Below are positions 1 through 64,000 of a DNA stretch of 64,000 bases, one piece after another. Made by a program: the position numbers and the translations under genes. Each line of letters opens with the position of its first letter. The stretch's first letter is position 1. The DNA is taken from contig CAWIEK010000063.1 in the NCBI GenBank assembly GCA_963835065.1, positions 1 through 64,000 of the forward strand, given 5' to 3'. The DNA is from an uncultured Chthonomonadaceae bacterium. Its GTDB lineage: Bacteria > Armatimonadota > Chthonomonadetes > Chthonomonadales > Chthonomonadaceae. The notes below the pieces were generated by a model. It did not search any database. It had not been told where the DNA came from and was given only the letters and a program-made list of their open reading frames with translations.

Positions 1-91
1 GTTCTTTGGGAATGATAGGGAGAAATCGTGCGCGTGTTTTTTATTTTTGCCTTGCAGTCATTTTCTTTCCCAATCCACCAGGAGGTGTCTT

Positions 92-1010
92 TTGTACCAA
101 ACCAGTTTCCCCACACGTACTAAATCAGCCTTTACGCTGATCGAATTGCTCGTCGTGATTGCAATCATTGCAATCCTGGCGGCAATCCTGTTCCCTGTGT
201 TCGCCCAGGCGCGCGAGTCGGCGCGAAAAACGTCGTGCCTGAGCAACGAAAAGCAGCTTGCCACCGGAACCGCCATGTATGTCCAGGATTTCGATGAAAC
301 CTACTTCGGTCCCTGGGATTGTGGGACGTACCTGCTGCGCGACAGCGATGGCTCTCCAGTATCGCAACTATCTGCCGTGGACGGCTCTGATACAGCCCTA
401 CGAGAAGAACACGGATTTGCTGATCTGCCCTGATCAGACGGACCAGGCATTCATCAAAGCCGCTAACCCCATCGCGCGCAAGGAGCTGTACTCGGGCTAC
501 GGACTGAACTATGGCTATCTGACCACCTTCAACGGCACCTGCGCCAATACCGGGCAGTACTCGTTTCCGGGAATTTCGCTGGCGCAGGTCAAGCGCGCGG
601 CAAACACTGTTCTGCTAGTGGATACGGTTGGGCTGAACTATGCCAGCCGCAGCGCCGGCACCGTCTGGACGCCGGTCGGCACGACGGTAGAACCGCCCAT
701 TGACTGCTATGCCTTTGCCCGCTCTACGACAGACTGCGACGCTTTCTCGGATGGCTGGACGGGCACAACCGACAGCCTCACCGCAGGTTATGATTTCCCC
801 GGCTACGGCGGCGCGTCGTTCCGGCACGCTGGCGGATCGTGGAAAGACAAGACTCTGCCCGACGGCGGCACAAACGTGGCCTTCTGCGATGGGCACGCCA
901 AGTTCTTCAAGGCGGGCGCGCTGCTGGCGGGCACAAACTTCGATCCCACAAAGGGCGGTGGCGCTAAAGTGACGGACACCAGCGCTTATATGTGGGACCC
1001 GAACAACTAG
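92..1010 (+). CDS. DUF1559-type prepilin N-terminal cleavage/methylation protein with C-terminal H-X9-DG-like motif; one frameshift near 350-358
   Basis: [33 protein letters not shown] in ORF 47..433, continued in ORF 258..1010 ([22 protein letters not shown]). AGGAGG RBS before TTG at 92. Confidence 0.85.
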
Positions 1011-1040
1011 ACCCAATAACGTAAAAGGAGCGATACATTC

Positions 1041-1232
1041 ATGCGTAAACTGATACTTGCCGTTGTTGTCTGCTGCGCCTGTACGCCCCTGATGGGCTGT
1101 CACGGTGGCGATGATGGCGGTGAGAACAAGGTCATTCAGTCCAAAGGCGGCAATCCCCCTGTGGAAAAGCCTGCCGACCCCAGCCGCGTCAAGCCCACCT
1201 TGAGTACCTCGGGTGGCGGAGCCGGAAAGTAG
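1041..1232 (+). CDS. small lipoprotein
   Basis: AAGGAG RBS; signal peptide with lipobox LMGC; follows the prepilin gene. Confidence 0.65.
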   Translation: MRKLILAVVVCCACTPLMGCHGGDDGGENKVIQSKGGNPPVEKPADPSRVKPTLSTSGGGAGK

Positions 1233-1399
1233 GCGTACTTCGCCATTGATGAAAGCGCAGAAATGCGCAGGCAGTGGCGCAAAGCGAAACTGAATACCGA
1301 CAAATGGAAGCGCGTCCCTGACAACGCAGCAGAGTACCAGAGATGGTAAACTCTGTTCGCTGTTAAGGACGCGCTTTTTGTTCCGGGGATTGAAAACAC

Positions 1400-1504
1400 C
1401 CGGCAGGAAAGTGCAAGCGTCTTCCAGACGCGATACACTGTTGTACAAAGGTTTGCGTCCGTAGGACGCTTGTTTTGTCCTGCCGGGTACTTTCAGTACC
1501 CGGC
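1400..1504. repeat. long imperfect intergenic hairpin plus overlapping short hairpin between convergent genes
   Basis: CCCGGCAGGA..CAAGCGTC..GACGC pairs with GCGTC..GACGCTTG..TCCTGCCGGG; GCCGGGTAC-TTTCA-GTACCCGGC at 1482-1504. Confidence 0.55.
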
Positions 1505-1525
1505 AACAAACAGGATGCGGGCATT

Positions 1526-3409
1526 TCACAGCAAAAGGCTATGTAAGGCAAGGACGGCTTCGGCGCGCGTTCCCGTAAACGTTTCTGGCGCGGGAACAGC
1601 CTTGTTCGCTGTTGCTGACATAGTTGCTTCTGCCGCCTGCCGCCATGCCTGCCAATTGTCGGGTGTAATCGGCTCGTCGGGACGGAACCGTAAATCTTCC
1701 GGGTTGCCGAGCGACTCGCAGCACAGGGCAAGCGTTTGTACAGCCGTAAATGCGGGATGCGAAAGCGGCACGTCCACGTACCAGTTCAGCGCAATGCCGT
1801 TCGCCAGCAAGGATTGCTGATAGCTGTGCCGTAATGCGGCGTCTTCATAAACGGCGCGGAGCGAGTGGTTTTGCCGCGCGGCAAACGCGGCCAGCAGTCC
1901 CGCCGACTCGCCGATGTTCCATTCAATCGGATGCAGGCGGTACGCGCCGTTTGTTAAATGGGTCGTGCCCAGGTTCTTGCAGGCCGGGAGCAGGTTTGTC
2001 CAGCGAACCGGAATCAGCGCGCCCAGTGGAATCTGAAACGGGCGCGTGGCAACATAATGGTTGGGTTCGCCGTGTCCGTTGGGGTGAATGTCCAGCGCAT
2101 AATGTCCCACGCCGACAGAATCCGGCATAAACGCAGCCCGCGCCTTCTCGCCCCGCCACACACCTCCCCCAAAATCCTTAACCACAATCTCGTGTTCCAA
2201 AATCGGACGTAATGCTTTAATTCGCCGCGACTCCCGAATATAGGGTTCGGGCGCGCAGCCATCCGGCGTATCGAACCAGTCGGCGCGCAGGCGGAATTCG
2301 GGATAACCTAGAGGGGGAGAGGAGGAAACATCTACAGAGCCTTTTTCCTCTTCTCCTCTTCTCCTCTTCTCCCCCTCTCCCTCTCTCCCCCTCTCCCCCT
2401 CTCGACTACACTCCGTTTGCAGCCAGTACACATAGCCCAGGGAGGCGCGGCGCGCGCGGGCAAGCGTGGCCTGGATTTGCGCGGGGTCGCCGACGAGTTC
2501 GTTTGGGCCGAGGATGTTGCCGCCGTAATAATCGTTGCCTGCCGTGTTGATCATGGCGACATCGTGGGGGATGCGCGGATCGTCGAAATTTTCCGCCGCC
2601 AGAACGCGCCGGTACTGCCACCATGGGGCGCGGCCTTCAAAAAGTCCCGTAATCGCGCCGTGCAGAATTTTGTAATCCTGCTGCGCTTTCAGTTCTTCGT
2701 AGTCGTGGGGCGGCGCGATGATGTTTGTGTCGGCGGTTTCGGGCGACCATTCCAGCGCGAAGGGAAACGTGAACGGCTGCACCCAATGCGGGCGGGCTTC
2801 GGGCGGGGCGTCTGGTTCCCCGGTTTCCGTTTGCGACTCCGCGCCAATCACCCAATCCACGCCTTCTTGTCCGCACAGCGCCAGGATTTCGCCCGTATCC
2901 GTAGCGTCCAGCACATAGCGCGGCACAAAGCGTAGGATGCTGCCGTCTGCGGTTTCTGTGATTACGACGGCAATAGCGTTCGGGTCATTCGGGTTCATCT
3001 CGCAGGCGGTGACGCGCGTGTTGAGCAACACTTGCAGGCGTCCGGCTGCTTCGCCTGGTCGCAGCATGTCGCGCAGAATCATCGCGCCCACTTTCGGCTC
3101 GTAGCTCAATCGGCTGACCCAACAGCTTCCAGGGTTGAAATACGGCTGTTCTGCGCCCTTTGCGCTGAGTTGGTACGTGGCGCGGTAATGCGCGCGCATC
3201 CGGTTGCGAAAGTCGTAGTAGCGTCTCGTTCCGCCGAAGGTTTCGATATGCGCCTGCTCGTCGGGCGTACAAACCCCCTGCGCCGTTAATTGCCCGCCAA
3301 GCCAGTTTCCCGCTTCCAGCAGGCACACGGACGCGCCTGCTTCGGTTGCCGCCAGTGCCGCCGCGCACCCGCCCGCGCTCCCGCCCACAATCACAATGTC
3401 ACACTGCAT
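1526..3409 (-). CDS. FAD-dependent oxidoreductase (FAD_oxidored family)
   Basis: DIVIVGGSAGG..AA Rossmann start; LGGQLTAQGV; DATDTG; PYIRESRR; AYRLHPIEWNIGE. Confidence 0.88.
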   Translation of the reverse strand: MQCDIVIVGGSAGGCAAALAATEAGASVCLLEAGNWLGGQLTAQGVCTPDEQAHIETFGGTRRYYDFRNRMRAHYRATYQLSAKGAEQPYFNPGSCWVSRLSYEPKVGAMILRDMLRPGEAAGRLQVLLNTRVTACEMNPNDPNAIAVVITETADGSILRFVPRYVLDATDTGEILALCGQEGVDWVIGAESQTETGEPDAPPEARPHWVQPFTFPFALEWSPETADTNIIAPPHDYEELKAQQDYKILHGAITGLFEGRAPWWQYRRVLAAENFDDPRIPHDVAMINTAGNDYYGGNILGPNELVGDPAQIQATLARARRASLGYVYWLQTECSREGERGREGEGEKRRRGEEEKGSVDVSSSPPLGYPEFRLRADWFDTPDGCAPEPYIRESRRIKALRPILEHEIVVKDFGGGVWRGEKARAAFMPDSVGVGHYALDIHPNGHGEPNHYVATRPFQIPLGALIPVRWTNLLPACKNLGTTHLTNGAYRLHPIEWNIGESAGLLAAFAARQNHSLRAVYEDAALRHSYQQSLLANGIALNWYVDVPLSHPAFTAVQTLALCCESLGNPEDLRFRPDEPITPDNWQAWRQAAEATMSATANKAVPAPETFTGTRAEAVLALHSLLL

Positions 3410-3435
3410 TTCGCTGCCCTTCCCGTAAAAATTAG

Positions 3436-3587
3436 TAACTTTTCACCACCAAGTCTCTAAGAACACCAAGTAAAGCAGGCACTACTAACAGATCAGAACA
3501 CGCGAATCCTTCCATATCTTCTGTAATTTACAACGTCCTTCTTCTCGTTCTTCTTGGTGTTCTTGGCGGCTTGGTGGTGAAAAGTTA
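3436..3587. repeat. palindromic intergenic element (~35-bp arms)
   Basis: TAACTTTTCACCACCAAG..AAGAACACCAAG versus CTTGGTGTTCTT..CTTGGTGGTGAAAAGTTA. Confidence 0.8.
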
Positions 3588-3747
3588 AAAATTACTTCTT
3601 CTTTCTGGAGTCTACCCGTATTGAACCGGATACAGAAAGGGAGAAACGTTCCGAGGGGCAGATTCTCAGGAAAACTTCCCCGTTCCTGTTTGCTGTTGAC
3701 GCCCTGCGCAACGATATAGGAGCCGACACTTGCTTGAGGAACTAATC

Positions 3748-4572
3748 ATGACTCTTTTCAATCTTGCTTCCACTCCCGATGCCCTGCGGCGCGCGTACCG
3801 ACAGGAACGCGATGCCTGGCTTGCGCATACAGCGCCGATGCTGGAAAACGATCCGCGCGTGATTGCGGCCTGGCTGTTCGGCTCGTTGGGACGGGGAACC
3901 GAAGACGATTTGAGCGATGTGGATATTTTTGTGGTTCTTGCGGATGCCAGCGCCGACAGGGTTATGGCAAACCGGCAGGAACATATTGCTTCGCGCGAAA
4001 AACCTTTGCTCCTGCTCGACGCGCCGCAGAACGCCCCGCCTTTTGGCGCGTACAATATGGCGCTGTACGATGGACAATCAGGGCCGCATCAGGTGGATTG
4101 GTACTGGCAGCCGCAAGCGCAGGCGCGTATTCCCACCCAAACACGATTGCTTTTTGATCGCGCCGGGCTTCCGCATTCGGACGGCCCGCCGCAGTTTACC
4201 TATCAGCCCGTGCCGGAGCGTACGCCTGAAGAAGCCATCGCGCAGGCCGTCAACTTTTTCTGGGCCATGCTGCTGATTACCGCCAAATACGCGGTTCGCA
4301 AGCCCGATGATTCCGATACAGGCTTGCTTACCTACCCACTCACATCCCTGCGCGAAGTACGCGCGTTTACAGGCGACACTACGCCCATGCCGTTTACAGC
4401 CGACGTTTCCTGCCCGGACTTTGGCACGAGATTGCGCCTGCTGCGCGTTCTGGCTGACGATATGGAACGGCAAATGCCGAAATTATCCGTTCGTGACATT
4501 CCCATTCCTGACGGTATCGCCCCATCCATGTATCGGTATTTGGATTTTGTCGAGACAGTTGGGAAAAGGTAA
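3748..4572 (+). CDS. Pol-beta-type nucleotidyltransferase domain protein (aminoglycoside/lincosamide adenylyltransferase-like architecture)
   Basis: WLFGSLGRGTEDDLSDVDIFVV = GS..DxD NTase motif; GAGG RBS before ATG 3748. Confidence 0.75.
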   Translation: MTLFNLASTPDALRRAYRQERDAWLAHTAPMLENDPRVIAAWLFGSLGRGTEDDLSDVDIFVVLADASADRVMANRQEHIASREKPLLLLDAPQNAPPFGAYNMALYDGQSGPHQVDWYWQPQAQARIPTQTRLLFDRAGLPHSDGPPQFTYQPVPERTPEEAIAQAVNFFWAMLLITAKYAVRKPDDSDTGLLTYPLTSLREVRAFTGDTTPMPFTADVSCPDFGTRLRLLRVLADDMERQMPKLSVRDIPIPDGIAPSMYRYLDFVETVGKR

Positions 4573-4655
4573 AAAGTTCTGCAACTTTCCACCTGCCGAA
4601 CCTGTCAAGGCTAAACCTGTGTTACGAATGAACGAATTAACGACAAGGAGGAACC

Positions 4656-6902
4656 ATGTCCCCGCTCCATTCCGCGGATTCCGCTGCCGCGAAGGAACAA
4701 CCGGAACGCCCGCCCGCCGATCAGAACACCGCCCTTGCCGCCGACGTTCCGATGCTGCCTGCGCTGATTCAACTGGAAGGCGATTACGCCGAGGACGGGC
4801 AGTATGGCCGCCGCATTTTTGAAGTGACCGCCGAACAAGTCCGCGTGATGGAAGCCAACGGCGCGGTTTCGTTCCAGATGCCGATTGCCGAAGTAAAATC
4901 CGCCCGCAACGAGCCGATGGTCGGCGGCGGGCAACTGGAAATCACCACCAAAACCAACGAAATCGTGCCTGTACTCGCGTACTCGCTGACCCTTGCCGCC
5001 AAGTTTTCGGAAGCGGCGCGGGGATTGGAGCAGCTTGCCAAAGGGGAAGAACTCTGCATCAATCTGAAGCTGGAACGCCTCCGGTGCGAGAAATGCGACC
5101 GCCTGCTTCCCGAAAAGGACGGTATCTGCCCCGCCTGCGTCAATCGCCGCAAAACCCTGCTGCGTATCGCGGGCTTTCTCGGCCCATACCGACGCCATGC
5201 GGCGGGACTTATCGGGCTGGCCCTGCTTACGACGGTTATCAACTTACTGCCGCCGATTATACAGGGCAGCATCATTGACAATGTGCTGACCACGCATCGC
5301 AACATCGGCAAATTGGGCGGACTGATGGGCGCGTGGCTGGCGATTGTGGTTGTCGCCACGCTCGTACAAATCGCCACCGGACGCCTGACGGCGATTTTGA
5401 GCGGCAGCATCGCCGCAGATTTACGGGCAGGCGTGTACCGCGCCATCGAGCAATTGCAGGTCAGCTACTTCGACAAAAAGCAGGTGGGCGCGATTACCAG
5501 CCGCGTCACACAGGACACGGATCGCGTGTGGGGCTTTCTCGTGGACGGCCTGCCATACCTGGTTTCCAACGCGCTGCTGCTTGTCGGCGTCGGAGCCTTG
5601 CTGTTCGCAACGAATTGGAAACTCGCCCTGTACGTGCTGTCGCCCATGCCGCTCGTCCTGCTGCTCAGTGGCGTGTTCTGGAAGCCGATTTCCCAAAAGT
5701 ATTTCCGCGTCGGCCAAAAGTGGGCGCGCTTTCACATGCACCTGAACGAATCCTTGACAGGTATTCGCGTCGTGAAAGCGTTTGCCAAAGAAGACCACGA
5801 GTACGATAAATTTACGCGGCACAACCTGGAATTGCGCGACGCGGGCGTGGAAGCCGACGTGAAATGGTTCACGATTTTCAGCGCCATGATTCTGTTCACC
5901 AGCCTGGGCGCGCTGATAAACTGGACGGTTGGCGGCTACATGGTGTACCGGGGCGAACTCTCGCTCGGCAGCTTCATCCGTATCAACGCCTTCATCGGCA
6001 TGATCTATATGCCCCTGCAATGGTTCGGGCAGTTGAACCAGTGGTTCAGTCGGGCAATGGCGGGCGCGGAGCGGATTTTCGAGATCATAGACGCGGAAAA
6101 AGAGCAGTACGCCAAAGAAAACGGCAAGCCTCACGCCATTGTGGGCGAGGTGCAGTTTGATAATGTGCGCTTCGGTTACGACAAGTCCAACCCGATTTTG
6201 AAGGGGCTGAACTTTACCGCGCAGCCGGGGGAAATGATCGGGCTTGTCGGCAAATCCGGCGCGGGCAAATCCACGACCATCAACCTGCTGTGCCGCTTTT
6301 ACGAACCGGACGCGGGCAGCATCAAGATTGACGGCATAGATTACCGCGACATTACCTTGCAGGACATGCGGCATCAGATCGGCATCGTGTTGCAGGAACC
6401 GTTTCTGTTCAACGGCTCGGTTGCCGAAAACATCGCGTATGGCAAGCCGGACGCGAGTTTTGAAGAGATCGTCGCAGCCGCCAAAGCCGCCAACGCCCAC
6501 AACTTCATTTTGGGCAAGCCGGACGGCTACGACACGATGGTAGGCGAAAAGGGCGGCAAGCTATCGGGCGGCGAGCGGCAGCGCGTATCCATTGCCCGCG
6601 CCATTCTGCACAACCCGCGCATCCTGATTCTGGACGAGGCGACTTCGAGCGTAGACGTGGAAACCGAAAAACAAATACAGGAAGCCATCAGCCGCCTGAT
6701 TGCCGGACGCACCACGTTCGCCATCGCGCACCGCCTGTCCACATTGCGCAACGCCAGCCGCCTGATCGTGCTGGAAAAAGGCGAAATCGTCGAAATGGGA
6801 ACCCATCAGGAACTCATGGAAAAGAAGGGCGAGTTCTACAAACTGGTAGAAACGCAATCGCAAGTCACGCAAATACTCGGCGTCATTGGTGAAGACAAAT
6901 AA
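4656..6902 (+). CDS. ABC transporter, fused permease/ATPase with Cys-containing N-terminal extension
   Basis: Walker A GKSGAGKST, LSGGERQR, ILDEATS, IAHRLST; TM region; CEKC...CPAC in N-terminus. Confidence 0.95.
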   Translation: MSPLHSADSAAAKEQPERPPADQNTALAADVPMLPALIQLEGDYAEDGQYGRRIFEVTAEQVRVMEANGAVSFQMPIAEVKSARNEPMVGGGQLEITTKTNEIVPVLAYSLTLAAKFSEAARGLEQLAKGEELCINLKLERLRCEKCDRLLPEKDGICPACVNRRKTLLRIAGFLGPYRRHAAGLIGLALLTTVINLLPPIIQGSIIDNVLTTHRNIGKLGGLMGAWLAIVVVATLVQIATGRLTAILSGSIAADLRAGVYRAIEQLQVSYFDKKQVGAITSRVTQDTDRVWGFLVDGLPYLVSNALLLVGVGALLFATNWKLALYVLSPMPLVLLLSGVFWKPISQKYFRVGQKWARFHMHLNESLTGIRVVKAFAKEDHEYDKFTRHNLELRDAGVEADVKWFTIFSAMILFTSLGALINWTVGGYMVYRGELSLGSFIRINAFIGMIYMPLQWFGQLNQWFSRAMAGAERIFEIIDAEKEQYAKENGKPHAIVGEVQFDNVRFGYDKSNPILKGLNFTAQPGEMIGLVGKSGAGKSTTINLLCRFYEPDAGSIKIDGIDYRDITLQDMRHQIGIVLQEPFLFNGSVAENIAYGKPDASFEEIVAAAKAANAHNFILGKPDGYDTMVGEKGGKLSGGERQRVSIARAILHNPRILILDEATSSVDVETEKQIQEAISRLIAGRTTFAIAHRLSTLRNASRLIVLEKGEIVEMGTHQELMEKKGEFYKLVETQSQVTQILGVIGEDK

Positions 6903-6911
6903 AAATTCATC

Positions 6912-7039
6912 TCACCACAGAGGCACAGAGACACAGAGGTTTCACAGAGAAAAAATGGAGAGAAGAGGAGGTTCTTTTGTCTTTCTTTCCCTCTGGAATT
7001 CCTCTGTGAAACCTCTGTGTCTCTGTGCCTCTGTGGTGA
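6912..7039. repeat. palindromic intergenic element, perfect 38-bp arms built of ACAGAG units
   Basis: TCACCACAGAGGCACAGAGACACAGAGGTTTCACAGAG (6912-6949) and its reverse complement at 7002-7039. Confidence 0.9.
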
Positions 7040-7063
7040 AGGTTTGTTCTGAAGGAGGCAACA

Positions 7064-8236
7064 GTGGAGATACGCGAACTTAGACCCGAGGAGCAGGAAA
7101 CGGCGACGTATATCGGGCGGCAGGCGTTTGCGCATGGGAATCGGGGCGGGACCGGCTGGCAATCCGACCCGAACTGCCCGCCGCTTACGTCATTGGGCGT
7201 GTTTGATGACGCGGGGATGCAGGCGCGGTTGAACATTATTCATTACCGCGTTCACCTGGGCGCGGATGTGGTTGTACCGATGGGCGGAATTGGCGGCGTG
7301 GCGTGTCTGCCCGCCAGTCGGGGCAAGGGGTACACGGGCAAGCTGCTGCAAGCCGCGCTGGAGCGGATGCGCGACCTGCAAATGCCTATTTCATCGCTGT
7401 TTCCGTTCAGTTGGGAGTTTTACCGGCGTTATGGCTGGGAGTGGGTAGGCTGGACGCGCCAGTACAACATTCCCACGCGCCTGTTCAAGCCCAGCCCGCA
7501 TACGGAACACGTTCGCGCCGCAACCCCTTCCGACCGTTCTCAAATCGAAGCGTGTTACACCGCGTATGCTCAACGATTTCGGGGTATGCTGGAACGCGAC
7601 GAGAAACGCTGGAACGACAAACTCAAAGACCGGGACGACAAATATACCTTTACGTTCGTGTACGAGAACAACGGCATCGTGGAAGGCTACTTGTCCTATC
7701 ACGGCGGCTCGGATGACGAAACCTGGCTGAGTGAGTTTATCGCGCTCACCCCGAACGCGCGTTTAGCCTTGTTCGGACTACTGCGCCGCCACGACATGCA
7801 GACGGAAAAGTTCGCCTGGCGCGCGCCCGACAACGATCCGCTGTTTCACCAGCTATGCCATGACGACATTAACATCAAACTGTTTCCGACCACGCAGGGG
7901 CGCGTCATAGATGTTGCCGCCGCTTTTGCCGCGTGGAAGCCCGACACGGACCTGCGCGGCAGTGTCCGCCTTGCGGTTACGGATGAACACGCGCCCTGGA
8001 ATCAAGGCATCTGGCACATCGAATTCGAGAACGGCCAAACCGACATCCGCAAAACCGACCGCGAAGCCCAGGTCACTCTGTCCATACAAGCCCTGTCGCA
8101 AGCCTACTACGGCACTCCAACCTTAGACGAAATTCGCGAACAAGCGCATCAAATCCAAGTTCACGATGAAAGCGGCTACGAGGCTCTGCGCGACCTGCTC
8201 ACCGGCCCGCCCATGTGGACCTACGACAGCTTCTAA
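7064..8236 (+). CDS. Eis-family GNAT N-acetyltransferase with SCP-2-like C-terminus
   Basis: MGGIGGVACLPASRGKGY, SLFPF...FYRRYGWE, RVIDV..AF, D..APWN.G.W. Confidence 0.88.
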   Translation: MEIRELRPEEQETATYIGRQAFAHGNRGGTGWQSDPNCPPLTSLGVFDDAGMQARLNIIHYRVHLGADVVVPMGGIGGVACLPASRGKGYTGKLLQAALERMRDLQMPISSLFPFSWEFYRRYGWEWVGWTRQYNIPTRLFKPSPHTEHVRAATPSDRSQIEACYTAYAQRFRGMLERDEKRWNDKLKDRDDKYTFTFVYENNGIVEGYLSYHGGSDDETWLSEFIALTPNARLALFGLLRRHDMQTEKFAWRAPDNDPLFHQLCHDDINIKLFPTTQGRVIDVAAAFAAWKPDTDLRGSVRLAVTDEHAPWNQGIWHIEFENGQTDIRKTDREAQVTLSIQALSQAYYGTPTLDEIREQAHQIQVHDESGYEALRDLLTGPPMWTYDSF

Positions 8237-8256
8237 AAATCTGCATTGGAGACCCT

Positions 8257-8730
8257 ATGGAACCCGCAAGTTTGAAACTGTTTTACCATCCTAAAGACCG
8301 GCTGCGGCTGACGATTGGCGAGGAGAAATCCTACCCAACCGTAAAGCCCGCGTGGGCCGCGCCCCTGTCGCGTCCCAATCACTATTTGTGTCTGCTGGAT
8401 GGCAAGGGCAACGAGATCGTGATGCTGACCGATCCCGCCGCGCTGCCGCCCGATTCGTGGGAGGCCGTACAGCAGGAATTGCGACGGCGGTACATGACCG
8501 GCACGGTGACGGCGATTCACGACGCCCGCGTGGAATACGGCGCGACCTATTGGAGCGTGGACACCAACCGGGGCAAGCGCGACTTCGTGACGCAGAGCCT
8601 GCAGGAAAACGCGCAATGGCTGTCGCCCACGCACTTATTGCTCATAGACGTGGACGGCAACCGCTTCGAGATTCCCGACGTGAACGCCCTCGACCTCCGC
8701 AGCCACAACTTCATCACGGCAATTTTATAA
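8257..8730 (+). CDS. DUF1854 domain protein
   Basis: PLSRP..Y.CLLD.KGNEI; EL.RRY; W.V.TNRG.R.F; LLLIDVDGNRFEIPD. Confidence 0.85.
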   Translation: MEPASLKLFYHPKDRLRLTIGEEKSYPTVKPAWAAPLSRPNHYLCLLDGKGNEIVMLTDPAALPPDSWEAVQQELRRRYMTGTVTAIHDARVEYGATYWSVDTNRGKRDFVTQSLQENAQWLSPTHLLLIDVDGNRFEIPDVNALDLRSHNFITAIL

Positions 8731-8792
8731 AGCCATACCTTCGCCTTGAAGCGCTTATTGCATAGCGCCTCACACATAGGATTATGCAAGCA

Positions 8793-8858
8793 AAGCCCCT
8801 CTTCTACAATCATAGGAGCCGCAAACGCGGAATTCCTATGATTGTAGAAGAGGGGCTT
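8793..8858. terminator. perfect 25-bp inverted repeat between convergent genes (bidirectional terminator or REP-like)
   Basis: AAGCCCCTCTTCTACAATCATAGGA (8793-8817) / TCCTATGATTGTAGAAGAGGGGCTT (8834-8858). Confidence 0.7.
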
Positions 8859-8947
8859 AAACAGGCAGTTCTAAAAGGCTCCAGCGCAAGGATGCACAAC
8901 GCATCACCCTAACCACCTAAAACCCTAGAACCCTAATCCCCTACACC

Positions 8948-10876
8948 TTACGGCATCAGCGCGCCGCCCACGGGGGGCAGTCCGCCCGCGCCGCCTGCGC
9001 CGGGAGCCGCCAGGCCACCGCCGACACCGCCGCCCGCGCCCACGCTGCTGGGACGCTCCGGGATAATCGTCGGCGTGATGAAGACGACCAGTTCCGAGTC
9101 GTCTGTCGTGACGTTGCGCGAACGGAACAGCGTCCCGATCAAGGGCAGATCGCCCAGCAGCGGCACTTTGTTGGTGGAAACGTTGTCGCGCTTGCGGGTC
9201 AGGCCGGCAATGACCATCGAGTCGCCGTTGCGCACGATGCGCGTAATGGTAACGGGCTGCGTAATGGTAATCGGGATCGTGCCGCCGGACGGGTTGGTAA
9301 TCGTGCCGGTAACGTCGCTGAAGACGACCTGGCCGAAGAGCGTGATGGAATCATCGCCGTTGATGCGCGGCGTGACGTTGAGTTGCACCGTGACCGGAAC
9401 CGTCTGAATGGTCGAGGTGACGGCGCTTTGCCCGTTGGCCGTCAGCACCGCGCCCGACAGAATGACCGGGATTAGCTGCTGACTGGTGAAGTTGGCGGCA
9501 ACGCCGTTGAGGGTTGTGGCGAGGGGCGACGCGACGACTTTGCCTCGGCCCTGCGTGAGAATAAAGCTCAACTGCGCTTGCAGGTTGCCCGTCGCATACT
9601 GCACAAACGCGGTATTGGCCGTTTGATAGCCGATGTTCGCGCCCGCCAGCAGGTTCACTTTGGTAAAGTTGAAGTTGAGGCCGAAAGAGTTGACGTCGTT
9701 CTGCGTGACCGTGACGAATTCCGCCTTGATTTGAATCTGGCGCGGCTTTACATCCAGCACTTGCAGCACCTGCTGCAGGTTGGCAATCTGAACCGGGTCG
9801 TCATAGCGCAGCACGAGCGAGTTATCCGCGTCAAGCGCGAAAATGTCTTGTGAGGAGATACCCTGCAGGAAGCCCTGCGCGGCTCCGAAGCCGGGGGCGT
9901 TGTTCTGTCCCGTGCCGCCTGTGCCGCCCGGCTGTCCAAGTCCTCCGCCGCCACCAAAAGCGCCCTGTCCTCTGCCGAATTCGCTGAAGTTACGGGAATC
10001 GCGATTGGCATTCTGGTCGCCATTCGCGCCATTGGCTCCAAAGTTGCCGCCGGAATTATTGCCGGAGTTGTTTCCAAAATTGTTGCCGGGCGCGGCGGAA
10101 TTTCCGCCGTTGTTCCCGCCGGGCTGGAGTGAGCCGCCGTTGGCGCGGTTGGAAAGCGGGTTGCTGCCGTTGATGGGCGCGCTGGGGCCGACCTGCGGGC
10201 CGGCGTTGGGAACCTGCGGATTGATCGGGCCGGCTCCGTAGGGCAGAACCGTAATGCCGCCGCCGGAATTACCGTTGCTGCTGAAGTAGGGGCGCGGGTA
10301 CATGGCTTCGATGAACTGGCGGTTGGACGCGATTTCAAACTGCTCATCGGGATCGAGGGCGTCGGAGGGAGCCAGTCCCAACATGCGCAGCATGCGCTTG
10401 GGCGGCGTGTACTTGAGATAAAACTTTTCGTATTTCAATACGCGCTGCGCGGGCGGAGCCACGTTGTCCTGCGCCGTTGCGACAAGCGGCGGCGTCACGA
10501 CATGGGGCGCGCTGCCGATGGGGCCGATGAAGTAGGTTCCATGCTCCTGCCACAGTTCCGCGCCCGCCGACTGCGCGATGATCTTGAGCGCTTCGGAAAC
10601 GGGCTTGCGCGAAATAGAAACCTGGACGCGCCGGTAATCGCCGGGCATCAGCACGTAATCCACATGGGTCTGCTGGCCGACCAGCCGCAAGGCGATGGGC
10701 AGGGGCGTATCCACCAGGTCTACGTTTTTCAGCTGCGCTTCCAGAGCGCCCGTGTCGTCTGCCGACGTCGCGTTCTGCGCGCGAGTCACGGCGCTGCCCA
10801 CCATCAACAGCGACGCGCCTGCCACAGCGGTCGTCGCCAGGCGGCGTTTCCGCCGACTCAAACGTTGCAAGCTCAT
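8948..10876 (-). CDS. pilQ: secretin (PilQ/GspD family)
   Basis: LDVKPRQIQIKAEFV; L.VTPRIN; VRNGDSMVIAGL; KVPLLGDLPLIGTLFRS; ELVVFITPTII; last gene of the pilM operon. Confidence 0.88.
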   Translation of the reverse strand: MSLQRLSRRKRRLATTAVAGASLLMVGSAVTRAQNATSADDTGALEAQLKNVDLVDTPLPIALRLVGQQTHVDYVLMPGDYRRVQVSISRKPVSEALKIIAQSAGAELWQEHGTYFIGPIGSAPHVVTPPLVATAQDNVAPPAQRVLKYEKFYLKYTPPKRMLRMLGLAPSDALDPDEQFEIASNRQFIEAMYPRPYFSSNGNSGGGITVLPYGAGPINPQVPNAGPQVGPSAPINGSNPLSNRANGGSLQPGGNNGGNSAAPGNNFGNNSGNNSGGNFGANGANGDQNANRDSRNFSEFGRGQGAFGGGGGLGQPGGTGGTGQNNAPGFGAAQGFLQGISSQDIFALDADNSLVLRYDDPVQIANLQQVLQVLDVKPRQIQIKAEFVTVTQNDVNSFGLNFNFTKVNLLAGANIGYQTANTAFVQYATGNLQAQLSFILTQGRGKVVASPLATTLNGVAANFTSQQLIPVILSGAVLTANGQSAVTSTIQTVPVTVQLNVTPRINGDDSITLFGQVVFSDVTGTITNPSGGTIPITITQPVTITRIVRNGDSMVIAGLTRKRDNVSTNKVPLLGDLPLIGTLFRSRNVTTDDSELVVFITPTIIPERPSSVGAGGGVGGGLAAPGAGGAGGLPPVGGALMP

Positions 10877-11275
10877 ACCAGTCTCCCTTACGCCGCGCCG
10901 AACATGCGGGCGGGCGCTTCTTGTTGCATGGATCTATCAAACAGAGGCATTTGTACCTAAGACGTACTTAAAATGGCTGTCAGTTCGCTTTACACGGGCG
11001 AACCGGCTTATTTTGCCGCAACCGGAATTGCATGGAACGGCGAAAGGCACACGAAGACGGCTTTCCTTGATGCAACAACAGCAGGATTGCACAGCAAAGG
11101 AACGGACACCGCGAGGAAACGCGCCGCAGAAGCGCGTCACGGCAGAAATCTTGGAAGGTCAAAACAAGGCAATCAAACCGAGGGCACAGAGTGGGAAGGA
11201 GCAAAGCCCCTTCCCATTTCCGCACAAATTCTCAACTCGCGCACAATCAACTACGAACTTTCGACTGGTAACCGC

Positions 11276-12058
11276 TTAGAAGCCGCGGCCACCGCCGCCG
11301 CCACCGCCGAGGCCGCCGCTGATGCCGCCGCCAAAGCCACCGCCGCCGCTGCCGCCAAAGCCACCGCCACCGCTGCCGCCGAAGCCGCCACCACCACTGC
11401 CACCGAAGCCGCCGCCGCCAAAGCCACCGCCACCACCACCAAGTCCACCGCCGAAGCCGCCGCCGCCGAAGCCGCCACCGCCGCCGGTGCCTCCCAGACC
11501 GCCACCCTGCTGCTGCTGCCCCACAATGGAGGGAATGATCTGCGCTTTGAGCAGGCTCGCAATGTAGAAGGAGTTGTAGTGGATTTCACCTGTCGAGCCG
11601 AAGAACTTGCGGTACTTCAACAGGTTGCTTTTCGGCTCGTCAGGTGTCGGCTCCACGCCTGTGGTATCGCCTGGATCGATTTTCTTTTCAATGATGGAGT
11701 AGACGCCGCCTTCCACCTTGTACGTCAGGGGAACCTGCGAGTTCACGCTTTTCAGCAGCAAGTCCAGCGCGCTGCGGAACGGGATGTTGGTCAGTTTTGC
11801 CGTCACCGACAGTTGCCGCAGGCTGGGATCAAGAATATAGTTGCCCTTGATCTGCACAAACAGCAACTTCAGCGCCGAGTACAGGTCGGCGTTCTCCAGG
11901 TCCAGATTAATCGGCTTGTTGGACGCTTCGCTGCCACTGGCCGGGTCGTTGCCCGGAAGCTGCGCGTCCTGCCCTTGAGCGGACGCGGGCATGGCGAGCG
12001 CGCCCAACGCCGTGAGCGATACACAGGCCACGCCAAACAATCCATAACGTGTTTTCAA
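11276..12058 (-). CDS. secreted STN/secretin-N-like domain protein with Gly-rich tail
   Basis: signal peptide; INLDLENADLYSALKLLF...YILDP...AKLTNIPFRSALDLLL; GGAGGAG RBS before TTG 12058. Confidence 0.7.
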   Translation of the reverse strand: MKTRYGLFGVACVSLTALGALAMPASAQGQDAQLPGNDPASGSEASNKPINLDLENADLYSALKLLFVQIKGNYILDPSLRQLSVTAKLTNIPFRSALDLLLKSVNSQVPLTYKVEGGVYSIIEKKIDPGDTTGVEPTPDEPKSNLLKYRKFFGSTGEIHYNSFYIASLLKAQIIPSIVGQQQQGGGLGGTGGGGGFGGGGFGGGLGGGGGGFGGGGFGGSGGGGFGGSGGGGFGGSGGGGFGGGISGGLGGGGGGGRGF

Positions 12059-12435
12059 TGGTTTCTCCTCCTCGGGTGAGCCGCGTATTCGCAAAAGCGC
12101 GCGACCTGTTTCCTGCAAAGTCCGGTTTGTTACCGCTTACGCTCGTTCCGCATCGGTTTGGGAAACGCGCCGCTCCGGCAATTGGTGAACGCGGGCGAGT
12201 GAAAGCCTCGCCGCTGCTTTGGGAACGCGCTTACGCCTCTGGCTGTTCCAAAATTTGGAACGGCAGGCATTATGGCGAAACGCGCCGCGCTTTAGACGTT
12301 CAGGTTCCCGGGTTGGTTACATAGTCGGTTGATTATACCAGAGACCGCGTTGGTTTTCCTGCTTGTTTGGACGACAAAAAGGACAAATTTTGAGAAAAGT
12401 TCTCATTTTGTCCTTTTTGCTCGGATTCACCGCAT

Positions 12436-13491
12436 TTAGTCGCTGCCGCCGGCTTTACGCCGCCGCCACCGCCCGGGGCTCAGGCCGGGGCGTTGCCTGC
12501 CGCCGCCGCTGCCGCCAAAGCCGCCGCTGCCTGCCGGTCCGCCGCTGCCGCCCGGAAAGCCGCCCCGGTTCCCGCCACGCCCGCCGAACAATCCGCCTGA
12601 ATTGGATTGCTGGCTGTTTGACGCATCCGTCAGGGGAACAATCTGGGTGCGAATGACGTTGCCGTCCTTGCGCTGCAATTTCACGCTGTCGCTGCTAATG
12701 GACGCCACGCGGTAGCCGTCCGGGGTCATGCTGCCGGGCTTGACGATGACCGGGTCGCCACCCTCCGCGCTTTCCAGAATCGCGAACACGCCATCCCCGC
12801 TCATGATGCCCGACACGCGCCGGGTCGCCAATTCGCGTATGTTGACTTCACCCGGCGGGGGAACTTCCACTTCGGCGCTTGCCAGGCGCATAGGCTGAAT
12901 GCTGTCGAATACATAAGGAGGCGGCGGCACTTTATGCCAGGTCACTTTGAACGGATCAAGTTCGGGATGCTTCTGGATGGAAGCGATCTTGGTTCCGGGC
13001 ACACCGGGCGTACCGGGCGCAGCCGGTGTTCCCGGAGCCGCGGGAGTTCCCGGAGCCGCCGGTGTTCCCTGCGCGGGAGCAGGGCCGCCGCCCAAAGTGC
13101 CGGCTGCCGGGGGCGCAGCGGGCGTCACGCCCCCCGGCGCTCCGGTTCCGTTAGGCGTTCCTTTGGCCCCGGCCATTTTGCCGTTGTCGCCCTTGCTCTT
13201 GGCCTGCATCTTATCCCCGGCCTTGCCCCCGCCCTGGGGCGAGAACGGGTCGGCTTTGCCATTGCCGCCCTTGCCTGCGGCTTGCGCGTCCTTGCCCGCG
13301 CCCGGCGCTCCGGGCGCTCCCGGCGCAGGCTTGGCGCCCATACCCGGCGCTCCGGCGGCAGGCTTCGTGGGACGCGCCGGCACGGCAGCGGGAGTGGTAT
13401 CCGCGCTTTCCGCGTCATCTTTATGGCAGCCGGTCAACACCAGCGCGGCTATCACGCCCCCCGCTAACAAAATCGGACTGTTTTTCAGCAT
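12436..13491 (-). CDS. lipoprotein in PilP position of pilus operon
   Basis: lipobox LTGC; DPF motif; RVSGIM..DGV.AILE...VKPG...GYRV.SI beta domain; synteny. Confidence 0.6.
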   Translation of the reverse strand: MLKNSPILLAGGVIAALVLTGCHKDDAESADTTPAAVPARPTKPAAGAPGMGAKPAPGAPGAPGAGKDAQAAGKGGNGKADPFSPQGGGKAGDKMQAKSKGDNGKMAGAKGTPNGTGAPGGVTPAAPPAAGTLGGGPAPAQGTPAAPGTPAAPGTPAAPGTPGVPGTKIASIQKHPELDPFKVTWHKVPPPPYVFDSIQPMRLASAEVEVPPPGEVNIRELATRRVSGIMSGDGVFAILESAEGGDPVIVKPGSMTPDGYRVASISSDSVKLQRKDGNVIRTQIVPLTDASNSQQSNSGGLFGGRGGNRGGFPGGSGGPAGSGGFGGSGGGRQRPGLSPGRWRRRKAGGSD

Positions 13492-13632
13492 GTCAGAACA
13501 CCTTTACTCTTAACGCTTGCAATGCGAGTGGAAGCGCGTTCCACGTTCCTGTTCCAATGTCTAAAGGAGCAGTCGCTGAAAGTTCGTAGTTCCTGCATCC
13601 CTATCAACTACGAACTATCAACTATCAACTCG

Positions 13633-14499
13633 TTAGTCGGTAGAGCCTTTGCCGCCACCGCCGCCGATAGAGCCGCCCTGGGGCGCTAACTTGCCCTTGC
13701 CGCCGCCGCCACCACCGCCAAGCGCGGCGGGCGCGCCGACGGGAGCCGCTCCCGCCGCGCCTGCGCCGGAGGGATCAATCATCGGGTCTTTCACCGGCGG
13801 CTTGCTGCGCGGAATGATGTACAGCGCCATATCGTAAGCCAGCAGCAGATTGGGCGTTTGCCCCGAAAGGGCTACCTTGTCAATCACAGGCATTCCATGC
13901 AGTTGCATGTTGTTGAAGCGGCGCAGATGGGCCAGCGCGTCATTGAAGGTTTTGCACTCCACTTTCACAGACCAGGGCTTGCCGTCTTCCGGGAAGGTGA
14001 GATGGCCGTTGAGCGCGTTCGTCAACTGGTTGGGGTCGGCGGAAAACTCCTTGATGGGAAATTCCGTGCCCGGCACACGTGACACGCCACTGTTCCGCTG
14101 CGCATCGTACCACCCCGTCACCCATTGCCCCCAGACGGTGGGAATGTCGCGGAAGCCCAGCAATTGTCCCTTGCTGCTTTTCCCGACAGGCGGAAAAAAA
14201 TACAGTTCAAGGTCGTTGGTTTTTTCGTTGTACGGCAGGAGCGGCATGTATTTGTTTTCGTTGACGGACCACTTGGCTTTGGTAGTCGCCGCGTCCGCTT
14301 TGGTTTTAGCGAGTTCCTTGACTTTTTGATCAATCGCCGCCTGGGTGCCGCCCGCGTCCTGCGTGGATTTTACGGAACCCGTCGTGGTTTCCAGTTCCTC
14401 ATTTTTGGGCTTGACAAGCATGTACCAGAGAATGCCGGCCAGCAGCAGCCCAATCACAGCGCCAATGATATTGATGTGAAGCAATGTTAATTTTGACAT
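13633..14499 (-). CDS. PilO-position bitopic membrane protein
   Basis: N-terminal TM, coiled coil, position between pilN and pilP-like genes. Confidence 0.55.
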   Translation of the reverse strand: MSKLTLLHINIIGAVIGLLLAGILWYMLVKPKNEELETTTGSVKSTQDAGGTQAAIDQKVKELAKTKADAATTKAKWSVNENKYMPLLPYNEKTNDLELYFFPPVGKSSKGQLLGFRDIPTVWGQWVTGWYDAQRNSGVSRVPGTEFPIKEFSADPNQLTNALNGHLTFPEDGKPWSVKVECKTFNDALAHLRRFNNMQLHGMPVIDKVALSGQTPNLLLAYDMALYIIPRSKPPVKDPMIDPSGAGAAGAAPVGAPAALGGGGGGGKGKLAPQGGSIGGGGGKGSTD

Positions 14500-14502
14500 G
14501 AC

Positions 14503-15444
14503 TTACTCCCTTCCTGCCGAACCCACTGCGCCGGCTCCACCAGACCCCGGGCCACCAGACCCAGGCCCACCGGAACCGGGGAAAGCGCCTGGCCCAGTCG
14601 CGTTCCCGCCGCCTCCTCCGCCCGCCGGCCATATCGGAGCGTTCGCGATCCCTTTTGCCAGCGGGTCACGCAGCGTGGCGCGCACAACAAAGTTGACGCC
14701 GGACTTGCCTTCGATGTCCGTCGGCCCAACGCCCTCAGCGGCTGCCCCGCCGCCCGCGCCGGGAAAGCCACCCGAACCACCGAACCCGCCGAAACTGCCC
14801 GGACGCCAAAGCCGCCATCCGCCCGGGCCGCCGGAACCTCCCGACAGGCCAATGGAAGGTCCTTTACCGCCTCCGAAACCGCCGGATCCGGGGAAACCGC
14901 CCGGCCCGCCCGAACCCGGAGCGCCACCCGGCCCATTCGCCGATGCCGGCGCGAAAGGATGCGTGGGAATTTGCATCACCACGTTGTCGAAAATGTCCGT
15001 GTGTTTCTTCAGATCAATCCACCAGTGCGCGATGACCATTTCATTGGGCGCGAAGGCCGTCATGGTGAGGGTTCTGTGATCCGCGCCAATCGCCATGCTT
15101 TTGAGCAGGACATCCTTGCTGGTCACGTCGCGCATCAGTTCAAACGTGTCCGGCCAGGCCTGATTGTAGGTCTGCGCGTCCGCGATGAACTTCTGCTTGG
15201 TTTCGGTTTCCGCGATCTGGTTCTTGACGCCGCCGATTGCCGATACCTGGGCGTCGTACTTGGATTTATAGCCGTTCGCCTTTTCCAGGTCGGCTTTGGC
15301 GGCGTCCACGTTCTTCTGAATGTTGGACGATATGACGCCGAAGACGACGATCACCCCGACAATGACGGCTACCCAAAACAGGGTCAGTTTGGGCTTGCGG
15401 CCACGCTCATTAATGTAATTGGGCAGTAGGTTAATGGGTAACAT
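14503..15444 (-). CDS. pilN: type IV pilus assembly protein PilN
   Basis: N-terminal INLLP motif, TM, coiled coil; directly downstream of pilM. Confidence 0.8.
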   Translation of the reverse strand: MLPINLLPNYINERGRKPKLTLFWVAVIVGVIVVFGVISSNIQKNVDAAKADLEKANGYKSKYDAQVSAIGGVKNQIAETETKQKFIADAQTYNQAWPDTFELMRDVTSKDVLLKSMAIGADHRTLTMTAFAPNEMVIAHWWIDLKKHTDIFDNVVMQIPTHPFAPASANGPGGAPGSGGPGGFPGSGGFGGGKGPSIGLSGGSGGPGGWRLWRPGSFGGFGGSGGFPGAGGGAAAEGVGPTDIEGKSGVNFVVRATLRDPLAKGIANAPIWPAGGGGGGNATGPGAFPGSGGPGSGGPGSGGAGAVGSAGRE

Positions 15445-15528
15445 GCACTGTCTCCCCGACAAAAACGCGCCGAAGGTTCGGCCTCGTAGAACTTGCGAAA
15501 ATGGTGTTTGGAAATAGCCGTTGGCGCT

Positions 15529-17151
15529 TTAGGCGGCTGTCGCTGCCGCCTGCTTACCCTTGGGCGCTTTCGGCGCTTTGGGCGGCTTGGGCGCTTTGCC
15601 CGGCTTGCCTTTTTTCATGGCGTTGGCGGGCGGGGCGATTAAGGGATACGCGCCCAATCCGATGCTGACCGGGAACAGCACGGCAATGTCCTGCAGGTAA
15701 TCCGGCGATTGGTTTTTCGCAATCACATTCATGGTTTCCAAAGGATTGCCGATGCGGGCGGGAATACCCAACTGCTCTTCCAGAAACGGGGCCATGTTGC
15801 GCAGTTTGGCCGAGCCGCCCACAATCACCATTTCATGGATGGGCGCGTCACCCGTCTTGTTGCGGTAATAATCTATGGAGCGGCGGATTTCCTGCACCAG
15901 TTCGGCAAGGATGGGCGCAATGGCGTTGAATACGTTGATACGCATGGCTTCGCGGCCCGGATCGCCCGTCGGCGCGGCAACCGGCAGATTCGGGTCTGCA
16001 AACGGCATCGGGTCCGGCGCGGCATACGCGGTTGCGCCTGGGTTCGCAAAATCCGGCGTTGCGGGCGGCGTAAAGAAACCCGTCGCTTCGGGCGCGTTTT
16101 GAACCGGGTCCAGGCCAACGCCGGTCAAGTTATGCTGGTCGGCTTCGCCGCTGCTGAAGTCGAACGGCGTAGCGGCAGGCGGGGGCGGCGCTTCGCCCGG
16201 CGTGGAAAAGTCGAAGGGCATGCGCCCGGACGGCGAGGACGTGGGGCCGGTTCCGGGAACCGGAGCCGCCGGGTCAACGGGCAGGGGCGCAGGCTGGGCG
16301 GGATCGGTAAAGTCCATAAAGCCGCCGGGAGCGCCGAAGTCACCACCGCCGAAACCACCGCCCGCGCCACCAAATTGGTCGAAAGCCTGCGGCGCGGCCT
16401 GTCCCATGATTACTTCGCCCACGTCGCGCTTCATCTGCTCGGCTGTGGCAAGATCAACATGCAGTTCGTTGGCGATGGCGCGGGTAAAGTTGTCGCCGGC
16501 CAGGCTCAGGGTGCGCGGAAAGGCCAGCAGTTTGTCCCGGAAAATGGAGACGTCCGTGTTGCTCGCGCCGATATTGATAATCGCTACCGTGTGTCCCGGC
16601 GCCTGCGCGGTGGAGGGAATGGTCAGCAGCGCGCGTCCCGCCGCGAGCGGCTCTACGTCAATGGCTTTGGGCTTCAATCCCGCCTTGAACAGCATCTCGA
16701 CGTGGCGGTCAATCATTTCCTGCTGCGCGACGGCGAGGCATACTTCCATGTTCTGCCCATCGCCGTAGCCTTCGGGACGCGTAATGGGCTGGTAGTCCAT
16801 AACCACTTCGCTGGCATTGAAGGGAACCTGGCGCTCCACTTCCCACTTCATCGTTTCGGCGAGTTCCGCCGCGTTCATCTGTGGCACGTCAATCACGCGC
16901 ACGACGACGGCGGATTGTCCCGATACGCTGCTGATGACGTCCCCGCCGCCGATGCCGGCTTTTTTGAGCAACGCCTTGACCGCCTGCGCCAGCATTTGCG
17001 GGTCAATGATCGCGCTGTTTTCAAAGGCTTCTTGGGGCGTGGGCGCAACATCTAAAGACACGACTTCGATGCCTTTGCTCCCTTTGCGCACAGAAGCAAC
17101 CTTGATGAGATTGGAACCGATGTCCAAACCGATGTAGGAACCGCCTGCCAT
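15529..17151 (-). CDS. pilM: type IV pilus assembly protein PilM
   Basis: IGLDIGSNLIKV; KWEVERQVPF; AGLKPKAIDVEPLA; INIGASNT; EIRRSIDYY; long Pro/Phe-rich insertion. Confidence 0.93.
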   Translation of the reverse strand: MAGGSYIGLDIGSNLIKVASVRKGSKGIEVVSLDVAPTPQEAFENSAIIDPQMLAQAVKALLKKAGIGGGDVISSVSGQSAVVVRVIDVPQMNAAELAETMKWEVERQVPFNASEVVMDYQPITRPEGYGDGQNMEVCLAVAQQEMIDRHVEMLFKAGLKPKAIDVEPLAAGRALLTIPSTAQAPGHTVAIINIGASNTDVSIFRDKLLAFPRTLSLAGDNFTRAIANELHVDLATAEQMKRDVGEVIMGQAAPQAFDQFGGAGGGFGGGDFGAPGGFMDFTDPAQPAPLPVDPAAPVPGTGPTSSPSGRMPFDFSTPGEAPPPPAATPFDFSSGEADQHNLTGVGLDPVQNAPEATGFFTPPATPDFANPGATAYAAPDPMPFADPNLPVAAPTGDPGREAMRINVFNAIAPILAELVQEIRRSIDYYRNKTGDAPIHEMVIVGGSAKLRNMAPFLEEQLGIPARIGNPLETMNVIAKNQSPDYLQDIAVLFPVSIGLGAYPLIAPPANAMKKGKPGKAPKPPKAPKAPKGKQAAATAA

Positions 17152-17708
17152 GATTTGCTATCCTTAATTGTGGCTGCTATGGTGGCTGCCGCGTTCGGGC
17201 GTTCGGGAAAAGAGCGCCGGACGGGTCAGCGGGCATACGTTGGGAAATTTCGCGTTTCTGGTTTCATCCGAGTGGCGACGGGACGTCGGCAATCTGACCG
17301 ACAGGACGCCGACAATGCAGGGTATCGGATGCGGAATCACCGCCGCGCAGGAGGTCTGGAAAGCGCGTACAGGCGAGTGGTGGGTCTTTTGGGTACAACA
17401 CATCTTCATTGTATCCGTTTTGAACGCGCCTGTCAACTCCCCACCTGCCGCAGAACGGTATTTTTCACCGCCTGCCTGCAAAAACGCCGCGCCCCGCTGC
17501 GTCCCTTGCTATTCCTACCTCTTTTGTTGCGTATTACAGGCAAAGGGTTCACGCGCGTATTGGCCCTCAACCCCTAACCCTTAATCTGAAAGATGGGTAT
17601 TCAGGTGTTCGGGCATTTCCATACGGAGTGGCGAACGCAGTTCATAGAATTCTCTCTAAAGTTGGGAGCGGGGAACCTATGAAATAGATTCTTAAATTGA
17701 GCGAAACC

Positions 17709-18590
17709 ATGCTGACCTACAAGAAAATCACAAAAATCAAGCGTGTGCCCGTCCACACCACTGTTTACAATTTTCATGTGCCCGGCACGGAATCCTACCT
17801 TGCCAACGGCATTGTGACGCACAACTGTTACGTTAGCCGGCGGAAGGGCGCGGCGAACCCGATTACCACGTTTGTCAATATCGAGCAGATTTGCGGCTAC
17901 CTGGCGCGTCATGCGATGCGGCAGGGGGCAAAAACCGAACCTACGATGGCCGACGCGCATTTGTGGACGTATGAACTCGGAACCAACAGCGACTGCGCCG
18001 CCGACGCGCTGGTATCCGACAACATCAAAGACCTTGTCGCCCTGTACCGAACGCTTCCCAACGCCAAAGCGACGTTTGCCACCAAGTACGTCAACCGCGA
18101 CCTGCTCGGCTACGATCCGCAGGGCAAAACTCGGCTGCGCTTCAGCCTGATGCCGCCCCATGTCGCCAAAGTGGTGGATGTTCGCACATCTAAAGTGATT
18201 GACCGCATTACTGCCATCAATGATTTCGTGGAAGCCGGGTACGAAGTGAACGTCAACTTCGCGCCCGTGATTGTGTACGACGGCTGGCTGGAAGATTACG
18301 CGGAACTGTTTGTGATGCTCGACGACCATCTCAGCCCGCGCGCCAAACAGCAAATGGCGGCGGAAGTGGCGTTTCTGACCCACAATGAGGAACTGCACGA
18401 GGTCAACCTGGGCTGGCATCCCAAAGGGGAGGAATGGCTGTGGATGCCGGAAATTCAGGAAACCAAAATCTCCGGCACGGGCGGCAAGAACCTGCGCTAC
18501 AAGGTGAAACTCAAGCGGAAGTGGGTTGAGCAGTTCTGCGCCCTGCTGCGCGGAAAACTGCCCTACTGTCCCATCCGCTACGCCTTTTGA
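17709..18590 (+). CDS. C-terminal part of a spore photoproduct lyase-family radical SAM protein, preceded by a 39-aa intein C-fragment
   Basis: MLTYKKITKIKRVPVHTTVYNFHVPGTESYLANGIVTHN|CYVSRRKGAANPITTFVNIE; YELGTNSDC, FATKYVN, RLRFSLMP, AGYEVNVNFAPVI, CPIRYAF; in-frame TAG at 17685. Confidence 0.85.
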   Translation: MLTYKKITKIKRVPVHTTVYNFHVPGTESYLANGIVTHNCYVSRRKGAANPITTFVNIEQICGYLARHAMRQGAKTEPTMADAHLWTYELGTNSDCAADALVSDNIKDLVALYRTLPNAKATFATKYVNRDLLGYDPQGKTRLRFSLMPPHVAKVVDVRTSKVIDRITAINDFVEAGYEVNVNFAPVIVYDGWLEDYAELFVMLDDHLSPRAKQQMAAEVAFLTHNEELHEVNLGWHPKGEEWLWMPEIQETKISGTGGKNLRYKVKLKRKWVEQFCALLRGKLPYCPIRYAF

Positions 18591-18782
18591 GGAAAGGAAA
18601 GAAGATGGTTAAAGATGCTGTAGGGGGATGCAACTACAAAGCGGAAGGCCATGAGCCGATGTAAATGAAAGCAGGAAGTATCTTCCCGCATGCGGAATAC
18701 TGTTGCCAGAACCGCCCACAAAGCGCTTGCACTCGAACTCCTCATCTAAATGGAGTTCACGTCACCGAGTTAGGAAATAAGA

Positions 18783-20762
18783 ATGGAGCTGACTCTTGCG
18801 CCCGTTCGCGCGGAATTGCCGACGCGAACGCTGCTGCATTTGATGGCTTTGGCGCGGGAAGGGGATCGCCGCGAAGGCATCCTGCTGCGCCAGAGCAAAG
18901 GCTGGTTTCAGGTATCGGGCACGGGACACGAGGCGCTGGCTGCGCTGATGTTTGCGCTGCGCCCCGACGATTATCTGTTTCCCTATTACCGGGATCGCGC
19001 GCTCGCCCTGGCGCGGGGCGTGTCCAACTACGATTTGGCGCTTGCGTATTTCGCCAAACGGGACAGCAGCAGCGGCGGGCGGCAAATGCCCGGCCATATC
19101 AGCGACCGAGAACGCAACATCTTTTCCGTCGCCACACCCACCGCCTCGCAATGCCTGCCCGCTGTCGGCGCGGCGTGGGGTTTTCGGATGGAGGGAAGCG
19201 ATCAGGTTGTCGTCACGACAATCGGGGATGCGGCCACGCGGCAGGGGGAGTTTTACGAAGCGCTTGCGTTCGCGCTGCAGGAAAATCTGCCCGTCCTTTT
19301 TGTCATTGAAGACAACCGCTACGGCATCAGCACCCCGACTGCCAAATTCTTCCCCTATAATCTGGGCGCGTTGGGCGAGGATAGCCTGATCCGCATAGAC
19401 GCCCGCGATCCCTCTCTTGTTTACGAAGCCGGTAAGAAATGGGTGGCGGGCGCGCGCAGGGGAGCCGGTCCTGCCGTGCTGTGGTGCGAACTGGACAGGC
19501 TGTGTTCGCACACCAGCAGCGACGATCAGCGCTTGTACCGCGCCATTGAAGACCTTTCCTGCGACGCGGAGCGCGACCCTATCGAGATGCTGGTTCGCCG
19601 CCTGATACGGGAAGGCGCCTTGACACTGGAAGAATGGGAAGCGGAACAGATAGAAATCGCGCGGCAGGTGGATGCCGAGTACCGCGCGGCGGAAACGGCT
19701 GCCGACCCCGACCCTGGCGACGTGATGACGCACCTGTTCGGCCCCGCGACGCCGCTTGTGCCGCCGCCCGTGCGCTTTTCAGGCGAGATCACGATGGTGG
19801 GCGCGGTCAATCAAACGCTGGCGAAGGCGCTGGAAGAAGACCCGCGCGTCCTGATGCTGGGCGAAGACATTGAAGACCCCAAGGGCGGCGTCTTCGGCCT
19901 GACCAAAGGGCTGTCGAAGCAGTTTCCCGGCAGGGTCGTCAACGCGCCTCTGGCTGAAGCGACGATTGTGGGCGCGGCAGTAGGACTGGCAAGCGTGGGC
20001 TGGAAACCCGTGTTCGAGGTACAGTTCATAGATTTTCTATGCCCCGCGCTCAACCAACTGATGACGCAGGTGGCGTCCCTGCGCTGGCGGACATGCGGCG
20101 CGTGGGCGTGTCCCATGACGCTGATCGCTCCATACGGCGCGTACCTGCCGGGCGGCAGCCTGTGGCACAGCGAAAGCAACGAGGGGATGTGGGCGCACAT
20201 TCACGGCCTGAACGTTGTGGTTCCCAGTACGGCGGAGGACGCGGCGGGACTGTTGTGGACGGCCATTCAGGGCAACGATCCCACGCTGTTTTTGCTGCCC
20301 AAGCATATTTTCCGCAAGCGCGCGCCCGCCAATCCCAACCCTGAAGCGATTCCATTAGGGCAGGCGATTGTCCGGCGAACGGGCGAGGATGTCACGCTTG
20401 TCGCGTGGGGCAACTGCCTGGAACTGGCCGAAGAAGCCGCCGACCATGCGCAGGACGAAGGCGTGTCCGTGGAAATCATTGACCTGCGCTGCATCGCGCC
20501 CTGCGATTACGCCACCATCGAAACGTCGCTGCGGCATACAGGGCGGCTGGTTGTGGTGCAGGAAGACGGGCGCACAACCGGCTTCGGGCAATGCCTGATT
20601 ACGGAAATGACGGCCTACCCGGAGCGTTTCAACTTGTTCCTGTCTTCGCCGCAACTGGTCGCCCGCAAGGACACGCACATTCCTTACAACCCCATATTGG
20701 AATACGCCGTCCTTCCCGATTTGCAGCAAGTTCTCGCGGCTATTCGGGTAACTATGGAGTAG
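18783..20762 (+). CDS. 2-oxoacid (2-oxoisovalerate/pyruvate) dehydrogenase E1, fused alpha+beta subunits
   Basis: GHEA, YYRDR, TPP motif GDAATRQGEFYEAL...EDN, HTSSDD, GEDI...GGVF, PLAEATIVG, IIDLR. Confidence 0.92.
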   Translation: MELTLAPVRAELPTRTLLHLMALAREGDRREGILLRQSKGWFQVSGTGHEALAALMFALRPDDYLFPYYRDRALALARGVSNYDLALAYFAKRDSSSGGRQMPGHISDRERNIFSVATPTASQCLPAVGAAWGFRMEGSDQVVVTTIGDAATRQGEFYEALAFALQENLPVLFVIEDNRYGISTPTAKFFPYNLGALGEDSLIRIDARDPSLVYEAGKKWVAGARRGAGPAVLWCELDRLCSHTSSDDQRLYRAIEDLSCDAERDPIEMLVRRLIREGALTLEEWEAEQIEIARQVDAEYRAAETAADPDPGDVMTHLFGPATPLVPPPVRFSGEITMVGAVNQTLAKALEEDPRVLMLGEDIEDPKGGVFGLTKGLSKQFPGRVVNAPLAEATIVGAAVGLASVGWKPVFEVQFIDFLCPALNQLMTQVASLRWRTCGAWACPMTLIAPYGAYLPGGSLWHSESNEGMWAHIHGLNVVVPSTAEDAAGLLWTAIQGNDPTLFLLPKHIFRKRAPANPNPEAIPLGQAIVRRTGEDVTLVAWGNCLELAEEAADHAQDEGVSVEIIDLRCIAPCDYATIETSLRHTGRLVVVQEDGRTTGFGQCLITEMTAYPERFNLFLSSPQLVARKDTHIPYNPILEYAVLPDLQQVLAAIRVTME

Positions 20763-20846
20763 AAAAACACGGCAGTGTTGGATTGTGCCGCCAAATGAGG
20801 GTAGAAACTAGAACCCTGAAACCCACCAGAAACGAAGGTTCGCGCA

Positions 20847-22055
20847 ATGCCCGATTCCACGTTTTTAACCAGAGTCACGCTGACAAACTACAAGAGCATC
20901 GCGCATTGTGACGTGCAAATGCGCCCGCTCATGTTCCTTGTCGGACCAAACGACGCGGGTAAAAGCAACTTTCTCGACGCTTTGCGCTTCGTATCGGATG
21001 CGCTCAATACCTCATTGGATCATGCCATTCAGCAACGCGGCGGTATTGAGAGAGTAATTGTCACACATCTGGTGATAACTTCTCATCATCCGCTTGGAAT
21101 TCCAATTGCCAAGGGGTGAAACAGGATATTACACCTTTGCATTGGAACAAATGGAAGCGAAGCAGCACAATGCTGACTGAAGAGTGTCGGGACATTTACT
21201 CCTGGTGTGCCCACAATGAATCCTATTTTCGCGTGGAAAATAGAGACGTGATAAGTAGCGAACCAATCATGCCGGTTGCCTCTGAAATCGTCTTTACCTT
21301 GTTGCGGTTTCCGCTCTTCCCGCTTTCCGTCCCGTATACGAAGCCTTTATGCGCATGGCATTCTACAATCTGAACCCGGAGAAGATGCGAGATTTACAGC
21401 AGACCGATTGGGGAACATTGTTGTCCCATGATGGCGGTAATATTACGAGCGTCCTAGAAAAAATAATCGGCTATACACCTAATACCAAGCGGCGCATTAT
21501 AGAATATCTGGGGGCCATTGTTCCAAGCATTATGCGCGTGAACATAGAAGACTATGGGCCGAAAGAGAGTTTGATATTTACAAAGCGATTAACCGAGGGT
21601 ATGCAACATCGGCATTTTCCGGCATCCATTATGTCATACGGCACGTTACGCGCTCTTGGCATACTCGTTGCTTTGTTTCAAACCAATGGGACAGAAGCGT
21701 TCTGGTGCCGCTTGTTGGGATTGAGGAGCCGGAAACCGCGCTGCATCCCGCCGCTGTCGCCGTTCTGCTGGACGCGCTGGAAGAGGCGAGCCTGACGCGG
21801 CAGGTGCTGATTACCAGCCATAGCGCCGACCTGCTGGACAACAAGCGCATTGATCCCGACGCCCTGCTTGCCGTTGCCGCGCGGGATGGCAAAACAGAAA
21901 TCGGGCCGATTGATAAAGCTAGCCGTTCGGTATTGCGCGATCATCTGTTTACGGCAGGAGAAATGCTCCGCATGAGTCAGTTTGCCCCGGATACAAACGC
22001 TCAGTCTTCCGAAACGGCAGACAGGTCGCCACTCCCGGACGAACACGCCGCATGA
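20847..22055 (+). pseudogene. AAA_21/ABC-type ATPase, fragmented
   Basis: Fragments: LTNYKSI..LVGPNDAGKSNFLDAL; MSYGTLRAL; IEEPETALHP..LITSHSADLLD. Several frameshifts plus motif substitutions. Confidence 0.85.
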
Positions 22056-22433
22056 AACGGGTCAACCTTGCCTGTATTGTGGAAGGGGAAGGCGACGCGA
22101 AGGCCGTTCCCATTCTGGCGCGACGCATTGCGCGCGAGATTGATCCCGCCGTATATCTGAACACGCCTGACGAAGCGATCCGCGTACCCCGGGGTAAAAT
22201 TGTCAAACCGGGTGAATTGGATCGGTATGTTACGCTGGCGGCAGCGGAAAAAAACACGGACGGGGCGCGGCGCGAAAGAGTGGCTGCGCAGACACATGGA
22301 AGGCAGCCGCTCGTACAAAGAAACGGTGGATCAGCCCGCCCTGACACGGCTATTTGATCTCACCGCCGCCCGCCAAACCGCCTCCTTCGACAAACTCTGG
22401 CGCGACATGGAGCGGCTTCTTACCGAACTGTAA
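22052..22433 (+). pseudogene. DUF4276-family (TOPRIM-like) protein with internal deletion
   Basis: N-terminal CIVEGEGD..AVP.L.RR and C-terminal RGAKEWL...Y.ETVDQPAL...SFDKL.R in different frames; middle missing; ATGA overlap with ATPase. Confidence 0.75.
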
Positions 22434-22497
22434 CCGCAACGTTTCGAGCAGGAATTTCCCGCTTGTCCTGTGAAACACTATTGCAGAAAAATTGATT

Positions 22498-24207
22498 ATG
22501 TCCACTATTAGAACTGTAAACTTGTTATGGGAAAAACGCATACGCCAGACGTACCCGGTTTCGCGCTACGCCCTGCGTGACGATGGGGGCGTAATGCTGG
22601 CCGTGCCGCGCCCGCTGGAAGCCCGCGCGTATGATCGCGCTTTATTGCTGCCGGATGGCGCAACCGAAACACAGAGCGGGTTTTCGGTGGAAACGCTGCT
22701 CAAGCTGGAACTGACGCCCAACGCCGACAACGGGCTGGGCATGACCAGCGATGACATTTATCTGTTTCGGGAAAGCGGCAAGGAGCGGTTCATGGGCGAG
22801 CGGCATCAATTGTACGTGGATGCCGTGATGGATGAAACCGGGCGGAACTTGTTTGCCGCGTATTCCGATATGTCGGGCACGAACTTTGCACTGGCGTATG
22901 GCAGCATCAAGGGAACCGTAGGTTGGACGGCGGAAATCGAGGGCGTATTGACCACGCTTGCCATTTCGCGGCAGGGCAACCGGGTGGCGGCGGGCGTGGA
23001 GCATGGTGTAATTTTGCTCAAAGATGCCAGTCGGCGCGACGTGTGGGAGTTCGGGGTTGGGGAGCCGATCAGCGCGCTGGCGTGTTCGCGCGATGGCGTG
23101 TGGATCGCGTATGGCACGAGCGAAGGCAGCATCGGCCTGGTGGATGGCGACGGCGTACGCAAATGGGACGCGACCCTGCCCGGCGCGATTTCCGGCCTTG
23201 CGCTGTCGGGAGATGGAACCATTTGCGCCGTGTTGTGTCGCCCGCGCCTGGAGCCGAACAACGTTCTGCTGGCCTGCATCGGCGCGACGGGGCAGATAGA
23301 CTGGCAGTACGCTTCGGAGCAAATGCTGCTCGGCCTGTCGCTTTCGGATAACGGGCAATTTTTGGCGACAGGGACGCGCAACGGCACGACAGCCGTGTAC
23401 AAAGTCGTGGTTGGGGAGGGCGCGGCGGCGGGAATATTGCAAACGGGCGGGCGCTCTCTGGCGCAGGCATACGCGATGGCGCAGGCAGGCGATTTGCATG
23501 GCGCGGCCCGCGTCCTCCAAATCGCGCTGGAAGCCGATCCCGCGAACGTAGAAGTGTACGAGGCGTGGACAGCGCAGCGCGAAGCGTGGATGACAAACGC
23601 CCTTCAGACGGCGCAAGCGCAGGCGGAGCAGGGCGATGCTATAGGCGCAATCATGGCATTGGAAACCTTGCTGCGCGACGACCCCTTGCGTTCCGATGTC
23701 ATTGCCGCGCTTGCCGACGCCACAAAACAGCGTGTGCGCCAATTGCAAGAGCAGGCGCACGCGCTGATCGGGCAGGAGCAGGAAGATGCAGCCGAGGCCG
23801 CGCTCTTGGACGCCCTCAAAGTGTCGCCGTTCGATTCGCGCGAAATTCGCTCGCAATTGGGAAGTTTGCGGACCCGGCGCAGTGGCGCGGCGGATGCGCT
23901 GGCGGATGCGTTGCTGGCGGAAGGCAAATTGGAAGAAGGCGTAGCCGCCCTGGAACGCGCGCAGGCGGTAAACCCGACCCCCGAACGCGCCGAAAAACTG
24001 CTGCGCGCGCAAACGGCAATGGAGTTCGGGGCGGGCATGGCCGCGTACAACGCCAAAGAGTACCGCGAAGCCGTGTTCCAGTTCAAGAAAGTCCTCGCCC
24101 GCGACCCGCAGCACGCCGAAGCCCGCCGGTATCTGGGCTTCGCGCAGCGTTTCGCGCAGGGCACCTCCAACGAAACCCTCAACGACCGCTTCAGCCGCCT
24201 GGAATAG
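22498..24207 (+). CDS. beta-propeller (WD40/PQQ-like) plus TPR protein
   Basis: repeated ..W....G.I..LA.S.DG.. blades; C-terminal TPR (AVFQFKKVLARDPQHAEA). Confidence 0.75.
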   Translation: MSTIRTVNLLWEKRIRQTYPVSRYALRDDGGVMLAVPRPLEARAYDRALLLPDGATETQSGFSVETLLKLELTPNADNGLGMTSDDIYLFRESGKERFMGERHQLYVDAVMDETGRNLFAAYSDMSGTNFALAYGSIKGTVGWTAEIEGVLTTLAISRQGNRVAAGVEHGVILLKDASRRDVWEFGVGEPISALACSRDGVWIAYGTSEGSIGLVDGDGVRKWDATLPGAISGLALSGDGTICAVLCRPRLEPNNVLLACIGATGQIDWQYASEQMLLGLSLSDNGQFLATGTRNGTTAVYKVVVGEGAAAGILQTGGRSLAQAYAMAQAGDLHGAARVLQIALEADPANVEVYEAWTAQREAWMTNALQTAQAQAEQGDAIGAIMALETLLRDDPLRSDVIAALADATKQRVRQLQEQAHALIGQEQEDAAEAALLDALKVSPFDSREIRSQLGSLRTRRSGAADALADALLAEGKLEEGVAALERAQAVNPTPERAEKLLRAQTAMEFGAGMAAYNAKEYREAVFQFKKVLARDPQHAEARRYLGFAQRFAQGTSNETLNDRFSRLE

Positions 24208-24244
24208 CGCGCTCATGACAGTAATCAAAAGGATGGAAAACGGT

Positions 24245-25768
24245 ATGAGCAACCCTTTGTTTGCCCGAAAACCACTGGAAATGCTGCTGAAGGAAGTGGA
24301 AGGCGAAAAAGGCAAGGTTCAATTGAACCGCGTCCTCAGTCCTGTCGCTTTGACCGGCCTGGGCGTGGGCGCGATTATCGGGACAGGCATCTTTGTGCTG
24401 ACGGGCGTGGCCGCGCATGACAAAACAGGGCCGGCTCTGATCCTCTCCTTCATTGCCGCCGGCCTGGCCTGCATCTTTGCCGCGCTTTGTTACTCCGAAT
24501 TTGCCGCGATGGTTCCTGTCGCAGGGTCGGCGTATACCTATGCGTATGCCACGCTGGGAGAGATGATGGCCTGGATCATCGGATGGGACCTTGTCCTCGA
24601 ATACGCGGTTTCCGCGGCGGCGGTGGCGCACGGCTGGTCCAAATACTTTCAGGCGTTTATCGGCATTTTTCACGTACGCCTGCCGCATCTGGTGGCGACG
24701 GCTCCTTTCGACTATGATCCCGCGCGGGGCCGGATGCAGCCGACGGGCGCGTTTTTCGATCTGCCGGCGATCTTTATTACCGCTCTGCTCACGCTCGTAC
24801 TGGTCAAGGGCGTCAAGGAAAGCGTCAAATTCAATTCCATCATGGTGTTTGTCAAGTTAGCCATTGTCGCCTTCGTCATTGTCGTAGGCGCTTTTTATGT
24901 TCACCCGGCGAACTGGCATCCTTTTGCGCCTTATGGCTACTCCGGCGTGAGTTTTTTCGGCAAAACGCTGTTCGGGCAGACGGGCAAAGGCGGGGAGCCG
25001 CTGGGTATGCTGGCCGGGGCCGGTATTATCTTCTTCGCGTACATCGGCTTCAACTCCATTTCCACCCACGCCGAAGAAGCCAAAAACCCACAGCGCGATG
25101 TTCCTATCGCCATCCTTGTTTCGCTGGTTTTGTGTACCATACTCTACATTCTGGTTTCTGCCGTCTTGACCGGAATGATTCCCTACAATAAAATCAATGT
25201 GGACGCGCCTGTCTCGGATGCTTTCCGGCAGGTGGGCTTGCCCTGGGCAGAACTGCTTATTTCCGTGGGCGCGGTTGCGGGAATCACGTCCGTACTGCTG
25301 GTAACGATGCTCAGTCAGCCGCGCATTTTGCTGGCGATGGGGCGTGACGGCCTGCTGCCCAAAAGTTTCTTTGGCGCCGTACATCCGCGCTTTCATACGC
25401 CCTGGAAATCAACCATTCTGACGGGCGTTTTCGTCGCGTTGCTGTCGGCTTTTCTGCCCCTGCGCGTGTTGGCCGACCTGGTAAGCATCGGGACGCTGCT
25501 GGCGTTCGTGATTGTATGCGCCGCCGTGCTGATTATGCGCCACACGCACCCGGAAACCAAGCGTCCCTTTCGCGCGCCCCTCGTGCCCCTTGTGCCGATT
25601 TTGGGCATGGCGACGTGCCTGCTGCTGATGTTTTCGCTGCCGGTAGAAAACTGGGTACGCTTGTTTGTATGGCTGGCCGTTGGCATGATGATTTACTTCG
25701 GGTATGGCAGGCATCACAGCATTATGTCGCGCGATAGCGTGTTGGCGGAAGAAAGCGAAGGAGACTAA
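24245..25768 (+). CDS. APC-family amino acid permease
   Basis: LGVGAIIGTGIF, YSEFAAMVPVAGSAYTY, EEAKNPQRDVP, many TMs. Confidence 0.93.
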   Translation: MSNPLFARKPLEMLLKEVEGEKGKVQLNRVLSPVALTGLGVGAIIGTGIFVLTGVAAHDKTGPALILSFIAAGLACIFAALCYSEFAAMVPVAGSAYTYAYATLGEMMAWIIGWDLVLEYAVSAAAVAHGWSKYFQAFIGIFHVRLPHLVATAPFDYDPARGRMQPTGAFFDLPAIFITALLTLVLVKGVKESVKFNSIMVFVKLAIVAFVIVVGAFYVHPANWHPFAPYGYSGVSFFGKTLFGQTGKGGEPLGMLAGAGIIFFAYIGFNSISTHAEEAKNPQRDVPIAILVSLVLCTILYILVSAVLTGMIPYNKINVDAPVSDAFRQVGLPWAELLISVGAVAGITSVLLVTMLSQPRILLAMGRDGLLPKSFFGAVHPRFHTPWKSTILTGVFVALLSAFLPLRVLADLVSIGTLLAFVIVCAAVLIMRHTHPETKRPFRAPLVPLVPILGMATCLLLMFSLPVENWVRLFVWLAVGMMIYFGYGRHHSIMSRDSVLAEESEGD

Positions 25769-26278
25769 ATGGAGCCGAAGACCGAGCTGGAACTGTGCCG
25801 AATGCTGCTGATCATGCACCTGCGCGGATTTGTTTATGAACTGCGCCAACTGCCCGCCGATAAGTGGGATTGGACGCCCGATCAGGCCGCGCCGACGGCG
25901 CGTACCGTTGCGGTTCATGCGTGGCAATGGCTGATTTGCGACCGGCAGCACATCGAGGAACCGGATGCGGCCAAACACGCCGATGTGCCGGACGCGCCCC
26001 ACGACCCGGAAGCCTTTTGCGCGGCCTTTGAAGCGGAAACGGAAAATTGGAACCAATTGCTGCGCGCGCTGACGCCCGAACAGCTTGACTGGAGCGGGCG
26101 GCAATTTAATATTGCGGAAGCCCCCATGAACACGCGCGGCTTCATCGGCCATGTCATTCAAAACACGATTTACAAACATGGGCAGTTCAGCACGCTGTTT
26201 TTCGCGCTCGGACTGGACGGCATGGAGCCGTATGACGCGCCCTTTCCCAACCCCATTTATGCGGAGCATTGCCGTTAA
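25769..26278 (+). CDS. DinB-family protein
   Basis: WDWTP..AAPT.R..A.H; H......Y.HGQ. Confidence 0.7.
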   Translation: MEPKTELELCRMLLIMHLRGFVYELRQLPADKWDWTPDQAAPTARTVAVHAWQWLICDRQHIEEPDAAKHADVPDAPHDPEAFCAAFEAETENWNQLLRALTPEQLDWSGRQFNIAEAPMNTRGFIGHVIQNTIYKHGQFSTLFFALGLDGMEPYDAPFPNPIYAEHCR

Positions 26279-26310
26279 TTCAAAGCAGATTGTCAAGTTG
26301 GGAGGAAATG

Positions 26311-26904
26311 ATGCAGACATGGACGCGGAGGGGTTTGTCGGCTGTCGGCTTGTTGGGAGTCGTAAGCCTGAGTTTCTTGGGCGGATGTGGCGGCGGAACC
26401 GGGGCGATTGTCACTCACAGGGTTGTCCTGGCCCCAACGGAAACTTATAAGGGCAGCGACGCCGACCCTAACTTGCACGGGTTTCTTGTCAGCTATCCCA
26501 TCAATATTGGCTATGCAATTAACGTCAGCGTGAATGGCGTACCGCTCAATCGTGCAGACTACGGCGTGGATATGTACGCTCACTCTCTGCTGCGGCTGCG
26601 GCAGGCGGTTGCCCCGGACGCGACGGTAACTGTTCAATACACGTCGGACGAAATGAACAAGGAGCAATTCGCGGTTACGCAGGCATCGCAAACCACGTTC
26701 CACCTGTCCGATTCGGCGTTGAGTTTGTCGCTGCAAGTGGAAACCATCGGGGCGGACGGAACCAAAACGCTTACTCGCTTATCCGACAGCGAAGTGGGAT
26801 TCCCGGACAATTCAACGCGGGCTGTGCATATAACCCATGCGCTGCCGGTCCCTTCCACGCTGTTTGTGTACTATGTGCCCGGCGTACAAACCGGCGAATA
26901 CTGA
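26311..26904 (+). CDS. hypothetical lipoprotein
   Basis: GGAGG RBS; lipobox LGGC. Confidence 0.65.
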   Translation: MQTWTRRGLSAVGLLGVVSLSFLGGCGGGTGAIVTHRVVLAPTETYKGSDADPNLHGFLVSYPINIGYAINVSVNGVPLNRADYGVDMYAHSLLRLRQAVAPDATVTVQYTSDEMNKEQFAVTQASQTTFHLSDSALSLSLQVETIGADGTKTLTRLSDSEVGFPDNSTRAVHITHALPVPSTLFVYYVPGVQTGEY

Positions 26905-27011
26905 GTGTTGAGCCGACAGGACGCAGGCTTGCGCGCCTGCGTTTCTGCGGATAGAATGTGGAAGCGCGCAGAAGTTGTTAAGGCAGTTCAGGTTCACTCG
27001 TAAATCTGAAC

Positions 27012-27041
27012 TTGACTTTGCGCAACCCGGCAGGGTATACT
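27012..27041 (+). promoter_or_regulatory. sigma70-type promoter for tRNA
   Basis: TTGACT-18-TATACT about 100 nt upstream of tRNA. Confidence 0.55.
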
Positions 27042-27139
27042 TTTATAGTCGGCCTGCAACAAACAACGTCCATTTGCTGTCAGGAAAAGCAGAGGCCACA
27101 CCAACACACTTCACCATCCGCAAAAGTGTTGGCACATAC

Positions 27140-27212
<73 letters not shown>

Positions 27213-27294
27213 TTAACCCATTAGTAATGACTCCTTAACGCTTGTTGAGAGTTGTCGCTCCGACACTCTGAACCTGATGAAGAGGAGAACTCAG

Positions 27295-27951
27295 ATGGTC
27301 ACGGATTTTACCCCTCTCCCCTGAGATGAAGCCCTCTACAGATTCATTCGCCACCTCAAAGGCACGTCCCGCGCTCCAAAGACGGTACGTTTCTACCAGA
27401 CCCAACTCACCACACTTGTCCATTGGGCAGACGACGCTCACATTCCTCTGCATACGTTCGGGAAACGTTCCCTTGACAACTACCTTGTGTGGCGTCAAGA
27501 GAGCGGAAACACGATCAGCGGAAAGCCACTCGCGCAGACAACCCTCCACAGCGACGCGCTATGCGCCAAGGTCTTTATGAAGTACTGCTCCCGCTATGAT
27601 CTCATTCCTCGCAACTTGCTGGCCGATTACGCGGTCAGGAGCGCTCCCAAGCCCCACAAGTACATGCCAAGCGAGGGTAACATGAGCGCCCATCTCGACG
27701 CCATCCACAACTACTGGGACGAAGAGAAGAACCGGAGCGTTCGGGTGTTTCCTTCCACGCGGCGCAGCTTCCACCGGGGGCGCAACTACGCCATTATCAT
27801 GACGCTCCTGGACAGTGCCTGTCGCATCGGCGAAGTTCTCTCATTGAAGGTTACTGATCTTCAGCAGGTCACGGTTCAGGTGAAGGGAAAAGACAAGAGC
27901 CAGTGGCGAATGAGAACAATCAGGAAGGGACCTTGCGGACAACGAATGTAG
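27295..27951 (+). pseudogene. tyrosine recombinase remnant
   Basis: RNYAIIMTLLDSACRIGEVLSLKVTDL (box I Arg); no C-terminal H-x-x-R or Tyr; 5' boundary approximate. Confidence 0.75.
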
Positions 27952-28929
27952 AGGAAAGATTGTGGATGTCATTCGCTCCGTCTCTGGCCTAACTTGATGG
28001 TCGCCAGAAGACGGGTCAGGTTAATGCAACTTGCCTTGCGATGTTCAACCCATGACCAAAAACCTGCGTATCCTCAATCTACTACGTTCGTTGCGTCCCT
28101 CCGAAACAGCTCTTCTGGACTGGCTGGAGCCACGCCTTGACGACACATCTTGATGAGATCGCGGCTGCCGATTATGGGTATGAGTGGGAGGCAAACTTTC
28201 AGGCGCTCAAATGCATTCACCATCCAGAAGTTAGACAGCAGATGCGGAAGCAGGCAAGGAAGCAAGGAAGCAAGCAGGCCGCGCGTACGTATGGCTGGTG
28301 CGTCAGTAGGCGATCCATGTGACGCAGGCGGCAGGACAGAGCAATCCGAACTGCCGTGTACTCCTCGGTGTGCCCACGCATAGCGTGGGACTGCCTTCGC
28401 ACAATCTGAAGGCGGGAAACCTTACAATGGCTCTGCGGGGCGTACGTGAGGGGCTAGACGATCCCGGAGCCGCTCCTTCCGCTTTTATCGGTGTGTCGCC
28501 GTTCGCGGACTATACCACCTCTGCGCAGGACTGGCACACGTATGAAACTCTCTGGCGGGCTCCCGAGCGTTCCCGACCCTGAACGTCTTGAAGTGCCCCA
28601 ATACGAACTATATACCCGCATCGCATTTCCACCCCCTATGCTTACACCAACTTGCTGGCCGATTCCAGGAACCTCTTGACAAACTTCTGGAGAAAGCGCG
28701 CCGTAGGGAAGCCTTCCGTAACATTGATGTACAAAGGAGGTCTAAATGCGTGTACAACGTAACGAACACGCGACATCATTATGCATCTGTCTTCGCCGAT
28801 ACGGATACTCTATACAACGTGAAAGCAGTATGGAATCGTGCAATACCGTAACGGTCATCGAGGCATCCCGATGATCGCGCCATCGTACGATACCTGGAGA
28901 GAGTTGCCGGTTTATACAGGAACCAGAAT

Positions 28930-31371
28930 ATGACCTATCTGTTTGCCTTTCGCCATCCGCGCCCATCATGGTGGCTCTCGGCGGGCGTTCTTGCTGTCAT
29001 TGGAGGCGTTGCCGCCGGCGCGCAGGAACATATCGCCAAGCCTGCCAAGCGCCTTGAACCAGTCCAAGAGCGCGCGGCAAAAGTTGATTTCACGCGTGAT
29101 ATTCGCCCTATTCTTGCCAATAAGTGTTTCCCCTGTCACGGCTTGGACGAGAAGAAACGGCAGGCAGGGCTGCGTCTCGACATCCGCGCAAGCGCCATCA
29201 GCGCCCTGGCGTCCGGCGCACACGCTATCGTGCCCGGCAAACCGGACGCCAGCCTGCTCCTGCGGCGAGTGCAAGCCGGCGGCGCGCTCCAGATGCCGCC
29301 CGAAAACACAGGAAAGCGGCTCACCCCGCATGAAGTGACCCTCCTGCAAAAATGGATTGCGCAGGGCGCTGTCTACACCTCCCACTGGGCCTTCAGCAAA
29401 CCGCAGCTTCCTGCCTTGCCGCCCGTGAAGAATACAGCATGGGCGCGCAATCCCATTGATCGCTTCATTCTGGCGCGGCTGGAAAAGGAGGGATTAGCGC
29501 CCTCGCCCCCGGCGGACCGCTATACCTTGCTGCGGCGTGTTTCCCTTGACATCACCGGTCTGCCGCCCACGCCGCAGACGGTACAGGCATTCCTCGCGGA
29601 CGACAGCCCCAACGCCTACGAGAAGGTGGTAGACGAACTGCTGGCGTCGCCGCATTACGGCGAGAAATGGGCGCGCATGTGGCTGGACCTCGCCCGTTTT
29701 GCCGACTCGGCCGGCTATGGTTCCGACCCGCTGCGTCCGAACCTCTGGCCGTATCGTGATTGGGTCATCAGCGCATTCAACCATGACCTGCCCTACGACC
29801 GCTTCATCGTCGAACAGATTGCGGGCGACCTGCTGCCCAACCCCACGCAGGAGCAGATCATCGCCACTGCCTTTCACCGCAATACGATGACCAATACGGA
29901 GGGCGGCACGAACCGCGAGGAGTTCCGCACTGCAGCCGTCAAAGATCGCGCCATCACCACCGCGCAGGTATTTATGGGCCTGACGATGGGATGCGCGCAG
30001 TGTCACACGCACAAGTTCGATCCGATCAGTCAAAAGGAATTCTATAGCTTCTTCGCCTTTTTCAACCAAACTGAAGATAACGACCAGCCCAATGAAGCGC
30101 CCACCTTGCCGTTGCTTACCGAGGAACAAAGCAAACGGATGGCGGAACTCCGCGTCGAGATTGCAGAATTGCAGGCGAAATCTACGTCTATGCCGCCAGT
30201 GAAAGCCGAACTGGACAAGAAACAGAAGGAACTGGCTGCTATTCGGCCCGTCCAGTTGCCCGTGATGCGCGAACTGCCGCCGGACAAGCGCCGCGTTTCC
30301 CATGTCCTGACGCTTTCCAACTTCTTGCAGCCCGCAGAAACAGTCGAACCCGGCACCCCTGCTGCCTTCCCGCCCCTGCCCAACGGGGTGCCGAAGAATC
30401 GCCTGGGTGTGGCGCAATGGCTTATCAACCCGGACAACCCGCTTACTGCCCGCGTGGCCGTCAATCGTTTATGGGCGCAGCTCTTCGGCACGGGCATTGT
30501 AGAAACGGAAGAGGATTTTGGCTTGCAAGGCGCACTCCCCACGCACCCGGAACTGCTGGACTGGCTTGCCGTCCGCTTCGCTGCAACGGATGAAACTAAT
30601 CCCCATTCATCCTTTGCCTGTGCCTGGTCACTTAAAAACCTGTTGCGCCTGATTGTAACGTCTTCCACTTATCGTCAGGCGTCGCGGGCCACGCCCAACC
30701 TTCTGGAGAAGGACCCGCGTAATCGCCTGCTGGCGCGCTATCCGCGCCGGCGTCTGGAAGCGGAACTGGTGCGCGATCAGGCGCTGGCGCTGAGTGGTCT
30801 GCTCAGCCCGAAAATCGGCGGCCCGTCTGTCTTTCCGCCTCAGCCCGGCGGACTCTGGCAGGCAGCGTTCAACGGCGACCGCACCTATCCCACCAGTAGT
30901 GGTGAGGATCGTTATCGGCGCGGCCTTTACACCTTCTGGCGTCGCACCGTTCCTTATCCCAGCATGGCGACCTTCGATGCGCCGAGCCGGGAGGTTTGCA
31001 CCATGCGCCGGATGCCGACCAATACGCCGCTGCAGGCATTGGTTACGCTCAACGACCCGGTCTATGTGGAGATGGCTCAGGCGCTTGGACGGCGGATTGC
31101 GCGCGAAGGCGGGACAACGCTGTCGGAGCGCGCCCGCTACGCGCTCGCCCTTGTCCTGGCACGTCCCCCCCGACCTGAAGAGATACAGACCCTGAGCAGC
31201 CTCTATGAAAAGGAAATCGCCTACTATCGCGTCCATGCCGAGGATGCCAGACGCCTCGCGACGGAACCGCTCGGCCCGCTGCCGACCGGCATGGACGCGA
31301 CGGAACAGGCGGCGTGGACAGTGATCGGAAACGTGCTGCTCAATCTCGACGGTGTACTAAACAAGAGTTAG
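28930..31371 (+). CDS. planctomycete cytochrome c / PSD1 protein (PSCyt1-DUF1549-DUF1553)
   Basis: CFPCH and CAQCH haem motifs; NPIDRFI; LRRVSLDITGLPP; THPELLDWLA; TNTPLQAL. Confidence 0.93.
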   Translation: MTYLFAFRHPRPSWWLSAGVLAVIGGVAAGAQEHIAKPAKRLEPVQERAAKVDFTRDIRPILANKCFPCHGLDEKKRQAGLRLDIRASAISALASGAHAIVPGKPDASLLLRRVQAGGALQMPPENTGKRLTPHEVTLLQKWIAQGAVYTSHWAFSKPQLPALPPVKNTAWARNPIDRFILARLEKEGLAPSPPADRYTLLRRVSLDITGLPPTPQTVQAFLADDSPNAYEKVVDELLASPHYGEKWARMWLDLARFADSAGYGSDPLRPNLWPYRDWVISAFNHDLPYDRFIVEQIAGDLLPNPTQEQIIATAFHRNTMTNTEGGTNREEFRTAAVKDRAITTAQVFMGLTMGCAQCHTHKFDPISQKEFYSFFAFFNQTEDNDQPNEAPTLPLLTEEQSKRMAELRVEIAELQAKSTSMPPVKAELDKKQKELAAIRPVQLPVMRELPPDKRRVSHVLTLSNFLQPAETVEPGTPAAFPPLPNGVPKNRLGVAQWLINPDNPLTARVAVNRLWAQLFGTGIVETEEDFGLQGALPTHPELLDWLAVRFAATDETNPHSSFACAWSLKNLLRLIVTSSTYRQASRATPNLLEKDPRNRLLARYPRRRLEAELVRDQALALSGLLSPKIGGPSVFPPQPGGLWQAAFNGDRTYPTSSGEDRYRRGLYTFWRRTVPYPSMATFDAPSREVCTMRRMPTNTPLQALVTLNDPVYVEMAQALGRRIAREGGTTLSERARYALALVLARPPRPEEIQTLSSLYEKEIAYYRVHAEDARRLATEPLGPLPTGMDATEQAAWTVIGNVLLNLDGVLNKS

Positions 31372-31383
31372 CAGGAGAGAACG

Positions 31384-32868
31384 ATGGATATCCAGACAGA
31401 GTTCGCTATAGAAAGAGCACGAGCGATCACGCGGCGCACCTTCTTCGGTCAGACAGGACTTGGCCTGGGTGCTATGGCGCTCGGTACGCTGCTTGGCAAT
31501 GGAGCGCAAGCGCAGAGCGCGCCCCACGATGTTCCGCACAAACCGAGTGGTCCGCTCACGCTCAGGCAGGCAGCTCATCCGGCCAAAGCAAAGGCGATCA
31601 TCTATCTGCACATGTCCGGCGCTCCGCCTACGCTGGATATGTTTGATTACAAGCCCAAACTGATCGAGATGAACGGGCAGGACTGCCCGGAGGCGTTGCG
31701 CAAGGGCGAGCGATTCGCGTTCATTCAGGGAGTTCCCAAGATGCTCGGCACGCCCTACAAGTTCAAACAATATGGGCAGAGCGGCGCCTGGGTCAGCGAG
31801 ATGCTGCCGCATACGGCGGGCATTATGGATGATGTCACGCTGATACGCTCGATGCACACCGACCAATTCAACCACGCCCCGGCGGAATTGTTCCTGTATA
31901 CGGGCAACGCCACTGCGGGCAATGCCTCGCTCGGCTCCTGGGTCACGTATGGCCTTGGCTCCGCAAATCAGGATTTGCCTGGCTTCGTGGTACTTGTTTC
32001 CGGCGGCACGGATCCGACGGGCGGCAAGAGCCTGTGGGGCAGCGGCTTCCTGCCCTCGGTCTATCAGGGCGTACAGTGCCGTTCCTCCGGGGAGCCGATC
32101 CTCTACCTGACCGACCCGAACGGCCTGTCGCGCGCCAATCGCCGCGACAGTCTGGACGCGCTGGCGAAGCTGAACGAAAACGAGGCCAAACGGATGGGCG
32201 ATCCTGAGACCCTAACGCGCATTGCGCAATATGAACTCGCCTACCGAATGCAGATGGCCGTGCCGCAAGTCATGGATATTGCCAAGGAGCCGAAGGCGAT
32301 CCTTGATATGTACGGCGCGCAGCCGGGCCAGCCCACCTTCGCCAACAACTGCCTCCTTGCGCGTCGCCTGGTGGAGAACGGCGTACGATTCGTGCAGCTC
32401 TACGACTGGGGCTGGGATATTCACGGTACCGGGCCAGGCGACGACCTGATGACGGCGTTTCCCAAAAAGTGCCGGGAAATGGACCAGGCGGCGGCGGCTC
32501 TGGTCACAGACCTCAAACAGCGCGGGCTGCTGGACGAAACGCTCGTCGTGTGGGGCGGCGAGTTCGGGCGTACCCCGATGAACGAGGCGCGCGGCGGTTC
32601 CAAGTTTCTGGGCCGCGACCATCATCCGCACAACTTCTGCCTCTGGATGGCGGGCGGCGGCGTCAAGTCCGGCCAGGTTTACGGCGAAACGGACGATTTC
32701 GGCTACACCATTGTCAAGGATGCGGTAAGCATCCGCGACCTGCAGGCGACCCTGCTCTACGCTCTGGGATTGGATCCCTACCGTCTCAGTTTCAAGTACC
32801 AGGGTCTCAACCAACGCCTGATTGGTCCTACGGAAGAAGGCATCGTCCGCAAGGGTCTCTTCTCTTAA
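31384..32868 (+). CDS. DUF1501 domain protein
   Basis: Tat-like TRRTFF; AKAIIYLHMSGAP; CLLARRLVENGVRFVQ; WGGEFGRTP; GRDHHP. Confidence 0.93.
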   Translation: MDIQTEFAIERARAITRRTFFGQTGLGLGAMALGTLLGNGAQAQSAPHDVPHKPSGPLTLRQAAHPAKAKAIIYLHMSGAPPTLDMFDYKPKLIEMNGQDCPEALRKGERFAFIQGVPKMLGTPYKFKQYGQSGAWVSEMLPHTAGIMDDVTLIRSMHTDQFNHAPAELFLYTGNATAGNASLGSWVTYGLGSANQDLPGFVVLVSGGTDPTGGKSLWGSGFLPSVYQGVQCRSSGEPILYLTDPNGLSRANRRDSLDALAKLNENEAKRMGDPETLTRIAQYELAYRMQMAVPQVMDIAKEPKAILDMYGAQPGQPTFANNCLLARRLVENGVRFVQLYDWGWDIHGTGPGDDLMTAFPKKCREMDQAAAALVTDLKQRGLLDETLVVWGGEFGRTPMNEARGGSKFLGRDHHPHNFCLWMAGGGVKSGQVYGETDDFGYTIVKDAVSIRDLQATLLYALGLDPYRLSFKYQGLNQRLIGPTEEGIVRKGLFS

Positions 32869-33650
32869 CCAGGACGACGTGTATTCTCAGGCGCTTCCAG
32901 ACGAAAATCGCTTACAGTGGGAAGTGAGCCGAAGTGCTGTTCCCGATCCTCGCCACGCACGAGAACTGGCCGCCAGCCACGCCCTTTCGAGGTATTCCGG
33001 TCGGGCTGAACCGAAGTGGGCACATAGCGCAGCGTCAGGCCGCATCGTCGGCGCGTAGAGCGGTTCGGAAGGCTGCCGTGTATCAGCGCACCATCGTGAA
33101 TGGACATCTCCCCAGCCTTTAACGGCAACGTGACGATGCGCTGGGCTTCTTCCCTCGTGACCGGAACTTCCTGATTGACGCTGAGCAGATTGCCCGCCTG
33201 CGCCGACGTACCATGTTCCCGAAGGCCGTCACGATGCGTACCGGCAACCACGCGCATGCAGCCATTCTCCTCATCGCTGTCATCTACGGCGTACCAGGCG
33301 GTTGCCGCACAGGGCGGAATCAAGCCCCAGTATGTCGCATCCTGATGCCAGGCGACAAATTTCTCGTCCTGTCCATACTTGCAAAAGAAATGGGTTGCCA
33401 GCAGCAGCAAGTTCGGGCCGAGCAGAGAGGCCATGCAGTCCAGTATCTTCGGGTGGGTCGCAATCTCCCAGAGAAACGGCTGCTGAAAATGATAATCCAG
33501 CAGGCCGATGCGCGCTTTTTCGCGCCCCTCCTGCTCTTCCAGCCGATTGAAGGCGTCACGGTAGCGCGCCGCCTCCGGTACTGCTGCAATGCGCAGGCCG
33601 GAAAGATAGCCCTCCATCTGATACGCCTGCACCTGTTGTTGGGATAACAA
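32865..33650 (-). CDS. phytanoyl-CoA dioxygenase-family 2OG-Fe(II) oxygenase
   Basis: WHQDATYW, ENGCMRV..GTH, HGSLPN.S.RRR. Confidence 0.9.
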   Translation of the reverse strand: MLSQQQVQAYQMEGYLSGLRIAAVPEAARYRDAFNRLEEQEGREKARIGLLDYHFQQPFLWEIATHPKILDCMASLLGPNLLLLATHFFCKYGQDEKFVAWHQDATYWGLIPPCAATAWYAVDDSDEENGCMRVVAGTHRDGLREHGTSAQAGNLLSVNQEVPVTREEAQRIVTLPLKAGEMSIHDGALIHGSLPNRSTRRRCGLTLRYVPTSVQPDRNTSKGRGWRPVLVRGEDREQHFGSLPTVSDFRLEAPENTRRPG

Positions 33651-34232
33651 GGTCGTCGTTCCTTTCTCTCGAGATAATGTCCTGTCTTATGTTCGTGACC
33701 TGCGCCTGTCGCTCCTGCTCTAAAACGTCTGAAAACAGCGCCTCCAATAGGTTCTCCGCTTGGTTTTGCAGCCAAGCTGCTCCATCTGCTCACTCCGCGC
33801 CAGGGTTTACCTCAAACCGAGGCAATTCTCGTGCCCCGGCTTTGCAGCGGACACAGAGGCGGCAGGCACAATTCTGAACGATTCCGGGATCGCACTTTAG
33901 ATAAATGGCGGAAGAACGGAGGAGTACCGCCATGCTATCAAGAACTGCTATCCTTGATCCAGTAGCGAGGGCATCCAGTCAGGAGGTCAGCATGATGCTG
34001 GCATTTTGAGTAGGAGTTGGACGGATAGATCGTGTCGCGTTGCGGTTCCCTTCCGCGCCGACATCGTTGTTCCCATTGACAATGGGGTAACTATCTCACT
34101 TACGTCCACTCCTTTGTATGTCTAAGTGTTTTAGGCCGCGATACGTTATAACAGCCCACGAATTTTGGACACCAAAAGGGGCGGAAGTACAGATTTCAGG
34201 GAACAGGTCAAACGCAGAGAGAGGAACTAGCG

Positions 34233-36355
34233 ATGAGAATTGGCAAACAGGTGCCGGCCGTTCTGTTAGGGGCGTTGCTAATGTTTTCGTGCTCGCATGT
34301 CTCGACACAGACTGCCGCGGTGGGGCAGACGGAGAGCCAGGCGGAATGGCCGAGCTATGGCGGGGGACCTGACGGCATCCGGTATTCGAGTCTCACCCAG
34401 ATTGACCGCTCGAACGTCAATCAACTACAGGTCGCCTGGACGTATGATTCCGGTGAGGGACCAGGCGGCACCCAGACGCAACCGCTCGTTGCCAACGGCG
34501 TACTCTTTGCCGTCACGCCGCACCATAACGTGGTCGCCTTGAACGCCGCTACGGGAAAGCTGATCTGGCGGTTCGATTCCGGCATCATTGGGCGTGGGCC
34601 GAACCGCGGAGTCGCGTACTGGACCGAGGGCGGAGAACGCCGCGTTTTTGCGGCGGTTCAGCACTTTGTCTATGCCCTGGATGCCGTGACCGGCAAGCCG
34701 ATCCCGAACTTCGGCGCCAATGGGAGAATTGATCTGCGCGAGGGCGTCGGGCGCGACCCGGCAAAACAGTCCATCATTCTGACGACTCCGGGGGTCATCT
34801 ACAAGGACCTGTTGATCGTCGGAGGACGGGTATCCGAAGGGCTGCCGTGTACTCCCGGCGACATCCGCGCCTACGACGTCCGCACAGGAACGATGCGGTG
34901 GGCGTTCCACACAATCCCACATCCGGGCGAGTTCGGATATAAAACGTGGCCCCAATTGGCATGGAAGGTCTCTGGATCGGCCAACAACTGGGCGGGTATG
35001 ACCGTGGATGCCGCGCGGGGACTGGTGTTCGTGCCAACCGGATCGGCGGCAAGCGACTTCTACGGGGCGGATCGGGTGGGCGATGACCTCTTTGCCAACA
35101 CCATGCTGGCGCTCGATGCGAATACGGGTAAGCGTATCTGGCATTTCCAGGCGGTCAAGCACGACATCTGGGATCGTGATTTTCCCGCCCCGCCCGCCCT
35201 CGTTCGCGTGAAACGCGGACAGAAGTGGGTGGACGCCGTAGCACGAGACTACCAAAACCGGGCATGTTTACGTCTTTCGATCGAAAAAACGGAAAGCCGC
35301 TTTTCCCCATCCAATATCGCAAGTATGAGCCTAGCGCCGTCCCGGGCGAGGTGGCGGCCAAGACCCAGCCGCTGCCCACGAAACCCGCGCCGTTTGCCCG
35401 GCAGGTTCTGACGGAAGACTTGTTGACCAATCGGACGCCGGAGGCGCATCGCTGGGCCGTAGAGCAATTCCGGTCTTTCCACGGAGGCGGACAGTTCGTG
35501 CCCTTCCGAGCCGGCCAGGAGACAATCATCTTCCCCGGATTCGACGGCGGAGCGGAATGGGGTGGCCCCGCATTCGACCCTGAGACGGGGCTCCTCTACG
35601 TCAACGCGAACGAGATGGCCTGGACGTCGCACCTGGTCAGGAACGAGGAAACCAGATCCGCGCGGGGGCTTTATCTGCATAACTGCGCCAATTGCCATGG
35701 GGACACCCTTGCCGGGTCACCGCCCCAGTTGCCGAAGTTGCTCAACATGGGCCCAAAATGGGACGAGGCCGCGATTTCGAGGATCACCCGCCAGGGTGCG
35801 GGCCGCATGCCCAGCTTCCCGAACCTTTCCGACGCGGAAGTAAAGGCCGTGTCAGAATACATCCTGAGCGGCGAAAGCAAACCTATCCAATCGGACGAGC
35901 CGGCAGCGGTGACGCTGGACTATCGCTTTACGGGCTATCACAAGTTCGTGGATCCCGAAGGCTATCCGGCGGTCGCGCCACCGTGGGGAACTCTCAACGC
36001 GATCAACCTCAACACCGGCGAATTCGCCTGGAAGATCCCGTTGGGCGAATATCCGGAACTGGCGGAGAAGGGCATGAAGGACACCGGCAGCGAGAACTAT
36101 GGCGGCCCGGTTGTCACCGCGGGTGGACTGGTCTTCATCGCCGCCACGAACTACGACCGCAAGTTCCGGGCCTTCGATAAGACCACCGGCAAGCTCCTGT
36201 GGGAAACCACGTTGCCGTTTTCTGCCAACGCCACTCCTGCGGTCTATTCAGCCGAAGGCCGGCAGTTCGTCGTAGTTTGCGCGGAGGGAAGCAAAGGTCG
36301 CCCGAACGATCCGAAAGGTGGCAAGTACATCGCCTTCGCATTACCCCGGCCCTGA
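34233..36355 (+). CDS. PQQ-dependent (glucose/quinate-type) dehydrogenase with inserted cytochrome c domain; frameshifted near 35245-35280
   Basis: [58 protein letters not shown], spread over ORFs 34233..35411 and 35225..36355. Confidence 0.88.
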
Positions 36356-36567
36356 GGCCATTCTGCCGACAGGAGCCACTATACACCCCGCGCGTTCTGG
36401 CGGATTGCCTTCCACGCCGCATACTTCACCCATCTCTATCTCGACCAAAACCTTTTCGCCTGTATGCAGGAGTTCGCAAGAATATGGCGAATGAGCAGGC
36501 ATGACAACCCATATCATCAACGTCAGCCTTCCCTGCGGTTTGCTGCTCTTCGGAAAGGTCTCAACCC

Positions 36568-37431
36568 ATGCTACGTCTCTGCCACTTTCTGAGCCTTACT
36601 CTCCTCGTCACGCTCCTCTGTGTACAAGGTGAATTAGCCCTGTTCGCGCAGCCCCTCAAGGACCGAAATGGAAAATCTCTGTCAGTGGGCTTACAACTCT
36701 ACTCCGTCCGCGCCGATTGCGCCAAGGACCTGCCTGGTGTTCTCAAAGCCGTGTCCCATATGGGCTATACCGGCGTTGAGTTCGCAGGCTATTATGGTCG
36801 CTCCTCCGAGGAACTGCACCGGATGCTTCTGGAGAACCACCTGCAATGCTATGGTACGCATGTGGATATGAACGCCTTGCAGGGAGACAACCTGGACAAG
36901 ACGATAGCGTTCTGTAAAGGACTGGGCTGCGCGTTCGTAGTGGTTCCCTGGCTGCCGGTTGAGCGCCGCAACTCAAAGCAGGCTATCGTAGAAACGGCGC
37001 ACTTCTTCAATACCATTGCGACGAAATTGGCGCGTGAGGGAATTATTTTGGGCTGGCACAACGAAGACTATGAGTTCCAACCGGTCGAGGGAGAAACGAT
37101 CTGGGATACGTTTTGTGCGAACACGGACAAAGCCGTGGCACTCCAATTCGACACCGGCAATGCCCTCGCCGCAGGAATGCAGGCCGCTCCTTTTCTCCGC
37201 AAATATCCCAAGCGCGTTGTTTCCGTGCATGTCAAAGATCATTCCACTACGAATCCTAACGCCTTGTTGGGCGAAGGCGACGAACACTGGCAGGAAGTGA
37301 TTCCCCTGCTCAAGCACAAAATAGCTGCGCGGTGGTTCATTATTGAGCAGGAGAGCTATAGCGCGCCGCCGCTGGTTTGCGTCGAAAAGTGCCTGCGGAA
37401 CTTTGAAAAGCTATGGAACACCTACAAGTAG
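36568..37431 (+). CDS. sugar phosphate isomerase/epimerase (xylose isomerase-like TIM barrel)
   Basis: GLQLYSVR, GY.GVEFAG, WHN..EF, VH.KD, IEQE. Confidence 0.88.
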   Translation: MLRLCHFLSLTLLVTLLCVQGELALFAQPLKDRNGKSLSVGLQLYSVRADCAKDLPGVLKAVSHMGYTGVEFAGYYGRSSEELHRMLLENHLQCYGTHVDMNALQGDNLDKTIAFCKGLGCAFVVVPWLPVERRNSKQAIVETAHFFNTIATKLAREGIILGWHNEDYEFQPVEGETIWDTFCANTDKAVALQFDTGNALAAGMQAAPFLRKYPKRVVSVHVKDHSTTNPNALLGEGDEHWQEVIPLLKHKIAARWFIIEQESYSAPPLVCVEKCLRNFEKLWNTYK

Positions 37432-37482
37432 GGCCGCACCTGGATGGTTGGATCCGGCAGATGATGGAAAAGGAGAAGGTTT

Positions 37483-38472
37483 ATGGAATATCGTTCTCTG
37501 GGGCGTACGGGCGCGCAGGTGAGCGTGTGGTGCCTCGGCGTGATGACATTCGGCTGGAAAACGGAACAAGAGGAAGCGACGCGCATGGTTGACCGCTTCT
37601 TGGATCAGGGCGGCAACTTCATTGATACCGCCAACGTTTACAGCAGGGGCAAGAGCGAAACCATGACCGGAAACGCTCTCAAAGAGGGCGGCAAGCGCGA
37701 CAAAGTGTTCCTCGCCACCAAAGCGCACGGCAAGATGGACGATAACGATCCTAACGCGCAGGGCAATACGCGCTTTCATCTCATGCGCGCCTGCGAAGAC
37801 AGCCTGCGCCGCCTGCAAACCGACCACATTGACCTGTATCAGATTCATCGCCCGCAGCCCTCCGTTCCCATTGACGAGACGCTGCGCGCGCTGGATGATC
37901 TGATCCGGCAGGGCAAGGTGCGCTATATCGGCACGAGTACGTATGCGGCTTATCAGGTGGTGGAAAGCCTGTGGGCATCCAAAGAACTCGGCCTCAATCG
38001 CTTTGTCTGCGAACAGCCTCCTTATCACATTTTAGACCGGCGCATCGAGCGTGAACTGCTCCCGGTAGCCCGCGCTTATGGCCTGGGCATCATCCCCTGG
38101 AGTCCACTGGCAGGCGGCAAACTGACCGGCAAATACCGGCGCGGCGAGGCCGCTCCCCCCAACTCGCGGGAAGACCCGGCCAAATTCAGCGAAGGAACCT
38201 GGAAGGCGCTGGAAGGGCTGGAAGCGCTTTGTAAAGACAAGGGCTGCACCATGACGGCGTTTGCCAATGCCTGGTGTGCCTCGCAGTCGGGAGTGACCAG
38301 CCCGATTATCGGCCCCAACAGCGTCGCGCAACTCGACGAGAACCTGACCGCTTCCGACGTAACGATCACGGAGGAGGACCGGAAACGGGTAGACTGATTG
38401 GTAAAGCCGGGAGAGCATATCGAGGGCAATGACTACTACAAGGCCGACTTTGGTCACACGGCCCGCTGGTAA
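37483..38472 (+). CDS. aldo/keto reductase; frameshift near 38395
   Basis: LGRTG..VS..CLG.MTFG, IDTANVY, SLRRLQTDHIDLYQIH, PWSPLAGG; tail continues in another frame to TAA 38472. Confidence 0.9.
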
Positions 38473-38703
38473 CCAGAGTTTCCAACCTATCAGCGGCAGT
38501 AGAAGACAATGTAGCCCTGATGCAATTGTTAATCGCGCATGGAGCCGTGATTCAGGATAGCGACGACCTTTCGCGCAAGCCGTCACTGAGGACTGCGGCA
38601 AGGGAAATTGAAGGGAATGGCATACTGGCAGAGAATAAGGAACAAGATTTGCGGCAATAAACCCGTATAGGCCATGTAAACGATGTGCGAGAGGAGATAC
38701 AGA

Positions 38704-39600
38704 ATGACGAACCCTGATCAGGAAAGAGAGCAGACCCCGCAGAACGACCTGTCCCGGCGCGACCTGGTCGCGTTATCGGTGGCGGCGGGTCTCGCCGCCG
38801 CGACAGGAGCGGCAGGGGCCGCAGAGTTGCCTGTTGTGGAGGCGGATGTCACGGTCAAAACCCCGGACGGCACATGCGATGCCGCCTTCATTCATCCAAC
38901 TGCTGGTTCCCATCCCGGCGTGTTGATCTGGCCGGACGCATTCGGACTTCGCTCCACGTTGCGCGCAATGGGCAAGCGCCTTGCCGCCGAGGGCTACGCG
39001 GTACTGATACCCAACCCCTACTATCGAACCGCCAAAGTCTCCACGCTGGATCTGAACACCGCCTCGTTCAGCTTCCAGAATGAGGCTGACATGTCCAGGC
39101 TGAGAAAGCTGATGGCCGGGATTACGGCACCAGGGGCGGCGGAAAAGGACGCGGCTGCGTTCATCGCTTTCCTCGATGCGCAAAAGCCCGTCAACACCAG
39201 AAGGAAGATCGGCACTCAGGGTTACTGCATGGGAGGACCACTCGTTTTTAAGACCGCCGCTGCCGTACCCAATCGCGTTGGAGCCGTCGCGTCCTTCCAT
39301 GGCGGCGGTCTCGTGACGGATCAGCCGAGCAGTCCGCACTTGCTTATCCCGAAGATGAAAGCCCGTTTCTATATCGGCATCGCGTCCAACGACGATATGC
39401 GCCAGCCCGACGCGAAGGACAAGCTGCGAGAAGCCTTCGACGCCGCCAAACTCCCTGCCGAGATTGAGGTCTATGAGAGCCTGCACGGCTGGTGTATGCC
39501 GGACATGCCGGCTTCGGGTGGGAAGCCTATCTATAACAAGGCGGACGCCGAGCGCGCATGGGGCAAGTTGGTGGCGCTGTACAAGAAAGCCCTGGCCTGA
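38704..39600 (+). CDS. dienelactone hydrolase family, Tat-exported
   Basis: SRRDLV Tat motif; GYCMGG nucleophile; HGW. Confidence 0.9.
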   Translation: MTNPDQEREQTPQNDLSRRDLVALSVAAGLAAATGAAGAAELPVVEADVTVKTPDGTCDAAFIHPTAGSHPGVLIWPDAFGLRSTLRAMGKRLAAEGYAVLIPNPYYRTAKVSTLDLNTASFSFQNEADMSRLRKLMAGITAPGAAEKDAAAFIAFLDAQKPVNTRRKIGTQGYCMGGPLVFKTAAAVPNRVGAVASFHGGGLVTDQPSSPHLLIPKMKARFYIGIASNDDMRQPDAKDKLREAFDAAKLPAEIEVYESLHGWCMPDMPASGGKPIYNKADAERAWGKLVALYKKALA

Positions 39601-40012
39601 CCGGGAACCACCGCGCCGCCACAGGGCGCGTCACAGCAAAAATTAGCAGAAGGCGGAAAAGACAAGGAACTCCGCTTGCTCTTCTCAGTGTGAACGCGAC
39701 GCAGCGAGTTCAAGAAGCCGCGAGAAAGATAGCAAGTGCAATAGCGGAGGGGCGGCAGTCCTCTCGGCGGAATGGTTTCAGGGCTGAGGTAACGCGAAGG
39801 CGATGTACTGGCCGCCCTCATAGCCAGGCCATTCTGTCTGACTTTCCGACTGCTGCCGCACCCCGGCGGTTGGGAGGACGAAGCCTGCCTGCGCTGGCAG
39901 GCGCAACGCTCCAAATAGTAGGACTGGTATCCCTCTGAACACTCTCATCAACAGTTCCTCTCCGCGTGGTACACTTTGTGTTTGATTAGGCTCGAATATT
40001 GACCTCAGCCCC

Positions 40013-40390
40013 TTAGGGCAGCAGCAATTTTACCACATCCTGGTGTCCCTCCTCTGTCGCCAAGGACAGGGGAGTATTTCCTTCTTTGGTCACAGCGTTA
40101 ACATCGGCATTGTGGGCAAGCAGCAATTCCACCATAGCCAGGTACCCCTTATCGGCTGCCAAGTATAGCGAGGTATTTCCTGCATTGGTCACGGCATTGA
40201 CATCGGCCTTATAAACCAGCAGCAATTCCGCTATACCTGTGTGACCAAATTCTGCCGCAATTTGCAAAGGTGTCTGGCCGTATTCGTCGTCTTTGCTGAA
40301 AACCAGATACGGAGCGGATTCAAGTAGCGCCCGGACTGTTTCCAGGTCGTCTATCTCGACTGCCTCATACAGCAGGTACTTGTTCTCCAT
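40013..40390 (-). CDS. ankyrin repeat protein
   Basis: three G.TPL..AA..G....VELLL...ADVNA units. Confidence 0.88.
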   Translation of the reverse strand: MENKYLLYEAVEIDDLETVRALLESAPYLVFSKDDEYGQTPLQIAAEFGHTGIAELLLVYKADVNAVTNAGNTSLYLAADKGYLAMVELLLAHNADVNAVTKEGNTPLSLATEEGHQDVVKLLLP

Positions 40391-40536
40391 AGTTGCTCCG
40401 ATCAGAGGATTGGCATAGTGCCGGCGCTGCCTTTGCCACATCGCTTGCATACGCGCGTAGAGCAGGCTCAACGGGTCAGGTCACGCGCCACTTCGGCGAG
40501 CAAGGGGCGCGTCAGGCTGAAGCGGGTAATTCGTAG

Positions 40537-42741
40537 TTATCCTTTTGCCTCATACAGATAGTTGAAGCGTCCATTGGGAGCCGCATCGCCGCTGAGGGTG
40601 AATTCCATGATGTCGCCGTCGCGCTGTATGTTGTCCGCCCACTTGAACTGCAGGCGTAGCGGCTGTCCGGGGCGCAATCCCAGGTCGGCGCGACGGATCG
40701 CTATTTCCATTTCGTTGCCCCGGACGTGGTAGCGGACTTTTGCCTTTGGCTTCCAGTTCCAGCCGCCCGTACTCGTTTCCAGCACACTTGTTGTGTCGTT
40801 TTCGATGTGGCGGTTCACCATAAAGTTGTAACCTGCCCATCCGGCGCGCGAATCGCCTTTGGTGTTGAGAAACAGCAACATCCAATGCGGATCGGTATGT
40901 GGCGTGATGGGCGCGTGGGTACGGGCGTAGAAGTACACGTACTCTGTATCGCGCGCTACTTTGAGCGCCACGAAGTCGTTGCGGCCTGTCGTGTTGGTGT
41001 ACTGCGCCACATGGTTCCAGCCGGCATGGTTTCGCCAGCCGGTGTCGCCAATGTCATCGCGATATTCGGGCTGCACATTCTTCCAGGCGGCGAAATCGCC
41101 GTTGAAGGGAATGGTCTGCATCGGACTTGCGGCAGGCGGCTTGCGGACGCCCTTGTAGCGGCGAATGAAAGCAGCCATCTGGTAGTAATAGGCATCGCCG
41201 TGCCCGCCGCGCATGGGTTCAATGTCGCGGCTGCGCTCCTGATTAAATTCGTCCACGAACAGCACGGGCGCTTTCACGCCCGCGAACTCATCGAAGCGCC
41301 CCGCAATCCATTCGTTCCAGCCCGTGATAAAGAGAAACTGCGGGTTTTCCTTCAGGGCATACTCGAACTGCTCGGCAAAATTCAATCCCTGACTCACGGT
41401 GTTGGGGCGGGTGTCATTCGCGCCTCCGTGCCAGTTGCGGCCACGCGCCCCAGCTTCGCTCAACGAGCCGATACGCTTGCCCACCGCGTTCTGGGCTACT
41501 CCTACCGACATCTGTTCCTTTGCCCCCTGCGCATTGCGAAAAACGTGTTGTGGATACACTTCCAGCCAACTCCATTGACTGGGCGCGGTCGGCCCCTCAA
41601 AGTAGGAGGGCTGCGGCTTGCGGAACGTGAAGAAATCCTGTAGCCGCGTTCCCTTGTCACCCAGCACACCGATGCGCAGCGTCCGGTCTCCCTCGGACGC
41701 CACGCCGTTTACAAACGCCTGACCGGACGCATACACATCCTTGCTGTTGCTCCACCAACCGATTGTGTTCGCCCCCTCGGACATTTCCAGATAGTAGACT
41801 CCCGGCGGCAGGGGTTTGGCAAAGCGCAGGGACAGCCAGGCGTTGTCGGATACGTCGGTAAAGCGCTGCCGGGCAAGCAGCTTTCCTCCCACGCCGTTTT
41901 GATACAGGGTCAGCGTCATGGCGGCATGGGGCATTGCCCAGGTAGGAAAGCGTCCACCGACGGCATCAAAGGGTTTGGCAGTAGTGAAGGATTGACCGAG
42001 CGTTTGATAGGGCAGCAGACGCGCGGGCGTGTCCTGGAGTGTATTCCCTTCGCCCTCTTCCAGCAGTTCCGGGTCGGCCAGCAGAAGCGGCTTGCCCTGC
42101 CAGCGGAACCACAGCTCGGAATGGAGGCCGGGCACATACAGGTCGTGGAACAGTTCCCGCGCTACCTTGCCGGGATCGCCGAAGGGACACAGAAACGCGA
42201 CCTGCGGCGTCTTGCCTCCATGTTTACGAACCTGCGCGAACACGTCGAGGAGCGTCTTGTAGTAGGAAGGATAGGTAATCTGGTTGGTAACATCGAAGAT
42301 AATCACGTCCACGCCCGCATCCGACAGCATTTGCGCATGCTTGCGCAACACCCAGACGTCGTCCGTCTGGTAGTAGCCGAACAGCGGCTCACCCCAATGG
42401 TGGGGCGCAAGGGGTGGCCCCCACAGCGGATCATCGCCGTGCTGCATGGCGTCGGGGTGTTGGGCCAGGATACGGGAATTGTCGTACGGTCCGCCGTTGA
42501 TGTACGCCCCAAGCCACAAAAAGTAAAACATTCCAACATAACGATCTTTGCGGAGCGGGCCAGCCTGCGCATACAGTGGCAGCGACCGTCCGAGCGCATC
42601 CGTTGCCGTCCAGGTATCGGCAAACGTGTCCCATGCAGGCGAGTAGGCAGGCGTGGGCGAAGCGGCAGGAACCGTTTGCGCCCATCCGACACGCGGCACA
42701 CACAGCAGAAACAGGAGCAGCCATAATCTTGAAGACATCAT
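40537..42741 (-). CDS. secreted putative glycoside hydrolase (GH99-like TIM barrel)
   Basis: signal peptide; VGMFYFLW, HHWGEPLFGYY, HAQMLSDAGVD..FD.TN, ITGWNEW, SRDIEP. Confidence 0.65.
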   Translation of the reverse strand: MMSSRLWLLLFLLCVPRVGWAQTVPAASPTPAYSPAWDTFADTWTATDALGRSLPLYAQAGPLRKDRYVGMFYFLWLGAYINGGPYDNSRILAQHPDAMQHGDDPLWGPPLAPHHWGEPLFGYYQTDDVWVLRKHAQMLSDAGVDVIIFDVTNQITYPSYYKTLLDVFAQVRKHGGKTPQVAFLCPFGDPGKVARELFHDLYVPGLHSELWFRWQGKPLLLADPELLEEGEGNTLQDTPARLLPYQTLGQSFTTAKPFDAVGGRFPTWAMPHAAMTLTLYQNGVGGKLLARQRFTDVSDNAWLSLRFAKPLPPGVYYLEMSEGANTIGWWSNSKDVYASGQAFVNGVASEGDRTLRIGVLGDKGTRLQDFFTFRKPQPSYFEGPTAPSQWSWLEVYPQHVFRNAQGAKEQMSVGVAQNAVGKRIGSLSEAGARGRNWHGGANDTRPNTVSQGLNFAEQFEYALKENPQFLFITGWNEWIAGRFDEFAGVKAPVLFVDEFNQERSRDIEPMRGGHGDAYYYQMAAFIRRYKGVRKPPAASPMQTIPFNGDFAAWKNVQPEYRDDIGDTGWRNHAGWNHVAQYTNTTGRNDFVALKVARDTEYVYFYARTHAPITPHTDPHWMLLFLNTKGDSRAGWAGYNFMVNRHIENDTTSVLETSTGGWNWKPKAKVRYHVRGNEMEIAIRRADLGLRPGQPLRLQFKWADNIQRDGDIMEFTLSGDAAPNGRFNYLYEAKG

Positions 42742-42907
42742 GAGAGAAAATTCGACTTCGCGCCCCGACTTTCCTGTTGTGCGCCGCCAAATCTATTCCA
42801 AAGGAGGGACAGACAGGAAAATCCCTGGTTCTGGCGAATAGTACCCTGAATCAGGGGCATGAAAGCATTGGTGACAGAAACTTACGATTGCAAGGAGGTT
42901 TCCTCAG

Positions 42908-44281
42908 ATGATTGACAGGCGCGCGTTCTTGAAGCAGGCAAGCGCAAAGCCGTTGCTGCTTGCGCTGGGAATGACCACTCTGACGGATGCTCAGGCGAAC
43001 GCCAACGAGATGCCGCGCGTGGAGATTGTTGGAGATTGGCAGGTACAGGTTTCTCCCGGAACCATAACGCGCGGCAAGTCTCGCAGATGCCTTTCTCATA
43101 CGGTTCCCTTGACGATCTCACCGGCTACGCTCCTCAAGGTACTGGATGAGAAATATGACAGCCTCCCACTCTTCGACGCGAACGCTGCGCCGTGGGCCAG
43201 AGGCGCGAAGATGCGGCAGTTGACGACGTTTGAAACAACCGCCCCGGATTGTCTCGTTGCCGGAAGTCTGGTCTTGAAGTCCGCGCCAGGCATGGCAACG
43301 CCGTATGAGCAGAACAAAGATTATGATGTTGAGCCACGCTGGGCCACGTTGGGACGGGTGGCGGGCGGCATTGCGGAGGGCCAGCCCGTCTGGGCCGATT
43401 ATGCGTGTGGTTGGGGGCGCATAGATACGATTGCGGTCAGCCGAGAGGGGAAAGTCCGACTGATTCAGGGAACGCCGCACAACGCCACGCCTCATCCACC
43501 CGACCTGAACAAAAGCGAGTGGCCGCTGGCGAACCTCTGGATTGCGCCTCTTCTGTCGAAATTGACCGCAGAGTACCTCTACACGGTTGTGGAACCGACC
43601 TACCCCGAACCGAAGCGGCGACGAACGCCACCTGCCGCTGTGCTGCTGCCCAAAACCTGGGAGAAACTGCGTTCCGGCCAGCCGGTGCATATTCTCGCTT
43701 GGGGCGATAGCGTGACTGCGGGAGGACAGGCCAGCGACTCGGCGCACCAGTATCAGAGCCGGTTTGTCACCTTGTTGAAGACACTGTTTCCGAACGCTTC
43801 GATCCGGCTGACGACAGCAGGCTGGGGCGGACGCAACAGCGACAGCTTTCTCAAAGAGCCACCGGGTGCGGAGTTCAACTTCGACCGGGCGGTTCTCGAA
43901 CCGCACCCCGACCTGATCGTGATGGAGTTCGTCAATGACGCTTATATGTCGCCGTCCATTGTGGAGGAGAAGTATGTTTCGCTGCAAGCACAATTTACAC
44001 AGGCGGGAGCGGAGTGGGTGATCCTAACCCCGCATTTCGCACGCCCGGACTGGATGGGCGCGAACTCTGCGCGCGTGGAAGCCGACCCTCGCCCCTATGT
44101 TACCGGCCTACGGCAGTTTGCGGCGAAACACAGGGTCGCCCTGGCAGACGCCTCCCTGCGGTGGGGCCATCTGCTCAAAGAAGGCGTTCCTTACACAACC
44201 CTCCTCAGCAACAGCATCAACCACCCGGATGATCGAGGGCATGAACTTTTCGCGCAGGCGTTAATGGAGTTATTTCGATGA
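42908..44281 (+). CDS. SGNH/GDSL hydrolase, Tat-exported
   Basis: DRRAFL; WGDSVT; EFVND; INHPDDRGH. Confidence 0.85.
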   Translation: MIDRRAFLKQASAKPLLLALGMTTLTDAQANANEMPRVEIVGDWQVQVSPGTITRGKSRRCLSHTVPLTISPATLLKVLDEKYDSLPLFDANAAPWARGAKMRQLTTFETTAPDCLVAGSLVLKSAPGMATPYEQNKDYDVEPRWATLGRVAGGIAEGQPVWADYACGWGRIDTIAVSREGKVRLIQGTPHNATPHPPDLNKSEWPLANLWIAPLLSKLTAEYLYTVVEPTYPEPKRRRTPPAAVLLPKTWEKLRSGQPVHILAWGDSVTAGGQASDSAHQYQSRFVTLLKTLFPNASIRLTTAGWGGRNSDSFLKEPPGAEFNFDRAVLEPHPDLIVMEFVNDAYMSPSIVEEKYVSLQAQFTQAGAEWVILTPHFARPDWMGANSARVEADPRPYVTGLRQFAAKHRVALADASLRWGHLLKEGVPYTTLLSNSINHPDDRGHELFAQALMELFR

Positions 44282-44710
44282 ATAGAGCATCCCTCTTTGG
44301 CAATATGTTTGGCACACTGATGGCTCGGCGTGAGCGCGTCCACCCTGGAGTTCGTTGTAGCCTTCGCGCCCACCCGCTTTGCCCACCCTTTGCCTTCCGC
44401 TGTCCAGACTCAGTTCGCCTCCACCGCGATGTGGAAACGTTTCTGGAACAATGGGGCAGCCATTGATCTGTCGCAAAGCCAGGACCCGCGCTGGCGCGAA
44501 TTGGAGCGGCGGATCGTCCTTTCTCAGTATCTACCCGTATCCAATGCGCAGGCTCACTGCCGCCGCAGGAAACCGGGCTGACCTGTAACAGTTGGTTCGG
44601 TAAGTTTCACCTGGAGATGCACTGGTGGCATGCCGCGCATTTCGCGCTCTGGGGCCGCTAAGAACTTCTGGAGCGAAGCCTGCCCTTCTACCAGCGTATC
44701 CTGCCCGGTG
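44278..44710 (+). pseudogene. fragment of a probable (alpha/alpha)6-type glycosidase
   Basis: DPRWRELERRIVLSQYL, then shifted frame PPQETGLTCNSWFGKFHLEMHWWHAAHFALWGR. Confidence 0.6.
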
Positions 44711-44830
44711 ACTCCGGCCAGTTGCGTACGCTGCCACGACAAAGAAAACAGCGAAGATTTCCACTATGAGACGTTTTGGCCCAAAATCGCCCATTGAACG
44801 ATGCTTGCGGGACCGTCAATGGCAAACCTG

Positions 44831-44914
44831 ATGATGAGCCTACGCGAACGGGTCAAAGCCAGGATTGCGCAGGCACACAAAGAGGGGAAGCCGCATGGAC
44901 GCCCACTCACATAA
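44831..44914 (+). pseudogene. serine resolvase helix-E remnant
   Basis: LRERVKARIAQAHKEGKPHGRP resembles the ER...G...A...G...GRP motif. Confidence 0.6.
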
Positions 44915-45225
44915 GCTCTCACCAGAAAAGCCACATATGTGAGTGGCATGCTGATTCAGCGATGACTAACAATGTGGATATTATGAGTATCAGTTTAATT
45001 TTTCAAGCGTTGTGAAGCTCTCCGGCTTGCGGAAGAAACAACGAATTCTCCACCTCAAGTTCGAGGTCAGGTGGCTTGGAAACGGCAAAAGGAGAGTAAG
45101 GGAGGTATAATCAGATTAGGGACGGCAGTGGCGAAGGCCGCATGTCTTTGGATCAGCAGGTCACGGTACGCAAAAACGAAATTTTGGTGGTATCATCAGA
45201 TTAGGAGCCATTACTACAACAATGG

Positions 45226-45274
45226 GCTGACTCTTAATCAGCCGGTTCCGGGTTCGATTCCCGGGCAACCCATT
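45226..45274 (+). repeat. att duplication of tRNA-Lys 3' part
   Basis: identical to 27166-27214. Confidence 0.95.
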
Positions 45275-45378
45275 CTCCCCTTCACTTAGCGGTAAGAGTC
45301 ACCTGCTCTTACCCTCAATCAGAGCCGCGTCTCTACCCGTCTACGTCGCCACCAATAAGCACCACGAAAGGGCTTACT

Positions 45379-46226
45379 ATGCGACTGGACACGATCATCA
45401 AAGACTACCTGCAAGCGCTGCGCGTCGAACAGGGCGCGGCACTCACCACCCACCGGGGCTATCAGTCCCACCTTCACCACTTCCACGACTGGCTGACGGC
45501 AAACGGGTATGCCGAGCCGAGCCTTGCCGAATTCACGGTTCCCGTTTTGCGCCGCTTCCTGTACTACCTGAGCGGCAAGAGCCTGCGTCCGCGTACCATT
45601 CGCAGCTACTTTCAGCCGTTGAAGGGCATAGGCGAGTTTCTCATCAGCAACGGATTGGCAACCGAGAACGCGGCAAAGGGCGTCAACCTGCCCAAGAAAG
45701 ACGCCGCGATCCGCAAAACGGTTTCAGATGAAGAAATCCGCCTGCTGCTGGACGCCTGCACCCGCGAACGCAACGCCCGCAAAGCCGCCCTCAATTCCGC
45801 CGTGCTGCATGTGCTGGTCTACGGGGCGCTTCGGCGTTCGGAACTGTGCGATCTGCATGTAGACGACGTGGCGCTTCCCGCCCCGAAGGACAAAAAGAGT
45901 AAGGGCAGCGTTCTGGTACGTTGTGGAAAGGGCAGCAAGTCAAGGAAAATCTACCTCCCTGATGTGGCGGTAACAGCCTTGAAGGAATGGCTTGCCGTGC
46001 GTCCGAAGGGATGCCGACACGACTTTCTGTTCACCTTCGACGTTCGCCGCCGCTTGTGGCATACAAGCCTGCACACGCTTTTCGAGGATTTGAAAGCCGT
46101 TGCGGGGCTTGCGGGGCATGACAACGTGCAGCCGCATAGCATACGCCACTGGCGGGCCAGCCGACCTGCTACGGAGTGGCGCGAACATTCGGGACGTGCA
46201 GGCGTTCTTAGTATTCGTGTTTTAAA
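45379..46226 (+). pseudogene. XerC/D-like tyrosine integrase, C-terminally truncated
   Basis: LVYGALRRSEL, GKGSKSR, PHSIRH; shifted frame gives DLLRSGANIRDVQAFL and then breaks off before GH and the catalytic Tyr. Confidence 0.85.
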
Positions 46227-46329
46227 CGTCAATTTCCTTTGTACTTGGAGACCGAATTTTACAAAAGTTAAAGAGGCTATTCAATGTACTTGAACAGCCT
46301 CCTTATACTTCCTCAAAGCGCGTTGTTAT

Positions 46330-47436
46330 CTAGGACATGAGTTCGCGCATACGGCGGTTGCGGCCCCGCTTGCGCAGCTTGCCCAACGCCGAGGACTCGA
46401 TCTGGCGGACGCGCTCACGGGTCACTTCGAGGGCGCGGCCCACTTCTTCCAGTGTGCGCGGCTCGTCGCCATCCAAACCGTAGCGCAGCATGATGACGTC
46501 CTTTTCGCGCGGCGTCAGTTCGTCCAGCGCAATCATCAGTTCGTCGCGCAGGGCGCTCTTGGTGGCTTCCACAACCGGGTTATGCTCATCTTTGGCCGGA
46601 ATCAGGTCGGCCAGGCGGCTTTCGCCCTCCTCGCCAATCGGCATTTCAAGCGACAGCGGCTCAATCGCGCCTCGCATCAGGTCGCTGAGTTTTTCCTCCG
46701 TCATGGAAAGCGCCGTTGCCAGTTCCGAGCGCGTGGGCATTCGTCCCAACCGTTCGCGCAGCGTACTGCGCGTTTTGTTGATGCGCCCCAGCGTGTCCGT
46801 GACATGCACGGGCAGGCGAATCAAGCGGGCCTGATCCGCAATCGCGCGGCTGATAGAACGGCGAATCCACCAGATGGCATACGTGCTGAACCGATAGCCC
46901 TTGCGGTAGTTGAATCGCTCCACCGCCCGCATCAGGCCAATCGTGCCTTCCTGCATCAGGTCTTCAATGGGCATGCCGTGTCCCAGGTAGCGCCGGGCTA
47001 CAGACGCCACGAGGCGCAGGTTCGCCAGAATCAGCGTTTCTTTGGCGCGTTGTTCGTCCAGGTCGTTGTGGCGGGCGCGGGCGGTTTCAATGCCGCTTGC
47101 CAGCGCGATTTCCTGCTCGTGCGTGAGCAGCGAAACCTTGCCCGCCCGCCGCAGCCAGGCCTGGGTGCTTTCTTCCAGTTCGATGGCGGGTTCCAGCTCT
47201 TCCGCCGTCGGTTCCACATCGTCGGGAGCGACAGACCGTTCGGAACCCAGTCTCATTTCGGCAGCCTCCAGGCTGCCCATTTTTCTAATCAGCGTTTCCA
47301 TTGCTTCAGGATCGTTCAGGTCTTGGGTTCGATTCCGCGTTTCCGGCGAACCAATTATGTCATTGTCCGCTAAGAATCCTTGCCTCCGGCCTCGATCCCG
47401 CGGACGCGCTTGCGTCTCTTTTACTTGTGCGGGCAT
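46330..47436 (-). CDS. RpoD/SigA-family sigma70 factor (regions 1.2-4, no canonical region 1.1)
   Basis: ANLRLVASVARRY, DLMQEGTIGL, RFSTYAIWWIR, IRLPVH, TLEEVG...VTRERVRQIE; RBS before ATG 47436 (ORF extends to 47478). Confidence 0.92.
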   Translation of the reverse strand: MPAQVKETQARPRDRGRRQGFLADNDIIGSPETRNRTQDLNDPEAMETLIRKMGSLEAAEMRLGSERSVAPDDVEPTAEELEPAIELEESTQAWLRRAGKVSLLTHEQEIALASGIETARARHNDLDEQRAKETLILANLRLVASVARRYLGHGMPIEDLMQEGTIGLMRAVERFNYRKGYRFSTYAIWWIRRSISRAIADQARLIRLPVHVTDTLGRINKTRSTLRERLGRMPTRSELATALSMTEEKLSDLMRGAIEPLSLEMPIGEEGESRLADLIPAKDEHNPVVEATKSALRDELMIALDELTPREKDVIMLRYGLDGDEPRTLEEVGRALEVTRERVRQIESSALGKLRKRGRNRRMRELMS

Positions 47437-47599
47437 CGCGCCCTCCCTTCTGTCATACACTGCTTTCATAAACTTCAATCATGCTAAACTTCAAACATTC
47501 CGAACATGCGCTTCCATTTTCGCGCCATTCGATCTTAATGGGCCGTTGCGGCAGCCGCTTGCCGCCACGCGATTCGGCTTAAATTCAATTGGGCAGAGG

Positions 47600-47634
47600 A
47601 AAAACTGCGCCCTGTCTCAAGATTGACAGGGCGC
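47600..47634 (-). terminator. intrinsic terminator-like hairpin upstream of the sigma gene
   Basis: on minus strand GCGCCCTGTC-8nt-GACAGGGCGC followed by AGTTTTT. Confidence 0.55.
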
Positions 47635-48212
47635 GGAACGAAAAGGTTTCAGGGGGTACTTGCCGGATGGTCGTGTCCGTGTTAAGCCGTGTTCCTGCTC
47701 CTTGTTCCGCGATTTCGATTGTTCTGGAGGGGGCGCAAACCCCACAATGCAAGGCTGTGTGTTTTGTTTACGCGCCGCAGGCGACAATGTTTGCACTGTC
47801 CGCCCTGCTGCGCGGTATTTTGAACCGCACCGTTTTCACAATGGTATACACAGTCGCGCATTGCCGTCTCCGTGATTCTTGTGCCCGTGTCTTCAGTCCG
47901 CCGGTTCCGTTTGCGTGGTTCCGGCCTGTTGTTTCCGCGTCGGCGCTTTGCCTGCGGGAAGCAGAGAGTACCTACTTCGCAGTCCATGCCTGCGATTCCT
48001 GCAAGGCTGGAAATTTGTTGGATTCTTTTTTCATCCAACTACAGATTGTTGCCACATCCGCTGTGTTTTCTCTATCGTTTTTCAGCCTGCCCGCTGATAA
48101 ACACAACGATAAACACCGGGAGAAACACGCTTTTGCCGCTTCCATTGCAGGAATACGGCAAATCGTTCAGGATGCTGCACAAGGCCAACTCGAAACTTTC
48201 CTGTTGAAGTTT

Positions 48213-48998
48213 TCAGGGCTGATGCAGCGCGAACCAATCATCGGCGGGATTTTGTCCCGTGTAAAAGCCGCCGGGACGAAACCATTTTACGTGTCCGTCC
48301 AGCAGGCCAACCACGACGCCGGACGTATGCCGCGCTTCCGGGCGGCCCCAATAATCGGCATCCGGCTGCGAGGGCGGCAGCATGTACGCGCTGAGGTGGT
48401 TGGCAGGCTGCTTGCCGTTTAGGCCTGTGTTATCGCCCATCAGAACCAGATGCGCGGGCTGCGCGGCTTCCGCCAAACTCACGCCGGGCGCATTGTTGAT
48501 CGTGTAGATGTTATTCACATCTATGGGCTTGCCCGCATCTATGCCGTTGCGGTTCAGGTAATAGGCGTTCCAGCCGTAATGACAAACCGGCTTGCCGTAA
48601 ATGTCCTTGATGGGAGCCGCCGCGCTCGGACAAATCCATACCTGCTTGTTCTTCACATACGGATCAACCAGGTCGTGCCAGTTCAGAAAGCCCGTCGGGG
48701 TTGCGGTTGCGGCCAGTGGCAGCGCCTCGTCCACATCCTGCGCGTACATCTGCACCGCCAATCCCATCTGCCGCATATTCGATAAACAGCTTGTCTGCCG
48801 CGCCTTTTCCCGCGCCTGCGCAAAGACCGGAAACAATATCGCCGCCAAAATGGAGATGATAGCGATAACGACGAGCAATTCGATCAAGGTAAAGGCGGTA
48901 TTCAGGTATTGGGCATTGCGTGTGCTTTTCCCTTTTCCCTTTTCCCTTTTTCCTGTACCCAGAATGTTTATTCTAACATACTTTCGGTAGTTTGTCAT
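48213..48998 (-). CDS. DUF1559-type prepilin N-terminal cleavage/methylation protein
   Basis: [64 protein letters not shown]. Confidence 0.9.
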
Positions 48999-49150
48999 GC
49001 GCGGTGCAGAGAAATTTTCAGTTCCGCCCTTTCCGTTCGCAATGTTTGCTATGGGACATCCATACCCTTGCTCTTCAAGACGCCAACATTCTCCCTATAT
49101 TCCGTCTTCCTCTCTATTATACGCGCTCCAGCCCCTTATCTGCGCCCAAT

Positions 49151-49265
49151 TTAGGTTTTTAGGGTTTTAGGTTTTTAGGTTTTTAGGGTATTCAGGTGTT
49201 CAGGTATTCGGTGTTCAGGTATTCGGCTTCTGCCTAATATCTAATATCTAATGCCTAATGCCTAA
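49151..49265. repeat. composite 7-8-mer short tandem repeats
   Basis: (GGTTTTTA)n-like, (GGTRTTCA)n and (CTAATRY)n tracts. Confidence 0.75.
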
Positions 49266-49276
49266 CATCTTCCTCC

Positions 49277-51982
49277 CTACTCGAACAACTCCCCGGTCAG
49301 ACGCGCCCATTGGATGCGGGTGATGTTGAAAGTCATTTGTTCGTTGGTTAGGCGGTCATAAGCCGCCAGGATTTGGCCCATGATGCGCCCCGGCTCGATT
49401 TCACGCCGGATAAGACCGGGCTTGCCCGTTTCCAGATACTCGATTTCTACGACGGTATGGGTTTTACTGGCCTGCATCAGCAGCGTTTTAATCAGCGTTT
49501 GGTTGCGCACGACATTGCTGACGGTTCCGCCGCCGGCAGGGGTCGCGCCTGGTGTTACGCTTGGCGTTTGCGTTTGCCAGGATTTGCCGTCTTCCTGCGC
49601 GATGCGATCCCAATCCAGCGTAGCGTCCACTTTGGCGGCGTACTTGGCCTTCTTTGCATCCACTTCAATGGGGATGGGAACCACAGGGGGCGCGTTTTTG
49701 GTTTTAAGGCTCAGAGTGGACTGCGGCTTATCATCGTCGGATACGGGCAGATACCCGGCCTTGCGCAGTTCGCGCAGGAGTTTGTCGGGATCGTCGGCCT
49801 TCAAGATCGCAACCGTATCGCTCAAACTGCGAACGAAATAGGGCTTCAATTCCCGCCGCGCTTCCAGTTCCTTGAGCAGCAGGGGCGTGTCTACCTGCAC
49901 ATACATTTGCGCCTTGCCGATGTGAATATGGCCGTGCTTGCCGCCCACATCATTAATAAGGTACTCGACGTTTTGCGGAATTCCCGTGCGGGCATGCCCC
50001 TGCAAAAACGCCAGCACGTCGCGGGTTTGCTCACCTTGATCCAAACAGCGCCGGATGCTGTCGCGCGTCAGGCTGACCGTGTTGCCCGTGCCACCCTTCG
50101 CCGGCGGCTCCGTCATGGCAAGCAGATGGTACAGCGTGGACGGTTCCAGATACGGCGACAGGAATATCTCGCCACTCGCCTGAACAATAAACTGATCCTC
50201 GCGCGGGTCCGGGGCGGGGGCGGGAGCGCCCATCACGCCCAACAGGAACCGTCCCATCGGCGTCAGGCGATACCCCGCCGCGTCCGGCAGCGTCGGTTTC
50301 TGCGCGGCAGCCCCGCGCAGGGAAGTTGAGGGTTGAGAAATTTCCGATTGACGATTGACGATTGACGATTGAGTGTCTGCCATCTTCTCTTCAGCGAGTT
50401 CGACCAGTCCTAACCAGTACAGGCACTCGCCGACCAGCAGGCGGATGAAGGCGGTGGGCGAGGAGACCAAATCGGATCCCATTGCCGCGCTGTGCGCCAG
50501 CAGCAAGGGGTACTGAAAGGTCAGCGTGTCGGAAATGGAATCCAGAGCGTAAAAGACTTCTTCGTTAGAAGAAGCATTAGAAGAAACGCTGTTGGCTGAA
50601 TTAGCGTTGGCAGAAGCATTGTCGGAAGAGCCAGTATTGGAAGAAGCGCTGTCTGATATATTGCTTTGCGGCGTGGGTTTGACGATCACGCTCAGGGCGG
50701 ATTGGCGCAGGCGCTGTATCGCTTCCTGCGAACGGTAATCGTTGGCTTTGTGGAGCGGGTCATTGTACATTTCGCTCCACAGCATGCCCTTGCGCCAGGC
50801 GTCCGTGAGCGCGCGGGTTTGCGCCAGGCTGTCCCAGGCCAGCCAGGAATTGCCTGCCGGGGTGATGGTATACACCTGTTTTTCGCCCTGCACGGCGATC
50901 AGGCCCGCTTCGCGGCACACGGCGTACAGAAAACTGGCGTAACGCTCTTCGGGAACGCTCAGGGTGCGCGCGAGGTTCTTCAGGCTGGTTTTGTGGATGT
51001 GTCCCGTGTTGGTGCGAACCGCGTCCTGCGCGCTGACATAGCCGAGCAGGGCGACCACGTCGCGCAGCAGGCCGGGATGCCGCGAAGTGCGTTCCGGCGA
51101 GGCGGGCAGGGGAACCGGCGCGGGAACCGGCCCTGTCCAGAAGTTTTGGTCGCCGCCCCCGCTCAGGGCGCGCAGCAGGTCGCCGGGAATCACCAGAAAC
51201 AGATTGTAGCCGTACCCGTAAGCGACGACGTGCAGAATACCGCGCGCTAAAAGGGTGTCAATGGCGTTGCGCTCGTTGCCCATTTTCCAGCGGTTTTGCC
51301 AGTCGTAGCGAAAGAAATCTTCTGTTCGCCCTTTCAGCGCCGTTGTCGCCACTTCCAGAGCGGTCGCGTCGCCATTCGACTGTACCATGAATTCCAGCAC
51401 GGCCACTTCGTCTTCCGTGAGCGGATTTTTGAAGGACATGGTACGCGCATGTTCCATTAAATAGGATTTAATAGCCCGCACGTTGAGAGGCTTGGTTTCC
51501 TGCGGCAATCCCAGCGTGGCGCAAATGCGCTTCAGGCTCTGGGCGTCGTACTGATCCAGGCAGCGTTCCAGCGTATACCGATCCGAAAGCGACGCGGGAA
51601 TGTAGGAGCGGGCGGCGTCCGGCAGCAACGCCTGAGCGCCCACCCGAAAGGCCAATCCGAGTTCTTCGAGACGACTGAGCGTGGCGCTGACCGCCAACTC
51701 CACGCTCTGCCCGCCCGCCATTTCCAGCAGCTTATCCCACGCCATCGCCTGCCCGATTTCCGTAATCATCAGCAATTGCAGCAGGCGCAGTTCGCGCGCG
51801 TTGCACTGCGTAATGGCATCCGAAAGGGACGTGGGCTTGTTGAGTTCGGCGCTGAGGAACTGCGCCAGTTGGCGTTTGTTGGGAATCAGCGCCAGTTTCT
51901 TCGCGTCCATGCGCCGCGCCTGCACCAGTTTGCGCAAAGTTTCCGTCGGCAGGTTGTAAAGCGCTTCCACCAAAGAGGGCAT
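49277..51982 (-). CDS. helicase-associated domain (XPB/Ssl2 N-terminal-like) protein with C-terminal WYL domain
   Basis: IVQASGEI; SLTRDSIRR.LDQG...L.FL..H....IPQNVEYLI; C-terminal EIEY....R.IEP.......YDRL....TFNI.RI. Confidence 0.78.
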   Translation of the reverse strand: MPSLVEALYNLPTETLRKLVQARRMDAKKLALIPNKRQLAQFLSAELNKPTSLSDAITQCNARELRLLQLLMITEIGQAMAWDKLLEMAGGQSVELAVSATLSRLEELGLAFRVGAQALLPDAARSYIPASLSDRYTLERCLDQYDAQSLKRICATLGLPQETKPLNVRAIKSYLMEHARTMSFKNPLTEDEVAVLEFMVQSNGDATALEVATTALKGRTEDFFRYDWQNRWKMGNERNAIDTLLARGILHVVAYGYGYNLFLVIPGDLLRALSGGGDQNFWTGPVPAPVPLPASPERTSRHPGLLRDVVALLGYVSAQDAVRTNTGHIHKTSLKNLARTLSVPEERYASFLYAVCREAGLIAVQGEKQVYTITPAGNSWLAWDSLAQTRALTDAWRKGMLWSEMYNDPLHKANDYRSQEAIQRLRQSALSVIVKPTPQSNISDSASSNTGSSDNASANANSANSVSSNASSNEEVFYALDSISDTLTFQYPLLLAHSAAMGSDLVSSPTAFIRLLVGECLYWLGLVELAEEKMADTQSSIVNRQSEISQPSTSLRGAAAQKPTLPDAAGYRLTPMGRFLLGVMGAPAPAPDPREDQFIVQASGEIFLSPYLEPSTLYHLLAMTEPPAKGGTGNTVSLTRDSIRRCLDQGEQTRDVLAFLQGHARTGIPQNVEYLINDVGGKHGHIHIGKAQMYVQVDTPLLLKELEARRELKPYFVRSLSDTVAILKADDPDKLLRELRKAGYLPVSDDDKPQSTLSLKTKNAPPVVPIPIEVDAKKAKYAAKVDATLDWDRIAQEDGKSWQTQTPSVTPGATPAGGGTVSNVVRNQTLIKTLLMQASKTHTVVEIEYLETGKPGLIRREIEPGRIMGQILAAYDRLTNEQMTFNITRIQWARLTGELFE

Positions 51983-52195
51983 TATGATACATTCCTAAAC
52001 TGCGAAATTTGATCTTTTGGAATCTAAGCAAAAGAAAAGGCAAGAGATATTGTAGCATATACGGGCTTGAACAGGGCGCAAATTAATCGGGGCGTTAGGG
52101 TAAGCGCATCTTAATCTCATTCTAGCGAACACGCAATTCACCGATGAGATAGGAAAAATACATCGCGCGCCGGCCCTGACCAACCCGCAACCTCC

Positions 52196-52224
52196 TTGAC
52201 CTCGGTGCGATTCTCTAGTATAAT
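52196..52224 (+). promoter_or_regulatory. sigma70-type promoter
   Basis: TTGACC-17-TATAAT upstream of the DUF951 operon. Confidence 0.65.
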
Positions 52225-52309
52225 GGAATGTTGCCTGCCACTCAGGTAGACATTGCTGTACTTGCTTGTTTGAGTTTACGTTTTAGATTTATGTTTGAAG
52301 TGACGACCT

Positions 52310-52546
52310 ATGACACAGCGAATTCACGTCGTAGTCGGGATGCGGGTCAAACTGCGCAAGCCGCACCCATGCGGCAGCGAGGAATGGACGGTCACGCGAA
52401 CCGGAGCCGATGTGGGTCTCGCGTGCGCGGGATGTGGCCGGCGCGTCATGCTGGAACGCGAAGAATTCGAGCGGCGAGTGAAGCAGATTGTACAAGACGG
52501 TTTGTTGCCGGACGCGAAAGTGACGCCCGACAAACCCGTGGAATAA
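52310..52546 (+). CDS. DUF951 domain protein
   Basis: LRKPHPCGSEEW.V.R.GAD..L.C.GCGR.VML.R..FE. Confidence 0.9.
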   Translation: MTQRIHVVVGMRVKLRKPHPCGSEEWTVTRTGADVGLACAGCGRRVMLEREEFERRVKQIVQDGLLPDAKVTPDKPVE

Positions 52547-52555
52547 GTGATTTCT

Positions 52556-54181
52556 ATGGTTCAACAACATCAACGGCGGCGTAATACGCGCCGTAAGCGG
52601 CAAGCCCGCGCCCTCTGCCTGGCGTTTGCAATGACGCTCCTGCTTGGCTGCGTGGTGGCGCAGCGTTTTGCGCATACTCAACAGGGCCGGACGCGCGCCA
52701 AGGCAATGCGGCTGACGCCGGTTCGTTATCAGGCGCGAACAACACAAGCGGCGGAGCAGTCCACTCCCCCGGCTTCGGTTCCCTCGGTTTCCGTTCTGGT
52801 GGACGCGCGGGAAACTGCTGCCGCCGACCTGCCTTCGCTGACCGACGCGCTGCGCGGGTCTGCCCTGTCCCCCGACATTCTCAGCGCGGTTACCAGCCCT
52901 TCCGATACGATTTCAAAGGCGCGTCCCAATTGGTTTGATTGGGCGCATCTGGATGCCAAACGCGCCCACCTTCAGGTAAACGCCGCCCCCACGATTGACG
53001 CGAATAGCCTGGGCGCGTACGCCACGCGCGGTGATTGGGGAATGTCACTGTGCCTGGTCAACAAAACCAATGCCCGCTTGCTGACAACCGCGCAACTTCG
53101 CCTGCCAGGCGGCGTCTATACCATTGAGCGGCTCACGTTAGGGGCAGAAGAGAAGAAGAGAAGAAGAGAAGAAGAGAAGACGGAGGAGGGAACAGGGAAC
53201 AGGGAACAGGAAACAGAAAGAAATGCTGAACGCGGAATGATGAATGATGAATTGAATTCCCATTCATCACTCATCACTCAGCACTCAGCATTGTCTTCCC
53301 CCTCAACCCTCAACTCTCAACCCTCAACTCACTTAGCCCGTCTCGAAGGCTGCGATTTCGGCAGCGCGGGAACGGTTCGCAAGGTGTTTTGTTTGGAGCC
53401 GGGGCAGGTGTGTATTTATCGCTGCATGGACTCGGCGCGGGAAGCGCGGGGGGCGTGGTACGATGTATTTGCGCAATTGCGCGTGATGGGAGCGCGGCAG
53501 TCCGGGCCGGCGCGGCGCTTGAGTACCATGCTGCGCGAAGCGAACGGGTATGTGGCGGGCGTACGCGGCGGGGGCGGCAAATACGGGCGCGACTCGCGGC
53601 TGGAATGTGTCCACCATCTGCTGCTCATCACCGCGCAGGCGCACTCGCTGCACCATAATTACCAGATGCGGCACACCGTAGACGAGGAAACTGGAAATCA
53701 CGTGATGGCAGCGCTGGATCGCCTGACCACGTCGCTTTCCGAAACCAGCGCGGCCCTGTTGGGCCTGGTTCCGCAGGTATCGGTTGCCTCCAATCCCGTT
53801 TCAAGCGCTCAAGCGCGAACCATAGGCGCGACGCGGGAACAAACGGAAACTTTCACAGCGAATAAAAAGGAATTCAATCCCAACGCGCCGAATATGCAGA
53901 TGCGTCCTGAACGCGCCGTCACGGTTTCTCTGGAAAATACGGGCGGGCGCAGCGTCAGCAACGTCAAATTGGGTTTGAACATGGCCGGGATGTCAGGCGG
54001 CTTGACCTGTGAGCCTGCCGACCCCGCTTATTTCGATGTCCTTCGTCCCGGTCAAAGCATCCGCGCCGTCTTTCATGTGCGCAGCGTATCGGGCGCGGAT
54101 TTGTCAGACACGCTGTTTACGGGCGATGTCTCCTATTTTGCAGGCACGGCTCCCGCGCACTTGCGCCCGCGCGCCTGGTGA
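52556..54181 (+). CDS. hypothetical membrane-anchored/secreted protein with in-frame short-repeat insertion
   Basis: long ORF in operon; N-terminal hydrophobic segment; Ig-like C-terminus; start codon uncertain. Confidence 0.65.
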   Translation: MVQQHQRRRNTRRKRQARALCLAFAMTLLLGCVVAQRFAHTQQGRTRAKAMRLTPVRYQARTTQAAEQSTPPASVPSVSVLVDARETAAADLPSLTDALRGSALSPDILSAVTSPSDTISKARPNWFDWAHLDAKRAHLQVNAAPTIDANSLGAYATRGDWGMSLCLVNKTNARLLTTAQLRLPGGVYTIERLTLGAEEKKRRREEEKTEEGTGNREQETERNAERGMMNDELNSHSSLITQHSALSSPSTLNSQPSTHLARLEGCDFGSAGTVRKVFCLEPGQVCIYRCMDSAREARGAWYDVFAQLRVMGARQSGPARRLSTMLREANGYVAGVRGGGGKYGRDSRLECVHHLLLITAQAHSLHHNYQMRHTVDEETGNHVMAALDRLTTSLSETSAALLGLVPQVSVASNPVSSAQARTIGATREQTETFTANKKEFNPNAPNMQMRPERAVTVSLENTGGRSVSNVKLGLNMAGMSGGLTCEPADPAYFDVLRPGQSIRAVFHVRSVSGADLSDTLFTGDVSYFAGTAPAHLRPRAW

Positions 54182-54207
54182 TCAGTTACGAATTTAAGGT
54201 TTAAACT

Positions 54208-55933
54208 ATGCTTACAACTTCTATTCGAACTCGCGCGTTGTGTCGCTTTGGGCGGCCTCATTTGCTGCTGGCCCTTCTGGCGCTGTTTGGGCTGCTGGCG
54301 TTTACCGGCAGCAGCGTCCGCGCCGATGTGAAAGTCAACTTTGAACAAAAAGACGGCGGCAAAGTCAGCGACGTCGTGAAACTGGTCGTCAAGGCGGAAA
54401 GCGCATCCGGCATTGACAAAGTGGAGTTCCGCATTGACGACCAGTTGAAATACACCGACACCAGTACGCCCTACGAGTACGATTGGGATACGCTGGCCGA
54501 CAAGGAAGGGCAGCACACGCTGACCGCAACCGCCTTTGACTCCGACGGCCAAACGGCTCGCGCCACCATCAAGCTCACGGTTGACAACGAACTCAACGTG
54601 GGCGCGGATACGCTGGCAAAACGGGCGCAGGAGGCTCTGGCGAACAAGGATGTCGAGGGCGCGAAAAAGTTCAGCCGCCGCGCCCTGAAAGCCGATCCCG
54701 GCAACCTCAACGCCGCCCGCTCGCTGGCAGGAATTTATGTCGCCGGGCAGGATTACGATAAGGCGATTGCCACGCTGGACAAAGCGACGGGACTGGACAA
54801 CGATGCGACAGCCATGACCGATTTGGCCTCCTATCGGATGCGCCGCGCTCTTCAGCCCGATAACGCGCCCAAGTTCTTCAGCGAAGCGCAAACCGCCGCC
54901 GAACTGCGCCGTAAAGCCGGCGATTTGCTTGTGGCGGACATTGCCAAAAAGAACGCCGGCACAGATACGCCCGCCGCCCATGACGCCATCGGGGATGCGA
55001 TGATGCGGGCCGGGCGTTTCCACGATGCCGCTGCCGAATACTCCAAATCCGGTACCGGTGACGCCACGCCCATTCCCAGCATTAACCGCTACGGCCTTGC
55101 CTTAGTCATGGACAATCGCCCACTGGATGCCATTTCCGCCTTGCGCAACCTTCAGTTGGGCAAGCGCGACGATGCGCAGTCCCGCGCTATCATCGGGCTG
55201 GCGAACCTGCGGATGCAGCATTTTGCGGAAGCCCGCGATGCCGTAAAGCAGGACTTGCCCGACCATGTTCTGGCCTCGCTGATCGTCGCCTCGTATGCGG
55301 ACACGGCTCTGAGCGGCGCGTATAACACCCCTGCGGAGCGCAAACTCGCCGTTACGGCCCGCAAACTGGCGATTGACGAAGCCACGGACGCGGTTGCCCT
55401 TCAGCCCAATCTGGCGGAAACGCAGTACGCTTTCGCCATCGCGTCCACCAAAACCGAAGAGTCCGACGCGGCTCTCAGCAAAGCGCTGTACATCTCGCCC
55501 TTCGAAACCGGGCCGTACCTGGATTACGCTACCGAACAGGTATTCCAGAAGCGGCAGGATCGGTACGATCAGGCGCTGAATCTGACCGACCTGGTATTGA
55601 AGCAGGAGCCGGAAAACGTTCAGGCCAAGCTGACGCAGGCGCTTATCTACATCTACCAGAAGCGGTATACGGAAGCGCAGCCGCTGCTGGCCGACCTGCA
55701 AAAGAAGTACCCCGACTCGCCCGACGTGCTGACCACGATTGGCGTATTTTATCAGGCTAAAGGCAACAACGCCAATGCGGGCCAGTTCTTTGAGGCCGTG
55801 CGCAAATCCGACCAGAAACGCTTCAACTACACCATTCCGCCCACTGCGCTGGAACTGCTGCTGCGCCTGCGCGTCCTGCACTACCGCGCCGACTTCTTCC
55901 TGACGCCCGCCGCGCTGTATCCGGCTACGAGCT

Positions 55934-55935
<2 letters not shown>
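54208..55935 (+). CDS. secreted Ig-like (Big) domain plus TPR protein
   Basis: GIDKVEF.ID......D.S.PY.Y.WDT....G.HTL.A.A.D; TPR helices. Confidence 0.82.
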
Positions 55936-56074
<139 letters not shown>

Positions 56075-56076
56075 CC

Positions 56077-56862
56077 ATGAACACTCCTCCCCCCGGTTCG
56101 CCAATTGAAGAAGACGCCGCGTTTGTCGAGATTGCGCCGCTGTACGACATGCTGATGACGGGTGTGCCGTATACGGAATGGATCGTGTACTTACGCAAAC
56201 TGCTGGACGAGCGCAAGGCGCGGCCCCGGCAGGTGTTGGATTTGGCGTGCGGCACGGGCAATGTGTCGGAACTGCTGGCCGGCGAAGGCTTTGCCGTGAC
56301 GGGCGTGGATATTGCGCCGGGCATGATCGCGCAGGCGCAGGCGAAAGCGGCACAGGCGAATTTGCCGATTGCGTATGCGGTGCAGGACGCGGCTCTGCTG
56401 GATCTGCCGGGCAAGCGGTTCGATTTGTGCGTGTCCCTCTTCGACAGCCTCAACTACATCACCGACCCCCTCCGATTGCAGATGGCGATGGAGCGCGTGG
56501 CCGCGCACCTGACCCGCAACGGCCTGTTCATCTTCGACCTCAATACGGAATACGCCCTTGCCAACCACTTCTTTGACCAGAACAACCTGAGCAGCAAGGA
56601 CCGCCTGCTGTACGACTGGAAAAGCGACTTCGATCCGCAAACGCGCCTGTGCCGGGTCCACATGAACTTTCGCTATACGGCGGAAGAGGGAACGGAGCGC
56701 GTATTCGAGGAAGTCCACTGGCAGTACGCTTACCGCACGGAGGAGATCGTTGCCATGCTGGAGCAGGCGGGTTTCGACCAGATCGCCACCTACAAAGCCT
56801 ACACCCTGCGCCAGCCCGTCCGCACTTCCGACCGCATCTTCTACGTCGCCCGCCGCCCGTAA
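56077..56862 (+). CDS. class I SAM-dependent methyltransferase
   Basis: VLDLACGTG, GVDI..GM, FDSLNY, GLFIFD. Confidence 0.92.
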   Translation: MNTPPPGSPIEEDAAFVEIAPLYDMLMTGVPYTEWIVYLRKLLDERKARPRQVLDLACGTGNVSELLAGEGFAVTGVDIAPGMIAQAQAKAAQANLPIAYAVQDAALLDLPGKRFDLCVSLFDSLNYITDPLRLQMAMERVAAHLTRNGLFIFDLNTEYALANHFFDQNNLSSKDRLLYDWKSDFDPQTRLCRVHMNFRYTAEEGTERVFEEVHWQYAYRTEEIVAMLEQAGFDQIATYKAYTLRQPVRTSDRIFYVARRP

Positions 56863-57158
56863 GGGCTTTGCCATGAACAGAAGCAAGCATTTGTTGGTGA
56901 AGGTAGAACAGGAAGATACCGGCTGAAACAGCAGTGGTTTACACGGTTTGACCATCATGGAGATTGTCTAAACTGAATGGCTACCTTCTTATGGAAGTAT
57001 TGCGAAGCCGTTATTAATCGTGTGCGTTATGGATCGTTGCCAAAGGCAGAAGCGCGGATACGCGACAAGACAAGCGGGGAAACAGTTGTTGTCTTCACAG
57101 TCAGCGACGCTTTTGTGTTTACAGGAATGGTTTATAATGTTCGCAGGAGGACAGGAAC

Positions 57159-57398
57159 ATGAGTCTGACACTCGACGATACACGCCTGCTATATAGCCCA
57201 ACTTGTGCCTTATGTAAGCACCTCAAATCCGCTATGACGCCGATGTGTGATGCTTTTCCCACAGAAAACGGCATCCCGGACGAAATCTGGACGGGAAGGA
57301 ACGATCATCATCAGCCCTATCCCGGTGATCACGGTATTCAGTTTGAACATCGGAAGCAACCGACCAAAGCGGCGTCACAAGAAACCGTTTCGCGTTGA
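57159..57398 (+). CDS. small Cys/His-motif protein, copy 1 (79 aa)
   Basis: CALCKH..CDAFPTENGIP.EIW.G.NDH.QPYPGDHGI.FE; AGGAGG RBS; TATAAT 57133. Confidence 0.8.
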   Translation: MSLTLDDTRLLYSPTCALCKHLKSAMTPMCDAFPTENGIPDEIWTGRNDHHQPYPGDHGIQFEHRKQPTKAASQETVSR

Positions 57399-57444
57399 TG
57401 CTGTTGTAGCAATGGCGGCTGCCCCGCCCAGTCTAATAAAATCG

Positions 57445-57490
57445 CCTGCGCCCTCCCGTCTGCATCTTCTACGTCGCCCGCCGCCCGTGA
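57445..57490 (+). repeat. duplicate of the methyltransferase 3' end
   Basis: GCATCTTCTACGTCGCCCGCCGCCCGT identical at 56834-56860 and 57462-57488, with further degenerate match upstream. Confidence 0.9.
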
Positions 57491-57500
57491 GGTGTTGCTT

Positions 57501-58340
57501 ATGCCCTGCGCCCTTGTGCTGCCATTGAAACCTCTGAATGTCGCGCCGATGCCCGAAGCCGTCAATGACTGCGCCCACGCCGCGTTTTTCGCACTGATTG
57601 ACAGCGTGGATGCGTTGTTGGCGCAGCGTCTGCATGGCATGGAGGAGCGCAAGCCGTTCACGCTGTGCCCGCTGTACGGAGAACCGCGCGGCAAGGATGC
57701 GCGGACGGGCGGCCCCCTTGTGCCAAGCGGCCTGCGCCTGACCCTGCTGGATGACGCGCTGTTTGCGGTTGTCGCGCACGCGCTGCTGGCGAATACAGCC
57801 GGGGCAATCCTGCGGCTGGGTGAGGCGCATTTCACGCCAACGGCGGTGTGGGTGACGGCGGACGCGCATCCGCTGGCGGGGCAGGCGGCGTATGCGGATT
57901 TGTACGGGAAGGTGGAGTCGCCCGAAACATTGACCGTGACCTTTGAAACGCCAACAGTGTTTCGGTCGCAGAAGCGCGATGTGCTGTGGCCGGAGGCGCG
58001 TTTGCTGTGGCAGTCGTGGGCGCGGGCATGGGCGGCGTTTGCGCCTTCCGTGTGCCGTCTGCCGGACGAAGCGCAAATTCTGGACTGGGCGACGCAAACG
58101 GGGGTGACAGGGCATAAACTGCAAACGCGAACCGTGCCGTTGACGGGAAGCGGGCAGGCGGGTTTCACGGGGTTTTGCGCCTACGACCTGAGCGCCCTGC
58201 CCCTGGAAGCGCGGCGAACCTTGAATACTCTGGCCGCCTTCGCCTTTTACGCGGGCACGGGCCGCAAAACCGCGATGGGCATGGGGCAAACGCGCTGCCA
58301 GCCGAACCAGCGCAAGCAAGGGATAAGGGATAAGAGATAA
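57501..58340 (+). CDS. cas6: CRISPR endoribonuclease Cas6
   Basis: KPFT, F.TPT.F, GFTG...Y, Gly-rich loop FAFYAGTGRKTAMGMGQ; adjacent to array. Confidence 0.92.
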   Translation: MPCALVLPLKPLNVAPMPEAVNDCAHAAFFALIDSVDALLAQRLHGMEERKPFTLCPLYGEPRGKDARTGGPLVPSGLRLTLLDDALFAVVAHALLANTAGAILRLGEAHFTPTAVWVTADAHPLAGQAAYADLYGKVESPETLTVTFETPTVFRSQKRDVLWPEARLLWQSWARAWAAFAPSVCRLPDEAQILDWATQTGVTGHKLQTRTVPLTGSGQAGFTGFCAYDLSALPLEARRTLNTLAAFAFYAGTGRKTAMGMGQTRCQPNQRKQGIRDKR

Positions 58341-58744
58341 GAGTATGTAGAGTCATCGTCGAAATCTTGGCAATGCAGCGCTTCCAGCCCGATGTCTCAT
58401 TGTGTCAAATTGTAGGAGAGAGGCGTCGTGGCCTCCAAAGCGTCAGGGCGAACGGGAGGGGTGGGACATGGGCCTGTACCTCCTTTGCTGAGTGAGTAGT
58501 TGATAGTTGATAGTTGATAGTTGATAGGAACTACCAACGTTCAGCCTTTGTGCCTGGATAGTAGACACTTGTGCTATTTAGACAGGATGTGTGGGGAAAA
58601 GGTTCACTGTTTTTGTGTTGTTTGGCTCTTTTTTTCATCTTTTTTCCATCTTTTTTGCTGGATGGTTGCTGTTGGCGTCGGGCAGGAAAGGGGAGAGGGC
58701 GCTTGCCTATTCCGGTTGGACCGGCAGGATTTGCCTGCCTGCCG

Positions 58745-58922
58745 GCGCGAACCGGAAGTGATGGCGGCGCACGGTAGAGGTTCGCGCTGGTTAGGAGGCG
58801 TTACACCGACAATTCCTGTCAGGAAGCGGTGAAATCATCAAAACGGTCGAAAAATATTTGCAAAAAAGTGGTAAAAGAAGGAGGAATATGTCAATCAAAG
58901 GCAGAATCAAGGCATACTACCC
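58745..58922 (+). promoter_or_regulatory. leader of CRISPR array 1
   Basis: non-coding, A-rich; GCGCGAACC/GGTTCGCGC inverted motif; TCGAAAAA..GCAAAAAAGTG shared with leader 2. Confidence 0.65.
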
Positions 58923-60159
58923 GTTGCAACGCCCGTTTGCCCCTCACGGGGATTGAAACCGCTTAACTACATTCGCGAATCTTGAGTAACATTACGCCTC
59001 GTTGCAACGCCCGTTTGCCCCTCACGGGGATTGAAACTGCCGTCTGGAACGCGCCTGTCTACCTGTTCTGGGCGTTTCGTTGCAACGCCCGTTTGCCCCT
59101 CACGGGGATTGAAACCCTTGATTGCGTCAGCATCGATCGTCGAAGCATTTCATGTTGCAACGCCCGTTTGCCCCTCACGGGGATTGAAACCTTGACTCAA
59201 ACTGTGTAGTGATGTCACGTTGTCTTGTTGCAACGCCCGTTTGCCCCTCACGGGGATTGAAACCTGACACAATGTTGCAACTCGCATTCATGCGTTAACG
59301 TTGCAACGCCCGTTTGCCCCTCACGGGGATTGAAACATGCGTCTCGGCATGACTCGTACTCTAAGTACGCGTTGCAACGCCCGTTTGCCCCTCACGGGGA
59401 TTGAAACCGCAACATGCGCACTGCGCAGGTTGCAACGCCCGTTGCCTCTCACGGGGATTGACAACGCTCGATCTGCCAGTGCACGGCAGGTTGCAACGCC
59501 CGTTTGCCCCTCACGGGGATTGAAACGTCATTCGGCAGCATGCGTAAGCCAGGTTGCAACGCCCGTTTGCCCCTCACGGGGATTGAAACATCATTTGCTG
59601 CGTATCGTTATCAACGCGGATTGGGCATGATTGGCAAGTGTATGCAACGTCCGTTCGTTTGCCCCTCACGGGGATTGAAACTCTGTCAAGCTGCGATGCG
59701 GCAGTTGCAACGCCCGTTGCCCCTACGGGGATTGAACATTCGAATCGCGGCGCTAATCAGTTGCAACGCCCGTTTGCCCCTCACGGGGATTGAAACGATC
59801 TGCCAGCGCGTTGTCAGACATCGAGCATTGCGTTGCAACGCCCGTTTGCCCCTCACGGGGATTGAAACATCCGAACCTGCCGGATACCGCTCTCGTTGCA
59901 ACGCCCGTTTGCCCCTCACGGGGATTGAACGATGCCACCTGCAGCGTTCTGGCGCAGGTTGCAACGCCCGTTTGCCCCTCACGGGGATTGAAACCTTTGC
60001 AAGCCGGTCTTCCATGTACGCCAGGCTCACGTTGCAAGCGTTGCGCCGTGTGAATTGCAACGCCCGTTTGCCCCTCACGGGGATTGAAACTCAGACGGTT
60101 GTAATGTCGGCAGCGAAACTTTGTTGCAACGCCCGTTTGCCCCTCACGGGGATTGAAAC
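58923..60159 (+). CRISPR. CRISPR array 1, 18 repeats, consensus GTTGCAACGCCCGTTTGCCCCTCACGGGGATTGAAAC (37 nt)
   Basis: repeats at 58923, 59001, 59079 ... 60123; spacers 21-60 nt; several central repeats carry indels. Confidence 0.97.
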
Positions 60160-60221
60160 TTAGGCGACAGCGGCAAATTGGTGTACAATAGAAAAAACCG
60201 TTCGGAGAAGGAGGCCAGGCT

Positions 60222-60440
60222 ATGAAAGGGCATATCGAATCCGACAATTTGCCTGTGGTAAGTCAAACATGTTTCAGTTGCCGCCACTGGCAACCAGGCA
60301 ATAGGACATGTGCCGCTTTCCCGGAAGGTATTCCTCTGCCAATTTGGATGGGTGAAAACAATCACCGACAGCCTTATGCCGGCGATCATGGCATACGCTA
60401 TGAATCAGTACAACAGCCCGTTTTAGCCAAAGCCTCTTGA
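60222..60440 (+). CDS. small Cys/His-motif protein, copy 2 (72 aa), located between CRISPR repeats
   Basis: CFSCRH..CAAFPEGIP.PIW.G.NNH.QPYAGDHGI.YE; AAGGAGG RBS; TACAAT 60184. Confidence 0.85.
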   Translation: MKGHIESDNLPVVSQTCFSCRHWQPGNRTCAAFPEGIPLPIWMGENNHRQPYAGDHGIRYESVQQPVLAKAS

Positions 60441-60460
60441 CACGAGTACGCGAAGCGCGA

Positions 60461-60568
60461 GTTCGATCCGAGCGCTTCCCCTCACGGGGATTGAAACTCT
60501 GCGTTTCCTCTCTGTCGAATAGATTTATAGAAGTTGCAACGCCCGTTTGCCCCTCACGGGAATTGACT
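60461..60568 (+). CRISPR. one-spacer mini-array: divergent repeat, 35-nt spacer, degenerate array-1 repeat
   Basis: GTTCGATCCGAGCGCTTCCCCTCACGGGGATTGAAAC (60461-60497); GTTGCAACGCCCGTTTGCCCCTCACGGGAATTGACT (60533-60568). Confidence 0.85.
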
Positions 60569-60593
60569 GAGATTATCCATAGAAACGCAAAAA

Positions 60594-60624
60594 CACCCTC
60601 CTACGGGTTTTTCGTAAGAGGGTG
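60594..60624. terminator. hairpin after the mini-array, between convergent transcripts
   Basis: CACCCTCCTACG-GGTTTTT-CGTAAGAGGGTG. Confidence 0.55.
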
Positions 60625-60676
60625 ATGTTAGAAGGGAAAGGCAGCGACAAACATTCAGGAAAATGGACGGCTATAT

Positions 60677-60994
60677 TCAGCAACCGGAGAGCGTGACGGG
60701 TGAGGACGCGACTACTTCAACGGGGTTGTTGGCGCTGATGGGAGTGAACTCCAGCAGAACAATTGCGATGCCGTTGCCAAGACGCTGTTCAATCACAATG
60801 TCTGCTTCCTCGCCGTTCCGGGCATCGCGGCAGAGCCTTTGCAGTAGTTCCGCATCCGTCACTTGCGCCATTTGTGAAAACAATTTGCGCTTGCCGTCCG
60901 GGCGCGTCACGATTTTGGAGTAGGCGAGCATCGGCGGTTCATCTTGCGTTAAGCCATGAATTTTAACGCGCATCTTTACGGTTGTCTCGATCAT
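60677..60994 (-). CDS. hypothetical protein (105 aa)
   Basis: GGAGGA RBS before ATG 60994; overlaps the end of the upstream gene. Confidence 0.6.
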   Translation of the reverse strand: MIETTVKMRVKIHGLTQDEPPMLAYSKIVTRPDGKRKLFSQMAQVTDAELLQRLCRDARNGEEADIVIEQRLGNGIAIVLLEFTPISANNPVEVVASSPVTLSGC

Positions 60995-61320
60995 TGTCTC
61001 TCCTCCGGCCACGCTGCAAAACCGGCAGACGTTCCAGCACGGGCGGCAACCTTTCCAAATCCTCTCCACTTCCGCCTGTCGGAATGTATTCCATGCGGAA
61101 CAGGTCAAAGACGCCTTCTTGATTGTACCGTCTTCCAAGCAAAATCACTTTGCGCATAACTGCGATCAGGAAAAACGCTCACCGAATACAGGCGCTGCCC
61201 TGCCTGATCGCCAAAGTACAAACTAAAGGTTGCGCCGCCGTTTGCCTCATGCAATTGCAAGATCGTTTCGGATGCTTGTTCAACGTCCTGTCTTGCAGGC
61301 AACTCCGTATCAGAGCGCAT
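60963..61320 (-). pseudogene. hypothetical gene with frameshift or internal deletion near 61155
   Basis: NGGATFSLYFGDQAGQRLYSVSVFPDRS in one frame; LLGRRYNQEGVFDL..MEYIPTGGSG in another. Confidence 0.5.
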
Positions 61321-61384
61321 TAAGTACGATTTGAGAGTGTTTGCCACACGAATAGAATTCATCAACAGAACGGAATTGTCCTGC

Positions 61385-61639
61385 ATGATCAAGACGATAC
61401 AATGTGCTTTTTGCATCCACTACGAACCGGACAGAAAGCCACAGAGCGGCGAACAGAGGTCGCTTGCGCGTGGGTGTTGCGCGGCCTTTCCTGATGGCAT
61501 CCCGGAGGCAATGGTGGAGGGGCGGCATGACCACCGCCTGCCGTATCCGGGTGATCATGGAGTTCGATTAGAATTAATGCCGGGACTTACGCCAGCATTA
61601 TTGGGCGATTTGCCGGAGCCAATGCGGAAAGCCTCTTGA
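61385..61639 (+). CDS. small Cys/His-motif protein, copy 3 (84 aa)
   Basis: CAFCIH..CCAAFPDGIP.AM..GRHDH.LPYPGDHGV; TTGAGA-16-TAGAAT upstream. Confidence 0.8.
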   Translation: MIKTIQCAFCIHYEPDRKPQSGEQRSLARGCCAAFPDGIPEAMVEGRHDHRLPYPGDHGVRLELMPGLTPALLGDLPEPMRKAS

Positions 61640-61706
61640 CAGGCGCGGTAAACCAGCCCCTTTAACCGGATGATTCACATAAAATCTAAATTTGCAATGC
61701 AGCGTG

Positions 61707-61735
61707 TTGACAAATCGGCAAAAACGTTGTAGAAT
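61707..61735 (+). promoter_or_regulatory. near-consensus sigma70 promoter upstream of the array 2 leader
   Basis: TTGACA-17-TAGAAT. Confidence 0.7.
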
Positions 61736-62036
61736 TGTGGGAATGGTTGATGGGGTTGGAGATGCGCGGCAACCCTGCACAACATAACTGGCAAGGAAAT
61801 GACATCAATCACATTGTCAGCGAACCGCTCTTGCGCGTTGTTACCTTTGTTTGCGCAGGATAGGCAGCAGGCAAACAGACAACCCCGAACCTCGCAACAG
61901 GCTCAAAATGGCCGTCATTCGGGGTTTGGCTTACTCTCGAAAAAGAGGAAACTATGGCAAAAAAGTGTAATTTTGTGGGTGTTGCTGCCGTTTGTGGAAT
62001 CATTCGGGGTTTCCTATCTCAAACATGAGATAGAGG

Positions 62037-63368
62037 GTTCAAATGAAGGGCTTCCCCTCACGGGGATTGAAACGTTATCGGCACGCTGACCTCATATTGC
62101 CCAGAGCGCTGGTTCAAATGAAGGGCTTCCCCTCACGGGGATTGAAACGTCGTTAGCTGCGATGAATTGCTCAGTTTCTTGCTAGTTCAAATGAAGGGCT
62201 TCCCCTCACGGGGATTGAAACGGGCATGTACCATGAAATTCATTCCTAACCTCTCGTATGTTCAAATGAAGGGCTTCCCCTCACGGGGATTGAAACGTGA
62301 CTCCGATCGTCCAGCATACGGTGCCTCGTACTGCCGTGTTCAAATGAAGGGCTTCCCCTCACGGGGATTGAAACGCGATGGCCGTCCTCGTCACAGTTGC
62401 GATGATCCGGCACGCGTTCAAATGAAGGGCTTCCCCTCACGGGGATTGAAACGTTCCGCATGCGGCCAGCGAGGCTCTGTACCTGCTGCTATGTTCAAAT
62501 GAAGGGCTTCCCCTCACGGGGATTGAAACGGCAGACGCTTCCAGCGAATCAGATGCTTCGCATGCGGTTCAAATGAAGGGCTTCCCCTCACGGGGATTGA
62601 AACGCCCGTACGCATGCAGTATCGACGATCGTGCAAGCTTAGCCTGTTCAAATGAAGGGCTTCCCCTCACGGGGATTGAAACGCATGCGATGCAGGTGAT
62701 CGCATGTGCTATCGCTGTCGGGGTTCAAATGAAGGGCTTCCCCTCACGGGGATTGAAACGACCATGATCTAGAGACATTGAGCGTAGCTACCTTGACCTG
62801 TTCAAATGAAGGGCTTCCCCTCACGGGGATTGAAACGTCTGATCGGCATATAGCCGTTTATGAGCCTGCCGCCGTTCAAATGAAGGGCTTCCCCTCACGG
62901 GGATTGAAACGGTCAGCTCCGCCAACTTGACGTATTGCGAAGCTGCGCGGTTCAAATGAAGGGCTTCCCCTCACGGGGATTGAAACGACAAGACTTCCGA
63001 TGAATGTCGTTCACGAGCTTCATACGTTCAAATGAAGGGCTTCCCCTCACGGGGATTGAAACAGTGACATGCGATGCACGAAGCGTGTCATGCTAGATCG
63101 GCTCGTTCAAATGAAGGGCTTCCCCTCACGGGGATTGAAACGCGCCCGTCAGCGAGCAATCCCATGGCCCTTGGTCCGTTCAAATGAAGGGCTTCCCCTC
63201 ACGGGGATTGAAACGTCAAGTGGCTGCCACACCATTCGCAGTAGCGCTCCACGTTCAAATGAAGGGCTTCCCCTCACGGGGATTGAAACGACTTCACGAC
63301 CTGTCCTGACGTTCAGCCAGCTGGACGCGACGTTCAAATGAAGGGCTTCCCCTCACGGGGATTTGAGT
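62037..63368 (+). CRISPR. CRISPR array 2, 18 repeats, GTTCAAATGAAGGGCTTCCCCTCACGGGGATTGAAAC (37 nt), last repeat degenerate
   Basis: 17 identical repeats plus a degenerate terminal one; 17 spacers of 36-42 nt. Confidence 0.98.
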
Positions 63369-63452
63369 TGAGGGTGATTGCCGCCGGGTGTGAAGGCGCG
63401 GCTTTTGTTCGTGGAACCATCGTGCTGTTGTTGCTTCGGATGGAGAACGCCC

Positions 63453-64000
63453 GTGCTGTTTGGGGAACTGACGCCACTTCAACGCCTGAGCCTGCTGCCC
63501 TGGCTGCCTGCGCCTGATTTTGCGCCGCTTGCCCCGGAAGAAGCGGACGTTTTGCGGCAGGCGCGGGACCTTGCCGGGGATTTCGGACGCTTTGCCCGTT
63601 GCGCTGCAAACCCCGTTTGCCGGGCTGCGCGTTCCCGCCATAGGGGATATGCCCGGATGCCTGCCGCCGCCCGTCACCTACTGGCCGCTTTCTCCTGCCG
63701 ATCCGCCCGATGTTCGCCCGCCCGATATTGCCGCTTGCCTGCGCGATTGGCAGGCCGACGTGAACGGGCTGAACCTGCTTCCCGCCGTTTCTTTTTCGCG
63801 CCGCTACGCCGCTCTGATGGGACTGGCGCAATCCCATGCGGCCTGTCTTGGCCTGCCCGGTCAGCCCGACATTCCCCTGCTGCAAAGCCGCCGTTTGTGG
63901 AGCGCCCTTGCCGCCTGCCTGTGGACGCTGCGGCAAACACCCGGCGACGGGGAGGAACTCGCCCTGCTTGTGGCCGATCTGTCCGGCATCCAGTCGTACC
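63453..64000 (+). CDS. cas10: Cas10/Csm1-like protein, 5' part (runs off window); degenerate HD region; probable +1 G frameshift at 63576-63580
   Basis: manual translation ends QPDIPLLQSRRLWSALAACLW...ELALLVADLSGIQSY, matching the Csm1 pattern PD.SL..H...TAA.A.CL...LLV.GDLSGIQ.FI; GGAGA RBS before GTG 63453. Confidence 0.78.
   Translation, partial: MLFGELTPLQRLSLLPWLPAPDFAPLAPEEADVLRQARDLAGDFGRFARCAANPVCRAARSRHRGYARMPAAARHLLAAFSCRSARCSPARYCRLPARLAGRRERAEPASRRFFFAPLRRSDGTGAIPCGLSWPARSARHSPAAKPPFVERPCRLPVDAAANTRRRGGTRPACGRSVRHPVV

Follow-up and report, generated by a model that had tools for sequence, protein, structure and literature searches.

The C-half gene and its partner on another contig

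The analysed window comprises the first 64,000 nucleotides of contig C63 of genome G000 (G000:C63:1-64000). On its + strand we found an ORF of 293 amino acids, starting with ATG at 17709 and ending with TGA at 18590 (Table 1). Its first 39 residues (MLTYKK...VYNFHV...SYLANGIVTHN) form the C-terminal part of an intein (IntC), and the Cys at 17826 opens the C-extein. A preliminary description of this DNA had proposed a basic peptide with intein blocks F and G at this place, and both properties were recovered: the intein_Cterm model TIGR01443 matched amino acids 19-40 of the C-half with 31.5 bits (cut-off 15.6), and IntC contained five K/R and one D/E, with a pI of 9.9 and a net charge of +4. The C-extein of about 254 residues, described as intact, matched TIGR03886 to the model end (422.3 bits for the C-half, positions 83-346 of 346). 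Intein-free relatives read GCxxxCxYCYV at the junction, in agreement with the earlier assignment of Cys+1 as the third ligand of the CxxxCxxC motif.

The frame-blocking TAG was confirmed in the window and in haplotig C32, which is about 98% identical over 27 kb and has the same IntC start. Read-through of this TAG was considered and rejected, since it would add merely ten residues and no IntN lies upstream. That side of the window is occupied by a divergent gene and contains no N-half, as described before; the divergent ORF itself was recovered, while its name pilM reflects resemblance only.

The ribosome-binding motif before the ATG at 17709 is weak. The sequencing runs listed as containing this DNA include no RNA run, which has no bearing on expression. 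No sigma-70-like promoter was found on the + strand 5' of IntC, and the one site detected lies on the - strand (17436-17408). A purine-rich motif, located within repeat B, and an in-frame ATG-AAA-TAG (together 17664-17687) end 21 nt 5' of the IntC start. The ATG-AAA-TAG (17679-17687), whose last codon is the frame-closing TAG, looks like a chance occurrence; the two elements could aid reinitiation at the C-half.

Table 1. Features of the two half genes and of the sequences beside them (positions without prefix refer to the window)
Feature	Position	Strand	Remark
Divergent gene, PilM-like (resemblance only)	15529..17151	-	start at 17151
Repeat B, candidate breakpoint element	17596..17678 (end approximate)		about 30 nt 5' of IntC start
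In-frame TAG closing the frame 5' of IntC	17685..17687	+	shared with haplotig C32; bridged by independent contigs
IntC, 39 aa	17709..17825	+	basic; block F VYNFHV, block G His-Asn; TIGR01443 match
C-extein, 254 aa and stop	17826..18590	+	Cys+1 first; TIGR03886 SPL-family
N-half ORF, 254 aa	G000:C1:44454-45218	+	six-frame motif scan
N-extein, 162 aa, ends ...NGCSMACAY	G000:C1:44454-44939	+	SPL-family N-terminus
IntN, 92 aa, Cys1 and TAEH	G000:C1:44940-45215	+	acidic
N-half stop TGA	G000:C1:45216-45218	+	inside truncated palindromic repeat
Palindromic dispersed repeat, left-truncated copy	G000:C1:45207-45290		provides IntN stop

A motif scan of all six frames of the genome for an SPL-like CxxxCxY-C followed by an intein N-terminus gave one match, on contig C1. 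The ORF found there fits the partner forecast in the preliminary description (an SPL N-terminus with GCxxxCxY, an acidic HintN and a stop), and its location on a contig other than that of the C-half bears out the proposal of two unlinked genes. The contigs that enclose the two halves are 225 and 269 kb long, which puts the halves at least 62 kb from each other even if these contigs abut. The split point corresponds to ...EVLC/DT/LTYK... of the contiguous copy in the congener G001, and the intein core is intact.

The N-half matched TIGR03886 at positions 1-96 with 137.6 bits. The two halves tile positions 1-346 of this model; neither passes the cut-off (437.55) alone, and their rough sum is 560 bits, compared with 559.8 bits for an intein-free relative and 560.8 bits for P0100, a contiguous cluster mate. 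PF20903 had three matches in the genome, which is 92% complete, namely the N-half and two haplotig copies of the C-half, and no intact SPL-family copy was found in it. With the N-half on C1, a deletion remnant without partner is ruled out. A missing N-half, a mis-join or changed codon at 17685, and relatives with contiguous inteins only had been named beforehand as outcomes against a split gene; the N-half is present, independent contigs reveal neither a mis-join nor a change at 17685, and the relatives include many split forms.

Intein type, host enzyme and position in the genome

IntN begins with Cys, which is invariant in the family, its block B TxxH is TAEH, and block G ends in His-Asn followed by Cys+1 (VTHN/C), as in class 1 inteins. 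In block F the class 1 Asp is replaced by Asn (YNF/HNF); 14 contiguous inteins of the family have the same Asn without exception, which marks it as a family trait and not as a sign of decay. IntN contained seven K/R and 15 D/E (pI 4.4, net charge -8). Separate ORFs with their own stop and start, matching exteins, a split in the endonuclease region and the pairing of acidic IntN with basic IntC confirm, as far as sequence features can, that the G000 pair is a real naturally split intein.

In the family the mean charge of IntC is +3.15 in split (n = 33) and +1.0 in contiguous inteins (n = 25), kin not being independent; that of IntN is -8.3 and -6.6, respectively, and kinship overstates the p values. 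P0017 was counted as contiguous, and P0018 (ambiguous) and the unparsed N-halves P0059, P0068, P0076, P0087 and P0089 were omitted. A structure model of contiguous P0100 (mean pLDDT 76, pTM 0.58) matched SPL and mini-intein structures, and its HINT domain resembled the DnaB, RecA, NrdJ-1 and gp41-1 inteins with TM of about 0.8-0.88, values that belong to the contiguous mate and not to the split pair.

The PT-HINT model passes its own cut-off on the N-half, and databases label some halves as toxin HINT. A polymorphic-toxin HINT was rejected, as the domain sits in the CxxxCxxC of a conserved enzyme and intein-free alleles are common.

Judged by its profile match, the host is a TIGR03886 SPL-family radical SAM enzyme. 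Against TIGR04070 (spore photoproduct lyase) the halves reached 75.5 and 27.6 bits, far under the cut-off of 400, and the position of the H-donor Cys140/141 of that enzyme is Thr in G000 and Glu in a cyanobacterial relative. The host is not spore photoproduct lyase proper. In these two respects it differs from the nearest solved structure, the Geobacillus spore photoproduct lyase (PDB 4FHC series), which it resembles in sequence (E about 1e-20) and fold. Going by its family resemblance, the enzyme most likely acts on DNA damage by UV or desiccation. An SPL-family gene is described as UV-induced in a non-sporulating, desiccation-tolerant bacterium in the available part of PMC12029717, which fits a repair role of the host without proving it.

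Contigs from two independent studies bridge 17685-17709 (X1 over 17596-17976 and X4 over 17539-17790, no joints being listed). The area 17400-17800, for which spanning sequence had been called for, is thus covered at the TAG and ATG without mis-join; this independent support refers to the C-half junction, a single piece over the whole 2.8 kb being absent. The assembly consists of 71 contigs with strain duplicates; 27 contig pairs have near-identical stretches of more than 2 kb in common (e.g. C32/C63, C57/C58), and it therefore includes strain haplotigs. C1 and C63 have GC contents of 57.3 and 57.7% and a tetranucleotide r of 0.997, both matching the composition of the genome.

On one contig of G001, the genes that flank the two halves lie at 3.13 and 4.74 Mb, with the whole SPL gene at 4.03 Mb, and the neighbours of the SPL gene common to G001 and G002 are on other contigs in G000. 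Both halves have thus moved off the ancestral site. Gene order in the genus is heavily shuffled.

Repeat B had seven genome matches at E<=1e-3 and 14 at E<=1e-2. It is built of short GGT(A/G)TTC(A/G) units and a hairpin, and at 17595 an additional unit of 15 nt is inserted in three other strains. The palindromic repeat at the N-half end had 82 genome matches, or 97 when the threshold was relaxed, spread over as many as 34 contigs; it is about 105 bp long, REP- or MITE-like with terminal inverted repeats, and both congeners have copies. The dispersed repeats at both breakpoints may have caused the relocation of the halves.

Alleles in relatives and the HNH trace

An SPL-family gene was found in five of the 60 relatives searched (G001, G002, G013, G024 and G031); with this patchy distribution the gene may be dispensable. 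G001 has the same intein in contiguous form, and the other four are intein-free, with G002 frameshifted. A sixth match among the 60 was an unrelated intein. In the G002 locus (L008, G002:C7:95500-96750) the frame is broken by three indels, and one of them coincides exactly with the intein insertion site; they are likely sequencing errors, and a repaired nuclease cut is possible.

Among the best 80 of 197 GTDB loci, 73 were intein-free, six contiguous and one broken. A junction pattern revealed 15 GTDB loci: five fractured (two Abditibacteriota, one Trueperaceae and two Rubrobacteraceae), nine contiguous and one chance match. With a stricter pattern we found ten metagenome loci, half of them contiguous and half with a stop before IntC; the nuclease was seen in three of these latter five, and two were too short. 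The only viral match was fractured and had an HNH gene. It lies on a 171-kb viral contig (L141) carrying the fractured SPL-family gene and the HNH gene in antisense, and such a virus is a possible vector across phyla. Unlinked halves were not found among the GTDB, metagenome and viral pattern loci, and the C-half had no match among 50,697 GenBank phage records.

The fractured-gene arrangement of Dassa 2009 is present in L109, L113, L116, L118, L121, L128, L133 (truncated) and L141, and absent from G000. The fractured loci carry, on the strand opposite to the two halves, an intervening ORF of about 275 aa that overlaps about 270 nt of IntN. It encodes an HNH nuclease with zinc-finger-like cysteines and invariant HH, N and H residues, matched by phrog_144 in seven of seven cases and weakly by Pfam HNH_2 in five. 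In L109, L113 and L118 a single CATG contains the start codons of both this gene and IntC. In L133 (Rubrobacteraceae record) the HNH gene has lost its first half and the halves are still linked; this locus is an intermediate of nuclease decay. In L116 (Trueperaceae record) the fractured gene has a neighbour about 1 kb upstream of its N-half, which is another radical SAM gene of SPL-like type (GCPAHCQYCY). A short IntN tail was discarded as a marker of unlinking, for L121 and L141 are short-tailed yet keep the HNH gene.

The IntC junction had 41 matches in protein searches, and the IntN region had 56; parsing left 33 IntC that belonged to C-only proteins and 49 distinct IntN cores that belonged to N-only proteins. 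The halves of two cultured cyanobacteria, the Leptolyngbya strains DQ-M1 and FACHB-DQ100, differ by two in their accession numbers, which points to a single intervening gene; Leptolyngbya FACHB-17 is intein-free. A cyanobacterial intein-free allele is identical to a split one in 250/254 and 94/98 residues, and this fits the near-identity that recent homing or loss would give. The closest named relatives in the IntN tree are labelled Chthonomonadaceae. L080, from a record titled Vibrio cholerae, has an allele that scores like Arthrobacter ones and may reflect contamination of the record.

No HNH gene was found in G000 beyond an antisense trace over IntN. This antisense frame scored 62.7 bits with the HNH profile, compared with 6.2 +/- 6.9 in 300 synonymous recodings, none of which scored as high (z about 8); it contains one stop and its terminal stop is lost. 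Contiguous copies scored 92.5 in the congener G001, 68.2 in Abditibacterium and 0-24 (z -0.1 to 5.1) in the other 11, from Chloroflexota and metagenome loci. Since synonymous sites of the exteins are far diverged between congeners (dS 0.6-1.2), the antisense excess suggests that antisense constraint acted during a shared period, with the caveat of plain common descent of synonymous sites. The decayed trace indicates that G000 descends from a fractured state.

In the IntN tree, built from 74 rows and 89 columns and drawn at its midpoint, the fractured-type N-half P0046 was sister to the contiguous copy of the congener (98/96). The tree needs ten changes between split and contiguous forms, at least seven of them forced by supported branches, and being unrooted it gives no direction alone. 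We infer that the ancestor was fractured, that several lineages re-fused the halves, and that the G000 lineage lost the nuclease and became unlinked. L129 (Dictyobacter record, about 650-1750) has retained an antisense HNH gene directly upstream of a contiguous-intein SPL gene; the sense strand of this HNH gene still bears a relic of IntN that has decayed. The arrangement represents re-fusion caught in progress and suggests that the overprinted tail belongs to the nuclease.

Predicted trans-splicing, other explanations and known systems

It is probable that G000 builds one SPL-family enzyme from two unlinked genes by functional trans-splicing. The first gene encodes the N-extein, with two of the three cluster cysteines, and the acidic IntN, and the second the basic IntC, Cys+1 and the rest of the enzyme. 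The halves would associate by charge complementarity, form one HINT domain and follow the class 1 route, with N-S shift and thioester at Cys1, transfer to Cys+1 and Asn cyclisation (chemistry as given in the available part of PMC10663303). Splicing would produce CSMACAY-CYV and restore CxxxCxxC with its three cluster ligands, which would allow the [4Fe-4S]/SAM site to form. As to its history, a mobile cassette in which an antisense HNH gene stood between IntN and IntC and overprinted about 270 nt of IntN would have invaded the cluster motif; in the G000 lineage the HNH gene would have been lost and the halves carried apart, with dispersed repeats at both breakpoints, and in sister lineages the halves would have re-fused into a contiguous mini-intein.

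Conservation speaks for functional halves. IntN and IntC together retain 31 of the 31 residues that are invariant in 14 contiguous inteins, and of the family-invariant residues only one of 85 has changed (F to Y). Codon changes found in G000 only were 14 synonymous to 3 non-synonymous in the N-extein and 25 to 3 in the C-extein, on a branch that includes the time before unlinking; the intein-free congener had 10:4 and 26:2. Proteins from other assemblies include the N-halves P0045 and P0102 with the same CFS end and the C-half P0101 with the same start. Both halves keep open frames, with 93-96% protein identity, in no fewer than two further assemblies; of the differences, 10/18 and 8/12 fall in the first 60 of 254 aa, a leader that is variable (binomial p of 0.003 and 0.002, the two not being independent).

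A different explanation is that the pair is a recent relic, in which a fractured locus was torn by repeats, transcription of the C-half was lost and both genes are young pseudogenes. The repeats at both breakpoints, the missing + strand consensus promoter 5' of IntC and the lack of the SPL gene in most relatives searched would agree with it, and the C-half in fractured loci could depend on read-through from the N-half promoter. We regard this as unlikely, because the frames stay open in the further assemblies with differences mostly in the leader, the haplotigs differ by two synonymous changes and one non-synonymous, 84 of the 85 invariant residues are kept, and the antisense HNH frame has decayed over IntN whereas the sense frame has not.

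It is highly improbable that the halves bind through the intein and work unspliced, with Cys1 of IntN as third ligand of CxxxCxxC. The N-half precursor does read CSMACAYC and gives a weak Radical_SAM match (E 0.012, below cut-off), and Aeh1 NrdA fragments are cited in PMC2677866, as far as that text was available, as assembling without splicing. However, Cys1, TxxH, His-Asn and Cys+1 are invariant in the family and would be needless without splicing, and the model of the contiguous relative suggests that HINT would occupy the active-site loop. An assembly or binning artefact (a mis-join, or halves from different organisms) is barely credible: the assembly is of metagenome type with haplotigs and has the halves on separate contigs, but the same junction occurs in haplotig C32 and in contigs of two independent studies, the N-half end is identical in two other assemblies, C1 and C63 agree in composition, their flanks map to one congener contig, and the break lies exactly at the natural split site of the family.

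If trans-splicing takes place, the unlinked state might further be put to use, which we consider a rather doubtful proposal. The N-half precursor, its CxxxCxxC completed by the intein Cys1, would be held by a disulfide between Cys(-3) and Cys1 or by a bound metal as long as the cell is not reducing, and the two genes, regulated separately, would form an AND gate that turns on an oxygen-sensitive DNA-repair enzyme after desiccation or UV. In G000, Cys(-3) is close to Cys1, as in the MoaA redox trap (review PMC10663303, available part). Were the AND-gate reading true, intein-free, HNH-fractured, re-fused and unlinked alleles would form a complete living series of the origin of a split gene and its gain of regulation.

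The available text of Dassa 2009 (PMC2677866) names the unlinked end state (step IV) only for cyanobacterial DnaE and the Nanoarchaeum equitans polymerase. These systems share with G000 the unlinked chromosomal genes, an acidic IntN and a short basic IntC divided at the endonuclease site, and the lack of an endonuclease. They differ in that the G000 host is a patchy radical SAM enzyme and not an essential replicative polymerase, that its junction is a metal-cluster ligand, and that close relatives keep intein-free, contiguous and fractured alleles. Read from gene structure, the unlinked G000 pair is the last step of the gene-breaking model of 2009, in a cellular repair-type enzyme. The intermediates are lost for DnaE and N. 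equitans, whereas here the proposed steps of endonuclease invasion, loss and unlinking can be followed within one small clade.

Fractured genes in the same source, as available, include gp41, IMPDH, NrdA, NrdJ, DnaE, ligase and terminase, mostly of phage; their loci are on the same strand with GIY-YIG or Vsr-like nucleases, and fracturing of inteins by HNH is there only predicted. G000 has the same split region, and its 92/39 aa are within the IntN/IntC ranges of 88-105/33-54; its relatives likewise have a free-standing endonuclease between the halves. Unlike those loci, the nuclease of the relatives is an antisense HNH overprinting IntN, such loci are spread over bacterial genomes from several phyla and one viral contig, and the halves of G000 are unlinked. 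The intein DNA holds a molecular fossil of the nuclease, and the family provides evidence for the reverse step, re-fusion.

Radical SAM hosts, as in G000, are also known for actinobacterial SplB/COG1533 inteins (NF038136, Rv2578c family) and the Pyrococcus abyssi MoaA intein, which differ in being cis-splicing and in belonging to other radical SAM families. In the available part of Novikova et al. (PMC4760082), 48 SplB/COG1533 inteins in Actinobacteria are listed and not called split. NF038136 matched the N-half across the extein-intein junction with E 3e-8, far below cut-off. We found no prior report of a split SPL-family intein in the open-access literature, including the available part of PMC11766414. 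The family is large, with 49 distinct split IntN cores, and is in part mis-annotated as toxin HINT; it gives protein engineering a new split intein that may prove orthogonal. The split form in cultured cyanobacteria, beside a 98%-identical intein-free allele, makes homing, trans-splicing and redox control testable.

Four further intein C-terminal motifs, two per gene, were found in two other genes of G000 (C49:533960-536303 and C53:324214-325263). The context of the first resembles ribonucleotide reductase, and a separate HINT-like match lies at C49:177301-177546.

Follow-up and report, generated by a model that had tools for sequence, protein, structure and literature searches.

Three small genes in the window, the 64-kb stretch of contig CAWIEK010000063.1 analyzed here, encode proteins that are probably Cys3-His antitoxins against virion-delivered effectors fused to MuF or portal domains, and orphan members of this family appear to be captured at times as oversize spacers in CRISPR arrays. 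The genes, all on the forward strand, lie at 57159-57398 (copy 1, 79 aa; ORF, profile and tree), 60222-60440 (copy 2, 72 aa; AlphaFold2 pLDDT 84.7) and 61385-61639 (copy 3, 84 aa). An earlier note on this DNA had described them as clustered paralogues with a common motif, each with its own -10 box, in a type III CRISPR locus. The ORFs, the motif and the placement (copy 1 before cas6, copy 2 inside array 1, copy 3 before leader 2) are real, and the locus type, the -10 boxes and the paralogy had to be corrected. A profile of the three copies found no other copy on the whole contig. Pairwise identity is 37-44% and blastn did not detect any similarity among them at the DNA level, in agreement with the view that they are too diverged for recent duplication. 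Each copy has nearer relatives in other genomes; local tandem duplication is ruled out by the blastn result and the separate tree positions, and the three copies reached the locus separately. Copies 1 and 2 belong to a JAB-linked subfamily, and copy 3, which has no partner remnant, is zincin-linked and sits with three zincin-linked genes from the same bacterial family on a starred branch (96). Copies 2 and 3, the copy on contig C44 of the host assembly (G000) and one gene of the same-genus genome G001 have a common 3' end (..KAS stop).

Across 149 sequences of the family, C17, C20, C30 and H48 (copy 2 numbering) are invariant. The shared motif noted earlier holds with a different candidate ligand, as the invariant histidine is the later H48 and the His of CxxCxH is conserved at 90% or above only. 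This residue conservation suggests that the proteins bind metal through three Cys and one His. Losses of ligands are rare and fall outside the 149-sequence set (e.g., the second G001 gene).

The window locus is decayed, consisting of cas6, arrays and a cas10 stub. The cas6 gene (57501-58340; Pfam CRISPR_Cas6, E 1e-18; top PADLOC model Cas6d, E 3e-35) is followed by array 1 (58923-60569), with at least 17 units of a 37-nt repeat that are degenerate and short-spaced in mid-array, and by array 2 (62037-63368), with 18 units of a second 37-nt repeat and a promoter-like site (61707-61735) in its leader, all on the forward strand. The window then ends within a truncated forward-strand Cas10-like ORF of 305 aa (63520-64000, its end at contig position 64437), which gives weak Cas10 matches (E 6e-7) and has leuS behind it on the opposite strand, and the locus is thus not a working type III one. 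There is no cas1 at the locus, the Cas1 genes of the assembly being on C44, C49 and C15, and the 34 spacers tested from the window gave no convincing match in the collected loci or in the assembly. The copy 1 module is enclosed by the 3' end of a methyltransferase gene (56821-56864, forward strand, 44 nt) and a right duplicate in direct orientation at 57449-57492 (89% identity), an att-like boundary that matches the gene end in relatives. The site behind this methyltransferase gene carries different inserts in G001 and G002 and is a genus-level insertion hot spot. A reverse-strand gene pair without assigned function (m4 and m3, 60677-61350; m3 broken across two frames) is a resident of the insertion site across the genus, with homologues directly behind the methyltransferase in G002 and G001; each of the two genes has 4-5 further matches elsewhere in the host assembly, and the pair has no PADLOC match.

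Copies 1 and 2 are preceded by remnants of a JAB effector gene whose stop overlaps their ATG. The remnant before copy 1 (56977-57162, 61 aa) is internally deleted and shows 51% identity over 53 aa to the intact 198-aa partner of the family copy on C49; its terminal residues alone were not above shuffles on a profile of the JAB-effector C-terminus (526 of 1000). Before copy 2, the last 21 codons of such a gene (60160-60225) start from the repeat edge, in register with the partner end of locus L118, and beat 995 of 1000 shuffles on this profile. Upstream of copy 3 the same profile gave no significant JAB end. The hexamers taken for -10 boxes of copies 1 and 2 are Tyr-Asn codons that end the upstream remnant; only before copy 3 is there a full sigma70-like site (61331-61358, forward strand; 10 of 12 matches, a match to consensus only). 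The promoter scan returned 4 sites versus 3.0 ± 1.9 in shuffles. For promoters embedded in effector ends, the excess was 5.52 versus 4.44 ± 0.23 bits, arising largely from related Armatimonadota, and a T following the Tyr codon was not enriched (15 of 52 versus 14.1 expected).

The Cys3-His family is large, with 8,410 representatives at 50% identity. The three proteins have no match in Pfam, NCBIfam or PADLOC, and none among solved structures in the PDB by sequence or with Foldseek. Their sole library match is PHROG 33375 (E 3e-6 to 3e-4), which carries no functional annotation; matches in BFVD are uncharacterised phage proteins only, and those in the ESM Atlas are unnamed, largely viral clusters. 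Among 74 distinct viral family genes, 62 stand directly behind a JAB (19), zincin (27) or ART-type (16) domain, four behind another family copy and eight behind none of these. MuF lies upstream in 44 of the 74, and a Pfam scan of 58 viral upstream proteins detected MuF, MuF2 or portal domains in 37, which bears out the link to MuF toxins that the earlier note had brought up. Since 44 JAB and 30 zincin pairs at cellular loci lack MuF in the examined flank, the family is associated with the effector and not with MuF. Subfamilies follow the partner type, with 33 label changes on the tree compared with 76.9 when shuffled (0 of 200 shuffles as low); the tree itself has low resolution, with stars on 9 of its 172 branches. 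The median N-terminal length is 18 residues in JAB-linked and 6 in zincin-linked members. Among 231 cellular family genes, 90 are partnerless and 26 are in tandem, including six copies in G067:C81. Several orphans gather at one locus in the window (three) and in L179 (two), and would serve there in immunity.

The JAB partner has an HxH..S..D metal motif with invariant H61, H63 and D73, and its C-terminal part is long and helical. RadC and JAMM proteins are the top matches of its fold (best E 0.002), and of 58 members just two match Pfam RadC, with an E of 0.0013 at best. In the C49 pair the JAB domain lies at C49:602613-603206. The complex model of the C49 pair scored 0.57 compared with 0.00 for the best control, in a range that without a prior is more often wrong than right; scores up to 0.60 that reach the mark came from 18 of 157 solved complexes and from both of the two passing mismatches among 215. 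The runs agreed in at least 67% of contacts with a partner pLDDT of at least 71. The model faintly suggests that the family member binds the effector domain.

Copy 2 lies in sense to array 1 within an oversize spacer of 301 nt (60160-60460), one spacer away from the trailer end. The repeat to the left of this insert (60123-60159) is intact, and the 37-nt unit to its right (60461-60497) is a variant. An ordinary spacer has about 30-45 nt and most gaps of the arrays in the host assembly have 26-45 nt; the next-longest, of 170 and 82 nt, both conceal degenerate units. Read-derived DNA contigs were short, and while one spans 60189-60345 with 5 differences, none bridges the repeat junctions. Repeat-bounded copies were found for 5 of 231 other cellular genes, for 0 of 74 viral genes and for one gene from a targeted scan. 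They occur in Chlorobium (insert of 353 nt), Cyanaurora (1,889 nt, beginning mid-MuF), a Methanosarcinaceae archaeon (491 and 335 nt), G001 (about 770 nt) and the soil metagenome contig L430 (327 nt). Two full repeats bound the insert exactly in the host locus, with the variant unit on the right, in L430 (551-877, both intact), and in L136, L129 and L462. Four inserts begin with a JAB gene end, for which 5, 0, 8 and 6 of 1000 shuffles did as well, and Rfam calls the repeats of three loci CRISPR DR5, DR7 and DR9. A single crossover at one spacer was ruled out for the host and L430 inserts, the two ends of which are not duplicates, and L365, a tandem repeat, was left out of the count. Since other long repeat-bounded stretches of the Methanosarcinaceae genome contain ordinary genes (ORFs of 134 and 430 aa), long gaps of this kind are not specific to the family; for the middle gene of its cassette row, no viral relative was found.

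Each targeted scan used a pattern of one 30-nt distance window and one repeat ending, and the background frequency of long spacers across genomes is an assumed value. Three scans yielded nothing new (2, 0 and 0 stretches), the two stretches being the Chlorobium control and a Methanospirillum locus without an array. Another gave 14 stretches, 4 family genes and 1 cassette (L430), and a further one gave 27 stretches and 6 loci with family genes, recovering L179 and adding a candidate, L457, whose two unlike repeat-type units are not called by Rfam. Solitary repeat units elsewhere in G001 and G002 had no family gene alongside. In the 8.0-Mb host assembly, the profile finds 8 copies, with an E-value gap from 1e-15 to 0.05. 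As those on C26 and C62 are near-identical duplicates, 7 are independent, and 4 of these lie away from any array. The C53 copy is frameshifted. Only 0.31% of the assembly is within 2 kb of an array, and the clustering exceeds uniform chance, with P(at least 3 of 7) at 1e-6 for independent copies and at 0.016 when the three are treated as a single locus out of 5. The even scatter that would have spoken against a CRISPR connection is thus not seen in this assembly, where the copies are unevenly spread, and across genomes the enrichment is small (7 of 231 genes), with 224 of 231 cellular family genes (97%) having no CRISPR repeat nearby.

To account for these observations, we propose that phages pack MuF- or portal-fused effectors in the head and inject them, and that the family provides the immunity proteins, a single scaffold having diverged into subfamilies matched to JAB, zincin and ART effector domains. 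Hosts would acquire pieces of the phage operon, drop most of the effector gene and retain the antitoxin to their benefit, with the retained effector 3' end sometimes carrying its promoter. In the window, an att-like insertion may have brought in copy 1 and doubled the 3' end of the methyltransferase gene, copy 2 may have entered between two CRISPR repeats in the form of an oversize spacer, and copy 3 may have arrived as a bare gene. Entry into the array would most likely be an aberrant Cas1-Cas2 integration of a long fragment, and copy 2 may be stranded at the trailer because it was retained while ordinary spacers turned over. One 70-aa scaffold inhibiting three unrelated folds would be unusual. 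The evidence agrees with the suggestion of the earlier note that the host collects antitoxin genes, and the CRISPR connection is more specific than described there, complete repeat-bounded genes being present in several phyla. The interpretation of the note is upheld in this part and in the MuF link.

Its other proposal, a new type III ancillary protein, is very improbable, as is a CRISPR regulator. The three copies do surround cas6, two arrays and the cas10 stub, and several of the repeat types involved are 37 nt long, a kind which occurs with type III and I-D systems. The Cas10/RAMP operons of the host assembly on C44 and C48, however, have none of the 8 copies beside them, and its Cas proteins, used as single-sequence queries on the collected loci outside this assembly (1.5-5 kb flanks), found no Cas10, RAMP or Cas6 and Cas1 in one locus; moreover, the Chlorobium copy is antisense within an array beside cas1-cas2, and the family is linked mainly to phage operons. 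A partner of the effectors without an antitoxin role, acting in metal delivery, folding or loading of MuF-fused enzymes and leaving host copies as leftovers, is unlikely. The family does follow three unrelated folds, JAB and zincin domains both require metal, and the faint complex signal cannot separate inhibition from chaperoning. Yet in copies 1 and 2, Chlorobium and L430 the family gene is whole beside a truncated effector gene, diverged copies run in tandem, and the family also stands behind ART domains, which are metal-independent.

It is also rather unlikely that the copies are neutral debris, with phage integration or recombination having left prophage pieces in repeats or in the hot spot, where they decay unselected. 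The site is indeed a hot spot of the genus in a decayed CRISPR locus, a phage that integrates into CRISPR repeats and chiefly uses the terminal repeat is on record (Varble preprint, 10.1101/2020.10.09.333658), ordinary genes stand between repeats in one archaeal genome, and many copies are bordered by duplicated host sequence instead of repeats. Against this, the family gene is whole in every repeat-bounded case, and wherever the partner is recognisable the cut in the effector is on the 5' side. Both flanking units are full length in the host locus, L430, Chlorobium and Cyanaurora, whereas the known phage is described as splitting one repeat via an 8-bp core; inserts begin mid-gene at the repeat edge, far from an expected attP, and their two ends differ where compared (host locus and L430). 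We favor antitoxins retained from phage operons. Beyond this, it is possible, if doubtful, that arrays of bacteria and archaea occasionally store whole phage antitoxin genes as oversize spacers, a protein-based immunity to virion-delivered MuF effectors beside RNA memory, with sense cassettes released by Cas6 as small mRNAs and the antitoxin being a new Cys3-His fold against JAB, zincin and ART effectors.

A family of more than 8,000 representatives without a name or a solved fold sits in the immunity position of the commonest MuF effector types, and offers a handle on the role of virion-packed enzymes and on how one small scaffold meets unrelated enzymes. Whole repeat-bounded genes with the toxin removed recur in four phyla and two domains, and on a soil contig. 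If selection retains them, arrays also act as gene-capture devices; if not, such genes still record a repeatable entry of long phage DNA into arrays. Standard array callers would miss them because arrays get broken at long spacers.

The immunity genes described by Jamet 2017 (PMC5576092) lie directly behind MuF toxin genes in the phage head module. Our family resembles those ORFs in being small (<150 aa) and behind a MuF toxin, and the effectors there include metallopeptidase and ART domains. It differs in that a single family stands behind three or more effector folds, those ORFs being presented as unrelated and domain-less, and in that it also forms MuF-less pairs and orphans; in the available part of that text, no immunity family is named and the words 'cysteine' and 'zinc' do not occur. 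The commonest cellular partner, with HxH..S..D and a RadC/JAMM-like fold, is like Tox-JAB-1/2 and RadC-like JAB (Zhang 2012, PMC3482391; Iyer 2017, PMC5512222), for which the portions available list other immunity proteins, Imm65 and Imm-NTF2-2. Dmd, paired with ART toxins, is reported as an antitoxin scaffold serving several toxin families (PMC9503650). Imm-SUKH is likewise described as one small family paired with unrelated toxins. Panacea is another antitoxin scaffold that acts against several toxin families. Unlike these three, the Cys3-His family has no sequence or fold match to solved structures.

The orphans resemble AID/rAID orphan-immunity clusters, described as arrays of immunity genes retained without toxins (10.1101/471110), with the difference that those face type VI secretion effectors while here phages would deliver the presumed threat and CRISPR repeats form the borders of some cassettes. 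The window locus has no adjacent recombinase with its own sites, the nearest integrase-like gene (45379-46293) being 11 kb away. AID clusters reportedly carry a recombinase with its own sites; our family has either CRISPR repeats or the duplicate of a gene end at its borders. As with phage AP1.1 (10.1101/2020.10.09.333658), phage DNA lies within an array, there usually at the terminal repeat. While AP1.1 is described as a whole prophage that splits one repeat through its 8-bp attP core and leaves immunity disabled, the inserts reported here are head-operon pieces of 0.3-1.9 kb between two full-length units.

Three small open reading frames at 57159-57398, 60222-60440 and 61385-61639 on the forward strand (copies 1, 2 and 3), claimed in an earlier note as diverged paralogues, were all found, with mutual identities of 37-44%, and their nearest named relatives come from Chthonomonadaceae records. 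A profile of the three, searched against the 8.0-Mb assembly (G000), returned eight copies, the other five lying on contigs C26, C62, C49, C53 and C44; the C62 copy is a near-identical duplicate of the C26 copy and the C53 copy carries a frameshift. Profile searches gave 868 proteins in a 90% set and, with E limited to 0.001, 8,410 representatives at the 50% identity level; matches occurred in 42/401 genomes of the phylum and in 6/122, 6/201 and 3/301 genomes of three other groups. The family had no match in Pfam, NCBIfam or PADLOC, and its sole library match is PHROG 33375, of unknown function. Across 149 sequences, residues C17, C20, C30, A32, P38, H48 and D55 do not vary, and a Cys3-His metal knot would be the natural inference from the sequences. 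The AlphaFold2 model of copy 2 is confident (pLDDT 84.7, pTM 0.70) and has little regular structure, and none of three methods found a PDB match. The domain can also be fused to longer proteins, or repeated in tandem two to four times within one protein (L086, 4995-6032; P0121-P0160). Three to six diverged family genes form tandem runs at several loci (L352, G067:C81 863-2934; L023; L128; L257; L385-L390), some with conserved 30-75 nt repeats between genes, resembling poly-immunity arrays.

Partner domains were called with profiles built from clustered upstream proteins. In the best 80 loci of 165 viral relatives, which hold 74 distinct family genes, the upstream domain was JAB in 19, zincin (HExxH) in 27 and ART-type in 16, while four genes stood behind another copy and eight behind nothing recognised. 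MuF lay upstream of 44 of these 74 genes, and a Pfam scan of 58/86 viral upstream ORFs, taken as non-redundant picks, gave Phage_Mu_F in 31, Phage_min_cap2 in 4 and portal in 2, bearing out the link to MuF toxin genes mentioned in the earlier note. Genomes other than G000 contributed 231 distinct cellular genes in 199 loci, with flanks of 1.5-5 kb; their partners were JAB (61), zincin (40), ART-type (14), another copy in tandem (26) or none (90). MuF was absent from the flank of 195 of them, including 44 JAB and 30 zincin pairs; therefore, the family is tied to the effector domain. In a quick tree of 175 rows the family clusters by partner, with 33 label changes against 76.9 when shuffled, although just 9/172 branches were starred and kin share labels, so that this is no proof of co-evolution.

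H61, H63 and D73 are invariant in the JAB partner, whose model (pLDDT 96.6) found its best structural matches among RadC and JAMM proteins, all with E above 0.001, and just 2/58 members matched Pfam RadC. At L117 and L318, a JAB and family-gene pair is inserted at host radC, part of which is duplicated on either side. The complex model of the pair on C49, an intact JAB effector gene with its adjoining family gene, scored 0.57 (best control 0.00), with at least 67% of contacts shared between runs and partner pLDDT of at least 71; it weakly supports binding, scores of 0.60 or under being those of 18/157 solved complexes and also of both passing mismatches among 215.

The locus runs cas6, array 1, the two-gene m3/m4 pair, array 2, a 305-aa Cas10-like stub and then leuS on the other strand. 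In G000 the Cas10/RAMP operons lie at 96-102 kb of C44 and 138-145 kb of C48, while C44, C49 and C15 carry Cas1 genes; none of the eight family copies adjoins any of these. A type III accessory role, as had been suggested, was therefore not supported, and the earlier observation as a whole was partly confirmed. The middle of array 1 (59400-60060) has degenerate repeats and spacers of 21-27 nt, against 34-42 nt elsewhere, which may reflect decay, slippage or assembly error. The short element at 58339-58600 is probably a dispersed repeat of the lineage, turning up in numerous unrelated contigs whose summed depth is high; a tyrosine-integrase-like ORF (Pfam Phage_integrase) lies at 45379-46293, 11 kb from the copies. 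The unannotated m3/m4 pair (60677-61350, reverse strand) has several further copies in G000, stands directly after the methyltransferase in the same-genus genomes G001 and G002 (L391, 2347-3147; L392, 3010-3774), had no match in the libraries searched, and resembles a toxin-antitoxin-type module.

Copy 1 is preceded by an ORF of 61 aa, related to the C49 JAB partner (51% over 53 aa) but with an internal deletion, and the module is framed on both sides by a duplicated 44-nt stretch from the methyltransferase 3' end. The same site in G001 and G002 holds the m3/m4 pair and other genes, with no CRISPR and no family genes in the stretch compared; these differing contents make it an insertion hot spot. 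Copy 3 groups with zincin-linked genes and is without an effector remnant. The claim that each copy has its own -10 box held for copy 3, which has a promoter-like site, whereas in copies 1 and 2 the box coincides with the Tyr-Asn codons of the effector remnant. The corresponding codons of the intact C49 gene give a full -35/-10 pair, the best among 69 JAB partners. With an approximate promoter matrix, JAB partner ends scored 5.52 bits against 4.44 +/- 0.23 in synonymous shuffles, all 60 shuffle means lying below, a signal owed largely to related Armatimonadota. Zincin and ART partner ends did not exceed their synonymous shuffles, and T was not enriched after the Tyr codon (15/52 against 14.1 expected). 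Copies of different subfamilies share their last codons, KAS and stop (60426-60440 and 61625-61639 in the window; L006, 6275-6290; L099), possibly a recombination or promoter site.

The 301-nt gap that holds copy 2 is flanked by an intact repeat at 60123-60159 and by a variant 37-nt unit at 60461-60497, with junctions read from a single assembly; one further spacer, of the ordinary kind, follows before the degenerate last repeat of array 1. The gap starts with 21 codons scoring as a JAB effector end (5/1000 shuffles as high). The variant unit, present at this one place in the genome, represents a third repeat type; its 3' 20 nt are common to both arrays and it is nearer the array-2 repeat.

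Elsewhere, five of the 231 cellular genes, in four genomes, lie between two CRISPR repeats and two more abut one, compared with 0/74 viral genes from the best 80 loci of 165. In Chlorobium (L136), the final 37 JAB-gene codons and a whole family gene occupy a 353 nt insert, which lies antisense with a degenerate terminal repeat on one side and, on the other, an array of 52 repeats that has cas1-cas2. In Cyanaurora (L129), a 1,889 nt insert begins mid-MuF at the repeat edge, carries MuF-JAB, a family gene and a further phage-like gene, and is closed by a degenerate repeat. In Methanosarcinaceae (L179/L462), the gaps between four CRISPR-DR7 units measure 491, 433 and 335 nt; family genes, about 80% DNA-alike over 100 nt to viral loci, occupy two of them. 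G001 has a CRISPR-DR9 unit, a 5'-cut JAB gene and a family gene running into a degenerate unit, followed by a second family gene resembling copy 3, with no regular array at that locus. A targeted metagenome scan gave L430, where the 327-nt last spacer of eight repeats holds a JAB-like end and a whole family gene before an intact final repeat. In Blastocatellia (L133), the family gene lies 160 nt past the trailer, is not bounded, and its remnant is not significant. Each of the four regular arrays has its insert in the final or the penultimate spacer position. At its gathering score Rfam called no repeat of G000, L430, Chlorobium or a further candidate, L457; all of these except L457 are regular arrays with unique spacers.

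Five of about 200 loci correspond to P of 2e-6 to 4e-3 against an assumed background of 0.1-0.5%, the near-array background of 0.31% being measured in G000 alone. Against this, 224/231 cellular genes have no nearby repeat, three of the five targeted scans brought no new repeat-bounded copy, and in the Methanosarcinaceae genome other long gaps between DR7 units carry ordinary genes. Across that genome (L462, 1474-2880; L464, 743-3615; L465, 62-655), nearly all gaps between the units found are 335-1,957 nt with genes, and one is an ordinary 39-nt spacer. Since many family copies are flanked by duplicated host sequence, not repeats, the family enters genomes by several routes.

MuF-fused enzymes have been proposed, in passages of PMC5576092 and PMC5512222, to be delivered by phages at infection. 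The small gene behind such an effector would protect its producer, a host keeping it would be immune to the matching effector class, and keeping several subfamilies would widen the cover; that these are antitoxins kept by the host seems likely. Repeat-bounded capture is real as anatomy; that it serves a function is possible, at less than even odds. A search of main texts, largely outside subscription journals and taking in part of the immunity table of PMC3482391, turned up no description of the family and none of an entire immunity gene serving as a spacer. The same literature does contain acquired interbacterial defence (AID) clusters and the solitary repeats of RNA anti-CRISPRs.

As for the route into the arrays, Cas1-Cas2 may have integrated a long fragment by joining it at either end and duplicating the repeat, which fits the exact boundaries and mid-gene starts, and a cassette retained under selection would be left as the oldest spacer. 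A double crossover by way of two spacers is likewise compatible. Integrase-driven prophage insertion into CRISPR repeats, as described in preprint 10.1101/2020.10.09.333658, fits in part: the trailer position of the inserts agrees with that system, but their two full flanking units do not.

What the first reader, a model, noticed from the sequence alone, without database searches (positions are those of the whole stretch)
60123..60568. A complete gene sits as a 301-bp giant spacer between CRISPR repeats
Seen: right after perfect repeat 18 (ends 60159) comes 60160-60460, holding a -10 box (TACAAT), an AAGGAGG RBS and an intact 72-aa gene. It ends exactly where another 37-nt repeat starts (60461), followed by a normal 35-nt spacer and the degenerate terminal repeat of array 1. 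Inference: both flanking repeats keep the CCCC-TCAC-GGGG hairpin and ATTGAAAC tag, so Cas6 could excise a translatable mRNA from the pre-crRNA. The array may capture or express gene cassettes, coupling this protein to CRISPR transcription and processing.
Basis: partly seen in the sequence, partly recalled or inferred. Interest (0 to 1): 0.8.

Follow-up and report, generated by a model that had tools for sequence, protein, structure and literature searches.

The report
Orphan antitoxin-like gene inside CRISPR array
A small, intact gene that normally follows a phage toxin-like gene really does sit between two CRISPR repeats here and in one related bacterium, most likely because a tiny mobile toxin-antitoxin fragment recombined into the repeats rather than because CRISPR is built to express genes.

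Summary
The 301-bp insert (60160-60460) carries an intact 72-aa gene, but the downstream repeat is not an array-1 repeat: it matches array 1 at 26/37 and neighbouring array 2 at 31/37. The protein belongs to a large unnamed CxxCxH family (8,008 clusters) that follows phage head-protein effector domains. The insert starts with the last 21 codons of such a JAB-like gene, whose stop overlaps the ATG. The TACAAT is that gene's built-in internal promoter box. A modelled intact pair (partner 54% identical) binds over the JAB active site (0.65, best control 0.01). A second genome of the genus has a 770-bp cassette of the same family between two Rfam CRISPR-DR9 repeats. The family is also flanked by non-CRISPR host duplications (radC, sucD, a methyltransferase end). 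Best reading: a mobile toxin/antitoxin-like islet inserted by target duplication or recombination, here at a CRISPR repeat, leaving an orphan immunity-like gene. Cas6 excision is possible but unshown; the folded product hides its ribosome site. No independent contig spans the junctions. New variant of known array insertions.

The parts
58923..60568 (+). CRISPR array 1: 18 R1 repeats, the insert, R3, one spacer and a degenerate terminal repeat; spacers 7-17 irregular
60123..60159 (+). Perfect R1 repeat (no. 18), left boundary of the insert
60160..60460 (+). 301-bp insert, 50% G+C against 57% for the genome
60160..60225 (+). Last 21 codons plus stop of a JAB-like toxin-type gene, cut at the repeat edge; its stop overlaps the ATG (ATGA)
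   Evidence: profile score 10.4; 2e-4 of random windows, 0.012 when the anchor Tyr is fixed
60161..60189 (+). Internal promoter-like element of the toxin tail: weak -35 position 60161-60166 (TTG lost), 17 nt, TACAAT 60184-60189
   Evidence: consensus scan negative
60208..60214 (+). Shine-Dalgarno AAGGAGG
60222..60440 (+). 72-aa CxxCxH..C..H protein (PHROG 33375, unknown function); immunity/antitoxin-like partner of JAB-like domains
60441..60460 (+). 20-nt 3' flank; can pair with the variable 5' half of R3
60461..60497 (+). R3: unique repeat, 31/37 to array-2 repeat (last 24 nt identical), 26/37 to array-1 repeat
60498..60532 (+). Normal 35-nt spacer, no second match in the genome
60533..60568 (+). 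Degenerate terminal R1 repeat
57492..58340 (+). cas6, intact, 282 aa
56821..57492 (+). Second family islet: JAB-gene remnant plus paralog 57159-57398, flanked by a 44-nt duplication (89%) of the methyltransferase 3' end (56821-56864 and 57449-57492)
61385..61639 (+). Third paralog of the family, between the two arrays
62037..63368 (+). CRISPR array 2 (17 perfect R2 repeats and a degenerate terminal one), likely source of R3
63520..64000 (+). Cas10-like fragment (continues to 64437 on the contig)

Best explanation
The insert is the remnant of a small mobile two-gene islet, a JAB-like effector gene followed by its CxxCxH partner, derived from phage MuF toxin-immunity modules. In this phylum such islets enter chromosomes between direct repeats of host DNA, by insertion with target duplication or by single-crossover integration of an islet-plus-repeat circle. 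Here the host sequence used was a CRISPR repeat of the local array-2 type. What remains is the minimal expression unit: the toxin tail with its internal promoter box, the RBS and the intact partner gene, i.e. an orphan immunity-like gene. Shown: anatomy, family context, tail remnant, second case, enrichment of flanking duplications. Modelled: partner binding over the JAB active site. Inferred: the insertion route, toxicity, protection, and expression by its own weak promoter or by read-through from the CRISPR leader, with Cas6 cutting at the repeats as a by-product.
For: Family context: of 61 family rows classified by a crude motif rule, 13 follow a JAB-like gene or its tail, 12 a HExxH-type gene, 36 other. 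Of the 10 long upstream ORFs I picked from metagenome and viral loci, 8 match phage head-morphogenesis families; P0006 fuses MuF, a JAB-like domain and two copies of this domain. JAB motif E, H-x-H, D invariant in 12 of 12 aligned. Tail remnant and ATGA overlap. TTG-led hexamer, 17 nt and a -10-like box at the same codons in 8 of 14 other JAB-tail loci. Complex model of the intact G006 pair: score 0.65, best of 3 controls 0.01; the mark was reached by 116 of 157 solved and 2 of 215 mismatched pairs; runs share at least 78% of contacts; partner pLDDT at least 75; interface includes JAB residues 19, 61, 63, 73 and partner residues 3-17. Flanking duplications of at least 29/37: 11 of 72 phylum genes with full flanks (7 single islets, 4 rows from two tandem arrays) against 9 of 633 other small ORFs of this genome and 17 of 1,500 random sites; 7/72 vs 9/633 p=5e-4. 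Non-CRISPR examples: radC 89 and 152 nt, sucD-like 43 nt, methyltransferase 44 nt, 51 nt, 498 nt. R3 core is local, and a related organism in run X2 has an array-2-type terminal repeat before the same 60566 flank.
Against: Both CRISPR cases have the duplicated unit ending exactly at the repeat 3' end, which a length-variable duplication does not predict and Cas1-Cas2 does. R1 and R3 share only 26/37. With CRISPR cases removed and the two radC loci merged the enrichment is weak (4/69 vs 9/633, p=0.03), and kin are not independent. 0 of 26 full-flank metagenome and viral genes reach 29/37. No empty-site allele of this strain and no donor sequence were found. The modelled pair is a homologue (54% identical partner), not this protein. 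The family also follows unrelated effector folds, so it may be a general companion rather than a specific inhibitor.
Confidence: 0.5

Rival explanations
1. Cas1-Cas2 (or the genome's RT plus Cas1 module) integrated an over-long prespacer, duplicating a whole repeat; the copies later diverged or swapped 5' halves between arrays. The gene is kept because it protects against phage-delivered effectors.
For: Exact repeat edge at the left junction in both genomes, cutting a gene in mid-sequence. In G001 both flanks score as full-length CRISPR-DR9 (45.4 bits against gathering 45; 26.2 bits) and differ at 6 of 37. Three cas1 loci and an RT next to one of them in G000.
Against: Insert is about 8 times the spacer length; flanks are different repeat types; no cas1 or cas6 found in G001, 97% complete; the insert includes DNA upstream of the predicted start site, so it is not a copy of the small gene's own transcript; the same islets sit in non-CRISPR duplications.
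Confidence: 0.2
2. Two ordinary spacers that matched the same phage locus recombined with it (double crossover), replacing the array segment between them with the phage DNA between the two protospacers.
For: Explains exact repeat edges, arbitrary cuts in genes and unlike flanking repeats at once. Spacer-target recombination is reported (PMC8616872, passage citing Varble 2019). The family is phage-borne.
Against: Needs two same-strand spacers within 300-800 bp of one target, twice, in the same gene family. None of 84 spacer and insert-end queries matches a family locus fetched. Does not explain the non-CRISPR duplications.
Confidence: 0.12
3. A selected CRISPR-coupled expression unit: Cas6 releases a 338-nt translatable RNA and the protein is made with the crRNAs.
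For: Intact cas6, tag and hairpin letters kept in both repeats; the 6 changes in R3 cluster outside the hairpin and tag (chance 7e-4 if uniform); the internal -35 has lost its TTG, so read-through may matter; all invariant residues kept.
Against: Shine-Dalgarno mostly paired in the predicted product; R3 hairpin disfavoured in context. The genome has type III effector modules, whose crRNA maturation trims 3' ends (recalled, not tested). 7 of 8 paralogs in the genome are not between repeats. G001 has no cas6 hit.
Confidence: 0.1
4. Assembly artefact: a chimeric consensus joined an unrelated locus into the array.
For: Irregular spacers and indel-bearing repeats just upstream; a frameshifted paralog and split cas genes elsewhere; no spanning contig.
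Against: N50 183 kb and smallest contig 10.7 kb suggest long reads that would span 301 bp (inference). The insert and R3 are single-copy, so there is no second locus to borrow from. A parallel structure exists in G001.
Confidence: 0.08

Closest known systems
MuF polymorphic toxin-immunity modules of temperate phages (PMC5576092, passages read)
   Same: Small ORF under 150 aa directly behind an effector domain of a phage head protein; here also coupled by overlapping stop and start.
   Different: This family has no Pfam, NCBIfam or PADLOC name and no PDB match; in this phylum the pair stands alone in chromosomes without MuF; here the toxin is cut to 21 codons.
[quoted passage not shown]
   Same: Selfish gene pair without transposase or integrase, between host-derived direct repeats of variable length.
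   Different: Cargo is a JAB-like effector and partner, not R-M; in two cases the repeat is a CRISPR repeat; no empty allele was available.
Array-targeting elements: Tn7-like transposons and phage PhiAP1.1 (PMC11837452, passages read)
   Same: Foreign DNA inside a CRISPR array, often near the trailer end.
   Different: No transposase, integrase or terminal inverted repeats; 301 bp; both repeats left whole with the insert in place of a spacer.
Single repeat units and regulatory mini-arrays, CreTA-like (10.1101/2023.03.03.530964, passages read)
   Same: CRISPR repeats outside their usual role, linked to toxin-antitoxin cargo; solo repeats are common in this class.
   Different: There the spacer is 20-60 bp and guides repression; here a protein-coding gene fills the spacer position.
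Orphan and poly-immunity loci (PMC3482391, passages read)
   Same: Immunity-like genes gathered without their toxins: 8 paralogs in G000, six in tandem in G094.
   Different: Not among the families in the passages seen; dispersed islets rather than one locus.

Membership tests
Canonical Cas1-Cas2 spacer | Length within the array's range (34-42 nt) | tested here: not met
   301 bp
Canonical Cas1-Cas2 spacer | Flanked by two copies of the same repeat | tested here: not met
   26/37 between R1 and R3
Canonical Cas1-Cas2 spacer | Foreign DNA abuts full repeat edges exactly | tested here: inconclusive
   Left edge fits the toxin tail from base 1; right edge unclear because the 5' half of R3 may be insert DNA
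Canonical Cas1-Cas2 spacer | Adaptation genes present in the genome | tested here: met
   three cas1 loci in G000; none found in G001
MuF-type immunity protein | Small ORF directly downstream of an effector domain in homologues | tested here: met
MuF-type immunity protein | Binds the cognate effector | tested here: inconclusive
   Model of a homologous pair passes (0.65 vs 0.01); not a measurement and not this copy
MuF-type immunity protein | Neutralises toxicity in cells | not testable with these tools
   needs co-expression assay
MuF-type immunity protein | Cognate intact toxin gene adjacent | tested here: not met
   only the last 21 codons remain
Insertion with long target duplication | Flanking direct repeat over 30 bp of target DNA | tested here: inconclusive
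   20 nt exact with R1, 24 nt with the array-2 repeat; 30 nt at 97% in G001; 43-498 nt at sister islets
Insertion with long target duplication | No mobility gene in the insert | tested here: met
   one 72-aa ORF only
Insertion with long target duplication | Empty allele with a single target copy in a sister strain | tested here: inconclusive
   run X2 shows a different last spacer before the same flank; no spanning contig
Array-targeting transposon or prophage | Transposase or integrase and terminal repeats | tested here: not met
   none in the insert
Regulatory mini-array (crlRNA, CreTA) | Short spacer complementary to a host promoter | tested here: not met
   insert ends and the 35-nt spacer have no second genomic match of 17 nt or more; shorter partial matches not examined
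Cas6-processed mRNA | RNA ends at the repeat cleavage sites and translation | not testable with these tools
   no RNA holder listed

The most novel reading that the evidence does not exclude
In this lineage CRISPR repeats, in arrays and as solo copies, act as integron-like cassette boundaries. Promoter-RBS-gene units that neutralise phage-delivered head-protein effectors are captured between repeats, move as gene-plus-repeat circles, and are expressed from Cas6-cut transcripts. CRISPR loci would then store protein immunity as well as guides.
Probability: 0.15. Interest if true: 0.85.

Novelty: new variant of a known kind. Interest (0 to 1): 0.5.

Why it matters
It shows, in two genomes and with two unrelated repeat families, that CRISPR repeats can bound gene-sized functional cargo without any transposase or integrase. 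This bears on how rigid spacer size control is and on whether repeats serve as recombination sites for gene capture. It also gives a testable role to a large unnamed phage protein family (8,008 clusters): active-site blocker of a JAB-like effector. If the insertion route is the general duplication mechanism, the CRISPR link is incidental and the value lies mostly in the new toxin-partner pair.

Tried and rejected
No RNA holder listed for the stretch; this says nothing on expression. Contigs of runs X1-X4 cover parts only; X2 holds the gene at 60189-60345 with 5 differences, but no contig bridges a junction. I first read the X2 joint 60089-62037 as an R1-to-R2 switch and dropped this: only about 19 nt of the shared core align. 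P0001 (97% identical, 2,620-bp contig) could not be fetched, so its context is unknown. R3 as a foreign repeat type: no match in 67 other class genomes, viral contigs or 400 other phylum genomes. Family motif with a repeat tag 41-101 nt downstream: 5 hits in the genome collection, 4 chance (no family gene on inspection), 1 is G001; 0 in viral contigs; the pattern is exact, so misses are possible. Fold and profile searches: AlphaFold pLDDT 80.8 but no PDB match; no PDB sequence match for the JAB alignment; weak HiPIP hits below cut-off not accepted; Atlas neighbours all unnamed. Type I-D: no Csc2. G002 repeat pair 2.8 kb apart in L153: second copy too degenerate, no self-alignment. Literature: nine searches listed no paper on a protein-coding gene occupying a spacer position without a mobile element; the library lacks most subscription journals and I read passages only, no supplements.

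Full report
Observation. Array 1 runs from 58923; repeat 18 is perfect at 60123-60159 and is followed by 301 bp, a 37-nt repeat-like unit (R3), a 35-nt spacer and a degenerate terminal repeat. The insert holds TACAAT, AAGGAGG and a 72-aa ORF at the stated places. R3 is not the array-1 repeat: it matches it at 26/37 and the array-2 repeat at 31/37, with the six differences confined to positions 5-13. Its last 24 nt occur in 1 of 401 phylum genomes, this one, so it is best read as a local derivative of the array-2 repeat, or as 24 nt of that repeat joined to insert DNA. A related organism in run X2 has an array-2-type terminal repeat before the same downstream flank. Spacers 7-17 are irregular, so part of the array is decayed or badly assembled; no public contig spans the junctions. 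Contig sizes suggest long reads, and insert and R3 are single-copy, so an artefact is unlikely but not excluded.

The gene. The protein has C17, C20, C30, A32, P38 and H48 invariant in 88 aligned sequences; 8,008 clusters match at E<=0.001. It hits PHROG 33375 only, with no Pfam, NCBIfam, PADLOC or PDB match. Metal binding by Cys and His is inferred. G000 has 8 copies, 3 in this locus; 43 of 401 phylum genomes have one. Homologues follow JAB-like or HExxH-type genes, and 8 of 10 long upstream ORFs picked from viral and metagenome loci match phage head-morphogenesis families. This is the layout of MuF toxin-immunity modules (PMC5576092, passages). A complex model of the intact G006 pair, whose small protein is 54% identical, scored 0.65 against a best control of 0.01; the mark was reached by 116 of 157 solved and 2 of 215 mismatched pairs; runs agree in at least 78% of contacts, partner pLDDT at least 75. 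The partner's N-terminal residues 3-17 lie over the JAB motif residues, and our protein keeps that segment. No like complex was found by sequence or fold search, so a pass from memory is less likely, but binding is not shown.

What the insert is. Its first 66 nt read in frame as the last 21 codons of a JAB-like gene (score 10.4; 2e-4 of random windows, 0.012 with the anchor Tyr fixed), ending in a stop that overlaps the ATG. In 8 of 14 other JAB-tail loci the same codons spell a TTG-led hexamer, 17 nt and a -10-like box. Here that hexamer begins at base 2 of the insert and has lost its TTG; a consensus scan finds no promoter. So the -10 box and RBS came with the fragment, and the left boundary falls at the edge of the minimal expression unit.

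A second case. In G001 (same genus; a record title names the family Chthonomonadaceae) a 770-bp cassette of a start-less JAB gene and its partner lies between two repeats. They score as Rfam CRISPR-DR9 at 45.4 bits (gathering 45) and 26.2 bits, a family that forms true arrays in other genomes of the class. The partner's stop lies inside the second repeat. No cas1 or cas6 was found in G001. The arrangement is rare: 2 of 113 distinct genes examined, 0 of 39 metagenome and viral loci, and 1 true hit in the genome collection scan, which may leave out the own genome.

How it got there. The same islets are flanked by duplications of ordinary host DNA: radC (89 and 152 nt, probably one event), a sucD-like gene (43 nt; gene name recalled from the translation), the methyltransferase end in this window (44 nt), and 51- and 498-nt segments. 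Of 79 phylum genes, 7 were dropped for short flanks; 11 of the 72 left have a flanking repeat of at least 29/37 (7 single islets, 4 rows of two tandem arrays), against 9 of 633 other small ORFs and 17 of 1,500 random sites. The test gives p=5e-4 for 7/72, but only p=0.03 without the CRISPR cases and with radC merged, and kin are not independent. This resembles insertion with long target duplication of restriction-modification genes (PMC2853133, passages). In both CRISPR cases the downstream copy is exact at its 3' end and diverged at its 5' end, which fits a partial duplication or integration of a gene-plus-repeat circle at the shared core. Against this, the exact left junction is what Cas1-Cas2 makes, and G000 has three cas1 loci, one next to a reverse transcriptase. 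Double spacer-protospacer recombination (PMC8616872, passage) would also give exact edges, but 84 spacer and end queries match no family locus.

Expression. The adjacent cas6 is intact and type III effector modules exist elsewhere. Cleavage 8 nt before each repeat end (recalled rule) would free a 338-nt RNA. Its predicted fold pairs most of the Shine-Dalgarno sequence and disfavours the R3 hairpin, and type III maturation trims 3' ends (recalled). Clustering of R3's changes outside hairpin and tag (7e-4) leaves selection for cleavage open, but a junction at that point explains it equally. No RNA data were available.

Comparison and verdict. Elements inside arrays are known (Tn7-like, PhiAP1.1; PMC11837452, passages), as are solo repeats and mini-arrays (10.1101/2023.03.03.530964, passages). 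This case lacks mobility genes and carries an immunity-like gene, twice in one genus with different repeats. Nine searches found no published match. Unchecked notes of this scan report gene-sized spacers in other genomes, so the layout recurs and is not unique. Verdict: real feature, new variant of known array insertions, most likely an orphan antitoxin-like islet (0.5); interest 0.5.

Noticed in passing
L052, L056, L066:8648-8684, L159, L173, L178, L181, L182, L184, L185, L186: Solo CRISPR-DR9-like repeats lie shortly upstream of housekeeping genes across the class (gene names rpmJ, rpsN, ahcY, infC, nusG, pnp read from translations and recalled). Possible Cas6 sites in mRNA leaders or mobile repeats; 33 of 68 class genomes have a DR9 match.
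   Followed up: partly
L050:1492-1602 (G002): Repeat, 36-nt spacer holding a -10-like box, degenerate repeat, then the start of an excisionase-HTH/PIN-like toxin-antitoxin pair; looks like a regulatory mini-array.
   Followed up: no
L138:1501-1640 (G000 C37): Solo R4-type repeat followed by a hairpin, TATAAT and small antitoxin-like genes.
   Followed up: no
L066:9000-16000 (G000 C49): cas6, group II-like reverse transcriptase, cas1 (split) and a regular array next to the ribosomal protein operon; cas genes of this genome are scattered over C2, C15, C44, C48, C49, C63.
   Followed up: partly
L220:860-2931 (G094): Six tandem cassettes of toxin-tail remnant plus family gene, a poly-immunity-like array separated by pieces of a phage gene.
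   Followed up: partly
window 59408-60122: Eleven spacers of 21-59 nt and repeats with indels, while array 2 is regular; strain-mixed consensus or real decay.
   Followed up: partly
window 60426-60440 and paralogs: Many family members of different subgroups end in (A/R)KAS-stop or AEAS-stop; possibly a degradation tag of a labile antitoxin (inference).
   Followed up: no
window 58331-58710: About 380-nt element upstream of the array-1 leader is repeated at many places in the genome at 75-92% identity, a MITE-like or RNA element.
   Followed up: no
window 60677-61416: Two minus-strand ORFs without family hits between the arrays, followed on that strand by a terminator-like hairpin at 60594-60624.
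   Followed up: no
G000 genome-wide: Many isolated 35-60 nt imperfect direct repeats bracket 0.5-2 kb islets, some duplicating gene ends.
   Followed up: partly
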